NCBI GenBank assembly: GCA_977017645.1
Contig: OZ360221.1
Coordinates: forward strand, 205,592,001-205,656,000
DNA: 64,000 bases
Direction: 5' to 3'
Source: Torpedo marmorata
Taxonomy: Eukaryota
Shown in pieces: positions 1 through 64,000 of the stretch. The first letter of the stretch is position 1; every line of letters starts with the position of its first letter. The notes under the pieces are model-generated. The model was not told the origin of the DNA. It ran no database searches and saw only the letters and a program-made list of their open reading frames with translations. The position numbers and the translations under genes are program-made.

Positions 1-229
1 CAAGTTTCGTGGGTGGGTCAAAATCTACAGGAAACCAACAGGTACCAAAATAGTTTGACTTCAATATCTATCAAGACAACTATCAGGTAGTACATACACT
101 GCAAGGAGATTGGGGCCATGCAATAGGAGGATAGGTGACGAGATAAGGTGCCTGTGGAACCAGCTCCAATCTTGCTAGCGATATAATTCACAGAGTCCAC
201 TCACAGCCCTCGCGTTCTTTTCAGCGTTC

Positions 230-1200
230 CTGTGTAAGGGAACATTAGGCAGAGAGTGGTGGGAGTGCCAACTGAATGAGTAAATGCAGGCTCAATTTTG
301 ACATTTAAGAAAAATTTGGACAGGTACATGGATGGGAGGGGCATGGAGGGCTGTGGACAGGTACATGGACGGGAGGGGTATGGAGGGCTGTGGACAGGTA
401 CATGGACGGGAGGGGTATGGAGGGCTGTGGACAGGTACATGGACGGGAGGGGCATGGAGGGCTGTGGACAGGTACATGGACGGGAGGGGTATGGAGGGCT
501 GTGGACAGGTACATGGACGGGAGGGGTATGGAGGGCTGTGGTCAGGTACATGGACGGGAGGGGTATGGAGGGCTGTGGACAGGTACATGGACGGGAGGGG
601 TATGGAGGGCTGTGGACAGGTACATGGACGGGAGGGGTATGGAGGGCTGTGGTCAGGTACATGGACGGGAGGGGTATGGAGGGCTGTGGACAGGTACATG
701 GACGGGAGGGGTATGGAGGGCTGTGGACAGGTACATGGACGGGAGGGGTATGGAGGGCTGTGGTCAGGTACATGGACGGGAGGGGTATGGAGGGCTGTGG
801 ACAGGTACATGGACGGGAGGGGTATGGAGGGCTGTGGACAGGTACATGGACGGGAGGGGTATGGAGGGCTGTGGTCAGGTACATGGACGGGAGGGGTATG
901 GAGGGCTGTGGACAGGTACATGGACGGGAGGGGTATGGAGGGCTGTGGACAGGTACATGGACGGGAGGGGTATGGAGGGCTGTGGACAGGTACATGGACA
1001 GGAGGGGTGTGGACTGGGTGCAGGACAGATACATGGATGGGAGGGGTATGGAGGGCTATGGTCTGGGTGCAGGACAGGTACATGGACGGGAGGGGTATAG
1101 AGGGCTATGGTCTGGGTGCAGGTCAGTGGGACCAGGAACAAAAATAGTTTGGCACGGACTAGAAGGGCCTGTTTGTATGCTGTTGTGCTCTATGGTTCTG
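230..1200 (+). mobile_element. CR1/HER1-like LINE 3' end hosting a minisatellite
   Basis: Encodes TFKKNLDRYMDGRGMEG, matching the ORF2 C-terminus of the CR1 copy at 5300-5533 (FKEKLDRYMDEKGVEGYG). Ends in a gaagggcctgtt...tgctgt-type tail at ~1160-1200. Confidence 0.85.
318..1120 (+). repeat. 37-bp G-rich minisatellite (~18 near-perfect plus 3 degenerate units) with 111-bp higher-order period
   Basis: Unit ggacaggtacatggacgggaggggtatggagggctgt. The ggtcagg variant is in units starting 540, 651, 762 and 873; the ggcatgg variant is in units 318 and 429. Confidence 0.97.
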
Positions 1201-2756
1201 TGGAAGCAACACTACTTGTTTCCAAAAATAAACTTTATTTATGTTACAAGAAACCATCCAGTATTTTCACATCCTTCGTGTCATAGCCATACATTTCCAT
1301 CAATGTACATCTTTACATTCGTTTTTTTATTTAGCACCATTGCCACCACTGTGGCACTTTGTTGTTACTTTCCCCCTCTGTTTGAGGGACCTCCCCTCGG
1401 TCTCAGCCTCTCAATGCCCAGAAACAGGAGCTTAGACTATGGCTCTTCCTAACAACGCCTTCGAGTTGGCTGCGACAAGCCTCAGTGTGTCCCTCAGCAC
1501 GTATTGCTGCAGTCTGGAATGTGCCAGCCGGCAGCATTCCCTCACCGATATCTCAGTGTGCTGGAAAACTTAATTCGGCATACTGTGCTGGTGCCGGACT
1601 GACACAATATTGGATGTTATTACTATTAACAGTCCAACACATTTTTAATTTGTGTATTTTTAAAAGACGTTGCACAATATTAACAAATTTTCCAGTGAAT
1701 CTCGTAGGTTTAAAGGGAGTGCAGGAAACAAGGCCCCAGCAAGTGTAAAGGGAGCGCAGGAAACAGTGTCTTTATCTTGCGAGCCAGATGCCAAACCACT
1801 GGAATCGCCAAATAATCAGATCATGAACTATCGGAATTTTACTGTTATCATTCCAGTTCTCATCTCAAGCACCAACATCGCACCCCAGGATCGTGTATTG
1901 TGGAAATGCATGAAACTAAAACTCATCCGTGCATATTACTGCACCAGTCTTGCACAGGGCAGCAACAGGAGAGAATTTGGTTGCGGTGGGGGGGCAAAAA
2001 TAATTAAGGTTTCATGACCAGAGGTGTCATTCCATTAATCTTTCCCCATCTTTTGTTTCATGCACCTGACTGGATATCAAAATCACCTCTCTAATTTGCA
2101 ACCCTGCCAATGTTGATGCCACATCGCTTCAATCTGTCCTGTGAGGGAGATCTTAGCTCACTCTGGTCCCAGGTGCCTGGCTTCCTTGTCTGCGACAGTC
2201 TCACTTGCAGCAGCTTGCCACGTACAGATTGTAAGGGCTTAAATATTCGAGGGTATGCCTAAACAATGGTAAATTGACTCCGGCACAAAATAGCTGTGGC
2301 TTAAAAATATTGATTTTTGTAAAAAGGATTTTAAAAATGATTACAATTGATATTATCACTACCCAGTGTAACGTGGAGAGCACAGTCCTGAATGGTCAAG
2401 GTTCAATCCAAACATGGAACACGTAAAAGCAACTGCAGCAAAACCAGAGTGTGGATAAATCGAAGTAAAATGATAGCCAGGCTTCACATTTCCTTGAACT
2501 AACACTCAAATCATCTGTCCTCCAAAGTGAAAATATTTGTATGCGAAGAATATTTGTATGTGAAGGAGCTCCACTGCAATGCTCCCGAGGTACAGCCAAT
2601 CACCCGATCAGTAGACCGAGGTTTGCCAGTTGAATTGGAACCCTATTAAAGTGAGTGCAGTCACTAGGATGGTATTCCTAGCGTTCATGGTCTTGGGCTC
2701 GGACAAGGTACTTGAAATGCAGCAGCATACCCTAGAAACAACAGCATACCCCAGGC

Positions 2757-2960
2757 TGCACAATTAGCGTCGTGGTTAGCACAACGTTATTACAGTGCCA
2801 GCGACCCAGGTTCAAATCCAGCGCTGTCTGTAAGGAGTCTGCACATTCTCCCTGTGTCTGCACGGGTTTCTCCAAGTGCTCCAGTTTCCTCCCACATCCC
2901 AAAGATGACCGGAGTTAGTAGGTCAATTGGTAACATGGGTGTATTTGGGTGGCGTGGGCT
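2757..2960 (+). mobile_element. V-SINE (HE1-like, tRNA-derived), diverged
   Basis: B-box-like ggttcaaatcc followed by the V-domain ctgtaaggagtctgcacattctccctgtgtctgcacgggtttc; matches the cleaner copies at 47.6-50.4 kb. Confidence 0.85.
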
Positions 2961-3029
2961 GCAAATGATTTGCTCACAATTTTAAATTTATAAAATGGGT
3001 AACTTGCTTAAAAAAACACAAAATTCTCA

Positions 3030-3225
3030 ATACACGAACATGCTGGAGATATTCAGCAGGTCACGCAGCATCCACAGGAAGTAATGGGCAACCAATGTGT
3101 TGGGACTGGGCCCTTTGGCGGGTATAAGCAAAAACAGGCAGGCGCCTGCCCCTTCCTCCCTCTTCTCCTCCTCCCCCCTCCCCCTACCTTTTTATTCAGT
3201 TGCCTGGCTATTTGCTACTCCATAG
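3030..3225 (-). mobile_element. Penelope-like element terminal (pLTR) fragment
   Basis: tgctggagatattcagcaggtcacgcagcatcc is the same terminal motif attached to GIY-YIG coding sequence at 7596-7970. Confidence 0.7.
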
Positions 3226-4344
3226 CAATTGTACTCATTTCTTGTCCTGCCAGTCTAACCTGGCCCAGGCTCATTGGTCAAATTCCCTGGAATAATGCAG
3301 GGGAGTTGCAAGTTTGCACACAACACTGGATTCGGCAAGAAGTCCGACATCAGAGTGATGTTGAGAAATGCCTGGGGAGTAGTCACCAAATTTTGGATTC
3401 CTCATCCAAGTAAGAATCCCACACTTCACAGCAATCACCAGGGAAGAAATGTTGTTGGATCCAACAGGGGACCACCAACGTTCCCGGAGAAAAAAAATCC
3501 AGTCCACAGGCAGATTACTAAAAGCAACCATCTGCTTCTCAACTGATTTTTATTTCACTAACCTCCTCGGTCTTCCATCCTCTCCTCACCCCAACTTCCT
3601 TGTAAAACTTCACATCCAAGTCCTGCCCAAGTTGCCAGCTTTCACAGGTGTTAAGCAACGAGTTTTGAAAATAATCGGGACCGAAGCCTCCACCTCAACT
3701 CCCTTCTCCCTTTCCCCATCACAAAAAAAATTAAGCAGCGAACTGCTCCTAAAATAAAAATCATACACCATCCTGCCTTGAAAATCCTAAAATATGCAAC
3801 TTAATCCTAAAGCCCAATGTAGAAAGAAAGCTTCAACACACTAGAGTGCAGCAGCTTCATGAAGGTTCACCATCACCTACTCACTGGAAGGAAGAGATGC
3901 TAGCTTCCTGTAAACGAACAGAAGTACCATCAGGTTTCTAATCCAGGAAATTCGGATGGGCTCCCTTGAAGCTGATCCCAGTGAGTTAAACAGCCAAGCC
4001 TTGCTGCCTTGTCCCTGGCAGTCGATTCAGACCTTTGTAAAAAAAACTGTCTGAAACTGCTGCCAGCAGAGAGTATCTAGACTGAGCTTCCAACACAAAC
4101 CCCTGGAGACAAAGCTTAATTGCTGTCAATATTGGAACGTGGTCAGCTGTGGGAAAAGAATCACCATTTGCTTCAAGATTTCTCCACCCCTGCCCTTCTC
4201 AAAAAGACGCGGTAAACACATTTATTTGATTTTAAATGCCTGTCTGGAAATCCCTGTCCAGTTACGGAATATCAGTACTTTTCAAAAATGAAAATGTCCT
4301 GCTGCACAAGAACTCTGCAACCATAAATTGGTGGAAGCAAATAT

Positions 4345-4710
4345 TAACATGTCAGAGAAACACAAAAACTGCAGTTCAAACAACGAGCTGCTGGAGGAAC
4401 CCAGAGAGTCAGTCAACAGTTTGGGTCGGGACCCTTTATTGAGATCATGATAAAAAGAGGTGCTGTAAAATAAAGAGGCTGGGGAGGATCCAGAGGTGAT
4501 AGTGTGAGAGGTGAAGAGACAGATCGAGGAAGAGACAACTAAGAGGTGGGGGGGGGGGGGAAAGAGAAGGAGGGAAGAAAAGTTAGAGCAGAAAAGAGGA
4601 CAACACTTCATATTTCCCCTGGACAGCCTTAAACGTAACAGCATAAAAACAGATTTTTCCAATTTTAGGTAACCCCCACCCCCATCTGGTTCCACTGTTT
4701 CCATCTCATC
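4345..4710. mobile_element. Penelope-like remnant with inverted arrangement
   Basis: Minus-oriented terminal motif (gctggaggaaccc...gggtcgggacccttt), then plus-strand caacacttcatatttcccctggacagcc...gatttttccaattttaggtaa, resembling the PLE C-terminus (QHLIF.LGSL...DFSNFR*). Confidence 0.65.
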
Positions 4711-4718
4711 ACCTAGAC

Positions 4719-5212
4719 CAGGTGTCCCCAAACTTTTTAGACCATCAACCCCTTCATGGAATCCTTGATCCCTCATAGACCACCAGGCATGTACAAAAAT
4801 AAATAATAATCTAGAAAGATACATAAGACCCCCAGGCATGTACAAAAAAAATAATAATAAAAGTAATTAAGTAGATTTTCGTTACATACTGGAAAATAAA
4901 GCTAAAGCTTTACAACAAGCAAGCAAGTGATCACACTAACAGTAAAAAAAAAACACCTTTGCTTCTGGCCGGGAAGATGCCAAATGGAGCTGGGTCCAAG
5001 TCTTCAGCATCGGCTACAGCAACTTCATTCTCAGCATCGGGTGCGGTGCCGTCCACATCGAAGGGGTCGCCTCGGGCTCCCGTGCAGGAGCGGGGACCTC
5101 GGGCTCTACAATCGACCCCCCCGGCGTTTATCAACCCCCTGGCATTTTTTGACCCCTTGGATAGTCCCATCAACCCCCCAGGGGATGATATTGACCACTT
5201 TGGAGACCCCTA
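4719..5212. mobile_element. Non-autonomous hAT (Charlie-like) MITE
   Basis: Termini CAGGTGTCCCCAAAC ... CTTTGGAGACCCCTA. Flanking 8-mers acctagac (4711-4718) and acctcgat (5213-5220) are 6/8 identical, consistent with an 8-bp TSD. Confidence 0.8.
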
Positions 5213-5224
5213 ACCTCGATCCAT

Positions 5225-6440
5225 ATAACCATTTAACACTTACAGCACAGAAACAGGCCAGTTCGGCCCTTCTAGTCCATGCCGAACACCTTATCCCACC
5301 TAGTCCCACTGACCCACACCCGGCCCATAACCCTCCACACCTTTCTCGTCCATATACCTATCCAACTTTTCCTTAAACATTAAAATTGAACCTGCATCTA
5401 CCACTTCGGCCGCAAGCTCGTTCCACCCTCCTACCACCCTCTGAGTGAAGAAATTCCCCCTCATGTTTCCTCTAAACTTTTCTCCCTTCAATCTCAATCC
5501 ATGCCCTCTTGTTTGAATCTTCCCCACTCTCAAATTGAAAAAGCCTATCCACGTTGACTCTCTGTCCCCTTCATAATTTTAAATACCTCTATCAAAACAC
5601 CCCTCAACTTTCTACGCTCCAGGGAATAAAGTCCCAGCCTGCTCAACCTTTCCCTGTAACTCAAACCCAGAAACCCAGGCAACATTCTTGTAAATCTCCT
5701 CTGCACTCTCTCTATTCTATTTATATCCTTCCTATAATTCAGCGACCAAAACTGCACACAATATTCCAAATTTGGCCTAACCAATGCCTTATACAACTTC
5801 AACATGACATCCCAACTCCTATATTCAATACTCTGATTTATGAAGGCCAACATACCAAATGCTTTCTTCACCACCCTATCTACGTGTGACTCAACTTTCA
5901 GCGAATTATGTACCAGAATTCCTAAATCTCTGTTCTTCTGCACTCCTCAATTGTCTTCCATTTAACACGTATGATCTATGCTGATTAGTCCTACCAAAAT
6001 GTAGCACCTCACATTTATCAGTATTAAACTCCATCTGCCATGTTTCCGCCCACTCTTCTAACTGTCCTATATCCCCCTGCAAGCTTTGATATCCCTCTTC
6101 ACTGTCCACAACACCACCAATCTTCGTATCATCTGCATACTTACTAATCCAATTTATCACCCTATCATCTAGATCATTAATATATATGACAAACAACAAT
6201 GGACCCAGTACCGATCCCTGAGGCACTCCACTAGTCACCGGCCTCCATTTTGACAAACAATTTTCCACCACTACTCTCTGGCATCTCTTATCCAACCATT
6301 GTTGAATCCATTTCACTACTTCGTTAATACCTAATGCTTGAACCTTCCTAACTAGCCTCTTATGCGGAACCTTGTCAAATGCCTTACTAAAGTCCACAGC
6401 CTTCCCCTCGTCAACCTTCTTAGTAACCTCATCGAAAAAC
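5225..6440 (-). mobile_element. 5'-truncated CR1/HER1-like LINE (RT and C-terminus, frameshifted)
   Basis: ORFs DFSKAFDKVPH...SGVPQGSVLGPLLF...KYADD, LVRPNLEYCVQFWS and TRGHGLRL...FFTQRVV. Confidence 0.97.
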
Positions 6441-6700
6441 TCAGATTTCCCCCTCCCTTTTCTGGTGGTCTCTCCATCTCTCTCCCCTTCTGTTCAATAC
6501 CCTGTCATCTCTGGGTCCCTCCACCAGCTTTCCCCCTTTATATACATAATATCACTTTTTTTTTTATTTTTATAAAGTCTTATAAAGGGTCCTGGCCTTT
6601 TAATGCTGACTGACCATTTCTCCCCATGGATGCTGCCTGATCCGCTGAGTCCCTCCAGCAGCTCATTAGTTTAAGGTCTGCCATTCTGAAATCAAGCCCA
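6441..6700 (+). mobile_element. Penelope-like terminal fragment
   Basis: Pyrimidine tract followed by aagggtcctggcc...gatgctgcctgatccgctgagtccctccagca, the reverse complement of the PLE terminal motif. Confidence 0.65.
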
Positions 6701-7595
6701 CCATCACTTAATGACTGCATGAGCAGGGACGCAACAAATGGAAACATATTAAATGCCGTCTGCACAGAGATTGAAACGGAAGAGAGGGAGATATATCCGG
6801 CAGTAAAAGACTTTTCATCAATCCTCCATGAAGGCAAACTACATGCACATGTCAATTTTCTTTCGAGAAGGAGGATCTCTGATGTTTTGCAAACAAAAAG
6901 ATTGAAGCTAATCATCACAAGACACATTTAGGAATCAGAGTGAAAGATCCTGAGTCATAATTGCTTTACTGAAGTCCTTAGCCAGCCTGAATAACAAGAT
7001 CAGCAATGATGCCCCGCTATGTTTCCACACCATTGCATGTTTGTTATAAAATTTAAGGGTCAGATTTTTTGTGGCAGCATCAAGAATGCAGAGCTTTCCA
7101 TTCATTGCTGCAGCAGACTGCTTTTTACTTCTTGCTTCCATGTCTGGAGGCTTCCTTTACTGTGTCTCTGAGAGGAAGGAAAGTTGGATCTAACGCAAGG
7201 GTTGTAAAATGCTACATCTTCCTGCTCCCTCTTCTCTGGGCAGGAAGGGGTGGGTGGGCAAAAGATGCAAGGTTTCCTGCCACACTGAAATTCACTGCAT
7301 GGCAGGGAGCCCAATAAACAGCACAGACATCTGTTACCTGGTATATCAGACCAATTACACATTAACCAAAACCATGCAGGTCCAAACAACACCAGTCTGA
7401 GTGTCATTGTGGAGGTTTGAATGACAAAAAGCACTCTGTTCTATCTACCTGCCACCATGAAGGCATCCTCTCAAGATACATTAGTACCTATTCTTGTACA
7501 AGACAACACAAACTGGATAGCACCACTGTTATCTGGTTGCTTGCTTTCAATGCAGGTGCTTACAACATGACTAGAGTGGACCCACAAAAAGTAGT

Positions 7596-7970
7596 AAAAG
7601 CACAAAAGCACTGGAGAAACTCAGCAGGTCTCGCAGGGTCCATAGGAGGGATAAGATATATAACCAATGTTTCGGGCCCAAACCCTTCAAAGTATGAGCA
7701 AAAAGCAGCCAGGCACCGGAATAAAAAAGCTGGGGGAGGAGGAGGGAAGAAAGGGCAGGGGGAAAGAGTACAGACCATCAAGCAAAAGGCCATAATTGGA
7801 CATGGATAGGAGGGCAGGAGAGAAAAGGGGTTGCTACTGGGAGATCCCAGTTATTGCAGTGGACAGAGTGAAGGTGCTCAACAAAGCTATCTCCCAGTCT
7901 GCGTCCAGTCTCTCTGATGTAGAGACCACAACAGGATGACCTCTGCAGACTCACAAGTGAAGTGTTGCTT
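7596..7970 (-). mobile_element. Penelope-like element 3' part (GIY-YIG remnant plus terminal repeat)
   Basis: Minus ORF GLYIRETGRRLGDSFVEHLHSV...DLPVA is GIY-YIG endonuclease-like; terminal ctggagaaactcagcaggtc...tttcgggccc. Confidence 0.85.
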
Positions 7971-8819
7971 TGTTCCACACTATTGCAGTAGAAGAGCGAA
8001 AGTAGAATGCAGCAGTAATTGAACAGACCTGGTTGGAAAAACTGGGTCCTTCCTGATTCCTGCACTGGTTCAGCTGGAAACACTGATCAAGTATCTGCGG
8101 GGACACCCAAGTGAAGAAATTCACCACCAGGAATGATACACACTTCCCACTGATGAACATCATCTAGCAACGCTGGGACAGCTGGTAAGGGGAGCATTAG
8201 GTTCACTGAGAAGCTTAAGGTTTAGACATCAACAATATAGGAACAAGACAGTCACTAGAAAAATTACTGTTTCAACATTCACTTGCATTTAGCCATTTAT
8301 AGTTGCAAACACTTCCAGGCAGTTTGAAGCAAACTGTGTGGTCTCAAACAATACAATATGACCACACAATCTGCGCTTTCGTGATGTAAACGGAGAAACA
8401 CTGGCCAGGACACCGACAAAAAATTCACCATAATTCCTTAAAGTGAGATCTGTTGTATTCACTCGAATGCAACCCAGTACCTACAAGAACAAACACCAGC
8501 ACCAACAACTTGACAGTGGAGAGGAGGTTGCTATTGAGAAGGGGAAACCACCAACAGAAAAAAATGTCCGCATGCCATCCTTTCCAAGGAGCAATTAACA
8601 ATGATTTGTTAATAGACCAGGGTATTGAACAGTGTCATCGTCAGGGTAAGTGCATTATACATTAACGTCAGTGGACAAGAGAGTAAAGATATTGAGTCAG
8701 CCACGGTCTCGACTACAAGCCTGATGGGACAGCTTAAAAGTGGCACTTCACAGATGATGCTTACTTTCCTTTATTTACTTTAAAAAAGCCTCAAAACATT
8801 TTGTCACGGTTTACTGAAA

Positions 8820-9190
8820 CAAGATTCCTGATAAAAGTTCATAAAATTATTAGATCAGGTAAAGTCAGAATTTTCTTCCCAGGGTAAAAATGTCAAATAC
8901 CAGTGGACCTGTGTTTCAGGTTGGGGGGGGGGGGGGTCGTGGATAGACAGAATTTAAAGGAAAATGTGCAGGGAATTTTTTTTTTCGACTGAGTGGTAGG
9001 TGCCTGGGATGTGCTGCGGGGAGCAGTGGTGGAAGCAGATACAAAAGCAATGCTTAAGAGGCTTCCAGGCATACACAGGATTACGCGTGCTATAACAGGA
9101 TGTGCATCATGTGCACACAGCAGAGATTTCGTTGGGCATCATATTCGGCAGAAATCGTGGGCCAACAGGGCCTGTTCCTGTGCTGTTCTA
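8820..9190 (+). mobile_element. Degenerate CR1-like 3' end
   Basis: ORF (V)VGAWDVLRGAVVEADT resembles RVVGAWNALP..VVEADT; tail gggccaacagggcctgttcctgtgctgt. Confidence 0.8.
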
Positions 9191-10109
9191 CGCTCTGGCA
9201 GAGGGAGCCTGGCATTTACAATAAATTGAGACAGCTCTGTGCTGGCAAAGAGGAACAGATCACCTTCCACCCAGCTCCTTGCACTTTACACTCCTCACAT
9301 GGACTAAACCCCTTTCTGCTGCAGTCTTTGATGTGCTAAGCACTGTGTGGGATATTTGCGTCTCATTCAGCACGTTGCTCATTTCTGGTGGGTTGACTAA
9401 AAACATTCATGATGTTGCTCAACCATTCAGTTCCCCCACTCGCCTTCCTGAACACCATCACTGTTTCCTTTTCTTTTGATCTTCAAAAAAAAAAAAAAGT
9501 GGAATGAAAAGTTCAACGTCAGAATTTTTCAACAAGGACAGCGCAAACATCTGAAATTAATTGTGGTTGGGGAGGGAAACCCTGCAGTCCTGATAAAAAT
9601 CAAGTAACAAACAGAACCTTCCTCCTCACCTACATATCCAACTAATCTCCATCTTCCTCCTCCTCAGCACCCTTCAAGGAAAGGAACTGCAATCTCAAGT
9701 TTCCAAGAAGAAAGAAGAAAACTACAATTTCCCACACCAAGTGGCCATCTCTTGCATCACACACTTTCTGGAAAGAAGCAGCTTGTATTCTCATCCTGCG
9801 CCTACACTACAGTATTATTCAGATGATTCTGCAATGTATGTTGAAGTCACCTGTCGTCTGAGCTGATAAAGAATGGTAAGTGGCTCATTTCTTCATCAAC
9901 AAGATGGGAATATGGTAAAACAAACTCCTCTAGTCAAAAAAACTACCTTCCATAAAGTTTATGCAAATTATCGAGCAATCATTCTATCTTACAGTATTCA
10001 TCATCAAGAGCAAACTCCAGCTAATGCTATTGATTCAATTGCTTGCCAGATCTTGCCCAGCTAGCAGAGCATTGCAGGAGTCAAAGTCACACCAACAGAA
10101 ACACAAGTG

Positions 10110-10300
10110 TGGCTCAACTCAGTGAGTGACGAGCAGCCTTGAGTCAGAAGTCATGGTTTCGTGTCCAACTATGTGACTTGACAACTCTAAGAAGTCAAGA
10201 GACTCCTGCAATGTTCTAGGTGGCGTTTCTCAAATGAGCTGTCACACTGAGGTTGCATTGGTCAGGCAGAACTGAGAGATGGTGGGGCACTGTTTATACA
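10110..10300 (+). mobile_element. Possible ancient DeuSINE-like SINE remnant
   Basis: tgagtcagaagtcatggtttcgtgtcc...ggtggcgtttctcaaatgag resembles the DeuSINE head and core; highly decayed, recognised from memory only. Confidence 0.35.
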
Positions 10301-10721
10301 TCAGCCTATAGCCCGGTTAGCAATCGGCGTTTGCCTGAGTGATGTGATCGTAAGCCGTTCTGTTAGTTGGGTAGCAAAGCACAGCAAACAAATTCTCTCT
10401 CCTTTTGAAGCAAACTGTCCTTGTAGAATCCTGCACAAAACTGGCCTGCATTGGTTGGGGACTGCTGTTGCTAATGATTGCAGCAAGAGAAAATGATCAT
10501 AGCAGCTGGAGGCTTTGAGAACGGCCATGAAGCATGCAACTGGACTGCTTCGATATGAAGTATGTTGGAAGTGCTTCTGCAACTTGGTTCACGTTCCTGA
10601 AGATTCATTAGGATGCATTCTACTGGTGGTGACAAGTCTAGAACCCCTGCAATTATACCTGCTATAAAGGAGAAAGACCCCAAGCAGTAGCAGCTTGAGC
10701 TATTGGAATATTTCACCTGCG

Positions 10722-12115
10722 CATTTTCAACCTCTCATTGCAGCAGTCAGAGGTTCCCACCTGCTTCAAAAGGGCATCAATCATCCCGGTACCCAAGAAG
10801 AGTAGTGTGGGCTGCCTCAACGACTACCGCCCAGTAGCACTAACTTCTACTGTGATGAAATGCTTTGAGAGGCTGGTCATGGCCAGAATTAACACGTGCC
10901 TAAGCAAAGATCTGGACCCACTGCAATTCGCTTATCATCACAATCGCTCCACAGCAGATGCAATATCGCTGGCTCTCCACTCAGCTCTGGATCACTTCGA
11001 AAACAGCAATTCATACATACGGCTGCTCTTCATCGACAACAGCTCGGCCTTCAATACCATTATTCCCTCAGTGCTGGTCAAGAAGCTACAAACTCTAGGC
11101 CTCTGAACCCCACTCTGCAACTGGATCCTTGACTTTCTCATCGGAAGACCACAGTCAGTACGAATTGGAAACAACGTCTCCTCCTCACTGATTATCAACA
11201 CAGGCGCACCCCAAGGATGCGTGCTTAGTCCACTGCTCTACTCGTTATACACCCATGACTGTGTGGCCAGGCACAATTCCAATGCCATCTACAAGTTTGC
11301 CGATGACACCACATTGTCAGCAGAATCACAAACGGCAATGAGGAAGCGTACAGGAGGGAGATAGATCAGCTAATTGAATGGTGTAACGACAACAACCTTG
11401 AGCTCAACGTCAGCAAAACCAAGGAGATGATTGTGGACTTCAAGAGGAAGTCAGGGGAACACGACCCAGTCATCATCGAGGGCTCAGTAGTGGAGAGGGA
11501 CAAGAACTTCAAATTCCTGGGTGTCAACATCTCCGAGGATCTGTCCTGGAGCCTCCACGTTGATGCAATCACAAAGAAGGCTCGCCAGCGGCTATACTTT
11601 GAGGTGTCTGAGGAGATTCGGTATGTCACCAAAGACTCTCGTAAACTTCTACAGGTGTACCGTGGAGAGCATTCTGGCTGGTTGCATCACTGCCTGGTTT
11701 GGAGGCGCCAACTCTCAGGACAAGAGTAAACTCCAGAGGGTTGTTAACTCGGCCTGTGACATCACAGGCACCAAACTTCACTCCATCGAGGACATCTACA
11801 TGAGGCGGTGTCTTAAAAAAGCAGCCTCTATCCTCAAAGACCCCCACCATCCAGGCCATGCCCTCTTCACTCTGCTTCCATCGGGAAAAAGGTACAGGAG
11901 CCTAAAGTCGAGCACTCAACGGCACAAGGACAGCTTCTTCCCCGTTGCCATCAGATTCCTGAATAATCAATGAACCAAAGACACTGCCTTACTTTTCGTG
12001 CACTATTATTTATAATTTTTTATAGTAATGTCGCAAGATGGTTATAATGTGAATGTTAATTGCACTACGATGCTGCCGCAAAACACCAAATTTCATGACA
12101 ATAAATTCTGATTCA
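10722..12115 (+). mobile_element. 5'-truncated Rex1/Babar-like LINE, relatively young
   Basis: [12 protein letters not shown]...[38 protein letters not shown] (~11292-11306) and C-terminal LRRFGMS...DSFFPVAIRFLN. One stop and a couple of frameshifts; tail aataaattctgattc. Confidence 0.96.
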
Positions 12116-12829
12116 AGAGTCTGCCAGCAAAAGCACCAAACTCGCAAGACACCATCATTAACACCAGTCCCCCCGTAGGAGTAATGCTTCAATCCAATAG
12201 AAACAGATCTTTCAGCTCTTTGGCACATTACCTCTGCAGAGCTTTTGAAGTGTCCGGCCACAGCTGTATTCAGTCTCCACAGAGCCTTTTGAAGTTAATT
12301 AATCATCTGCTGCCATTGTAAAAGATGTTATGGATTCTGCTCTTCCTGGCCGGTTATTGCAGAACTAACCCATCTTGTGTGTGACATCGTTCATGAACTT
12401 CCACCTTCTGTGAGCATGACCCAGGTTTGTGCCCCCACCCCAGTTGCCAACTGAAGAATGCAGTTTTTCCCCAACGATCTGCACCAAAATCTCTCAACGT
12501 TGCCATCGGAAGCCCACGAAGCGGTCAGAGCTTTGCAGTTCACCACATCCATGTCACAAGCCTGCCAATGAAGACTCCATTCCAGGAAGCGTTAAACTAG
12601 AAGCAGCATTAACTGCTGTTATGTCAACTTCTATTGTGATCCAAACCCAAAGTCACTCGGCAGACCAGAACGAGTAAATAGTGGAGGAAATCTGGCGAAA
12701 CCTCACCAGGAACAAGATTTATTCCACAATCACTCCCAAACAAAACCACGCAACATTCAGCCCAGCTCAGTCCGTACCAGCCTGAGTAAATCATCAGAAA
12801 TGGATGCTGGCAATGGGTGCGTGCTCACG

Positions 12830-13270
12830 AGACAGGGAAGGAGGGGTGGGGGCCGTGTCACCCACTGATGTGCGTCCTGACGCGTGGGGGTGAGGTGTGA
12901 CCCTGATGAGAGGGGGTAGGGAGGGGTGGGGTGTGCTCCAAGAGGATGGTGAGGTGGGGCGTGCCCCCTGACGAGAGGGGGTGGGGTGTATCTCCAACCG
13001 GAGGGGAAGGTGGTGGGATGTGCCCAACAAGAGGGTGGTGTGCTAGGGTGAACCCTGTGATGAGAAGAGGGGTGGGGTCCACTCCATGAAAAGAGGGTGG
13101 GGCACAGCCCGTGATGAGGACATGGGGCTTGGTTAAGCTCCCACTTTGGAGAGGTGGGGGGGAACCTTCTTATAAGGACAGAGGGAGGAGAGCACCTCCC
13201 ACAACCCCCCACCCCGCCCCGACGAGGGGGGTGGGGGGTAGGGCAGGCCCTGACGAAGAAGAGTGTGGCC
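12830..13270 (+). repeat. Degenerate G-rich tandem or low-complexity tract
   Basis: Recurrent gaggg(g)tgggg / ccctga(t/c)gag motifs at irregular 30-45 bp spacing. Confidence 0.6.
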
Positions 13271-14264
13271 CACCCAGCTGACACAATAACAAGCTTCTGC
13301 AAGAGGAGTGGTGAGTCCACCAAATGAAGGCTTGCGTCATTTTCTCACATGGACCCAATTCCCCCACTGGGGTTAAAACATCTCTCCCCAAAAGTGCTTT
13401 CTACAGGCAGTGTTGCATAGATAACAGATCAGTTGCTCCATTGTAGTGCATGGAATCAAGCCTGATGGAAATATGTGTGTTATTCTTGGTGGCGTCAATC
13501 AGCAGTCACGAGTGGGAACTGAAAGGGAACAGCTTTCCACTGCCAATCTCCAGGCTGACCATTGCCAAAAATCCAACCTCGTATCAAAATGAGCATTGAC
13601 TCATCAGAGCAACGTAACACGTCATGGATCATCTGGGGAAACCACACAGCATTCTTTAAATCTATTCTATGAATTTATAACCACACTCTACAAAAATCTG
13701 AATGAGTCACAGTTGCCAAGGGAGAAACAGCAGAGAGAAAAAAAACTGCATCATCGCAAAAAAAAAATAACAGAAGCACACGTCACTGATGCATCAAATC
13801 CATTCACAAGCAAAAGTGAGATGCCCCAGATTACTGGAAACTCGACTGCTTTCCTCGTGTCGCCCAGCCTTCATTCGTCAGCTGTTTTACTGCAGCAAAA
13901 CCACACACACACATCATGAAACAGCACAACTTTGATGGAGGGAGGAATATGTTACTTTTCACAAAGGAAGACTACCCATGAAGTGTGAAGAAAATCCTTT
14001 CATCTCCACCTCACTGGCCAAGACTCCAAAGGTTGCACTTTGAATGTGTTTTTTTTTGTAATTTCAGAAAAGCACAACACTGAGATGTGATCTTCTGCCT
14101 CTACACAGAGTATGGATACCAGGAGTGATGTTCCTGTTGAAAAGTATATTCCAACATCAAAGTACTCTACCATTATTGAAGCCTAAACTACCCAAACATC
14201 TATCAGGTGACATCAAGAAGCCACACAATTCTTGTTGGTTACCATTCCAGGTTGCCCGCTAAAT

Positions 14265-15377
14265 CAGGGGTGGCCAAATGATACATACGATAAACTTCAG
14301 ATGTTTGAGAGCAAGACATGAAAAAACATTATGTACACATTTTTACTCTTACAGCACATTTTGTTACAAAGTTTTATATAAATAAGAAATACATATACGT
14401 AATAATATTTATTCATGTATGTCGTTTTTAAACTGCTAATTTGTATTTGTTTCAATAATCAAAATGTACACTTACCATATATACTCGTGTAATAGTCGAA
14501 TTTTGTGGACCAATTTTAGGGTAAAATTTAGGAAGTCAACTACAGTATTACATGCATACTACTTTTGACCACGGTAAGTACCTGCGTCGTTCGGGGCGTC
14601 GGGAGCCTGGATGGTCGGGACCAGGTGGTAAGTCCACGTTTGAGGCGCTGGAAGCTCTAATGGGCGGGCAGCCGGGGCCTGGGGAGAGTCCACGGTCAGG
14701 AGCTCGGATGAGAGGGCAGCCGGGGCGTCGGGAGCTTGGATGGACAGACGGCTGGGGCGTCGGGAGTTTGGATGGAAGGGTGGGGCATCGGGAGCTCAGG
14801 TAGACGGGGCCGAGGTGAGAGATGGCGGTCAGGAGGCCGGGGTATCGGGAGCTCGGATGGGTGGGAGGCAAGGGCCTAGGTGACAGGTGGCGGTCGGGAG
14901 CTCGGAAGGGCGAGCGGGAGGACGGGGCGTAGGGAGTTCGGAAGGGCGGGCGGGAGGCCGGGGCGTACGCGAGAGTCCGCGGTCAGGGCGTTGGGAGCTC
15001 AGACAGGCGGGTGGCAAGGATCTCGGACGGGCAGGGCATCAGGAGCTCGGATGGACGGGTGGCCATGGCCGAGGTGAGAGATGGCGGTTGGGGCATTGGG
15101 AGCTCGGAAGGGTGGGAGGCCACGGTGTCGGGAGCTCAGGTGGGAGGGCGGTAGGCCGGGGCATTGGAAGCTCAGGTGGGAGGGCGGGAGGCTGGGGTGT
15201 CAGGAGCTCAGGTGGGAGGCCGGGGTCACACTTGCACTCCGCTAATTTCAATGCCCGCAACACAGTCACGTGCGCCACAATCACGCGATTGCAAGCCACG
15301 TCCACCAACACTACACAGCCAACATATTTCCGCGAGCCGCACATTCATGTCAGCAAGCCGCAGTTTGGCCACTCCTG
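14265..15377. mobile_element. Non-autonomous hAT (Charlie-like) element with composite interior
   Basis: Termini CAGGGGTGGCCAAA ... TTTGGCCACTCCTG. Flanks cgctaaat (14257-14264) and tgctaaat (15378-15385) form a 7/8 TSD. Subterminal (g/a)agccgca repeats at the right end. Confidence 0.88.
14590..15225 (+). repeat. CpG-rich degenerate tandem array inside the hAT element
   Basis: Many copies of a ggggc(g/a)tcgggagctc(g/a)g core, often ~33 bp apart. Confidence 0.8.
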
Positions 15378-16950
15378 TGCTAAATCAAGACGGATGTACC
15401 AATTAATTGTTTGCCATTCATGAGTTGCCACTTGCCAGCAGTGTTGAGTCTAATGCTCCAGTTTAATGTACACAAACAAAAATTAGTCTTTTAAAAGTAA
15501 CAGCCAGCAGCTTCATCCCCTCCATAAGTCCCCTCACATGCCCTCTGTCATCTTCCAGGTTCTGATGCGAAATCTCATGAGCAAGAACAGTTGGGCTCGG
15601 ATGCAGCGAGTGAGTACTGGCCTGCCCTCTCTGTCATCTCTTGCAACATCGATTCCCAATGCTGACTTAGTCGCAACTCTTCACAAGTCAAATGTTACAG
15701 ATGGGGAGCAAATCTGCTGTGCAGACAGAAGGGTTAACTGTGTCAGAACAGAGATGCCAGCTCCACCCCATAGAGCTCAACCAGCTATCATCCAACCAGG
15801 GTTTTTCTATTCTTTTTGCATAGAATTTGGGTTTCCAGTCTGTGGAAGCTTTAGTTTCAGAATAAATGTGAGAACTCTCCAATCAATTATTGCATATTAC
15901 TCTAGTGAATTTGGCACTGCTTCAAGTCCCATAAAACAAGTTAGCTCCAGAACGTACCAATGTACCAGTGACATGGATGAAGTTTATGGAGGTTCTCCCA
16001 TCCACCCCCCAAAAAAACAAAAACAAGATAGAGAGGCATGGCAAGAAATTCAAATATTAGAACTCCTGTTCTACATGCCTTGAAAGGCACAAATATTTGC
16101 TGGAGTACATCACTAAACTTTAGTTTTGCATTGGAAGGGTTCTCCAAATCGGCTTACTACATCAATACTGAATTTACAGCATCCAAGAGAAGCACGCTTT
16201 TTAGGCCTTGGCATTCTGTACCATGATTTTAAAAAAAACAAACTCTGAATAAAATGGACATGCGGGTCCTTTTACTTTACAGCATGAATGTTCAAGATGA
16301 AAATCCACCCCAAATTAGATCCTGCTTTTATTAGCTTTTCAACAAGCATTTAACTGTCAGGATTACATTGTGGTAAAACCTATCCTTCCCTTCTTAGAAA
16401 GTGCTGGCATTCATCGAGGAAGAGCATCAGCTTACGAGCTGGGAAGTTGTGCGCTTGAATTCCATTTTAGAAATCCGGACCAAACCCTGGTGCGGTGCCC
16501 AAGGAATGTTACACAGTCAAAGGTGCAAAGTTTCAGGTGAGGTGCTGATGACTGGCCAATCACAGCTGGCCAGTTAACACAACACACGAGGTAGGGGTGG
16601 GATGGTGATTAAGAAAGCAACTTCACCACCGTTGAACTGAAGTCAACTTTTTGGAGCTACTGCAGAACAAGCAGGCAGGAGCGGGAGGTGCGTTATTGGG
16701 GCAGGCAAGCTCTGAAGTCCAACAGCAGTGGCTTCCCTCTGCCACTAACACCGCTGTATGCTTTCTCCATGCAGCTGATGGGAAAAGGCAAGAGATAGTT
16801 TAGGTGTTGGGCTGAATGGCCTATTTTAATGTTTGCTGTCTTAAACTGTGTCTTTGCAACATAGATTTAACAATTCATTGATTTGACCAATTGCATATAA
16901 AGGTGTTGTTAAACAGGAAAGTCTGCAGATGTTATGATTATTAGTACAAG

Positions 16951-17146
16951 ACACAAGCGTGCTGGAGAAACTCAGCCGGTCACGCAGTGTCTTTCGGAAG
17001 CAAAGGCTAACCAACGTTTTGGACCTGAGCCCTTCGTCAAGTTATGGAAGCAAAGGGCAACCCTTTGTCAGGCCCAAAATATCGGTTACCCTTTTTTCCC
17101 CAATAGATGCCATGTGACCTGCCGAGTTCCCCCAGCACGCTTGTGT
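16951..17146. mobile_element. Penelope-derived fold-back (two inverted terminal repeats, no coding part)
   Basis: Left arm acacaagcgtgctggagaaactcagccggtcac... is the approximate reverse complement of the right arm ...gtgacctgccgagttcccccagcacgcttgtgt. Confidence 0.85.
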
Positions 17147-17854
17147 ATTGCATATAAAAGTGTTGCTGTTTTTCTGAGATCAGGCAAGTGAAGCAATGCT
17201 TAATTTTCTATACAGCGCCACAATCTTTCATTGCCAGGCAATCGATAAAAAGATCTCAACTGAAAGATCATCTAAAGCTCCATCTTGCCCTTCCCCACCC
17301 TTCTGTATTGCTGAGAGCATACCGTGAAATTCCACAGAAGTAAACAAAAGATTGAGCTGCACTGATCAAAGTGTGTAGGTCTTCATAAATGTAGCTGCAT
17401 TCAATGACAAGTAACACTGCCCTTTAGAATATGTACGAATGCGCAACAATAAAACGGAAGCCTGTCTGGGCAGAGAGGGGAGGGAAGGCAACGATTGAGA
17501 CCAGAGCTGTTCGACTGAAACATTCTCCGTCACGGACAGGGACAAAGATGGGACACGAATCAATAAATCACAATCACTTTAAAACTGGTAACAGGGTTAG
17601 CAAGGAGAGGCTAGGGTTAATACCAGCAATTCTGAAATCAGCCTTTGCAAATACAATGAAGCAATCAGCTAAAGTAAATGGTTCTGGATCACCAAGGCAG
17701 CGGTAAAAATATTCAAACACAAACCTCATTATTCCAACAATCCTTCTACAGTCAAACATACACTCTGGTCCCTGATAGCCTTGTCCATCCCCAGCACTCC
17801 GCTCAGACCATTTCCAAATGGGGGAAAACACACACACAGAGGAAAGCACACACT

Positions 17855-19690
17855 GTCAAGTTTACTGCCATCTGATTGCACAAGTACAACCCGACAAAAG
17901 AGCATTCTCGGGTCCTCGGAGCAAAACACGCAGACACACACCAGACAAACAATTCATATGCAGGACAAGTATTCATATATACAAATAAATAAATATTGTT
18001 TCATGGACATGAGGGTCTCGGATGGTTAGTGTGAGCAGTTCCTTTGGTCGTTCAGCATTCTCTCTGCCCGTGGGAAGAAGCTGTTCCTCAACCTGGTGGT
18101 GCTGGCTCTGATACTCCTGTATCTCTTTCCCAACAGGAGCAGCTGAAAGATGCTGTGTGCTGGGTGGAAGGGGTCCTCAATGATTTTGCATGCCCTCTTC
18201 AGACATCAATCCCGGTAGATCAAGTCAGGGGGGGGGGAAGGGAGACTCCAGTGATCCTCTCTGCCACTCTTATGGTCCTGTGGATTGATCTCCGATCCAC
18301 ACTGTGATGCAGCCGGTCAGGACGCTCTCGATAGAGCTCCTCTAGAGGGTTGACATAATGATGGCCGGTAGCCTTGCCCACTTCAGTCTTCTCAAGAAGT
18401 GTTGCGCCTTCCTGACAAGTGAGATGTGTGTCCACGATAGGTTACTAGTCGCGTGAACTCCAAGGAACTTGGTGCTCTCCACTCCAGAGTTGTTGATGTG
18501 TAATGGAGGGTGGTCATTCCTGGTCCTCCTGAAGTCCACAAACATCTCCTTCGTCTTGTCCATGTTGAGACTCAGGTTGTTACTCCTGCACCATTTCATG
18601 AGATTTTCCACCTCTTCTCCGTAGTGCGACTCATCGTTGTTACTGATGAGGCCAACTACTGTTGTGTCATCTGCAAACTTGATGACACTGTTGGAGCTGG
18701 ATCTGGCGATGCAGTCATGGGTCAGTGGCGTGAACAGGAGCGGGCTGAGCACACAGCCCTGAGGTGCACCAGAGCTCAGCATGACGGTGCTAGACCTTCT
18801 GCTACCGACCCAGACAGACTGTCGTCTTTCCATTAGGAAGTCCTAAATCCAGTTACAGAGAAGGGTGTTGAGTCCCAGCGAGGACAGCTTCTCCACCAGC
18901 CTCTGAGGAATGACCGTATTAAACACCGAGCTGAAGTCAACGAACAGCACCCTGGCGTACGAGGCATCGTTCTCCAGGTGGGTCAGGACAGAGTGAAGGG
19001 ACAAGGCTATAGCATCGTCTATAGAACGGTTTCTTCTGTAGGTAAATTGAAACGGGTCTAGTGTCTCTGGGAGGTGTACTTTAATGCGTTCCATCACGAG
19101 CCGCTCGAAGCATTTCATAATGGTGGAGGTCAGTGCCACAGGCGGTAGTCATTGAGGCCTGTTATTGTCACCCTCTTGGTTACCGGGATGATGGTGGCTT
19201 TCTGGAACCCTGCGTGAACGATGGATTGCTGCAGTGAGGTGTTGAAGATATCTGTGAAGACCTCCGTCAATTGGTCTGCGCAGGCCTTCAGTATCCGACC
19301 AGGTATGCTATCTGGTCCCGACGCCTTGTGTGGGTTCACCTTGGATAGGGTTCTCCTCACCTCGGCCGCGGCTATGCAAGGGCCCCATTCATCGGGGGGA
19401 CACGGAGCTTTCTTCGGCATTATCCTGTTGTTCTCATCAAACTGCGCATGGAAGATGTTCAGTCTGTCCGGAAGGGAGGCGTCATTGTCCTTAATTCGCA
19501 AAGTTGATTGTGATCCATAATACTCTTGATCCCTTGCCACATGCACCTCATGTCGCACAGCTGTCTGTTGATATTCTGTGCGTACCCCCACTTTGCCTTC
19601 CGGATTGCACGGGAGAGTTCAGCCCTGGCTGATCTTAGTGCCATCCTACACCCTGTCCTGAAGGCAGCATCACGAGCTACTATCTCAGTT
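17855..19690 (-). mobile_element. Rex1/Babar-like LINE, 5'-truncated, multiply frameshifted
   Basis: [34 protein letters not shown] and [13 protein letters not shown]...KFADD; 3' UTR similar to 60120-60260. Confidence 0.95.
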
Positions 19691-20507
19691 TCCAATTTAA
19701 CAATACACTGATATTGGTCACCTGGCTGTAAACCTATTCAATTCTTGGTCTTATCACATGAAGCCTATACTCAAAAGAATCAGCAGGTCAAGCAGCATCT
19801 GTGCTGAAGTGGCTGGATTTAACCATCATCAGCCCTGTGCCAGACATGTAGGTCTAACCTGAAGAAATAGTTTTGATGTAATGAAGCACCTCACCCTCCC
19901 TGCCATGAAGACAGGGCATGGCTCTTTTTAAAGAATTTCTGACAGAAATGCAGAGAAACAGTCATCCCCCCAGGAGATGATGATTATGTTGAGTGACGGT
20001 TAAACTGAAATCAAATTGGTCTTGTAACAGTAGCAGGGCCTCACACAAATCTGAGAGTAACCAGTTTTCTTACAGGCCCCTGGCCAATATTTTTTTAAGA
20101 GTAAAATGCACCACCTGAATGCTTATTCTCTAAGCATTTCCAATGGTAAACACTTTCTGGCAACCACATAAATCATTTTCTAAATATTACACATTATAGT
20201 CACTGCAAAACTAATATAGCAGCTTTGGGAGAGTGCCAACATAGAGGGCATTGGCGGTCAAAGAAAATCATTCTGGTTTTTTTTTTTTTTAAAATCTGGG
20301 TCTCTAAGCCCTGCTTAAGTTCAAATGCTTGTTTCCCTGAAATAAATTGTTTATATTATCTTCTGTCTTGCTGTTTGAAATCATAACGGTTTCGCATCTT
20401 GCTCGCTGGATGGCTTTTGTGATGCCTTGAAACTGGCAGGTCAGGTTTCCCACTCTCCCTTGAAATTCACCAGTTCTTTGGCAAATTGACTGTGTTGCAT
20501 TTCAAAA

Positions 20508-20608
20508 AGTGAATTAAAAGTGTGCTGTAGCAAGGTACATAGTGAATTAAAAGTGTTCTGTAGCAAGGTACATAGTGAATTAAAAGTGTGCTGTAGCAAG
20601 GTACATAG
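20508..20608 (+). repeat. 33-bp tandem repeat x3
   Basis: agtgaattaaaagtgt(g/t)ctgtagcaaggtacat at 20508, 20541 and 20574. Confidence 0.95.
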
Positions 20609-21777
20609 CCCAATAGTTTGGAAACCAACCTGTCACAGCACCAAAGCCACAGTAGAGGTTTTCAAAACTAAAGACAGATTTAGAGCAAGTGGCTCTGAGG
20701 AATAGGTCCCCGTCCCCCCCAACTCATATGGGTGGCTGTAATCTGAATGCACTGACTGAGTGAGCAGTGGAATTTGGGACTCTTGCATCATTCGGGTTAC
20801 TTGGCAAGCATTTGAATCACAAACATGCAGAAGGCTACAGATAAATGGGATCAGTGCAGTAGCTATTTAATGTTCAGCTGGAGAGCCTGTTTCAATAATG
20901 TATGACACTGAAAATGTTTCCTTATTCTGACAATCCTTTTAAAAGTAAAGTCAATATAACTCAAGAGAACAGACATATTGGACTGGAGAACTGGTGTTGA
21001 AAGATTCAAACAGTACTTTTTCCATAAAGTGCAGATGTTTCACAGCCAATGTCCAAATGTTATCCAATCCACATGAACCATTTGGCAGAATGACCTGCAT
21101 GTCCCCATTTTCCAATCATCAGATGATAAAAGCATGCAATCAAGTCCTGTTCTGGCAAATAACACTGCAGGCAAGAAGGCTGCTTCAAATCAAGAGGATC
21201 TAGATTCCAGAACTACTGCTTGCGTGTTTTCAAAATGCTGTTAAGGCGGAGAAATAACTTACCTGGAAATTCAAGTAATGCTATTTTTAAAAAAATCAGA
21301 CTTTCAAGATCTTCCTGTGCATTACATCACAAACAGGAAAACTGTGGGTGTGGACATGGATGCTATTATGAAAGGTGTTAGCTTTGTATGCATTTGGCGA
21401 GGAAAAATTGACACGGGAAGATCTCAATTTAGCTGAGTGTAGGAAGAAATAGGAGGAACCAGGTGCACAGTTGTCAACAACCCACTGCACCCACACCCAG
21501 TACTGCCCATTAAAGCATCCTCAAAGAAAACAAGTTAACTACAAGGCAAGTGGGGATTGGACGCCCTTGCTGTCACCCACCGTCAAATAAGCTTTGGATG
21601 CGCTAGCCCATGTGCAAGCCCAACATGACAAAATGTTAGATGTGGGCTCCACTTGCCCACAGCAGGTCATAGTCATCCATTGTACCTTTGGTCCTGTGGT
21701 AACGCAGTCCAGTAGAGTGATCGATTGTGACACTGTGTGGAAAGGGGTAGGTCCGCGTCTGAACATCATTTAAATTA

Positions 21778-22380
21778 CACTGGACAACAAAGATTTTGCT
21801 TCCTGAACACTTTGAGTGTATTTTATGAATTTTGGGCTGTTGATCATGAAAATCACCTTAAAATTTTCCTATCACATACCGTTTTTGAGATATAACCTAC
21901 TTTTGTAATTTCCTGTCATATTTTAAGTCTACTTCAAGCATACAAAAACCATGAAGTGCAACATGTCATTGAAAATTCATTTTCTGCATTCGCACTTGGA
22001 CTTCTTCCCTGCTGATCTTGGTGCAGTTAGTGATGAACATGGTGAAAGATTTCACCGGGACATTGCGACCATGGAAAAGAGGTATCAAGGCAACTGGAAT
22101 CCATCAATACTGGCCGACTATTGTTCGACACTGACACAAGCATCGGATGCTGAGTATAAAAGAAAATCAGCGGCAAAATATATTTAGGTCAGTTGAACTA
22201 ATGCAATGTGTCAGCATCATTATGCAATTAAACGTGCTAAATTCAATAAAAGTTAATTTAATGTTTCTCCAACTTCCTACATAAGCAAATCAGAAATTAT
22301 CTTTTGTATGAAGTTGTCTATCATAATCCCCTATTTTTTTTTCAGGAAGCAAACCTTTGGAAAAAAATTGTTGTCCAGTG
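21778..22380 (+). mobile_element. Internally deleted Chapaev3-like (CMC) DNA transposon
   Basis: TIR CACTGGACAACAA ... TTGTTGTCCAGTG with tta on both flanks (3-bp TSD). Subterminal ttgcttcctgaa/ttcaggaagcaa. ORF 21951-22187 CNMSLKIHFLHSHLDFFP.DLGAVSDEHGERFH.DI.TMEKRYQG resembles this group's transposase C-terminus. Confidence 0.85.
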
Positions 22381-22599
22381 TTATTTGTCTCCTTGAGAAG
22401 TTCGATAACTTGAGCTCACCCCTTTCTATCCTCCATAGCCTCCAAGGATTATTTCTTTCTGGCAGGTCTCAAAATTGCATCTTATTAAACCTACTATTTG
22501 GTTTGCAGTGGATGCATCGAAATGCAAGTGTGTTATTTCCAGAGTAACCTTGAATGAAAGTAGGATGGCAGTGTTTTTGAAAATTAAATCTGTCAATCT

Positions 22600-24830
22600 T
22601 CAAAAGCCAAAAGATCACAGATAGCTGACAAGGCATTAATGATACGACGAAAGAAATGAACATTTACAAAAAATAGATATATTGGAGAACCATAGTCGGA
22701 GAAATAATGTTAAAATTGTGGGATTGCCCGAAGATTATAAAGGGATAAATTGAACTGAATTCTTTCAAAATTGGATTCCAAAAACTTTGGGCAGTGAACA
22801 TTTTCCAAATGGACTTGAATTAGATAGAGCTCAGAGGTAACAGAAGGAAACGATATCCTGGACAAATGCCACGCTCAGTGTTAATTAGATGTCTTCGTTA
22901 CCAGGATAAAGAGAAGATACTGAGATCAGCTGTTCAAAACGCTAGAAAGAACCAGGGTCCATTGACGATCAATAAAAATAGGGTATTTTTTCATGCTGAT
23001 TTAAGCGCAGCAATATTTTAAAAATGAACAGAATTTAACCCAGCTAAAGCAATTTTTTGGAGCAAACTTCAAGACCTGCGTGGATGAGTGTGTGCCCACG
23101 TGCAAATACCGGGTGTTCCCCAACCAGAAAAGCCCTGGATGAATCAGAGAAATTAAATTATTTACCATTATTTACTAATATTAAAAAAGATTGAGAGTTG
23201 GAAAGATTTACCTATAACTTTAATAGGAAGGGTAAATTGTAGCAAAATGAATGTTTTTCCAAGATTCAATATCTTTTTCAATCAATTCCTTATGAAATTC
23301 CTCAAAAACTTACGGATTTAAATTTAATTATTAGGACATTTTTGTGGAAGGGAAAGTTGGCCAGAGTAGGTATGGAGAAATTAACTTGGAATTATGAAAT
23401 GGGAGGCTTACAACTTCCCAATTTTCAAAATTATTATAATGCAGCTCAATTAAAATTTATTAATGAAATGTTTGATTTAGAAAAATCTTCTGCTTGGATT
23501 AGAATAGAATTAAATAATATAGGAGAGGATTCAAAAGAAGTAGTTATTTATAAATGGAATTCTAAATTATTATTAAGGGGAGGTAAAAATTCTCCTATTT
23601 TAAAACATTTGTTAGAAATATGGAATAAAATGGATAGGGAGATTGGAGGGAAAGGGTTAATATCTTGTAAAATGCCTTTATATCAAAATAAACTTATCCC
23701 ATTTACTATTGATAACCAATTGTTTAAAATTTGGTTTCAAAAAGGGATTTAAAAAGTAAATGATTGTTTTGAAGCAAGTACATTTATTACTTTTCAAAGA
23801 ATGAAAGCAAAGTTTAATGTATTAAATAATACACTTTTTGCTTATTATCAAATAAGAACATTTTTAGTTGAAAAGTTGGGTTATAGTTTAATTTTACCAA
23901 GACAAAGTGAATTGGAACTATTAGTTACTAAAGCGGGTATAAATAAATTTATTTCTCAAATGTATAGATTGTTACATTAAAAAAATGCCTAAACCAGGAA
24001 TTCATAAATCAAGATTAAAATGGGAATCAGATTTCATTGGAAAGAAATATGTAAACAAAGTATGACGAAAATTATTAATGTTAGATATAGGTTAGTGCAA
24101 TGTAACTTTTTGCATCAATTATATTTAACGCCTAAGAAATTAAAGAAATCTAATTCGAGACTATCAGATTTATATTTCAGATGTAATAGAGAAGAAGGCT
24201 CTTTTGTACATTCTACGTGGCTTTGTCCAATAATACATGCTTTTTGCTTGAAAGTTAAAAAATTTTTAGACAAAGTATTAAGAATTACACTCCCAATGAA
24301 TCCTATGATATTTTTGTTTGGAGATTATAAAAAGAATTAGTATTAAAATGAGATTAAATATGTATCAAATAGAATTTTTGCAAATTGCTTTAGCTGTTTC
24401 AAAGAAATGCATTGCTATTACATGGAAATCTGATGTAGATTTAGGGTTAAAAAGATGGCATGCAGAACTTCGTTCATGTATACCACTTGAAAAAATTACT
24501 TATAATTTACGTAACAAATATTTATTTTTGAAAATATGGAGCCCATATATAAAGACTGTGGGTTTAAGGATTTGAGGATCTCTCGATATCAGGTCTGACT
24601 GGTGAACCTGTGTTCCACAATAAAATTAATGTATAGTTGTTCTTTTTTTAAGATTGACATTCTCCATACTCTATCTCTTTTTTTCTTTCTTTCTATATTA
24701 TTAAAGTAGAAGGGGTGGGTGGGTTAGGGAGGGGAGGGTGAAAATATATCACATATATTCTGATAATTTTGTATTTTGTATTTTATAAACATGTATTATC
24801 GTGTGATTTAAAATTTTAAATATTTTTTTT
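22600..24830 (+). mobile_element. L1-clade LINE remnant: ORF1 part joined to ORF2 C-terminal third
   Basis: 22670-23060 reads IDILENHSRRNNVKIVGLPE...LELDRA (L1 ORF1-like). From ~23150: WKDLPITLIGRVN..KMNVFP, GGLQLPNFQNYYNAAQL and RC...GSFVHSTWLCP; G-rich 3' UTR at ~24710-24740. Confidence 0.9.
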
Positions 24831-24924
24831 TTAAATGATACGACGGCAGAAATCAGAATGGACCTTCATTCCAGTCTGTCTCATGCACACTTCCTCCATT
24901 TCCATAATAACTGTCACTAATGAA

Positions 24925-25860
24925 ATCATCACTATCAAAGTTCTACACAACCGTGACAAGGATATGCTTCTTCAACCTTCACTTGACATGGATGTCACCA
25001 TTCTTCTCCAACACCTCCTGTTCATTGGGACTGCACTCATTCTGTACCATTTTGCTCTCTCCAATTGTAGTCAGAGAATCGCATGCATTGGTTTCTCTTC
25101 CCACACCTTCTTCCCTCAGAAGCTCTTCAAAGATCTATGCTTACCCCCCCCCCAACAACACCTCATAACACTCCCAGCAGCAACATCCTCTTAAAACGTG
25201 ACATTATGTATTGATTGACAAACAAGACCCAGGTCTCCCTCACCAATATCTCTATATCACCACTATCGCCAGGCTGCCCATTTATCCAGTACCAGGAATA
25301 AACATTGGAATGATGAGCCCAGTCACCAAGTCCCTTCACCAGTCACAACCACTACCTCTCTCCACGTCAACCAACCTTCGCATCTGATCCCAAGTCGGGT
25401 TCTTGACAAATACCCATGTCGTCAACAGGCCCACCATTTCCATCCTAATAACATTGCCCAAGTTTTCACCTCAGCAGATTTCATCCTTAAACTATCCTCT
25501 CAAATCCCCACCCTGCGTTCTACTCTCCTTGAACCCCAGCTCATCCAAAAATGCTAAATGCATCTTAGCTGAACCATCAGCCAGTCCACATCATCCCAAT
25601 TCTGCTGAACAGTAATAGCTCCGATTTAAATTAGATCTGTTTTAAAACTCATTGTTTGCAAATCTTTTCATGGTCTTGCCCTTCCTGTCTCCTTAATCTT
25701 TTCCCAACTCTGCAACTGTTCAAGGTACTGCACTCTGCTCTCATCATCTTGCCCGAATTTTAGATCAGTCCTCCAGAGCGTGGGCCTTCAGCTTCCGAGG
25801 ACCCATGGTCTGCAATTCCTTCCACCTTAACTCCTTCCTCTTAAATCAAGATTTTGACTA
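24925..25860 (+). mobile_element. Ancient L2-like LINE remnant
   Basis: TILLQHL..GTAL....LSNCSQRIACIGFSS resembles L2 RT. Downstream ctcatccaaaa...catcatcccaattctgctga...ttttaaaactc...catggtcttgccc resembles LIQN/HITPVLA/FKIL/HGLAP. Confidence 0.65.
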
Positions 25861-25972
25861 TCTATCTGCCCAAAAATTCATTTTATGATTTGGCTCTATT
25901 TTGAGTTGATGGACCACCTGTATGTTGGGACTGCTACAAACTTGCCTCAAAAAGTGTTTAATCAGCCTGATA

Positions 25973-26642
25973 CGGTAAAACCCCTGTTATCCAGAATTCA
26001 ACCAGCAACCTCAAGCAACCAACAGTAAAATAGAGGAAAATAAATAAATAAAAACATTGAGATGAATAAGAATAAATAAAAATTTAAATAGAAGTAAAAT
26101 TTTAAAAGTAGATGTTCTCTGAAGTAACACAAACCTTTGGTGATGATGGAAGCAAATATCCAGCCAGCGGAGTGCCTTGGTTGTGCTTTGCTCGTAGCAG
26201 CTGTTTGCATAAAGTTTGAATAAAGTTGTGCTTGAATAAAATGGCATCGCCCAGGATGAAGAGTTGGTTGATGCCGCTCACCGTTTGGGTGACTCTCTTT
26301 AAAGTGTCTCCTTATGCCTGCTTAGTAAGAGTCTTTATCGTTATTAGCATATTATTAAGTATATAAGGCTTTATCTGTAAACTTGGGGGAGGGGTTTAAT
26401 TGTGATGTTATTTTTCTTTTGGGCAGCTCCGTGGAGGGGGAGGAACCTGCAGATGCAGTGACGGTTAAATATATAAGGTTTATATATTCATGCAAGTGAA
26501 GTTTGTTCAGTGTAAGTACAGTATAATATTTTTGTCTTTTAAACTGTTTATTCTTAATTCAGGTGTATTACGTAGGTATTGTAATAGTGAGTCTCAAGCA
26601 TCTACCAATCCCCGTAGGTGCCTGATACCAGGGGTTTTACTG
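25973..26642. mobile_element. pogo/Tigger-like non-autonomous DNA transposon
   Basis: Left TA|CGGTAAAACCCCTGTTATC and right GATACCAGGGGTTTTACTG|CA give a ~19-bp imperfect TIR with a TA-type target site. Confidence 0.8.
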
Positions 26643-28339
26643 CATTTTAAAATTATGCAGTCTCTCTTCTAACACATCCAGTTTTTGAATGCAGCTATGA
26701 ATCAGAAAGAACAACTTTCACTCAGTTCCTGCTTAAAGTTGTTTAATGACTGTGACCTTCTTGGATGGAGCAGAACAATCTATACCCTATATGGCAAAAT
26801 ATAATAAAATGCTTGTATAACAGTGCATCATCAGACATATTGCAACTTTAAAGATGAGCTTCTTACAGATCAAATAGGGTAGACATGGTCTGAGATGTAA
26901 TACGCCGGTCCTTTCTAAACCACTATTGGATAAACCTTTCTGTAAAAGTATGTTGGAATGGAATCCAAAAAGAATAGAACCAGTCCTGGTTGCAGTGATC
27001 ATTACCACTACCCCAAGCTGAGGTGCTACAAGAAGAAAAGAGCAGATACCACCTGCTGGAACAGTGTTATAATGGAGAGGAATAAATAAAACAGTGTAGG
27101 GGCTATAATGCAGAAAGGTTCAGCAAGAATCAGTGCTTTTGCTTTATATTTTAGGTAATGGAGTTCTAAAAACAAAAATCATCTATTTCTGGCTCATCAC
27201 ACTGCTTCAGGGGTCCAGTGGCGGTCACAGCCATTCATTTGGGGGTGAATGCACGTACTTTGAAGGTTGGCAGATAATTCATCTTCAGAAGCTTGTCAGG
27301 GCTTTGTCAGTGAAAACTCGGCTTTGCGACTGGCATTGTCATCATCAATTTATCAGATAATTTAAAAGGTGGGATTACAGTGAGACAGTCTGGGTAGGTG
27401 GGAGTGGAACCAAACACTGTTTAATCCCATTTTTATTAATGTAACCAAGGATATTGCAACTGGCTTCTGAAGCTGTGTGACTCTAAATACATTGGATTCA
27501 ATAATTACCAAAGTTTCTAAAAACTATTTTCTTCAAGAACAAACATTTCTGGTATTGTTGATGTTGTCTTGTATGAAACTCCCTGCCACCTACCCCACCG
27601 AAATACAGTCCTGCTCTAAATGTTGGGTAGATGTGGCCTTTTGCCAAATGCAATAATGCGTTTAATTTGACAGTTCCTGTGATGGTACTTACAGGATTAA
27701 AATAGATTAAAAATGCAGAAAGGAGTAGAGGCCACATGCCTTTAACTTAATTAAAAATTTACACTTAGGTTCAAATACAAAATTTCTGCTGGCTCTCAAA
27801 TGTCAGCAAACACCAAATCCTTTTTTTAAAAAAAAAACCAGATCTGGTACGTGCAACTCTGAACAGAAAATGCACCCATTTCATCAGGGTTTGGCAGTAA
27901 CCCTGTGACAAACCACCAGAAAATTTGACAGTGCTCAAAGTTGGCTTCAAAAAAACAGGCAACGGTAGTCTTGTTGAACATAGGATGAGCAGATGTTCCA
28001 TTTGTCCCATGGTGATATAAAGAAGAAAGGCATTGCAAAGCAATGGACACCACCAGAAGAATAACCTGTCCTCTGGCCCCCACCAGGCCATGCACTAACA
28101 AAATACTGATGACCAATACGTTATCTGAGGCTAGAAGCCCAGAAACAATGCAAGATGAAACATGGCTGGCACTCTCTAATGAAGCTTTCAACAGCCTTCA
28201 GACTGTGGAACTTCAGCTAAGTCAAGGTTATGGCTCTAAGTCTGCCCAGACTTCAGATATTCAACTTTTCCAGTAACCACAGGGAAGTGCATTTTCTGAC
28301 TCCAAATCTTCAGCATTCATTCTTTCAAGCACAGTTCAG

Positions 28340-28460
28340 GCCTGCCTATATAAACCTACTACATGATCAATCTAACCCTTTCCTCCCTCACAGTCCATAA
28401 CAACCCACCCACCTCCCCCCCCACCCCAATTTTTCTTACATCCATGTGCTTATCTAAGAA
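28340..28460 (-). mobile_element. CR1-like 3' tail fragment
   Basis: tctaaccctttcctccc...catccatgtgcttatctaaga; reverse complement reads LDKHMD. Confidence 0.55.
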
Positions 28461-29188
28461 TTCTTCAGTGATGTTAACTGCATACTGCAAAGAATACTCA
28501 TAGCAGTTTGTATCAAGAGTATCAAAGAGCACTCAGCCCAACTCGATCCACGTCACATATCTACACTCAGACATTGAGCAGTTTCTCAGAAGCTTTAGGC
28601 CAGTTTTCATTTGTCAAGATATTGGAGATGGAGGGACCCTGGTGTAATGAAGCTGCATATTGATACTTTGATCTTTGTCTTTTAAGAACTGAGCAAAACC
28701 CAACAAATGAAATATTTTAACAACCCTGTCACTTGCAAACAAGCCCTGCTCATCCTCAGCTGTACACAGCATGTCTCAGTCAATTCATTAAAGATGACAA
28801 GATGCACTCAATGTGTGTTATCCATCTTTCCACAAATAAGCTCCTGGAAATGAAATTGTAATTTTGAAAAAACCCAACATTTAAACACCAATTAGTTTCC
28901 ATACCTATCAAGGGCCATTAGTGGCGAGAACTCAGATTGCAGAGGACCGGAATGCTACATTTTCCTCAACCAAGAATGACACTGACCTCACCCTACTTGC
29001 TATTCTCAGGAGACAGGGCTAGTTCAAGTTCAAATTTATTTTCATCTGACTGCGAGATTTGAACAGCATTATTCTTCCATAGATTCTTACCCGTCTCATT
29101 CGACACCAACATCTACGTTCAGAGACCAGGGGAAGGGCGGGCTACCCAGCAATGGTTCTTCTACCTGGAAGGGATATCGTTCTACTAG

Positions 29189-29447
29189 CACATTAACAAG
29201 CTCTTCCGGACCACAAGCCCACAATACACCCAAGTGAGCAATTAATCTACTAACCCCGTGTGTCTTTGGAACATGGGAGGAAACCAAAGCACCCGGAGGA
29301 AACCCTTTCCTCCCTCGCAGTCCATAACAACCCACCCACCCCCTCCCCCGATTTCATGCATACTCCTTACAGACAGCGCCAGATTCGAACCTGGGTCCCT
29401 TGTAATAGCTTTGGGCTAACCGCTATGATAACTAACTGTGCCACCCT
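29189..29447 (-). mobile_element. V-SINE with an internal foreign patch
   Basis: ctccttacagacagcgccagattcgaacctgggtc (B-box, reverse complement) and ggaggaaaccaaagcacccggaggaaaccc; 29305-29360 is not SINE sequence. Confidence 0.85.
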
Positions 29448-30164
29448 TTGAAAAGAATTATGCTCAGGTTTTCAATTGAATGAATAGAATTCAAATTCTC
29501 AAATTGCTTTGATAGATTTCTAATTTATTTTCTGGATTATTAGCTTTGTAACAAAACCACAAAGCTGCCTGTTTTAGTCATCTGCAAAGGACTTTGGAAT
29601 ATAGAGGGAAGTGGGGGTGGGGGGTGAGGCAGGAGCTAACATTTTTTTGTTGAGGGAAAAGAATTAATATCTCTGCACTATGTGCCTGTGAGGCAAAATA
29701 AATGGGAGTGCTTCCAGCATTCTCCACTAAAAGTATCAGACACCAGCGTGCACATTTCATCAGATGCAGCTTAAAACTGCCCATGGTTAATTTGAAGCGC
29801 CAGATAATTTAAATGCAATTAATATAGGTATATGTACACAACTGTGACATCTCAAAACTGTTTTAGGAGCAGCATAGGAGCAAGAGACTTTGCAGAGAGT
29901 TCCGCACTGTATCAGGAAGTCCTACTTTAGTCATAAGTTGAGGAGGAATGGGTGCCAAAAGCTCTGCTTTTGAGATAAATTGAGCAAAAAAAAAATCTTC
30001 ACATGGGGAAGGATACAGTTCCCAGGCTACCTCTGGCTAACAGAGCATGGGAACAAGAATAACAATAAATTTGCATTGAAAATAAAGGAATTTTAAAAAA
30101 ATGCTTTTCACTTGCTTATGATTAACCAAAGCAGCCAAAAAAAGAGTCTTTCAAATGCAATGTG

Positions 30165-30460
30165 CATAACATACTGGAGAAACTCAACAGGTCACATCAC
30201 ATCCATTAGCAAAGGGTAACCAACATTTCAGGCCTGGGCCGATGGCTGAATCAAAAGGTGGGGGGGGGGGGGAGAAGAGGGGAAGGGAGCACAGGTGAAC
30301 AGGTAAGATGTTATAGGTGGATGCAGGTGAGAAGGGTTCAAGAGAAAAAAATCTGAGAAGTGGATTGAATCTGAGAAATCCTATGGATGCTGCGTGACCT
30401 GCTGAGTTTCTCTCACATGTACTGCACTTGATCCCAGTTTCTGAAGACGTTCGTGTTTTT
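30165..30460. mobile_element. Penelope-like fold-back remnant
   Basis: ctggagaaactcaacaggtcac at ~30174 and the inverted ggatgctgcgtgacctgctgagtttctc at ~30385-30412. Confidence 0.75.
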
Positions 30461-31679
30461 TGAATGTTTTCAACTTGAGTCATGCATTGACAACCATTCT
30501 CACAAACATACTTTGTTCTCTCATCCTTGTCACACGATGGCGTCGATTCCTCACTGACTTCACAGGCCCTGACAACATATTTGAAACCAAGTCAGCAGTT
30601 CAAATCCACCAGAAGAAACAATCAAACCTGATCAGGTTGCACGTACATTCTTGTCCAAATAAAGTCCTCTGCCGGTCCAATTGAGAAAAACAACCCAATT
30701 AGCTCCTAGCACCAGTAAAGTGATTCTAGCATAATCAACAGGATGGAGTACAAAGCTGAGCAAAGGGACAACTCCAAAATGGGATGCAACACTCCACTTC
30801 CACTCAATCTTGAGATTTCTCTTTGAGGATTTAGATAGAGACAAGAAGAAAAAGAAAAAAATCACAAAAGTTCCTGCAACAAAAGTTCAAAGTTCCTGGG
30901 AAAACAATTTCCATGTTTTGTGGGAATTTTCAGCCCACTTTCCAGAATGTTCATTAAACAGCAATGAAAAAACAGTCAGTTGTTCTGAAAATACTGAAAT
31001 GAACCAACATTGATGCAATCTCAACTGTACAGTTACTGTGCAGCACATACACAATTAGGAACCCACTAGTTGCACTAACAGAATATGATTAAAACAGATT
31101 TTGAGTTAGCATAAAGTCGATTTGAACATAATTGTATTACAAGCACTGAAGCAGCACACTTGTTGCAGAAGCCATCCACATTTTCACAATATATTTTTAA
31201 CCACTGCAGCAGCATATTAGCATGGAAGAATTATTTTTCCACTATGAAGATGTGCACTTCATCTTGTGAAAGATTTTCTGACAACAGAGTGAGATGCCAG
31301 CCAAATCCATGAAGGGAATCTATATACAAAAGAAACTACTCAGCACTACTAGGTCAAGTCAGTTATCAGTACTGAGTTAATTGTCACTTTCTGGAGCAGT
31401 TAGAAACCATTTATTTTACTTTTCCTCAGTACAAGGAAGATGTGGGCAAAAATTACACTCACTGCCCATCCAACTGCCAGCGATTAGGGATACAGATATT
31501 AGGTTTTACAGATCAAACACAGAAGATTAACCATGGATGGACAAGGCCATGGCCGCCAGTTTCCTTTCTCAAAAGGATACCAGCAATCCAGTTCTGTTTT
31601 AAGATATAATTTTACATCTTTTGTTGTGATTTCCCCCCGCCCCTCCCCAAATAGGTTGGGTTTTGTAGAGTGACGATTA

Positions 31680-31900
31680 CACTCAGCCAAGCAATCTCCC
31701 GGTCTACGTCCAGTCTCTCTGATGTAGAGGAGACCACGTGATGCAGTAGATGACTCCCACAGATTCACAAGTGAAGTGTTGCTTAACTTGGAAGGACTGT
31801 TTAAGGCCACGAATGGTGGTGAGGGAGGAGGTGTGGGTGCAAGTGTGGCACTTCCTGTGGTCACAGGGGATGGTGCCAAGGAGGCGATTAGTGGGAAGGG
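31680..31900 (-). mobile_element. Penelope-like GIY-YIG coding fragment
   Basis: GTIPCDHRKCHTC...KQSFQVKQHFTCESVGVIYCI and LLYIRETGRR.GDCLAE. Confidence 0.88.
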
Positions 31901-33004
31901 ATATTTTAAATTTAGACATGCAGCACAGTAACAGGCCATTTCGGTCCACGAGTCTGTGCCGTCCAATTTATGTGTCAGTCCGTATCAGAAGTATCACCAT
32001 TTTCAACCAAAGAATAGCAAGGCTACAGATTTAATTTATGGAAGATGTCAGAAGTACCGTATATCCTGCAACAATTATACCAATAACTTTTATTTGATGG
32101 CAAATCACCTCATGGCATTTCACAGGTGATATTATCAAGCAATTAGTTTTGACACACTGAGCTGTACAAGGTGTCAAATCTAATAACCCAAAACTGTTTG
32201 GTGGCAAGTATTAAGCTTGTGACTCAAAGGGTTACAAGTAGCATTCTTGCCATCTTAGAGAAGGGTGCAACTAAATTGAAAGTGGCAAAGTTTATTAGAA
32301 TGTATAACCCATAATCAAATCAGCGTTTGTGATATCGAATTCAACAAGCGGTGCCAACCAATTCAATGTCAGAGGTACATTTCAGGGGGCCCAATTTTAC
32401 CCTTCAATGGCACTACACTTATTGAACTGCACTCTACTCTGTACACAAAGGATAGGCAGTACACCCAACACTACATTTACAAAGCAGGAAAGCAGCACAC
32501 ACAATCTGGGTTATTTCCCCCTAAAAGGAAACATATTGAGGAGGGAAAAAATCCACACTTTTGAAATGCGTGAAAGGTACTATAGATGCAGAATCATGAC
32601 TTTCAGCCTTTTCAGCCATTTGGTATTTCTCGTAGATACAACACTCAAATTACTGTCAGGTTTGCAATGCACGTAGCACGGCAGAAAACACACATTTAAA
32701 GAATTGGATGCAGTCATATTACCAAAAAGAGGTTTGAAACATCTGTGGAACAAAGCAGAAACAGGGAATTAAGAAGAGAATTGTTGATTCCACTAGTAAT
32801 ATTGAAGGAGCCACATATTCCAGTCTGGAGATTTGTTATGCTGATCCCAATTTACAGTTGCCTTAGGCTAGTTCCTATCACATACATTCATGCCTGTTCT
32901 AGTTCAGACTGGCACCTCACAACACCATACTCTGTTCTGAGAAGTCCACTGTCCACCTATTTACCTGTCTACCTATAAGTTCCTTCACTTTATTAGTTAG
33001 TATC

Positions 33005-33100
33005 ATAAAAATAGTTCAGAAGCCTGAGGACCAGCACCTCTAAATTCCAGAACAGTCTTTATCCAACAGCTATCAGATTCGTGAACCTCTCTGTACTACC
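33005..33100 (+). mobile_element. Rex1-like ORF 3' terminal fragment
   Basis: agaagcctgaggaccagcacc...aacagtctttatccaacagctatcagattcgtgaac reads RSLRTST..FQNSLYPTAIRFVN. Confidence 0.65.
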
Positions 33101-33210
33101 CTAACCCTCATCAGAAATACTCCGGGACCACCCAAAGATCTGTCTGCGCTACTGCAATGCCACTAACTGTAACTATGAACATTTATCGATCTGTCCTTTG
33201 ATATTTAATA

Positions 33211-33432
33211 AGGGCAGCACGGTTAGGGTAGAGGATAGCACAACGCTATTACAGCACTAGCGACCCAGGTTCGAATCTGCTGCTGTCTGTAATGAGTTTG
33301 TACGATTTCCACGTGACCTGCTTGGGTTTCTTCTGGACACTCCATTTCCTAACATGTTCCAAAGCCATGTGGTTAATTGGTCACGTGGGTGTAATTGGGC
33401 AGCGTGGGCTGGCTGTGCTGCATCTCTAAAAC
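33211..33432 (+). mobile_element. V-SINE
   Basis: gggcagcacggtt...gcgacccaggttcgaatctg...gtctgtaatgagtttgtacg. Confidence 0.88.
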
Positions 33433-34069
33433 TATAAACAAGCTCTGTCGAGTTTATCAAGATTTTGATTCTTTTTTGTTTGTGAATGTAAAACAGAGGA
33501 TTCAATCTTAAGGCTTGGCCAGAGGAAGACAAAGAGTTGGACAGGATACAGACTTAGTGAGGCTGAAAAGCAGTGTTTCGTACACCAGGGGTTAAGCTTG
33601 CTGATCTGCGTAATGTTAGCCTTCCCCCTTACAGTACCCAGCACAAAAAGCAGGCCTGTGTTGTTAATTATACAGGGCAATGCCAGACTCCCATGTGGTT
33701 ATGTGATCTTGCATTACCTCAGAGACCAGCAGCAGCAATGGCCTGCACACTCTCAAATATGATTTCCAGCATTAAACCGAAGTCCTGAATATAACAGCTT
33801 CCACTCCCATTCACGTTAACAAATTTTACAAAAAACAAGGAACTAAAAGAGAGCCAGAACAAATGCCAAGGCTCATAAAACTGCAGTTTCAAACAATGTT
33901 ATCTTGCAGCCATCAAGTCTACAGAGGGACAGACTACTTTTGGAACATCAGTGGTTTGCCTCTCTCTCCTCAGGGTAATCCAGAGCATTACAGCCTGATA
34001 AGAATTAAAAGATCACATCTGGGGCTCAACATTTTGCAGTATGAATGGAACAAAATTTAATTTTGAAAG

Positions 34070-35905
34070 TTTATAGTCATGCAGCATGGAAACACACCCT
34101 TCAGCCCAACTCATCCATGCTGGCCATGATGCCCTTCTGCACTGATCCCATCTCCTTGCATTTATTTGGCCCATATCCCTCTATCGCTTTCCTATCCATG
34201 TAACTGTCCAAATGCTTTTTAAACGCTGTGATTTTAACTGCCTCTACCGCTCCCTCTGCAGCTTGTTCCATATAGTCATCACCCTGTGTGAAAAATGTAC
34301 CCCTCTTTTCCCCCTCTTCTTAAATGCACGTCTTAATTTAAGATCTCCCTGCACGGGAAAATAATGCAATTATCTACCCTATGCCCCCAATAATTTTGTA
34401 AACCTCTAAGGTCACCCTTATGTGCCTCTTGTGCTCCACTGAGAACGCCAGACTACCCAATATTTCCTTCTAACTAAAACCCTCCATTCTACAAAGCATC
34501 CAGGTAAATCTCTTCTCTAATCTTTCTAGTCCTACCACATCCTTTCGATAGATAGTATGGTGACCAGAAGTGTGCACAATATTCCAAGTGTGGTCCAACC
34601 AATCTCTTGTGTAACAGCAATGTTCCAACTCATACTCAATACTCATCCATGAAGGGAAGCAAGCTAAATGCCTTCTTAACTACCCTTTTGATCTGTGGTG
34701 CCATTTTCAAGGAGCTATAAACTTGTACCCCAAGGTCCCTCAGTCATCAACACAGATCTATGCTGTTTACTGAGCACGTCCTGCCAGAGTTAGATGACCC
34801 AAAATGCATTACTTTACACTTGTCTGGATTAGATTCCATCTGCCCAATTTTCCAGCTGATCCATGACCTTTGGGATCCCAGAGAACCATCCTTCCCATCT
34901 ACAACCCAGCAGCACACTTCCTTATCGCACCCCAGATATTTTCATCCAAGCCATTTATATATAACATGACAAACGGTCCCAGAACCAATCCCTGCAGTAC
35001 ACCACAGGTTACAGACTACCGGTCAGAAACACAACCCACTACCCTCTGCCTCAAATCACCAAACCAATTTCGGACCTAGCTTGTCAAAACACTTTGGATC
35101 CCATGTGCCCTAACTTTCTGGACCAGCCAATCATGTGGGACCTTGTCAAAAGCTTGCTAAAATCCAGGTATACCACATCTACCACATTGCCTTCAATTTT
35201 TTTTAAATAACTTCTTTAAAAAAAAATTTGTGAGGCTAGATTTCCCATGCATAAAACCCTTCTGACTCCCCTTTCCAAGTGGTTGTAAATCCTCTCCTTG
35301 AGAATTTTTCCAATAGATTCCCTACTGTTCAGACAAGACTCACTGGCATGTAGTTTACTGGCTCATCCTCATAGCTCATTTTAAATATCTTCTGGTACCT
35401 CTCACCCATGACCAAGAATGATTCAACAATTTCCTATCCCTGACATACACTTCCATAATCAGACCCCCAGCATCTCCTCCCTTTGCCTCTCACAAAACCC
35501 TGGGAAAGATTTCATTAAGCCTTGGGGATTACTCCACTTTAATGTGTGTCAATATCCCCAACACCACCTCCTTCTTGACACACACACTCCAAACCATCAG
35601 CATACTCCTATCCAAATACCCCACCTTTCCATCTTTCTTCCTGGTGAATACTGAGGTAAAGAATTCATCCAGGACACCACTCAAAGAATTCCCCTTCATT
35701 TCACGAGGAAAGGGCTCTTTCCTTGCTAACCTCGTGCTTCTAATAGGTTTTGTATCCTTTTCTAATTCACGTCTCCTTTTTGCCTTCCTTACCACTCTCT
35801 TTAAAATCTTTCCTATATCATCTATAAACCTCACTATAAACTTCTCCTTTTTCCTAACCAAACCCTCAATTTCCTCAGTAAAGGGTTCCTAATCTTACCA
35901 CCTTT
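34070..35905 (-). mobile_element. Old, heavily deleted CR1-like LINE
   Basis: Reverse-complement hallmarks: tgaccagaagtgtgcacaatattccaagtgtgg (PHLEYCAHFWS), gggaccttgtcaaaagcttgctaaaatccag (LDFS..FDKVP), VLDEFFTSVFT, and a CR1 tail at 34080-34200. Confidence 0.88.
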
Positions 35906-36559
35906 GCTTCTTGCCGAAGTTGTTCAAGTGTTACATAAACAACAAACACCAGCTTCAAAAGAAAGCATTCATGCAATACTTTCCATGACCTCAGCACCTC
36001 ACCCGCACTTCGGATACAAATTGCTTTTGAAATGGTTTGGTGCACAGCAAGAAATATCACAATTATGGGCATGGCAATTTCTACGGTAAAGTGCCACAGG
36101 ATCCAAGATGAAAAACAAAGGGCCTTGGTTTCACACCAAAATTGCCACCGCACTCCCCCCTCCTCCCCCCCCTGCAATGCATCCTCTGCTGGAGCATTGA
36201 GTCGAAATTGTGTGCCTGCTAGTAGGAATTTCTCCCCCGACTCAGAGATTCAGCTATGAGTGAGCCACAGCTGGAGGAGCTAGACAAAAACAAAATCACA
36301 AAGAACTGCAGCCTTCCATTCCAAAGACGTCCCTTCCTTGATTATCCTACACAATATAAAGATCTAAAATGTTTAATTTGGACATACAGCACAGTAACAG
36401 GCCCTTCTGGCCCACGACGCAGCCTCCTCCCACCATCCCTCCCCCCCACCCCCCCGACAGCCTCCTGCCGCCCTCCACCCCAACTGATAATTTCCAGCAT
36501 TTCCTATTTTTATTTCAGGGTTAAATTTGTCATGGTAATTGCTGAAGTTGAAAACTCAA

Positions 36560-36985
36560 AAAATACTACAGCACAGGAACAGGCTCTTCGGCCCACATGT
36601 CTGTGCTGGACATGATGCCCAAGTTAAACTAAAGCTTTGGTGCTTGCACCTGATACATATCTCTATTCTCTGCATACTATATCTCGAAGCCTCTTAAATG
36701 CTACAAATCTATCTGCTTCAACCACTGACCCTAGCAGCCCATTCCAGGCACCCACCACTTGCTGTGTAACATCTTTAAACAAACATCTCCTTTAAACCCC
36801 CACATCCCCAAAGCATGTCCTCAAGTGTGTGACATTTTTACCCTGAGAAAAATATTGACTTTATACCCTATCAATGCCTTTCATAATTTTGTAAATTTTC
36901 TACCAGGTCTTCCCTCCGCCTCCGACACTCCAAAGAGAGCAAATGAAAAGTTTGTCCAGCCTCTAATCCAGGCAATACACTGGTA
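36560..36985 (-). mobile_element. CR1-like 3' end, degenerate
   Basis: acagcacaggaacaggctcttcggcccac tail; cattccaggcacccaccact (VVGAWN); tcataattttgtaaa (YKIM). Confidence 0.8.
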
Positions 36986-38421
36986 CATTAACATCTTTTC
37001 AATGAGTATTTCCAATGTCGGCTATTTTTTTTTATTTTCAATTAATTTTGAAAACCTGAGAGGTATCAACTAGAATCCCCAAACAATACCCCCACCGAGT
37101 GTTGTAACTGGCACTCATCTGGTACCTATCATCCTTGAGATTCCAATTTAAGATTCATCCACCAAAACCAAACCCAAAGAAAGGCATTCCAGTAGAGGTA
37201 CAGTACATTAAAATGTCAAGAGGACAGAGGTCATTTTTACCAAGGCAACCAAAAACTGTTACAAATTTTTAGATACTGAAGAATTACACAATCTGCACTA
37301 CATATTATGTGTCTGAACCACTGTTAAAGTACCCTGTACTTGTAGTAGTAGTAATACTCCTACTACACATGCCAGCAAATGAAATATTTTAATAATTTGC
37401 CCCACAAACAGAAGGTAGCTATAATTTTGAAATTTAAAGCAGCCACAGTTAACTGCACAGTTGGTAACATTCTTTTCATTTGCAAATTATATCAATTAAA
37501 ACCAAAGCAAAATAAAGCTGCCTTATCCTCTCCACTTTTGTTGCTGAACTAGCAATTACATAAATTCAAGAATATTTTTTAATTGAACAAAAAAATCCTC
37601 AACTATTTTCGCTTCATTAATAGTGCACGAGATTTTGCAAGCAGCCATTAGACCCCCATAATCGAGTACATAACATGCCAACTTGACTACCAAGTAAATA
37701 AACAGAGGAAGCATTTTAGTTTAACCAGCAAAAAAAAATCATGATTGTGTAATTGACCACAGGTCAATGGCTGTTTAGGAGGATGGATTTCTCTCAAAAT
37801 TTCCAACACAAGTGTTTTAGACAATGGTGGGTTAATTCAGAAAACATTAGAAATAGTCAAGTAGTTAAGACACCATTACTGGCAAGAATAGGCTAGCATT
37901 TCAGGTTGATAAGTCTGTCTGGCAACTATTTTCCTGCATTTTCTACTTTGTTAATATTTCTACAATTTACACTATTTTCCTTTTGTATAATTAACTCCAC
38001 GACAAGAGTAAGCCTCTATGCGATGTGCCCTCCCCAGGAGTGCTTGTGTGAAGATGCCAAAAATGTGTCCCCAGAAATCATACATGCACAGAATGTGTCC
38101 CAAAGTTTGCCCAGTGTTGCACTCGATGGTGCATAACTAACTCCCGTTTTCATACCAATATTCAAGAATTACCATTGGGAGGAGTCGTTTTGTGTGAGGA
38201 TGTGCCTTTTGCCTTCCAATATGATGGTAGTTTAATCGCACGGATGGAAGTCGACAATTTGGGTGGTGAGACGCGATGGGAATTTAAGTTGCTATGAAGG
38301 ATCCCATAAGAAACTGCACCAAGTTATCCTTTGAATGTTGGGGTAGGCTGTTCCAGGAGAGGTTTGAAAGCTTTAGCAATAAGTGGCATTACATCTCCAT
38401 AAATCCATAACTCTGCTGACC

Positions 38422-38628
38422 TTCTTCCCTGCTGCCATCAGATTCCTGAATAATCAATGAACCAAAGACACTGCCTTACTTTTTGTGCACTATTATTTTT
38501 TTATTTTTATATATATATATATATATATATGTATGTCGTAAGATGGTTATAATATGAATGTCTGCACTATGATGCTGCCGCAAAACACCAAATTTCATGA
38601 CTTGTTCATGCCAATAAATTCTGATTCA
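38422..38628 (+). mobile_element. Rex1-like 3' end, same young family as 10722-12115
   Basis: cttcttccctgctgccatcagattcctgaataatcaatgaaccaaagacactgcc matches 11934-11990; internal (TA)n; aataaattctgattc tail. Confidence 0.93.
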
Positions 38629-39467
38629 TATCCTCACCTGCATCATTTGCTGTCTTCCTTGGCTCAGAAAAATATTTTTCTTTAGCGTCAGAAAACCGTG
38701 GTTTCAAAACCCATTGCAGACAGAATGTAGGTCAAGATTCCGGAGCTGTGTCGCTTGTGGGAACTGTTGATACGAGAGTAGAGAGGGGGAGGAGAGGGTG
38801 GCAACCTGCAACTTCTATATCACAGGGGACTGGTCCCTCTGCTGCCTTGACCAACAATCCTCCTTCAGTTACCACCACCCAGAACAGAGAGGACATTCAA
38901 TGCTGTGCACATGACAATTTAAAAAAACACATAGGAAATATCCAGAAAATACCGTTAACACTCTCAGGTCATTGACCTTTGGTCTGAATTGAGGAAAATG
39001 ACTGATTAACAGGTTTTAATATGCAGTGTTGAATGGAAGGGATGACAAAAGGCAAGGGGGTTGATTAAATGACACAGAGTGACATCACAAGATGGAAGAG
39101 GGGATAACTGGCCAAAAAAGGTGAATTAAATAGAAGCAGAAATATCAGAAATGACAGAAAGTGTGGTTTCTGGGCCAGTCACATTTTGTGCTAAGCTGTG
39201 CACTTCCTGTTTGGTAGTGAAACCTTGAGGTTGGAAGTGGCTACTTTTAACTTTGGTAAACCCCAACTCAGATGCTGGAAATCTGAAGTGAAGACACCAA
39301 AGTGCTGGGAATGCTGATTATTTGAAAATTGCTAAAACTTGAGAGTCAGTATGGTGGTAATATGTTAGTCAGAAAGCAAGCGTTCCTGGAGCAGAGCAAC
39401 AAGCTAGGTACAGGTGAGAGTGGGGTGCACAATTAAAAGTAGCAGATGGCCACAAGCTTATTTATTT

Positions 39468-39706
39468 TATTTAGACATACAGCACAATAACAGGCCCTTC
39501 CGGCCCACGAGCCCATGCCACCCTTAATACACCAATTTAACTATAAACCCTGTATGTTTTGGAAGACGGGAACAAACTGGCACCCGGTGGAAACCCACGC
39601 AGACACAGGAAGAACGTACAAACTCCTTACAGACAGTGGTGAATTCAAACACGTATCACTGTCGCTGCACTAGTGTTGCACTAACAGCTACGCTAGCTGT
39701 GCCACC
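39468..39706 (-). mobile_element. V-SINE
   Basis: ttagacatacagcac...ggaaacccacgcagacacaggaagaacgtacaaactccttacagacag. Confidence 0.92.
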
Positions 39707-41604
39707 TAGATGACCAAAACATTTGCAAACTGAGTGTGAGTTTTCCCAATCAACCTTTGTTCACCTCAAGGTGGGCTTGGATTTTTCCAAAATGCATCCA
39801 GAGCCCTACCTGGGAAATAAAGTTGAACATTCCATTGCTCCCACCGTCCTCCCCCCCACCCCACCCCCCAATCACCACCAATTTAACTACATGCCAACAA
39901 TAAATGGCAGCTTCCCAGAATTTCTTTGGCTTTCAGAACTTTCATTAAAGACAGACCAATCTCAGTATTCTGCATGACATGAAAGTAGTTTGGAGGTGCT
40001 ACCAAAGGGGATAAAAAGAAATTAAAAGCGGGCAAACAAAAATCACTCGAAAAGCATGACTCCTGCCTGCATTACCTGAGGAGTTTTATTCCTGAGGCCA
40101 CATCATCTTGTAGAAATTTTGTTCACCGACTCCAGCATCCAACCTAGCAACTAACAGCTTCCGTGAGCAAAACCCAGTGGGACGTTTGTGAATGACTGGT
40201 TTTCCTTTGATGCCACATGCATTCTCTTGCAGGATGCACAGTCAGCTTCAACAACCCTGTTGTGCATTTGAATAAAGCATCATAAATAACAAAATCTACT
40301 AACCCTTAAAAGAATCAAGCCTAATCTTTAATACCTGGTCTGACAGAGAGAAGGGGTCCACCCTGTGCATGTCCTTAAAGATCAGTTTACAGAGATTCCA
40401 ATATAGTTTGCAGAATCTGTGTAAGGATTTGACATCACACAAACACAGAAAAAGAGCCAATCAGCCTGTCATGCCTGCCCTAACATCATGGCTGATCTGT
40501 CCCAACCTTCAACTCTTCTTCTGTGACCTCAACGCCCCCTTCCCAAAATAATTCAAAAACTTATCGACCTCCACTTTAAATCTTCAATGACTGCGCCCAG
40601 TTTGCGATTTTGTGGTTACTTTGGCTTGAGGTTAGAGAACAAAAAGTTGATGCATCCTACCAAAGCTTTTATATATAAACCAAAATTAACCAATTTTGTC
40701 CAACAGAAATAACATTGAAAACTCTAAACCAAACAATACAAAAACTCGCTCCCAAAATATACTAAATTGGCAAACAATTGCATCACCTGCAAAATAGATT
40801 TGGAAACCTCAGCGGATGCAGTAAAAACCAAATGTACGGCAGGTTATTGCACACAAACTGGTTGCATCATTCGTTTATACCCCATTGGTAACCCATGAAA
40901 GGACATCACAAGGAACTCAAAGACACGCCATAAAGGAAAACCCACAGTTGAGATATTCTTTCCATATATTGAATGCAGAAGGCAGAATTTACAAAGGTGT
41001 TCTGGCTGATCCTCATGATTTAATGGGGTCTCTACTCAGACAGATTAAATTCTGGCTTCGTCAACAAACAAACCCCAAATTAGCCATCAAATTAGCAGTC
41101 AAGCCTACCACATCCTTGCCAACCTTTTGGCCTATTTTTCACTAGCCCTATGAGGTCTGCATCCTTATGTGCCTTGCCTATTTAAAGTATCTTAGTGCCT
41201 CTTAAACATAGTAAATGTCTGATTCACTACCTCCTCTGGCAACAGGCTTCAGTTTAAACCATTGTGGTTTTTTAAAAAACTACCCTTTAAATTACCTACT
41301 GCTCTCCTCAAAATTATGCCCTCTTCCTTTGACACCTTTACCTTGAGAAGATTTTGACCATCAACTTATTTATTCATTCTCTCACGCATTGCTCTGCAGT
41401 CTACTCACTCACAAATGCCCATCAACATATTCTCAATACCAAATAGTAATGCATAGCTGAATATTGCATGCTACCCTACCAGTGCTGGATTTTTAGTTTT
41501 CTGCTCTTCTCCTCAACCCCCCCCCCCATTCTCATCCAAGTGTAAATGCCTTGCATTCTCAGAAGGCCAGATGGAAACCTGAGACAGCAGAATCCTAAAG
41601 GTAA

Positions 41605-41730
41605 ATCACGAAAATCTGTAAACACCGTGGTTGAAGTAAAAAACACAAATGCTGGAGAAACTCAGCAGGTCAAACAGTGTCTTTTATGTAGCAAAGGTAG
41701 AAATACATAACCGACGTTTCGGGCTAAATC
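41605..41730 (-). mobile_element. Penelope-like terminal fragment
   Basis: caccgtggttgaagtaaaaa(a)cacaaatgctggagaaactcagcaggtcaaacag is near-identical to 54765-54819; ends ccgacgtttcgggct. Confidence 0.8.
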
Positions 41731-42294
41731 CTAGCTACATCCGAACATTTAGGCCAATTGCAGTCTTTGCCAACATCAACCAGACCCACAGATCAGGCCC
41801 ATGGCATCTGCTCTGCTCTCTCCAGACAAACCCATTCAGTCATACAGGGGAAACCGAGGCGCTGAAGAGAGGGAAATATCAGACACAAGCTTAGTTGCAG
41901 CTTTCCAATTCTACTCAATTCACCAGATAAGAAATGTTTAACCAGGGAATGGCAACGCATTTGCCCTTGGCAGTTTCATTCCAAACTTTCAATCAATTTC
42001 GGCCATTTTCTAAGGAAACAAATCTCCTGACATTTTAAAGTAACTGCATTCTCACATTACCTTCTGCACGACAAGTTTGAATAGTCTCCAAAATCTGCTT
42101 CACATTTTAAAGTACTTTGAAACTGCAAATCTTTGTTTGATAACATTTAATTTTGCAATTGGAGATAAGTCACACTCCATCCTAATGCAACTTTGTTGAG
42201 TCCAGGAAACTGGTGTAATATTAAACACTTTTACTTGTTCCTCACATTTGATCTGTTCTCAGTAGAAAGCTATCCAGTCATGAATTTTTTAAAA

Positions 42295-42514
42295 AATGAA
42301 ACAGCACAGTAGAAGGCCGTTCCAGCCCATGAAACCCATACCGCCCATTACACCTACCGTAGTTAACCGACCAACCTCTAAGTTTTGGAGGGTGAGAGGA
42401 AACTAGAGTACCTGGAAAAAACCTACACAGACACAGATAATGTACAAAGTTCTTACAGACAGTGTCGGATTCGAACCCGGGTCGCTGGCACTGCAATAGC
42501 ATTGCGCGAACCGC
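42295..42514 (-). mobile_element. V-SINE
   Basis: acagcacagtagaaggccg...cttacagacagtgtcggattcgaacccgggtcgctggc. Confidence 0.9.
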
Positions 42515-43689
42515 TAAAAAGGGTTAACCACATCTTCAATGACAGCAGCGAATCACATCCACACAAAAAAAATTCTGCATCAACTTCCAAGCTGCTCTCA
42601 AAACCAATGTCAAGTATGGATAGGAGTGACTGCATCATTTCACAGCTTTGACTTTACTCCACGTGGAAAGGGAATGCAGGGAACCCAAATTCAACATTTA
42701 TGCATAACGTAAAAGATGGCCAATGAACAGACAGCCCGAACTACACAGCTTATGCAATGTCAAGTTAATTTTAGCTCAAGCACAACATATTCATCCCCTT
42801 ACGTCTAACTCTCATATCAAGGCACTGCAGTGAAAACAGTGCTTGGTGACGCAGAAATTCAGGATGTGGATTTAGTGGGTTCCCCCACTGTCAACAACCA
42901 AATGTAGCACTGCAGCTCCAAGATAAATTTCCACCGTTCTACTATGGAGGTTGAAGAGTCAATGCTACTTTTACAAGACTCACTAACAGCTCTGTTTCCA
43001 TGCTGGGTGGTTTCATGACGAAGCACCAACATGACTGGACACTTGTGGAAAGTTCAGGTAAGTGCTCTTCCCTTAACCATTGCAGCCAATCTCTGATAAT
43101 CCACTCTCCGATTTGGCGGCTGCCTCACAGGATGTTTCCCATGCTCCTTCTTAAAGGGGTGTTGTTTGCTATGAACTCACATTGCAATATTTATTACACA
43201 GCAGTATAACATACAAAAGAAAGCAAATTTAAAAAAGCATTGGAGTATTAATAGGAATAACATCTGGTCTGTTTTCTTGCTGTATAACTGACAAAAGCAT
43301 AAGCAGCTGGATTCCACCCAAAAACGTACAGGGTTTGTAGGTTAATTGGCGTATTTGGATGGCATGGGCTCGTGGGCTGCAAGTGCCTGTTTTCTTGCTG
43401 TATAACTGTGACAAAAGCACGAGCAGTAGATTCCATCCAATGGGCTGTCCTCCGCTTGGCAGGAAATTTGAGAACATGGGCCCTGGAGAAAATGTTAGAC
43501 AAAATAGATGGGATAAACTTTTGTACAGTATTAACCCCCAGGCCAAAATGGGTGTGCGTAGTCAACGTCATGACAGCAAGTCTGATATTTTTTAAGCACA
43601 ACCAGGATAAAATATTTACAAGGCTCAATTAGGTGCAATATAACTGCTGAGGTTTAATAAAGCACAACTGATTAAAAAATAGAGGGGAA

Positions 43690-43840
43690 AAATAATGAGG
43701 TGATAAATTGACAGATGCGCGGAAGAATAGTGACTGATATGTTAGAGTGATGTTAGTGTTAGACAAATACTCTCCAAACAGTTCCCTGTAGATTATCCTG
43801 ACAGGGATGCCTGCAATTTTACAGGTTTTCACATTTGTCA
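43690..43840. promoter_or_regulatory. Candidate enhancer (PBX-HOX plus MEIS motif cluster)
   Basis: TGATAAATTG (43701-43710) overlaps TGACAG (43709-43714); another TGACAG at 43799. Motif evidence only. Confidence 0.3.
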
Positions 43841-45929
43841 CTGGTGTGGTGCAGCTCAGCAGAGAGTGGGGGCCCACATCATCTCACCCAAACACTAATG
43901 GATCAGACCTAAAAAATAAACTGCAATCAGGTTAACAAGGGGTGTGTTTAAGCAAAGCAAAGCATCAACAGGCCCATCCATGCCTGTGTAAACTAATAGA
44001 AACACAAAGCAGCAGATAGTTGTAATTTGGATTTACATTGGTGCCTGCTTATTCAAAAAACGTCCTGGGGCATTTCCCACTGGTTAATGAGAAAAAAATT
44101 ATACTTCTTGAAATTTTGCTCTTTTGGGTTGTGCAAATCCCTTCCTCGCATGCAGCTTTTGTTGCCCCTGGATCCCAGCCACTTCTAAATGGGGCGCAGC
44201 AGAGGCACAACATGCAGCGCATTTTTCACACCCATTTAACCAATGGCTGTCAGTCTCCTCTGCCTCTTCAACGTTCCTCAGCAGTGACCTCACGAAGCCC
44301 GCTGGAGCTGCAGGGCTACATCTGCTCGTCACCACGAAGCTCAAAATTGATTTGCGGAGAGCAGGATCAAATTTTCACAAGCAGAAAGGGTTTTGGGAGT
44401 TAAAATGGATGATCCCTGAAGGATCTCTGAACACCCATCTTTTACTCATCATCTGGCCAGCTCTAAAGTAGCAGGCAAAAATGTACTGCTATGCAGCACA
44501 CCCTTATAAATATAAAAATGCACGTGACACAGGCTCCAAAATCAGATGGCTCTGTGAGAACTGGAGCCAGGTGCTGTCAATGCTTGGGTCGAAGGCAGGA
44601 AGGTTCTGAATGCTCCTTGCTTTACAAAGGAAAGAAGTACTTTTGGGTTGCAGCTATAAAATATTTCCATGTCCATTCTATTTACTCGGCGCTTTGGATT
44701 CCTGGGCTGGCCGGCCTCATGAGTTGTGTGAGATGAAGCAACCACTGACAGCTTTTTTGCATTTGTAAAGGGCCCTCAGCAGCTGTGGTTATCCCACCAT
44801 AGAGCAATGAATTAAGTCTTGAAACCCAGTGGAGTCTAAATAGAAGACTGCTCAGCACAAAACAACAATATTATCCATGTTACTCTGGTTTTATTGTCAC
44901 ACCCAGTTTAACAAAATGGCATTTAAAACCTCAGTCTGCTTTCAACATTTTTACAACCCAATAAAATGCATTACTACATACACCACGTCCACATTGACTG
45001 AATGTGCATTTCCACTACTCCGGGGCATTTGTTAATATACTCAAATTTATGGGAATGAAGGCTACAAAACTAGACCATATCCTTGCAGCAGCCTAATTGT
45101 AAATTCGGGCAAATTAAACAATATCATCAATCCAATTTCAATGGCTTAATCTCTGCTACCTGACCAGATTAGAAAAGCAAAACTTGATTATGCCACATAA
45201 AGGCAGTTATTTATTTTACAAGTAGTATTAATGGCTTTTAAGTCCCACTGTGACACTAGGTAGAAAAAAAGGGATATGCCTTTGTTACGCAATACCCAAA
45301 ATTCAGTAACTTCGGTGGTTATTTATGGTTCAGTTACAAAACACAATCAACTTTAACTCGTCAAGCACCAGCAGGTTCCTATAGCCCAGCCTTTTCATTG
45401 TGCGTCACTGCTCAAAGTAAAACGACATCGTTTTCAATTACACATCTGATTAAGAGAGATCCAATTTGAAGGAAAATACTTGGGTTCGGCAGCCTCCACA
45501 AGCACCGTTAAAAATGAGGGGTTAAAACGTCACATTGGGCAAGTACAGTATTTAATTACAGATGTCCAAATAAACGATAGTCAAGAAGATGCGTTTAACA
45601 AGCAGCAGCTTGTCAGAAGCCATGTGTCACACTGATGTCTCTTTAACCATGAGTCACATTTCAAATGCACCAATCTCCTGATTTATAGAAGTGAGGATAG
45701 CGACTCAAAATGGATACCCACGAATTACAAGTACAGAAATTCAAAAATAATCCACCTTGTCCTTCACACAGCCACTTAAGCCCTGAAATTCCATCCATTA
45801 ATACCACTGTACCAGATATACATATTTATGAAAAGTCCTTCAATTAACCCGCATGAGTCGAATGAGACGAGATGATGTGAGTTTATTGTCATGTACACAA
45901 GTAGTGAAATTCTGACTTTTTTTTTTATA

Positions 45930-46150
45930 AAAAGAGATACAGCACGGTAACAGGTCCTTCCGGCCCACGAGCCCATGCCTCCCAAATACACCCATAGGGC
46001 CAATTAACCTACTAACCGTGTACGTCTTTGGAACATGGGAGGAAACCAGAGGAAACCCATACGGTCACAGGGAGAACTCCTTACAGACAGTGTAGGATTC
46101 AAACCCAAGTCCCGGTCGCTGGCGCTGTACAACATTGCACTAACCGTGCC
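45930..46150 (-). mobile_element. V-SINE
   Basis: gatacagcacggtaacaggtccttccggcccacgagccc...ctccttacagacagtgtaggattcaaaccc. Confidence 0.9.
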
Positions 46151-47611
46151 TTCCACAAAATTTTCCCACAAAACACAGCAAATGGAAGATGGTTATCCAC
46201 CTGCAACGGGTGCATTAAGAAAAAACGAATCAATCCCATTCACTAAAAGTACCATCGTAAGTTAGTAATTGGCAGAAAATATTCAATTTCAGACCTCCTG
46301 ACTGAAAATTGTAGTGTCATTAATATAGTTATTTGAAAACTTAAACATAATACCGCTACGAGTTCCAGTTTCTCAAAATAAAAGGCAGAGTAACGTGGCA
46401 CCAAAGTGGAGTGAAAAAGCCAGGACCTCATTTTTCAATACACACCAAGTATAAAACCAGAGGTTATAAAACCAGTGAGCTGCATTTACAGCATCTTATT
46501 TTAACCAACCACTGACTTCAGTTAAAGACCTAACATATTTGCTTTTGGTAGAGCTTGTGTATTGTATAAAAACCATATTTAATCAAAAATGGCATAATTT
46601 TACCATTCAAAACTAGTCTAAGGAACATTTCAAGCGATGGCAAATTAATGGATTACCTTCAAGGCAGTGCATTTCAACAAAGGACAATATCATACACCTC
46701 TATTTGTACATGGATATAAGCAATAAAAGTGGCAAATTCCTCTTTCATTTTCATGTCTGAAAGGGACCAGAGTACAGAAGCAATTTATTCTACATACAAT
46801 CAACTTTTCTCCAGAACAAAATAGGCTTAATCAGTTTTACACAATGTGATTTGCTTACAGTACAAGTTGCTATAGAACCTTTAGGATACAGGCATAGCAC
46901 AATGCATACTGCAGCTGAAAGGACATCCTAAACAGTGCCTCAAATAACCAACGCATCACAAGTGTAACAGCACAGGGCACGCTGCCTGCTCCCACTCCTA
47001 GCTGGGAGCATGAATATTAATTCCCAGCAGGAGGTCTGACCAGTTTTCTCTCCCCAGGGTTGCCAACGCCACCAGAGTCAAAGTGAGTGAACAATAAAAA
47101 AAAATTAAACCTGGCACCTGCTTGGCCTATAGAACCCCAAGTGAATCCCTATTCAAGTTTAATGACAGTTTCCTTGCGTGTAAAGAAAGCAGACAGAACT
47201 GAAATGCAATTCTTTCCGAGATGCATCTTCATACCAAAGCTGGGAATCGGGGGAGGGGGAAAGAATAAAACAGGAGTATTCGGACCTGAAATGCGATTTG
47301 CAATTTGACCTGGGGTGACATCCTCCCTGGGTTAGAGAAGGAATAAAGTCAACTAGAAATCTGGCTCTTAATTTTTTTCTCAACCCTCTATGTTGGCCTG
47401 GGGTATAAATGGGAATTAGTCCAGACTGTGACAATCCTGCTGACAAAAGAAATGAGTGATGTCGAAGAACCTGCATAGCAACAAAAAATGAAACTAAAAT
47501 AGGTGTCCTGATGTACAAATACACAATTCTAATGAAAAATCAAAGAGGAACTCGTACATTAAACTAGAAGATCGTTACAGAGTTCATCCCTGGAGCACAA
47601 TGACAGAAAAC

Positions 47612-47870
47612 AGGGCGGCACGTTTGGCGTAGCAGTTAGCACAACGCCTTTAAAGCGCCAGCGATTGGGACCGGGGTTCGAATCCCGCGCTGTCTGTAAG
47701 GAGTTTGTACGTTCTCCCCGTGTCTGCTTGGGTTTTCTCCGGGGGCTCCGGTTTCCTCCCACCATTCAAAATGTACCGGGGGCGTAAGTTAATGGGGTGT
47801 AAATTGGGCGGCACGGACTCGTGGGCCGAAATGGCCTGTTACTGTGCTGTATGTCTAAATTTAAATTTAA
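47612..47870 (+). mobile_element. Full-length young V-SINE
   Basis: A-box-like tggcgtagcagtt, B-box GGTTCGAATCCC (47675-47686), V-domain, CR1-like tail gggccgaaatggcctgttactgtgctgtat, and a (taaatt)n end. Confidence 0.96.
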
Positions 47871-47899
47871 AATGCAGAGGGTGTCATCTATATGGATTT

Positions 47900-48590
47900 T
47901 CAGAAGTTATTTGACAATATCTAGTGTAACAGGTTGGTTAGTAAAATTGAAGCCCATGGAATAATTGGCAGCACGGATAAGAAATAAGGTTAGAGAGTTG
48001 CAGTAAACAGTGAAGGGCGATATGGCAGTGTAGCGGTTAGCGCAACACTATTACAGCGCCAGCGACCCGGGTTCGAATCTGGCGCTATAAGGAGTTTGCA
48101 TGTTCTCCCCATATCTGCGTGGGTTTCCTCCAGGTGCTTCTGTTTCCACCCACGTTCCAAAGGTGTACGGGATTGGTAGATTAATTGGTCACATGGGTAT
48201 ACATGGGCGGTGCAGGTTTGTGGGCCGGAAGGGCCCGTTACCGTGCTGTATCTCTTAAAATTTAAAAGAAAATGAAATTGAACAGTTGATCTTCAGAATA
48301 GAGGAAAAGTGGAGTTTAGAGCATCAAAGAGGTCAGTGATGAGAACACTGCTGCTATTTGTGGTTTATTATTCACGATTTAAAGACATTGGTATGCTGGA
48401 TAAAAGTTCAAAAGTTGCAGATGACAATGCTTGGAAGTGTGATTAATAGTAACAGACTTCAAGAGGATTCATACAAGTTGCTGCAAGGTGTAGACAAAAC
48501 CTGAGTGCAAAGTGATGCATTTCAGCATCAAGAACAAGACTGGACAATAGAGATTAAATGGTACAATCCAACAGAAGATGCAGGAGCTGT
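47900..48590 (+). mobile_element. Old CR1-like RT remnant interrupted by a V-SINE
   Basis: aggttggttagtaaaattgaagcccatggaata (RLVSKIEAHGI) before the SINE; tcaaaagttgcagatgac (SKVADD) and aaagtgatgcatttc (KVMHF) after it. Confidence 0.7.
48012..48265 (+). mobile_element. V-SINE
   Basis: gcgccagcgacccgggttcgaatctgg...ggagtttgcatgttctcccc...gggccggaagggcccgttaccgtgctgta. Confidence 0.93.
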
Positions 48591-48934
48591 GAATGACAGC
48601 CAGAGATTGATCCCTCTTCAGTAGTTAACTGTGTACTTCACTTTGACTTGGAAATCCATTCTTCCTTCAGAAGCAGGTTATGCTTAATTTTTTTTAACCA
48701 AAATGCCCAATATTGGCATTGAGACCTGTGAGGAAATAGGAATATTGAATTTATTACAGCTGTACCCTGCAGCAGTGCAGAGAAGTTTAGCACTTCCAGC
48801 CAGTTCACGGGCTGAATTTATTTTGTTCCTGTTAATGTTCATCGTTCTCAGTTTCCAGGCGTAGCCACATGACAAAGCTACTAGCCTACACCTTAAACCT
48901 TGTATCCCAGCCAATCAAACCTCTGCAATTCCAA

Positions 48935-49188
48935 TGGGAAGTTTTTCTTTGTGGGGGGGTTCATAAAACAAGTTTCAGTTTCCTCTCGCATCTCAAAGAT
49001 GTTCATGTCAGTAGATTAATTGGCCACGTTAAACGATCCTTAGTGTGTAAGTGAGGGTTAAATCTGGTGAGATGGGGGGGGGGGGGGTAGTTGATGGGAA
49101 TGTGGGGAAAATAAAATGGGTAGATAGATATAAAAGTAGCTCACTCCGTGGATGGACCATAGGTCTGTTTCCACGCTGCATCTCTCTG
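48935..49188 (+). mobile_element. Degenerate V-SINE of a second, longer-tailed family
   Basis: cagtttcctctcgcatctcaaagatg...gattaattggccac...gttgatgggaatgtgggga...ggtctgtttccacgctgcatctct. Confidence 0.65.
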
Positions 49189-49736
49189 ACTCCAGATGCA
49201 CTAATTTGCCAATTAATCATAAGCAACGTTATTGACAATTAAAGTTAGCAATTTTATGTTTTGGCAGAGATGTTTTTTCTGCTGAAGAACTGCCTCTTGC
49301 TGTGGTAGAGCTCCATGGCCACCTGTAGACCCTAAATGTAAATAACCCACCTTGTCTTCAACCAAGATTTCTAATCTAAACAGTATTCCTCCTGGAATTA
49401 GCAGCCTTTTAATAAACTATTGCATTTCAAAGCATGTCTAATCAAACACTGAAACACTTGTACAAGATCCAGAATAAACTTGGCGGCCTGCAGTTTGTCT
49501 ATATCATCGCGCAGACAGAATTATGGCCTTGTGGCAGAAAGTTTTGTTTTACAAAGCTCCCAAGTTCCAGTGTCCAGACAACTTCCAATGGGAAGTTTTT
49601 TCTTGGCGGTAGGGTGGGAAAGAGAAGGCAGGCAGAAACAAGGGTACACAAAGAGAAAGTAGATTCTACTACTGTTTTTCAAAAGATCTGAGATTAGATC
49701 CTACAAGTTTTGATTTTCTTGCGGTTTCCTTTCGTA

Positions 49737-49980
49737 GGGCAGCACGGTTGGCGAAGCGTAGCGGTTAGCACAATGCCTTTACAGCGCCAGCGACCAGACC
49801 TGGGTTCGAATCCCGCGCTGTCTGTAAGGAGTTTGTACGTTCTCCCCGTGTCTGCGTGGGTTTTCCCCGGGGGCTCCGGTTTCAAAAACGTACCGGGGTG
49901 TAGGTTAATGGGGTGTAAATTGGGAAGCACAGACTCGTAAGGCCGAATTGGCCTGTTACGGTGCTGTATGTCTAAATTTT
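49737..49980 (+). mobile_element. Full-length young V-SINE
   Basis: gggttcgaatcccgcgctgtctgtaaggagtttgtacgttctccccgtgtctgc is identical to the 47612 copy. Confidence 0.96.
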
Positions 49981-50187
49981 TTTTTAATAAATTTAAATAA
50001 AAAAATTTAAATAGAGACCAGGATGCTTCACTGAGAATGGATCAAGATCTCAACACTTTCACATCTTTTGAGAACAGATCAATAAGCAGGTAATCATTTA
50101 GACTGGCAAATGAAGGCAATCTTCAACAACAAAAAAGCTCTACCCCATCTCATGGGATGATAGAAATAGCAGCAAATACTGCAACAC

Positions 50188-50448
50188 AGGGTGGCATGGT
50201 TAGTGTAGCAGTTAGCGCAACACTGTTACAGCGCCAGCGATCAGCACCAGGGTTCGAATCCCGCGCTGTCTGCAAGGAGTTTGTACGTTCTCCCCATGTC
50301 TGCGTGGGTTTTCCCCAGGGGCTCCGGTTTCCTCCCACCATTCAAAACGTACAGGGGTTGTAGGTCAATTGGGTGTAATTGGGCGGCACGGGCTCGTGGG
50401 CCGAAATGTCCTGTAACCGTGCTGTATATCTAAATTTAAAATTTAAAT
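50188..50448 (+). mobile_element. Full-length young V-SINE
   Basis: Same B-box, V-domain and tail as the 47612 copy. Confidence 0.96.
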
Positions 50449-51182
50449 TGCGATTGCACAACACTTAACTATCTGGTGGACCACAGTTATAGCTGAGATA
50501 AAGGATCTGGATATTTTCTGGCTAAAATCACACAATCTCCTCAAAAGAAAACTTGGGTATTATAGCTAAACTGGACTCTCATGTTAGGGTTCTGCAGAAG
50601 GCTATGGTTTAGAAAAAACACTCAAATAGTTTCACCGAATTGATGACCATTTAGTTCAATATATTTGTATTGATACTCCAAAATAAATAAAAAAATTCTG
50701 GTCAAAGAAAAAAAAATTCAACTGGTCTGGCAGAATCTGTTGAGTGATAAACAGTTAACCTTTCCACTTCGATAGCTTCCTTCACCAAAAGGTCCATTGC
50801 AAGCCCCTGGGGCACCAGATTCAGAGAAGGCTCACAGAACAATGGAATTGTTCATGGACAGCAAAGCCTCAACTGTTCAGATCCCAGCTCGGCAAACTAC
50901 TGCAATGGGGAGCAGAAATTGCTGGACGTGCATGGGATCGACCTTTCAGGTAAACAATCTCTCCACAGATGCCACCCGACCTACTGAATATCAACATCTG
51001 TTGTGTTTGTTTCAGCTTGCCAGCACCCACATTACTTTGACTTGGGACAGCCAGCTGCTGCTGGCTTGAGAGTTGACCCCAGGGGGAAACATCAAAATCA
51101 GTGCGATTTTCCACAAATCTTCTTCCCGACTGAAACAAAATCAGCCATGGCTCAGTAGTAGCACTCAATGCCAAGTCGATTC

Positions 51183-51385
51183 ATGGCACGGCTAGCACAA
51201 CGCTATTAGTGCCAGCGACCCGGGTTCTGTCCGTAAAGAGTTTATACATTCTCCCAGTGTCTGCGTGGGTTTCCTCCCGCATTCCAAAGACTTACAGGGT
51301 GAGGGTTTGTAGGTTAATTGGGGTATTTTGATGTAATTAGGCTTGTGGGCCTGAAGGGCCTATTACTGTGCTGAATCTACAAATT
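51183..51385 (+). mobile_element. V-SINE with internal deletions
   Basis: gccagcgacccgggttc...gtgtctgcgtgggtttcctccc...gggcctgaagggcctattactgtgctg. Confidence 0.85.
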
Positions 51386-53031
51386 AATTTTTTTATTTTT
51401 TTTTAATGAAAATTCCTCTGCAGGGTACTGCAGCACAGGATCCATGCCTACCACTTCTGTTCAATACTGAGAGGTGCCACCTTGCCTCTTCTGGGCAATA
51501 ATTATCTTTGCATATCATTAGCTATATAGCATTTAGAACTCCTTTCGATTGCAAAAACATTCCAGATAAATATCTTTCGCAATGAACATTTTGGCTTGCA
51601 TCTCTGCAGCCCAGCATATATTACCACTGGCTAACTGGTAACAATTCTGGCAATCCACACACATTTATGGCACCAAACCCAAAAATTAGTCAACTGACCA
51701 GCTCGCTGAAGGTGAATGATGAGGGGTGGGGGGTCAATGAAAACTATAACCCAGCTGTGCTGGTATCCAGATCAGGATCTAATGGGTCGAAAATAGTTTA
51801 ATAGAAAAGGCTTCCATTGGGTAATTAAGATGATACATGCTTGATGGGAGTTGGATGACAGACAATCCACCATTCTGCTGAAATGAATTCTGAGAGAGTC
51901 ATTGGCAAGGTTCGCATTCAGAAAGTGACATCTTGGACAGGTCCAATCTATTTGATGCTCTGTGTTACAGCTGGATTTACACATTTCCTCCAAATATTAA
52001 ATGTGTCATAGCCAATCCTTTGTAGCTGGCACATGGCCCCACCTATGAGGACCAGTTACACTACAGATGGCATTAAAGTGCCCACGCTAAAGGAGGAAAA
52101 AGGCCAAAAGGTTTTTATGCATGCTTGCCATCTTTCAACCCATTACAGAAAGACATACAAACTTCAGCCTGACAAGGATCAGGTTTAGTTGCAACTACTT
52201 TCATCCTAGCTCCCATGCACTCTGCCAAATCGTAAATGGGCACCACTCATCCCCGAGGAGCAAGCGCAAAGCAAGATTTCCAAGGCTACAGGATCATATC
52301 CAATATTGACTGAGGCAAAAGAATAGATGCAGAAGAAAAGGGTCTTGGGGAGAGGAAATAAAAGTTGTATTACTCCTTTTAGAATATTTACCCCTGCTTC
52401 CCAACCTACTCAAGAAATTAAGTTCAGCACAAATGAAAAGTAGTCACTAATAAGATTGTCAGGATACCAAACTATTTGCAGGACTTAGTATAAACACAAA
52501 GGCTGTAAAATTCAAGCCACAAAATACACCACATGTTATGTGAAGCTAATGAGTACCTCTCTCCATGCATGCATTGCAAGAGAAAAACAACCAAACATAA
52601 CCCACAGCTTGAAAATATTAGAGTGATAAAATGATTGATGTGAAGCAAATACAAAACAGGGACAATAAAATCAAGATGTTCAGCCTGTGCAAGTTCAGGC
52701 AGTTTTAATCAATCTTCTGCTCTCACCTGCAGCCGAGAGAATGCATCATTACATTATTCAATCTAAAATACAAACAAAATAAGTCCATTACAATGCAAGT
52801 GGCTCTGGCTGGGAAAAGCAAAGCTGTGATACCATCAGGGTGCTTGTACTGCAGTCCAATGTGTGCTGCACTAATTGATCTCAGGCAGGACAGCTACAGT
52901 TGCCAACGGACTCAATGTCCCAGGATAGGAAATGAGAAGAAATTGAACGCAGAATCCCTATTCTTTAATAGCTATCCAGACATTTCTACTGAAGCCCAGC
53001 CTGTGCTGACATGAAGACAGGATCATAAATA

Positions 53032-53795
53032 CCGTATATTTCGGCGTATAAGTCGACTCGCGGTTAAGTCAACCCCCCTTTTTCAGCCTAATTTTAATGG
53101 TTTTATTGTATATCCAGCGTATAAGTCGACCCCCAATTTTCAGGCTGTCCGGGCCTCCCAGCAACAACGCAAAATTTGTTACAACACCCCAATCGCCAAG
53201 TAACAAAGCTGTAAATTAAGCAAGTAAAAAAATAAAATAAAAAACCTTTGCTTCTGGCTGGGAAGATGCCAAACGGAGCTGGGTCCAAGTCTTCAGCTGC
53301 AGCCAGAGTCGGCGACGGGCGACTCCATTCTCCACATCGGGTGCGGTGCTGTCCTCATTGAAGAATTCGCCTCGCTGCCCAAGTGTGCTCGGTGCAGGAA
53401 CCACGGCTACGTGTCGGCTCCCGGGCAGGAGCGGCGACCTCGTTCTCCCGGGCAGGAGCGGCGACCTCGTTCTCCCGGGCAGGAGCGGCGACCTCAGGCT
53501 CTACAATTGTAGAATATCTGGGTGGTTTATGGCGGCGCCCGGCGGTGGGGAGGTGTCAGGGAGCGGCGGCAGGGAGGTGCTTCCAGCGTCGACCTATACG
53601 CCGAATCGGGTTTTCAAGGGTCAACTTATACGCCGAATCGGGTTTTCAAGGGTCAACTTATACGCCGAATCGGCGTGGAGTAGTTTTTGAGCTGATTTTA
53701 AGGTCTCAAAAGTATATCTGGCGTATAAGTCGACCCCCATTATTTGAGAGATTTTTGAGGGTTTCAAGACTCGACTTATACGCCGAAATATACGG
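53032..53795. mobile_element. Tc1/mariner superfamily (Tc2/pogo-like) MITE, young
   Basis: Perfect 25-bp TIR CCGTATATTTCGGCGTATAAGTCGA with TA on both sides (53030-31, 53796-97). Internal copies of gcgtataagtcgacccc, a 27-bp x3 repeat (53418-53495) and a 32-bp repeat (53595-53672). Confidence 0.95.
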
Positions 53796-54749
53796 TAATT
53801 GCAAACTTCCCGTTTGATAAAACTTGCAAGATGTAAAATATGTAGAGTTGTATCTTCAGCAAAGCTCCTTGGAACATTTTACTTCATTGAAAGATGCTGT
53901 CAAAACGCAATTTATCATTGCGCTCAAGCTTCTCCACAATGGCTAACTCCAATTTATCTATCTATTTATTTATTTATTTTTAAAGAACTTTTATTGTAAT
54001 TATATTCCCACAAGTAAAATAAATACTTAGCCAGCACGTTAGAGAAGTATGTTCTAACCACCTGGTGCAGTCTAAGCTCAAAGCACAGTCTTATTGCTTA
54101 CTTACTTAGGGTACCCATGAATCAAATGAGCCTACAGATTTTGAAAGGGTTGTTACCATAAGTAATGCCAAATGACATTAACCATATTTGTCTTTCCACA
54201 AAAGCTTTCTAACCTGCCAAATATTTCTGACATTTTATGTTTTTATTTCAGGTTTCAATCATCTGCAGTTTTTTTTGATTTTCCACAAATTTAACGTTGA
54301 TAACAGCAAATGCAGGAGAAAGCCCTTGAATGCAGCTTCGTACAATAGATCCTTCCTCATCTCTGGAGCACTACACGCAGCCAAGTTTGAAAGTGATCGA
54401 CATACCTCAAAATGAATGCTATACTGCAATGGGTGGTGCCACACTTGCAATTTTAACACTGGAGCGTGGTCTCATACAGACTTCACAGGATGTACTCTAA
54501 AGAATGCTCTTGGGAGCCCTTTGTGAAACTAATTAGGAGGCCTCAGTCTCAACTGTGTAGAGCAGGGGATGGCAGGAAAGGGCAAAAGGGTAAAAAACTC
54601 TGTGACAGTCAGGAGGCATTCGTTTCTTCTGCCTCCACCTCACCATGCACCTTCCCCACACTTCCTTCGGCGTTCATTTAAAACCCAAGTCATCAGGAGT
54701 GGGAAAAGGGATGCAAACTCATCAACCTGAAACATCAAAGAAGTAAAAC

Positions 54750-54820
54750 ATGAAAATCTGTAGACACCGTGGTTGAAGTAAAAAACACAAATGCTGGAGA
54801 AACTCAGCAGGTCAAACAGT
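54750..54820 (-). mobile_element. Penelope-like terminal fragment
   Basis: Near-identical to 41610-41678. Confidence 0.75.
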
Positions 54821-55989
54821 TGAAACATCAACTGCTTCTCCTGCCACAGACGCTGCTGAAACTGGTGACCAATTCTGGTATCATTACCTTGCTTTCGCGA
54901 TCACTCCCATGCGATTAGCAGCAGGGAAGCACCAACCATGATCGCAAGTGGAAATGCAAAACAATTCCTCTCCTAGCTGGGAGAAAACAACAAGACACCG
55001 ACTGAGGCGACCCCCGCTGCTGTTGCTGGTCTCACGCTTCTCACCTCTGGGAATCTAACAGTACAAAATATCAAGGGTCGAGGAAGGCTGCCTTAAGAAA
55101 TCCACAGTGAATCACACGTTTATACCATAGAAATACCAGGACTGAATAATTTTGCCACAGGCACAGTTGCAAGCACAGGGACTTCAAATCCTGCTCAGGA
55201 GACAGGTAATAAGTTACATCTCTACCCCATCTCAACATTCCAAGTTCAATCAAGCCACTGAAGACCTGTAATTGCATTTTATTTTATAAAAGAAAAAAAT
55301 CAAAAGCACATCAGGTGCAACAGTCAACACCAGAATTATCAGAACACAAGGGTCTCATCCAAAATAGCATTAACTATTTTGCTGGAAGGGATCTAAACTC
55401 CAACTTGTTAAAGAAGCAGCTAAAGTTTCTCACATTTTCTGAGATACTGGTAATTAAAGAATCGCTGAATACCCATTGTATTGAGAGATTATAGCAGCAC
55501 CTGAAGTTAGGTCAGCAATGGCTTTACTATCTCTTCTCAAACTGCTGCTTCACGTGCTCTGCAGCATTTTCTGCTTCATTCTTTTTCCATTCAAACAGCA
55601 CGGAAGCAGAGGCAAGCTGGAACACTGCATCCATCACCTGACAGCAGAAACAGCAACAGAATGAACCCTCACTCATCACGATGCATTTCAAGTTTCAAGG
55701 ATTTCTTCCCGTGGTATGTGTAGGTTCATGAAAGTGGGGGGTGGGGGGGGGTAGATGGGCTGGGGAAGTGATAGGGACTGTGGCAAATCCAAAATGGGTG
55801 CCTTGGATTCTTTGTTTCCAGCTCTTGGGTTCTTAAAAATTAAAATGTTATTTGGGTGATGGTCTAACAAAATAAATCCTTGAGGATAAAAAAAAAAAGA
55901 CACTTTCTCTGTGGGAAAATTGCAACAAATCTACAACACAAATTACCTTTTTGCCCACTTTGCTCTCACCAGCCAAATAAACCACCCAA

Positions 55990-56125
55990 CCTAAATCTTT
56001 GAGCACCTCCAGACACCTTTTAAACATGAGGGTTTCTACCTCTCTGGGCTGTGAGTTCCAGAAACTCACTACCCTCTGGGCAAAAATTAATCTCAATCCT
56101 GCTGCCAATTACTTAAATCTAATCC
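55990..56125 (-). mobile_element. CR1-like 3' fragment
   Basis: Minus ORF IFAQRVVSFWNSQPREVE. Confidence 0.65.
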
Positions 56126-57689
56126 CCCAGGCCTGTTTGGTGGCTCTTGCGTCATTGCTAAAACAGATCCAATAAAAAATAGTTTTTCTATTTAACAAGC
56201 AATTTGAGTTCCACAATCCTTAGGACAGGAAAACGGTGTTATCTACCAGTCAAGAATAGGTGTCCTGCATCAAAGGATTTTTGAAGAGGTTGTGACCCGA
56301 ACCCCACATTACGCACCAAATAAGAAAACACAAGGAATATTTTTGTAACTTAGCAATTTTTTTTTAAACCTGCAGAGGTAAAAGGAGGCTAAGGATTTGC
56401 AGTGTTAGATTGTAATTAGGCGTGCTATATCTTGTTCGGCATTAATCCTTCAGGATCGGTCCATATCGGTAAAAATGCAAGAGTGGGGAAATTTGCTCAT
56501 TGTTCTACAGCTCCATTGATGCAGAAGAAGCCAAGGTGTGGAAGAAATAGGACCAGGGAACCCCACTTGCTCACCCTTCCCAAGAAACTTGCACAAAGAG
56601 TAAATTTTGTTCCACTGAAGCAAAGACAAAAGATGAAAATCTCTTAAAAATCTCCCACAAAATGTAGACAACGCCTTCACAACCTCATGATATTCTAACG
56701 TGCTTTCTAACATACTGAGCAACTTAACAATGAGGGAAAGAATGTTGAAATATAACTACAAACACATTTTTGATGGTGGGATATCTATAGCAAAATGTAC
56801 AATCCGAAACACATAGAACTGTTACAGTACAAAACATTATATCCCAGGCCCTTTAGAACCACAAGTTCCATACTGACATGCCTTTCTTTGTTCCAAGAAG
56901 GATGTTATAGTGACTAAGCAGATAAGACTGATTAGGTAGGCAAGGTGCTGCCCAAAAACATCACGCTGCAATCTAGATTTACCATATTATATTTACACAC
57001 CAATGAGCTGATTACACCACAGCACAAAAATTTATATTCATAACTTATTCATTACATTAAATTTGGCAAACATTATGCCAAAATCTCTTCTTGACCTTGT
57101 GTTCCTGAAAAATTGTACAGTTGCATAATAGCAAGTGTGTGAGAGAGAGCGCGTGCGGGGGGTGGGGGGGGTTGGGAGACGGAGCGCGAAAGAGAAAAAT
57201 TTAATTGATAGAAGGGAGGACATGGTTAATTCCTTTCACAATGTTTTTGCATATATTCTGAACTTCATGAGGTATTTTTATTGCATAAGCCGTTATCCCA
57301 AAACAGCTCAACAAATGAGAAAACTTTGTTCTGAGTCTGAGCACAAGTTCTCCCACTGGAAGAACAAAATGACAGCTGCCTCCTCCCTGATAGGGAACCC
57401 AGAACTATAGCAATGTACCTCACCCAGAACAGGCAGGGTGCCAAACCATATATTACACTGTGATGAGTCAACAAAATTTAACCACATGCCAACTCGTATG
57501 TGATCTTAAGAAAAGGGAGGGTCCTTAAACCCAATGAAAATTAGTTTACAACATGATCAGTCAGGCATATTTTTATCGTAGCTGTCGAGTTCAAATGTTG
57601 ACCTTAATTTCAAAATGGTGTCCATAAAGTTTAGGTTGATTTAACAAGAAAAAAAGACCAAGTACTGTTTTCATTGGCCTTATGGATAC

Positions 57690-58113
57690 TGGGAAGAGAT
57701 TGTATACACTGGAATTTAGAAGGATGAGAGGGGATCTGATTGAAACATATGATTATTAAGGGATTGGACACACTAGAGGAAGGAAGCATGTTCCCGATGT
57801 TGGGAGAGTCAAAAACCAGAGGCCACAGTTTAAGAATAAGGGGTAGGCCATTTAGAACGGAGTTGAGAAAAAACTTTTTCACCCAGAGAGTTGTGGATCT
57901 GTGGAATGCTCTGCCTCAGAAGGCAGTGGAGGCCAATTCTCTGGATGCTTTCAAGAAAGAGTTAGATAGAGCTCTTAAAGATAGTGGAGTCAAGGGATAA
58001 TGGGGAGAAGGCAGGAACGGGGTACTGATAGCGGATGATCAGCCATGTTCACAGTGAATGGCGGTGCTGGCTCAAAGGGCCGAATGGTCTACTCCTGCAC
58101 CTATTGTCCATTG
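57690..58113 (+). mobile_element. CR1-like 3' end (young family)
   Basis: YTLEFRRMRGDLIETY / IIKGLD...TRGHSLRIRG...FFTQRVVDLWNALP; tail ctactcctgcacctattg. Confidence 0.96.
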
Positions 58114-58724
58114 AGATCAAGGTTATTCTGTTTAAAGTTAGAGCCACAACATGGAACCTCTTCTCTGTAGCCTATAGCCTAATTTCTTTTAAAGACATAT
58201 TTGCCTCAAGATCAAGATCAAAACTGTACTCATATTGTACTCTGAATGCTCCATCACTTTGCTTCAACTAATTCATTTCAAACACGTTTCACTTCCCAGT
58301 GCTGCCTGGGAAGCTTTTAAATCTACAACTCATTCATTTCCATCCTCTGCTTTTAATTTCCTAGGTTGCTTTGAAGTAATTTTGGATTGTCTACAAAGAG
58401 TACTCTCCTCTTCCACTCCGCCAGCTGAATCCTTCGCAACTTCAGACTCCTTTCTGAATGAACAACTCCATAGGCACCAGTCGAACTACAACTACTCACG
58501 ATCATCTTGGGTGCAAATGTCAGGATAACACAGCATGCAACCGCATCACATATACAAGAACATAAGAAACGGGAGACACACAGGAGACAGCAGAGGCTGG
58601 AATCTGAATACAAAAACAATGGCTGACATTTTGAGCCGAAACTCTTTATTGAGAGTGGGGAAATGTAGAAGAAAAGCTAGTTTAAAGAGGACAGGGTGGG
58701 ACAGGGGCCCCATTTGATATCCTT

Positions 58725-59530
58725 GAAAAAAATGGCAGCACTGCCGGAGCTGCCGTGGAGAGCGGAGACACAGCGCTCCCGTGGGGTCCAACCGGCCAGT
58801 CCGACTGCCGTCAGCTCCGCACAGGCTTTGAATGGCCCTTTAAAGGAGCCGACGGTAGTTTTATTTAAAATCCCACGACCACATGGTCTGCACCCAAGAT
58901 GGCAGCGCCTATGATCGGCAGCATCCACGACGAATTGCAGACTTCAGGGAAGCAGAGGACTGGCACAGGGCACCAGAAAACGAGGAGACCACCCACCCCA
59001 CTCCCCCCCCCCCTCCCCCGGTCTGAGAAGGAGAGGCAGAGGAGATGACCCACGGTGGCGGACCAGTGAGTGGTTCTGTGGCTGAAGGAACCACAGGTGG
59101 TGGGCTGCTGGTGACTCAAGGCAAGGAATCCACGGAGGCTGTGCGCTGCTGGAGACTGCGGTCAAGGGACTCGCACCAGGCTGCAGACTGCTGGAGACTG
59201 GCTCAAAACTGGCTGAAGGGGTACCGGGTATCAGAACCGGGATGCGAGAGGATGCCGAGGACGCTGAAGGGCTCCTAATCGTATTGTTGGTTCGGATCTG
59301 GAGCTCGGGTTGCCGATGGTTTGGACTGGACTCTGTGCGGCTGTGGAGATTGTGAATCCACGGACACTCGGTGACTCTGGGGGAACTCTCTTTTGCTTCT
59401 TTCTCTGACTGTAAGAGGCGCTTCAGGCAATTTCTGCCTATGGTGAATCTGTCAGCCTTATAGCAGACAAAAGCAATTTTGTGTAATTTGACACTGTTTT
59501 TATTACATTACAATAAATTGAATCTTGAAT
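58725..59530 (+). mobile_element. Probable non-autonomous non-LTR retroposon (GC-rich head, Rex1-type tail)
   Basis: aa(a/g)atggcagc motifs at ~58728 and ~58896, no recognisable protein, and an end acaataaattgaatcttgaat like Rex1 tails. Confidence 0.5.
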
Positions 59531-59534
59531 GTGG

Positions 59535-60262
59535 GATTGGAGAACCAGGTTGGTCTCATCTGCAACAATGATGAGTTGGTTGCTTAGTGGTGCAAGAACT
59601 TCAGGGGGACGAAGGACCACTCCCCACTATATATCAATGGCTCCGACGTAGAGAGAGTGGGGAGCACAAAGTTTCTTGGCTCCATTTATCCTGGACCCAC
59701 AACAACTCCTCATTAGGCAGGAAGGGGCTGCAGCACCTACACTTCCTAAGGAGATTGAGGAGGGCACGGCTACCAGCCACCATCCTAACAACATTGTACA
59801 AGAGCATATTAGTGTGTGTCCCGGCTAGCTGCATCATACTGTGGTATGGAAGCTACAAAGCATCAGATCAGATATGGAAGTTGATAAAAACTGCTGAGAA
59901 GATCACTGTGGTCTCCCTTCCCTCTATCAATTACAGGGAGTGGTGCTTAAAGAGGGCTCAAAGAATCATTGAGGACTCTTACCATCCAGCCCGCAGTATC
60001 TTTGACACTCATTTTAAGGAAGAGGCATAGGAGCATTAAAAACCAGGACTGCCATGCTGGGAATCAGCTTATTCCCACAGGTGGTGAGACTGTTGAACAA
60101 CTCGAGAAACCCGCAAATTATATTTTTATATACATTTTGATTCGCTGTGTATATATGTCATTTGTGTGTAGGGTGTACTGTGTGCGTGCTCTATGGTCCA
60201 GAGGTGTGCTGTTTCGTCAGGTGGTATATCTATATGTACAATCAATGACAATAAACTTGATC
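59535..60262 (+). mobile_element. Rex1/Babar-like 3' portion, degenerate
   Basis: QHLHFLRRLRRARLPATILTTLYKS..CIILWYG; tail gacaataaacttga; related to the 17855-19690 copy. Confidence 0.9.
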
Positions 60263-61494
60263 TAGAGATGAAACACGGCAGAAAGAGTTAGTGAATTGGC
60301 AGATACCTGACAAAGGGAGAGAGAGGCAAGATAAATGGGTCAGATGAAGGAAGGTAGGTCACACAGGGTGGAGTTGTTTGATTATGACAAAGACTGCCAG
60401 TACTGGAATCTGATTAAGAGAAGGTGAGAATGGTGCTATAAATAGAGATCAGATAGAGCTGAAAGGGGGAGGGGAGGGGGAAAAGAGAGCAGTAGAATCC
60501 AGTGGGTAGATGGAGGTGGGAGGCAGATGGAACCAAAGAGGGAGCTAGAATGGGTGGAGGTGGTTGGGAAAAGGGATAAAAAGGGAGGGTAAAAGGGAAC
60601 AGAAGAGGTGCAGAAGACTCCTAACCCAAAATTAGAAAAATCTTCATTCTACCACTGGACTGCAGGCTGACCAGGCGGAACACAATGTGTTGTTCCTCAC
60701 TCTGGCAGTGAAGGAGGCCCAGAAGAGACAGGTCGGTGTGGGAATGGGAAGGAGAGTTGACATTCAAACAAGCTCAGACTCAGCCATCGCAGTAGATGCT
60801 TCGCGAAATGGTCGCTAAGTCTGCACTTGGTCTCATCAATGCAGAGGCTACACCAGGAGCACCGAATGCAGATGACGTTAAAGGTGCACGTGAATCTTTA
60901 CCTCATGTGGACGGGCTGTTTGGGTCCTGAGATAACAGGGAGGGAGGAGATGTACGAGCAAGTTTAGCAGTACCTGCGGTTGCAGGGGAAAGTACCAGGA
61001 GTCATGAAGAGGTGCGCGGGGAGGGACGAGCAGACAAGGGAGTCACGGAGGAAGCGATCACTGCGGAAAGGGGTAGATGTATCTGCTGGTGGGGTCTAGC
61101 GGCAGTGGGTGGAAATGGCGGAGAATGATGTGCTGAACATGGAGGTTAGTGGAGTGAAAGGAGAGGACCAGAGGAACCCTATCCCTGATCTGGTTGGAGG
61201 GAGTGGGGTTAAGAGCAGGACTCCAAGACAAAGAGGAAATGCAGGAGATCGCTCTATTGGTCACAACAGAGGGGAAGTCACGTTACTTGAAAAAGCATGT
61301 GAAGTATTAATATTGAATAATATTCATTAGTCCAGCAACACCAATGTCTTGAGCATGTTGGATTATAGCAGTGTTACTGCATATCTTTCTTTACATTAGG
61401 AAAATCGAACAACAGAGTACCTTGATTTTATGCAAAACTACCTCAAAGGCCAATATTATGTTTGTTTCCCCAATTACTTTTGCATCTACACTAC

Positions 61495-63100
61495 AACAAT
61501 AAACAATAGGTGCAGGAGTAGGCCATTCGGCCCTTAGAGCCAGCACCGCCCTTCACTGTGATCATGGCTGATCATCCACTATCAGTACCCCGTTCCTGCC
61601 TTCTCCCCATATCCCTTGACTCCGCTATCTTTAAGAGCTCTATCTAACTCTTTCTTGAAAGCATCCAGAGAATTAATTGGCCTCCACTGCCTTCTGAGGC
61701 AGAGCATTCCACAGATCCACAACTCTCTGGGTGAAAAGGTTTTTCCTCAACTCCGTTCTAAATGGCCTACCCCTTATTCTTAAACTGTGGCCTCTGGTTC
61801 TTGACTCTCCCAACATCGGGAACATGTTTCCTTCCTCTAGTGTGTCCAATCTCTTAATAATCATATGTTTCAATCAGATCCCCTCTCATCCTTCTAAATT
61901 CCAGTGTATACAAGCCCAATCGCTCCAATCTTTCAACATATGACAGTCCCGCCATCCCAAGAATCAGCCTCGTGAACCTACGCTGCATTCCCTCAATAGC
62001 AAGAATGTCCTTCCTCAAACCTGGAGACCAAAACTGCACACAATACTCCAGGTGTGGTCTCACCAGGGCCCTGTACAATTGCAGAAGGACCTCCCTGCTC
62101 CTATACTCAACTCCCCTTGTTATGAAGGCCAACATGCCATTAGCTTTCTTCACTGCCTGCTGTACCGGCATGCTTACATTCATTGACTGATGAACAAGGA
62201 CACCTAGATCTTGTTGTACTTCCCCTTTTCCTAACTTGACACCATTCAGATAGTCATCTGCCTCCCTGTTCTTGCCACCAAAGTGGATAACCTCACATTT
62301 ATCAACATTAAACTGCATCTGCCATGCATCTTCCCACTCACATCCTCCTCACATTTCACACAGCCACCCAGCTTCCTGTCATCTGCAAATTTGCTAATAT
62401 TACTTTTAATCCCTTCATCTAAATCATTAATGTATATTGTAAACAGCTGCGGTCCCAGCACCGAGCCTTGTGGTACCCCACTAGTCACTGCCTGCCATTC
62501 TGAAAGGGACCTGTTTATCCCTACTCTTTGTTTCCTATCTGCCAACCAATTTTCTGTCCATGTCAGTACCCTACCCCCAATACCATGTGCTCTAATTTTG
62601 CCCACTAATCTCCTATGTGGGACCTTATCAAAGGCTTTCTGAAAGTCCAGGTACACTACATCAACTGGCTCTCCCTTGTCCATTTTCCTAGTTACATCCT
62701 CAAAAAGCATGATTTCCCCTTTGTAAATCCATGCTGACTCGGACCGATCCTGTTACTGCTATCCAAATGTGCCGGTATTTCATCTTTTATAATTGACTCC
62801 AGCATCTTCCCCACTACTGATGTCAGGCTAACTGGTCTATAATTCCGTGTTTTCTCTCTCCCTCCTTTCTTAAAAAGTGGGATAACATTAGCTACCCTCC
62901 AATCCGCAGGAACTGATCCTGAATCTATAGAACATTGGAAAATGATTACCAATGCGTCCACGATTTCTGGAGCCACCTCCTTAAGTACCCTGGGATGCAG
63001 ACCATCAGGCCCTGGGGATTTATCAGCCATCAGTCTACCCATTTTCTGCCTAATGTGAATTTCCTTCAGTTCCTCCGTTACCCAAGGTCCTCTGTCCACT
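61495..63100 (-). mobile_element. 5'-truncated CR1-like LINE (young family, several small deletions)
   Basis: KSPGPDGLHPRVLKE...NYRPVSLTSVVGK, YLDFQKAFDKVPH...GVPQGSVLGP...KFADD and LVRPHLEYCVQFWSP; same 3' end as 57690-58113. Confidence 0.97.
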
Positions 63101-63292
63101 ATTACAATCTCTCCAGTGCACCCAAATTTCTTTGAATTTCAATGTAAGTATTATTCTACTTTTCTATTCTTCCTCCCAATTTGGATCATCTTATATTTTC
63201 CTCCTTTATACTCTCTGCCTGTCCTTTGTTTGTCACTCACTAAACTTTGCAGACACTTAGGTCTGGAAAACAGTGTCTTTCCTTTTGGGATT

Positions 63293-63780
63293 GTAAACTT
63301 CTACTGGTGTACCGTGGAGAGCATTCTGGCTGGTTGCATCACTGCCTGGTATGGTGGCGCCAACTCCCAGGACAAGAGTAAACTCCAGAAGGTTGTTAAC
63401 TCGGCCTGTGACATCACAGGCACCAAACTTCACTCCACCGAGGACATCTACATGAGGCGGTGTCTTAAAAAAGCAGCCTCTATCCTCAAAGACCCCCACC
63501 ACCCAGGCCATGCCCTCTTCACTCTGCTTCCATCGGGGAAAAGGTACAGGAGCCTAAAGACGAGCACTCAACGGCACAGGGACAGCTTCTTCCCCGCTGC
63601 CATCAGATTCCTGAATAATCAATGAACCAAAGACACTGCCTTACTTTTCGTGCACTATTGTTTATAATTTTTTATAGTAATATCGTTAGAATGGTTAATA
63701 TGAATGTTAATTGCACTATGATGCTGCCGCAAAACACCGAATTTCATGACTTGTTCATGACAATAAATTCTGATTCTGAT
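63293..63780 (+). mobile_element. Rex1/Babar-like 3' end, same young family as 10722-12115
   Basis: Near-identical to 11641-12115 (VNFY.CTVESILAGCITAW...AIRFLNNQ); (tctgat)n tail. Confidence 0.96.
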
Positions 63781-64000
63781 TGCAGTCTGGATGGAGTCTC
63801 AAAGGCTGAGTGTTGTTGGGTCTCCTTGTGTAATACGGTGTTGAAACCCAATATTTATTAATACCCTGTTGCTGGGTAACAAGGTACAGTTGTCAGAATA
63901 GGGGGGGGATTATATTTTCTCCTTTCCAATGCACTAATTCTTGGAAATGTATCATAAGTTCCATTCACCATCTCTTAAGCCTGGAGTCCTGGCATTCATC

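Follow-up and report, generated by a model that had tools for sequence, protein, structure and literature searches.

How does the same GC-rich sequence come to lie inside two DNA transposons with unrelated shells? The question is raised by two MITEs in a window of 64,000 nucleotides of the Torpedo marmorata genome (a 6.2 Gb assembly). The one at 4719-5212 is bounded by imperfect TIRs of 16 bp and by an 8-bp TSD whose copies agree at six of eight positions, and the one at 53032-53795 has TIRs and a TA on both sides; a first-pass annotation had likewise described an 8-bp TSD for the former and TIRs with a TA TSD for the latter. That annotation had reported 52 of 54 identical nucleotides between 4955-5008 and 53244-53297, both mismatches being CpG transitions, and recomputation returned the same values. 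The collinear similarity which it followed on to 5112/53507 was recovered by BLASTN within the window (4945-5074 versus 53234-53374, E=5e-30; 5070-5112 versus 53465-53507, E=9e-8). The core match holds, but the length given for the sharing does not, the block being longer (53146-53508 in the second element and ~310 bp in the form here termed Passer-C). This shared segment, hereafter the cargo, is a GC-rich segment of ~310 bp with an internal 26/27-nt VNTR. The first element belongs to a deletion subfamily and retains only 4917-5112 of it, with one VNTR unit at 5070-5096. Comparison of the sequences makes it probable that both window elements are non-autonomous derivatives, one of a hAT Buster and the other of a pogo Passer, and that the cargo reached a full-length Buster from a Passer-C MITE, copied by a template switch that microhomology guided during break repair.

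Table 1. Features of the two cargo-bearing window elements, and loci of the third hAT shell.
Positions or loci	Strand	Feature	Remarks
4711..4718	+	Left 8-bp TSD of Buster MITE	TA at positions 4-5
4719..4875	-	Buster 3' end, TIR 4719-4734	93% to 3' end of full-length L091
4873..4909	-	37-bp piece of Buster region upstream of transposase ORF	89% to L091 element positions 786-822
4917..5112	+	Shared cargo, left ~120 bp missing	91% to cargo in L091
5113..5212	-	Buster 5' subterminal repeats and TIR	94% to L091 5' end
5213..5220	+	Right TSD	6/8 identical to left TSD
53030..53145	+	TA target and left arm of Passer-A MITE, TIR from 53032	91% over 111 bp to full-length L094
53146..53508	+	Shared cargo, Passer-A form	Contains 41-bp insert 53375-53415 and three 27-nt VNTR units 53418-53498
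53509..53587	+	Second GC-rich repeat block	In Passer MITEs and Tigger-like derivative; absent from Buster and L094
53588..53797	+	Right arm of Passer MITE, subterminal repeats, TIR end 53795, TA	94% over 220 bp to L094
L164, L165, L167, L169, L170, L172, L177, L178, L180, L181, L185, L187		Third hAT shell	

The Buster family with and without cargo

The reference for the first shell is L091, a decayed full-length hAT of ~3.1 kb plus a LINE insert, with a TSD identical at 8/8 positions; its cargo follows the 5' subterminal repeats and precedes the transposase ORF. The transposase-carrying Busters L091-L093 contain the cargo. Direct Pfam scans of the Buster transposase gave no match; the transposase fragment of L092 matched 199 proteins at E<=1e-10, named ZBED5/ZBED8/SCAND3-like. 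Judged from this transposase and from a TSD with TA at positions 4-5, the shell family is hAT Buster. The Buster/Mar elements described in the available part of PMC3517528 likewise have 8-bp TSDs with TA at positions 4-5, short TIRs, parents of <4 kb and MITEs formed by internal deletion; unlike those, the parent in this genome comes both as a form that has a Passer-derived insert close to its 5' end and as a form that lacks it. The best matches of the L092 fragment (L092:1632-2243) are Trichinella proteins at 79% identity, against ~46-52% for the vertebrate matches listed, a hint that this Buster was transferred horizontally.

The window copy is of a subfamily, also represented by L067, L069 and L134, which is marked by the 37-bp piece and has the order 3' end, 37-bp piece, right part of the cargo, 5' end. 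Within 4719..4875 it has a private 49-nt tandem duplication (4777-4802 / 4826-4851). A retroposon-like repeat (window 5221-5600), with partial matches elsewhere in the window, starts directly after its right TSD.

The Buster 5' subterminal motif has 247 matches genome-wide, and 30 loci with it comprise seven cargo-free and eight cargo-bearing Busters, 12 copies with a third hAT shell, two with another shell and one truncated copy. The native, cargo-free Buster junction has 71 exact matches genome-wide. All 30 fetched loci with this junction have a 39-bp AT-rich segment where the cargo would be; 29 of them align to L091 on both flanks of the cargo interval, and the transposase ORF was reached in nine, within the 1.5 kb examined per locus. 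In cargo-bearing Busters ~310 bp stand in the place of this 39-bp native segment. The terminal base is A in 32 of 33 cargo-bearing Busters and G in 26 of 27 cargo-free ones. Since the G of the latter keeps the TIRs symmetric, the A represents the derived state, which is also that of the 5' terminal base of the window copy. By comparison of the two forms, the cargo is judged foreign to Buster. One cargo-free Buster MITE, L176, holds GC-rich filler of another kind, which suggests that this Buster site underwent a further, independent capture.

The Passer family and its cargo-free relatives

The arms of the second window element match L094, which is full-length (1,843 bp) but decayed, with a frameshifted ORF; fragments of it matched the Pfam families BrkDBD (E=1e-12), HTH_Tnp_Tc5 (E=3e-9) and DDE_1 (E=8e-9). 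The element is classified as a pogo Passer from these domains, the TA TSD, the short TIR and arms 91-94% identical to L094. The first-pass annotation had called it 'Tc2-like', a label that we take as equivalent to Passer; its description as a TA-flanked TIR MITE stood, and the domains of L094 now place the family as pogo Passer. The available part of Gao et al. (2020, PMC7386202) gives for Passer the same order of BrkDBD, HTH_Tnp_Tc5 and DDE_1 as seen in L094, and keeps pogo as a superfamily apart from Tc1/mariner. Unlike the Passer elements described there, the MITEs found here carry at least ~440 bp of non-parental filler.

The cargo was absent from the interior of full-length L094-type Passer elements at all 25 loci, the two matches obtained being neighbouring MITEs. 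Because of this absence the cargo is considered foreign to this Passer parent as well. The Passer MITEs divide into forms C, B and A, and the window copy is a Passer-A, in which the cargo is shortened on its left and contains the 41-bp insert; this insert (53375-53415) is specific to the A and B forms. Motifs of the Passer-C arms have 11 (left) and 43 (right) exact matches genome-wide, and cargo motifs lie upstream at 27 of 30 Passer-C right-arm loci. The arms of Passer-C (L107, L191-L199) are only 74-81% identical to L094, against 91-94% for Passer-A, which implies that arms changed within the Passer lineage and the cargo persisted. L320 and L133 look intermediate. The search for a full-length Passer-C parent found none, and L285 is the only complete cargo-free Passer-C copy found; it could be either the ancestral form or a deletion product.

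Copy number and target sites

A 25-mer of the cargo has 2,731 exact matches genome-wide, a lower bound on the number of cargo copies, and a control has 0. The shells were identified in an unbiased, position-sampled set of 90 of the 100 listed places of the 25-mer, in which the pairs L064/L065 and L081/L082 are non-independent: Passer accounts for 70, hAT-Buster for 13 and a Tigger-like MITE for seven. By similarity search, a Buster end is present at 28 of the 30 best-matching loci for the hAT core and a Passer TIR at all 30 for the Tc2 core. The target sites are typical of each family. Buster TSDs are identical at six or more of eight positions in 31 of 33 two-ended copies, 30 of these with TA at positions 4-5, and TA is found on both sides in 64 of 70 two-ended Passer A/B copies and 20 of 22 Passer-C copies. 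Such distinct, family-typical TSDs indicate multiple rounds of transposition, a feature also of Pack-TIRs. The first-pass annotation had regarded its proposal as open to refutation if either shell-plus-cargo combination existed only once; both are multicopy, with TSDs of their own.

These data also bear on the idea that the cargo is an independent mobile repeat inserted into each shell. Compared with L285, Passer-C has a 6-nt direct repeat around the cargo, which would speak for such an insertion. However, none of the 90 sampled matches lies outside a Passer, Buster or Tigger-like shell, the cargo boundaries vary between shells, the cargo replaces Buster sequence without duplication, and it has no TIR, poly-A tail or Rfam match. 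In Buster and in the Tigger-like MITE it is also without termini of its own and without a TSD, the latter being what the first-pass annotation had named as a sign of such a repeat. This reading is largely refuted and deserves hardly any credence.

Direction of transfer and junctions

Passer-C carries the longest block in common with Buster, and over 297 nt the cargo consensuses of Passer-C and of long Busters differ only at an A-run and one gap column. In which direction did this block travel? Full-length Passer-A-type elements lack the cargo (0/25) and the transposase-bearing Busters L091-L093 contain it, so that transfer from Buster to Passer was favoured at first, until the cargo-free Busters reversed this view. 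The cargo is, moreover, foreign to Passer also, as expected if both families had drawn independently on a third donor such as a host locus or another repeat. Yet ~20 nt of Passer subterminal arm are part of the Buster insert, and the limits of the block common to Passer-C and Buster fall on the edges of the Buster insertion at either end, which is expected with a Passer donor and would be a double coincidence with a Buster donor. The left end of the cargo was found in another context at one match, a truncated Passer copy. An entry into Buster first, or a third donor, is on this evidence improbable, and the direction was very probably from Passer-C to Buster.

At the Buster junctions, donor and recipient share microhomologies of 3 nt (AAG) and 4 nt (CTTT), and a simple model puts the joint chance of at least 3 and at least 4 nt at ~0.001-0.003. 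Buster and Passer-C disagree at two of the first five captured bases, which argues against a clean switch. A nested insertion followed by two deletions could yield the same end product, and this constitutes the main rival: a Passer-C MITE would have inserted at a TA in the 39-bp Buster segment and lost both ends by two microhomology deletions, the direction being the same. The 39-bp segment holds several TA sites, microhomology deletions are common in these families, and nested chimeras are real in this genome (the 12 of 30 loci with the third hAT shell, and the two with another shell). The route nevertheless requires two independent deletions, each crossing a Passer end, and no intermediate with a Passer TIR occurs among the six long cargo-bearing Busters or the fetched cargo-free copies; the captures by the Tigger-like MITE and by L013, a second hAT, retain no donor terminus either. 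Nesting is regarded as unlikely, if the most serious of the alternatives, and the template switch as the probable route.

The non-CpG divergences of the subfamilies overlap (1.4-4.0%) and do not order the events, the sampling being biased. Two of the 32 rows binned as Passer-C (L073, L100) were truncated A-type copies, and 13 rows were unclassified. Too few sites distinguish the subfamily consensuses for a core-versus-shell tree, and diagnostic indels took its place. We infer that the two window copies are cousins through Passer-C and not donor and recipient of each other.

A probable gap-repair template switch

Under the preferred template-switch model, a break in a Buster, or one left after its excision, would have been filled from an ectopic Passer-C copy, the repair switching template to Passer-C and returning to Buster 39 bp further on. 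The resulting chimera would have kept its transposase gene, stayed mobile and amplified, and its internal deletion would have given rise to Buster MITEs, including the copy in the window. In parallel, Passer-C would have produced the B and A forms, among them the Passer copy of the window. Cross-mobilisation would not be required, as each shell may be moved by its own transposase. The proposal of the first-pass annotation that an internal module moved between superfamilies is supported, both combinations being multicopy and the junctions fitting the proposed template-switch capture. It had offered Pack-type capture or a template switch as the means: the latter fits the junctions, but strict Pack-type capture does not apply, the immediate donor being a Passer-C MITE and not a host gene.

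Cargo in further shells

A third cargo shell is TA-flanked at its ends and is presumably Tigger-like; the C-terminal fragment of its parent, the only part scanned, gave no Pfam match. Its 3' motif has 306 matches, with cargo at seven of 30 loci, and most of the other loci are transposase-type or other deletions. Passer-C and this MITE agree in the A-run variant and both contain the second GC block, and L270, a Passer-C copy, has the same internal junction; Passer-C would be the likely donor. A second hAT family has 396 motif matches and cargo at one of 30 loci (L013, the same as L235; TSD 7/8). L013 has a 16-nt deletion in common with Buster MITE-A, and a Buster MITE would be its likely donor, once. 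Little or no microhomology is found at the right junction of the Tigger-like case and the left junction of L013. The second hAT family (L230-L259) also contains several different internal fillers and a short GC repeat of its own.

The third hAT shell has 8-bp TSDs, is taken by us to be Tip100-like, and carries the VNTR together with the whole Buster 5' end including its terminus, at 12 of the 30 Buster subterminal loci (Table 1). This structure points to an origin by nested insertion and one-sided deletion. L163 and L166 show a Buster end plus VNTR in another TA-type shell, L163 with tandem units and with telomere-like repeats upstream.

The Tigger-like, second-hAT and third-hAT cases all have one of their breakpoints within a GC-rich tandem repeat. 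The recurrence of capture seems best accounted for by high template copy number combined with GC-rich tandem repeats acting as switch points. It could also be imagined that the cargo is a transposase-free selfish module whose VNTRs provoke switching or raise the mobility of the shell, and which outlives its host families by moving to new vehicles. The cargo-bearing share is 23 of 30 for Buster ends (nested copies included) and seven of 30 for the Tigger-like ends, and the second hAT case is a singleton; these shares give no consistent sign of an advantage from the cargo. Such a module is a rather doubtful proposition. The first-pass image of a passenger using more than one vehicle is apt in that several shells share the cargo, but an active property need not be invoked, copy number and a switch-prone VNTR being enough. 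The 26/27-nt VNTR grows to dozens of units in several shells. In L013, L020, L022, L193, L198 and L199 both GC-rich repeats within the MITE expand to minisatellite arrays of up to ~1 kb.

Ultimate source of the cargo

A host-gene or TIR-less donor was sought with an exclusion pattern at the left end of the cargo, which gave one match, L320, a 5'-truncated Passer; the pattern was exact and partly degenerate and would miss a diverged donor. No single-copy TIR-less cargo locus was found in this search or among the 90 sampled matches. A coding origin finds no support in nine open-frame translations, which have no Pfam match at E<=1, or in one cargo frame, for which no homologue was found among longer proteins (weak evidence). 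On the minus strand a donor/acceptor pair resembling splice sites was weighed and dropped, the donor GT being absent from Passer-C. As to expression, no RNA run was found among the listed sequencing runs that hold the sampled words.

Relation to known systems and to other organisms

Chimeric non-autonomous elements are familiar to repeat curators. A serial cross-superfamily relay was not found reported in the part of the literature covered, which excludes Repbase and Dfam, and a prior description is possible. The nearest parallels lie in animal Pack-TIRs, for which the available part of Tan et al. (2021, PMC8277862) presents gap-filling and FoSTeST models, a definition that demands sequence of non-TE origin and a unique parental locus, mostly single-copy occurrence, and, in 67.6% of cases, microhomology at one breakpoint or both (median 2 bp). 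The likeness consists in a few hundred bp of foreign sequence taking the place of a short internal stretch, microhomology at the breakpoints (3 and 4 nt in Buster) and later amplification. Unlike the Pack-TIRs described there, the immediate donor here is the MITE of another superfamily, one recipient kept its transposase gene, capture is serial and copies number thousands. The strict definition does not fit, as the donor is a MITE and no TIR-less parent was found. The proposed relay would on this analysis be gap-filling as in Pack-TIRs, but with a transposon as the immediate donor and across superfamilies.

In the coral CMITEs (Wang et al. 2010, PMC2872659, available in part), the internal region is likewise better conserved than the TIRs and of unknown origin. 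Every CMITE family retains a piggyBac-type terminal motif, and a single transposase class may serve them all, whereas pogo (TA) and hAT (8-bp) shells are involved here, with cargo-free parents that reveal direction and junctions. MITEs of the DTC84 type, as far as the accessible text of PMC3879986 describes them, also have an internal tandem array of variable length; unlike that array, the one found here seeds expansions in several unrelated shells.

Since the pre-capture forms are still in the genome, direction and junctions can be read directly, which makes this a well-resolved vertebrate case of sequence exchange between DNA-transposon superfamilies. These families also form a natural set of cases on which gap-repair and nesting models for the origin of MITEs can be compared. 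It also suggests that a transposase-bearing element can absorb MITE-derived filler and remain mobile, and that one CpG-rich minisatellite seed has been carried to thousands of sites by several vehicles. Annotation based on homology would merge or mislabel these families.

At least one-fifth of the sampled words are present in each of eleven listed sequencing runs from five coded organisms, and four more runs hold small shares. Four runs yield contigs over the cargo. The Buster-cargo junction is crossed, with >31 nt to either side, by one contig of organism C; one of organism E just reaches that length, and Passer-type loose ends are found in organisms A, C and D. The capture is probably common to related species, although one sampled organism may be Torpedo marmorata itself.

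Elsewhere in the window, a tandem array with a 37/74-nt period occupies 317-1126, and two young repeat pairs are present (11641-12114 and 63293-63776, 93% identical in direct orientation; 57700-58113 and 61497-61913, 96% identical and inverted).
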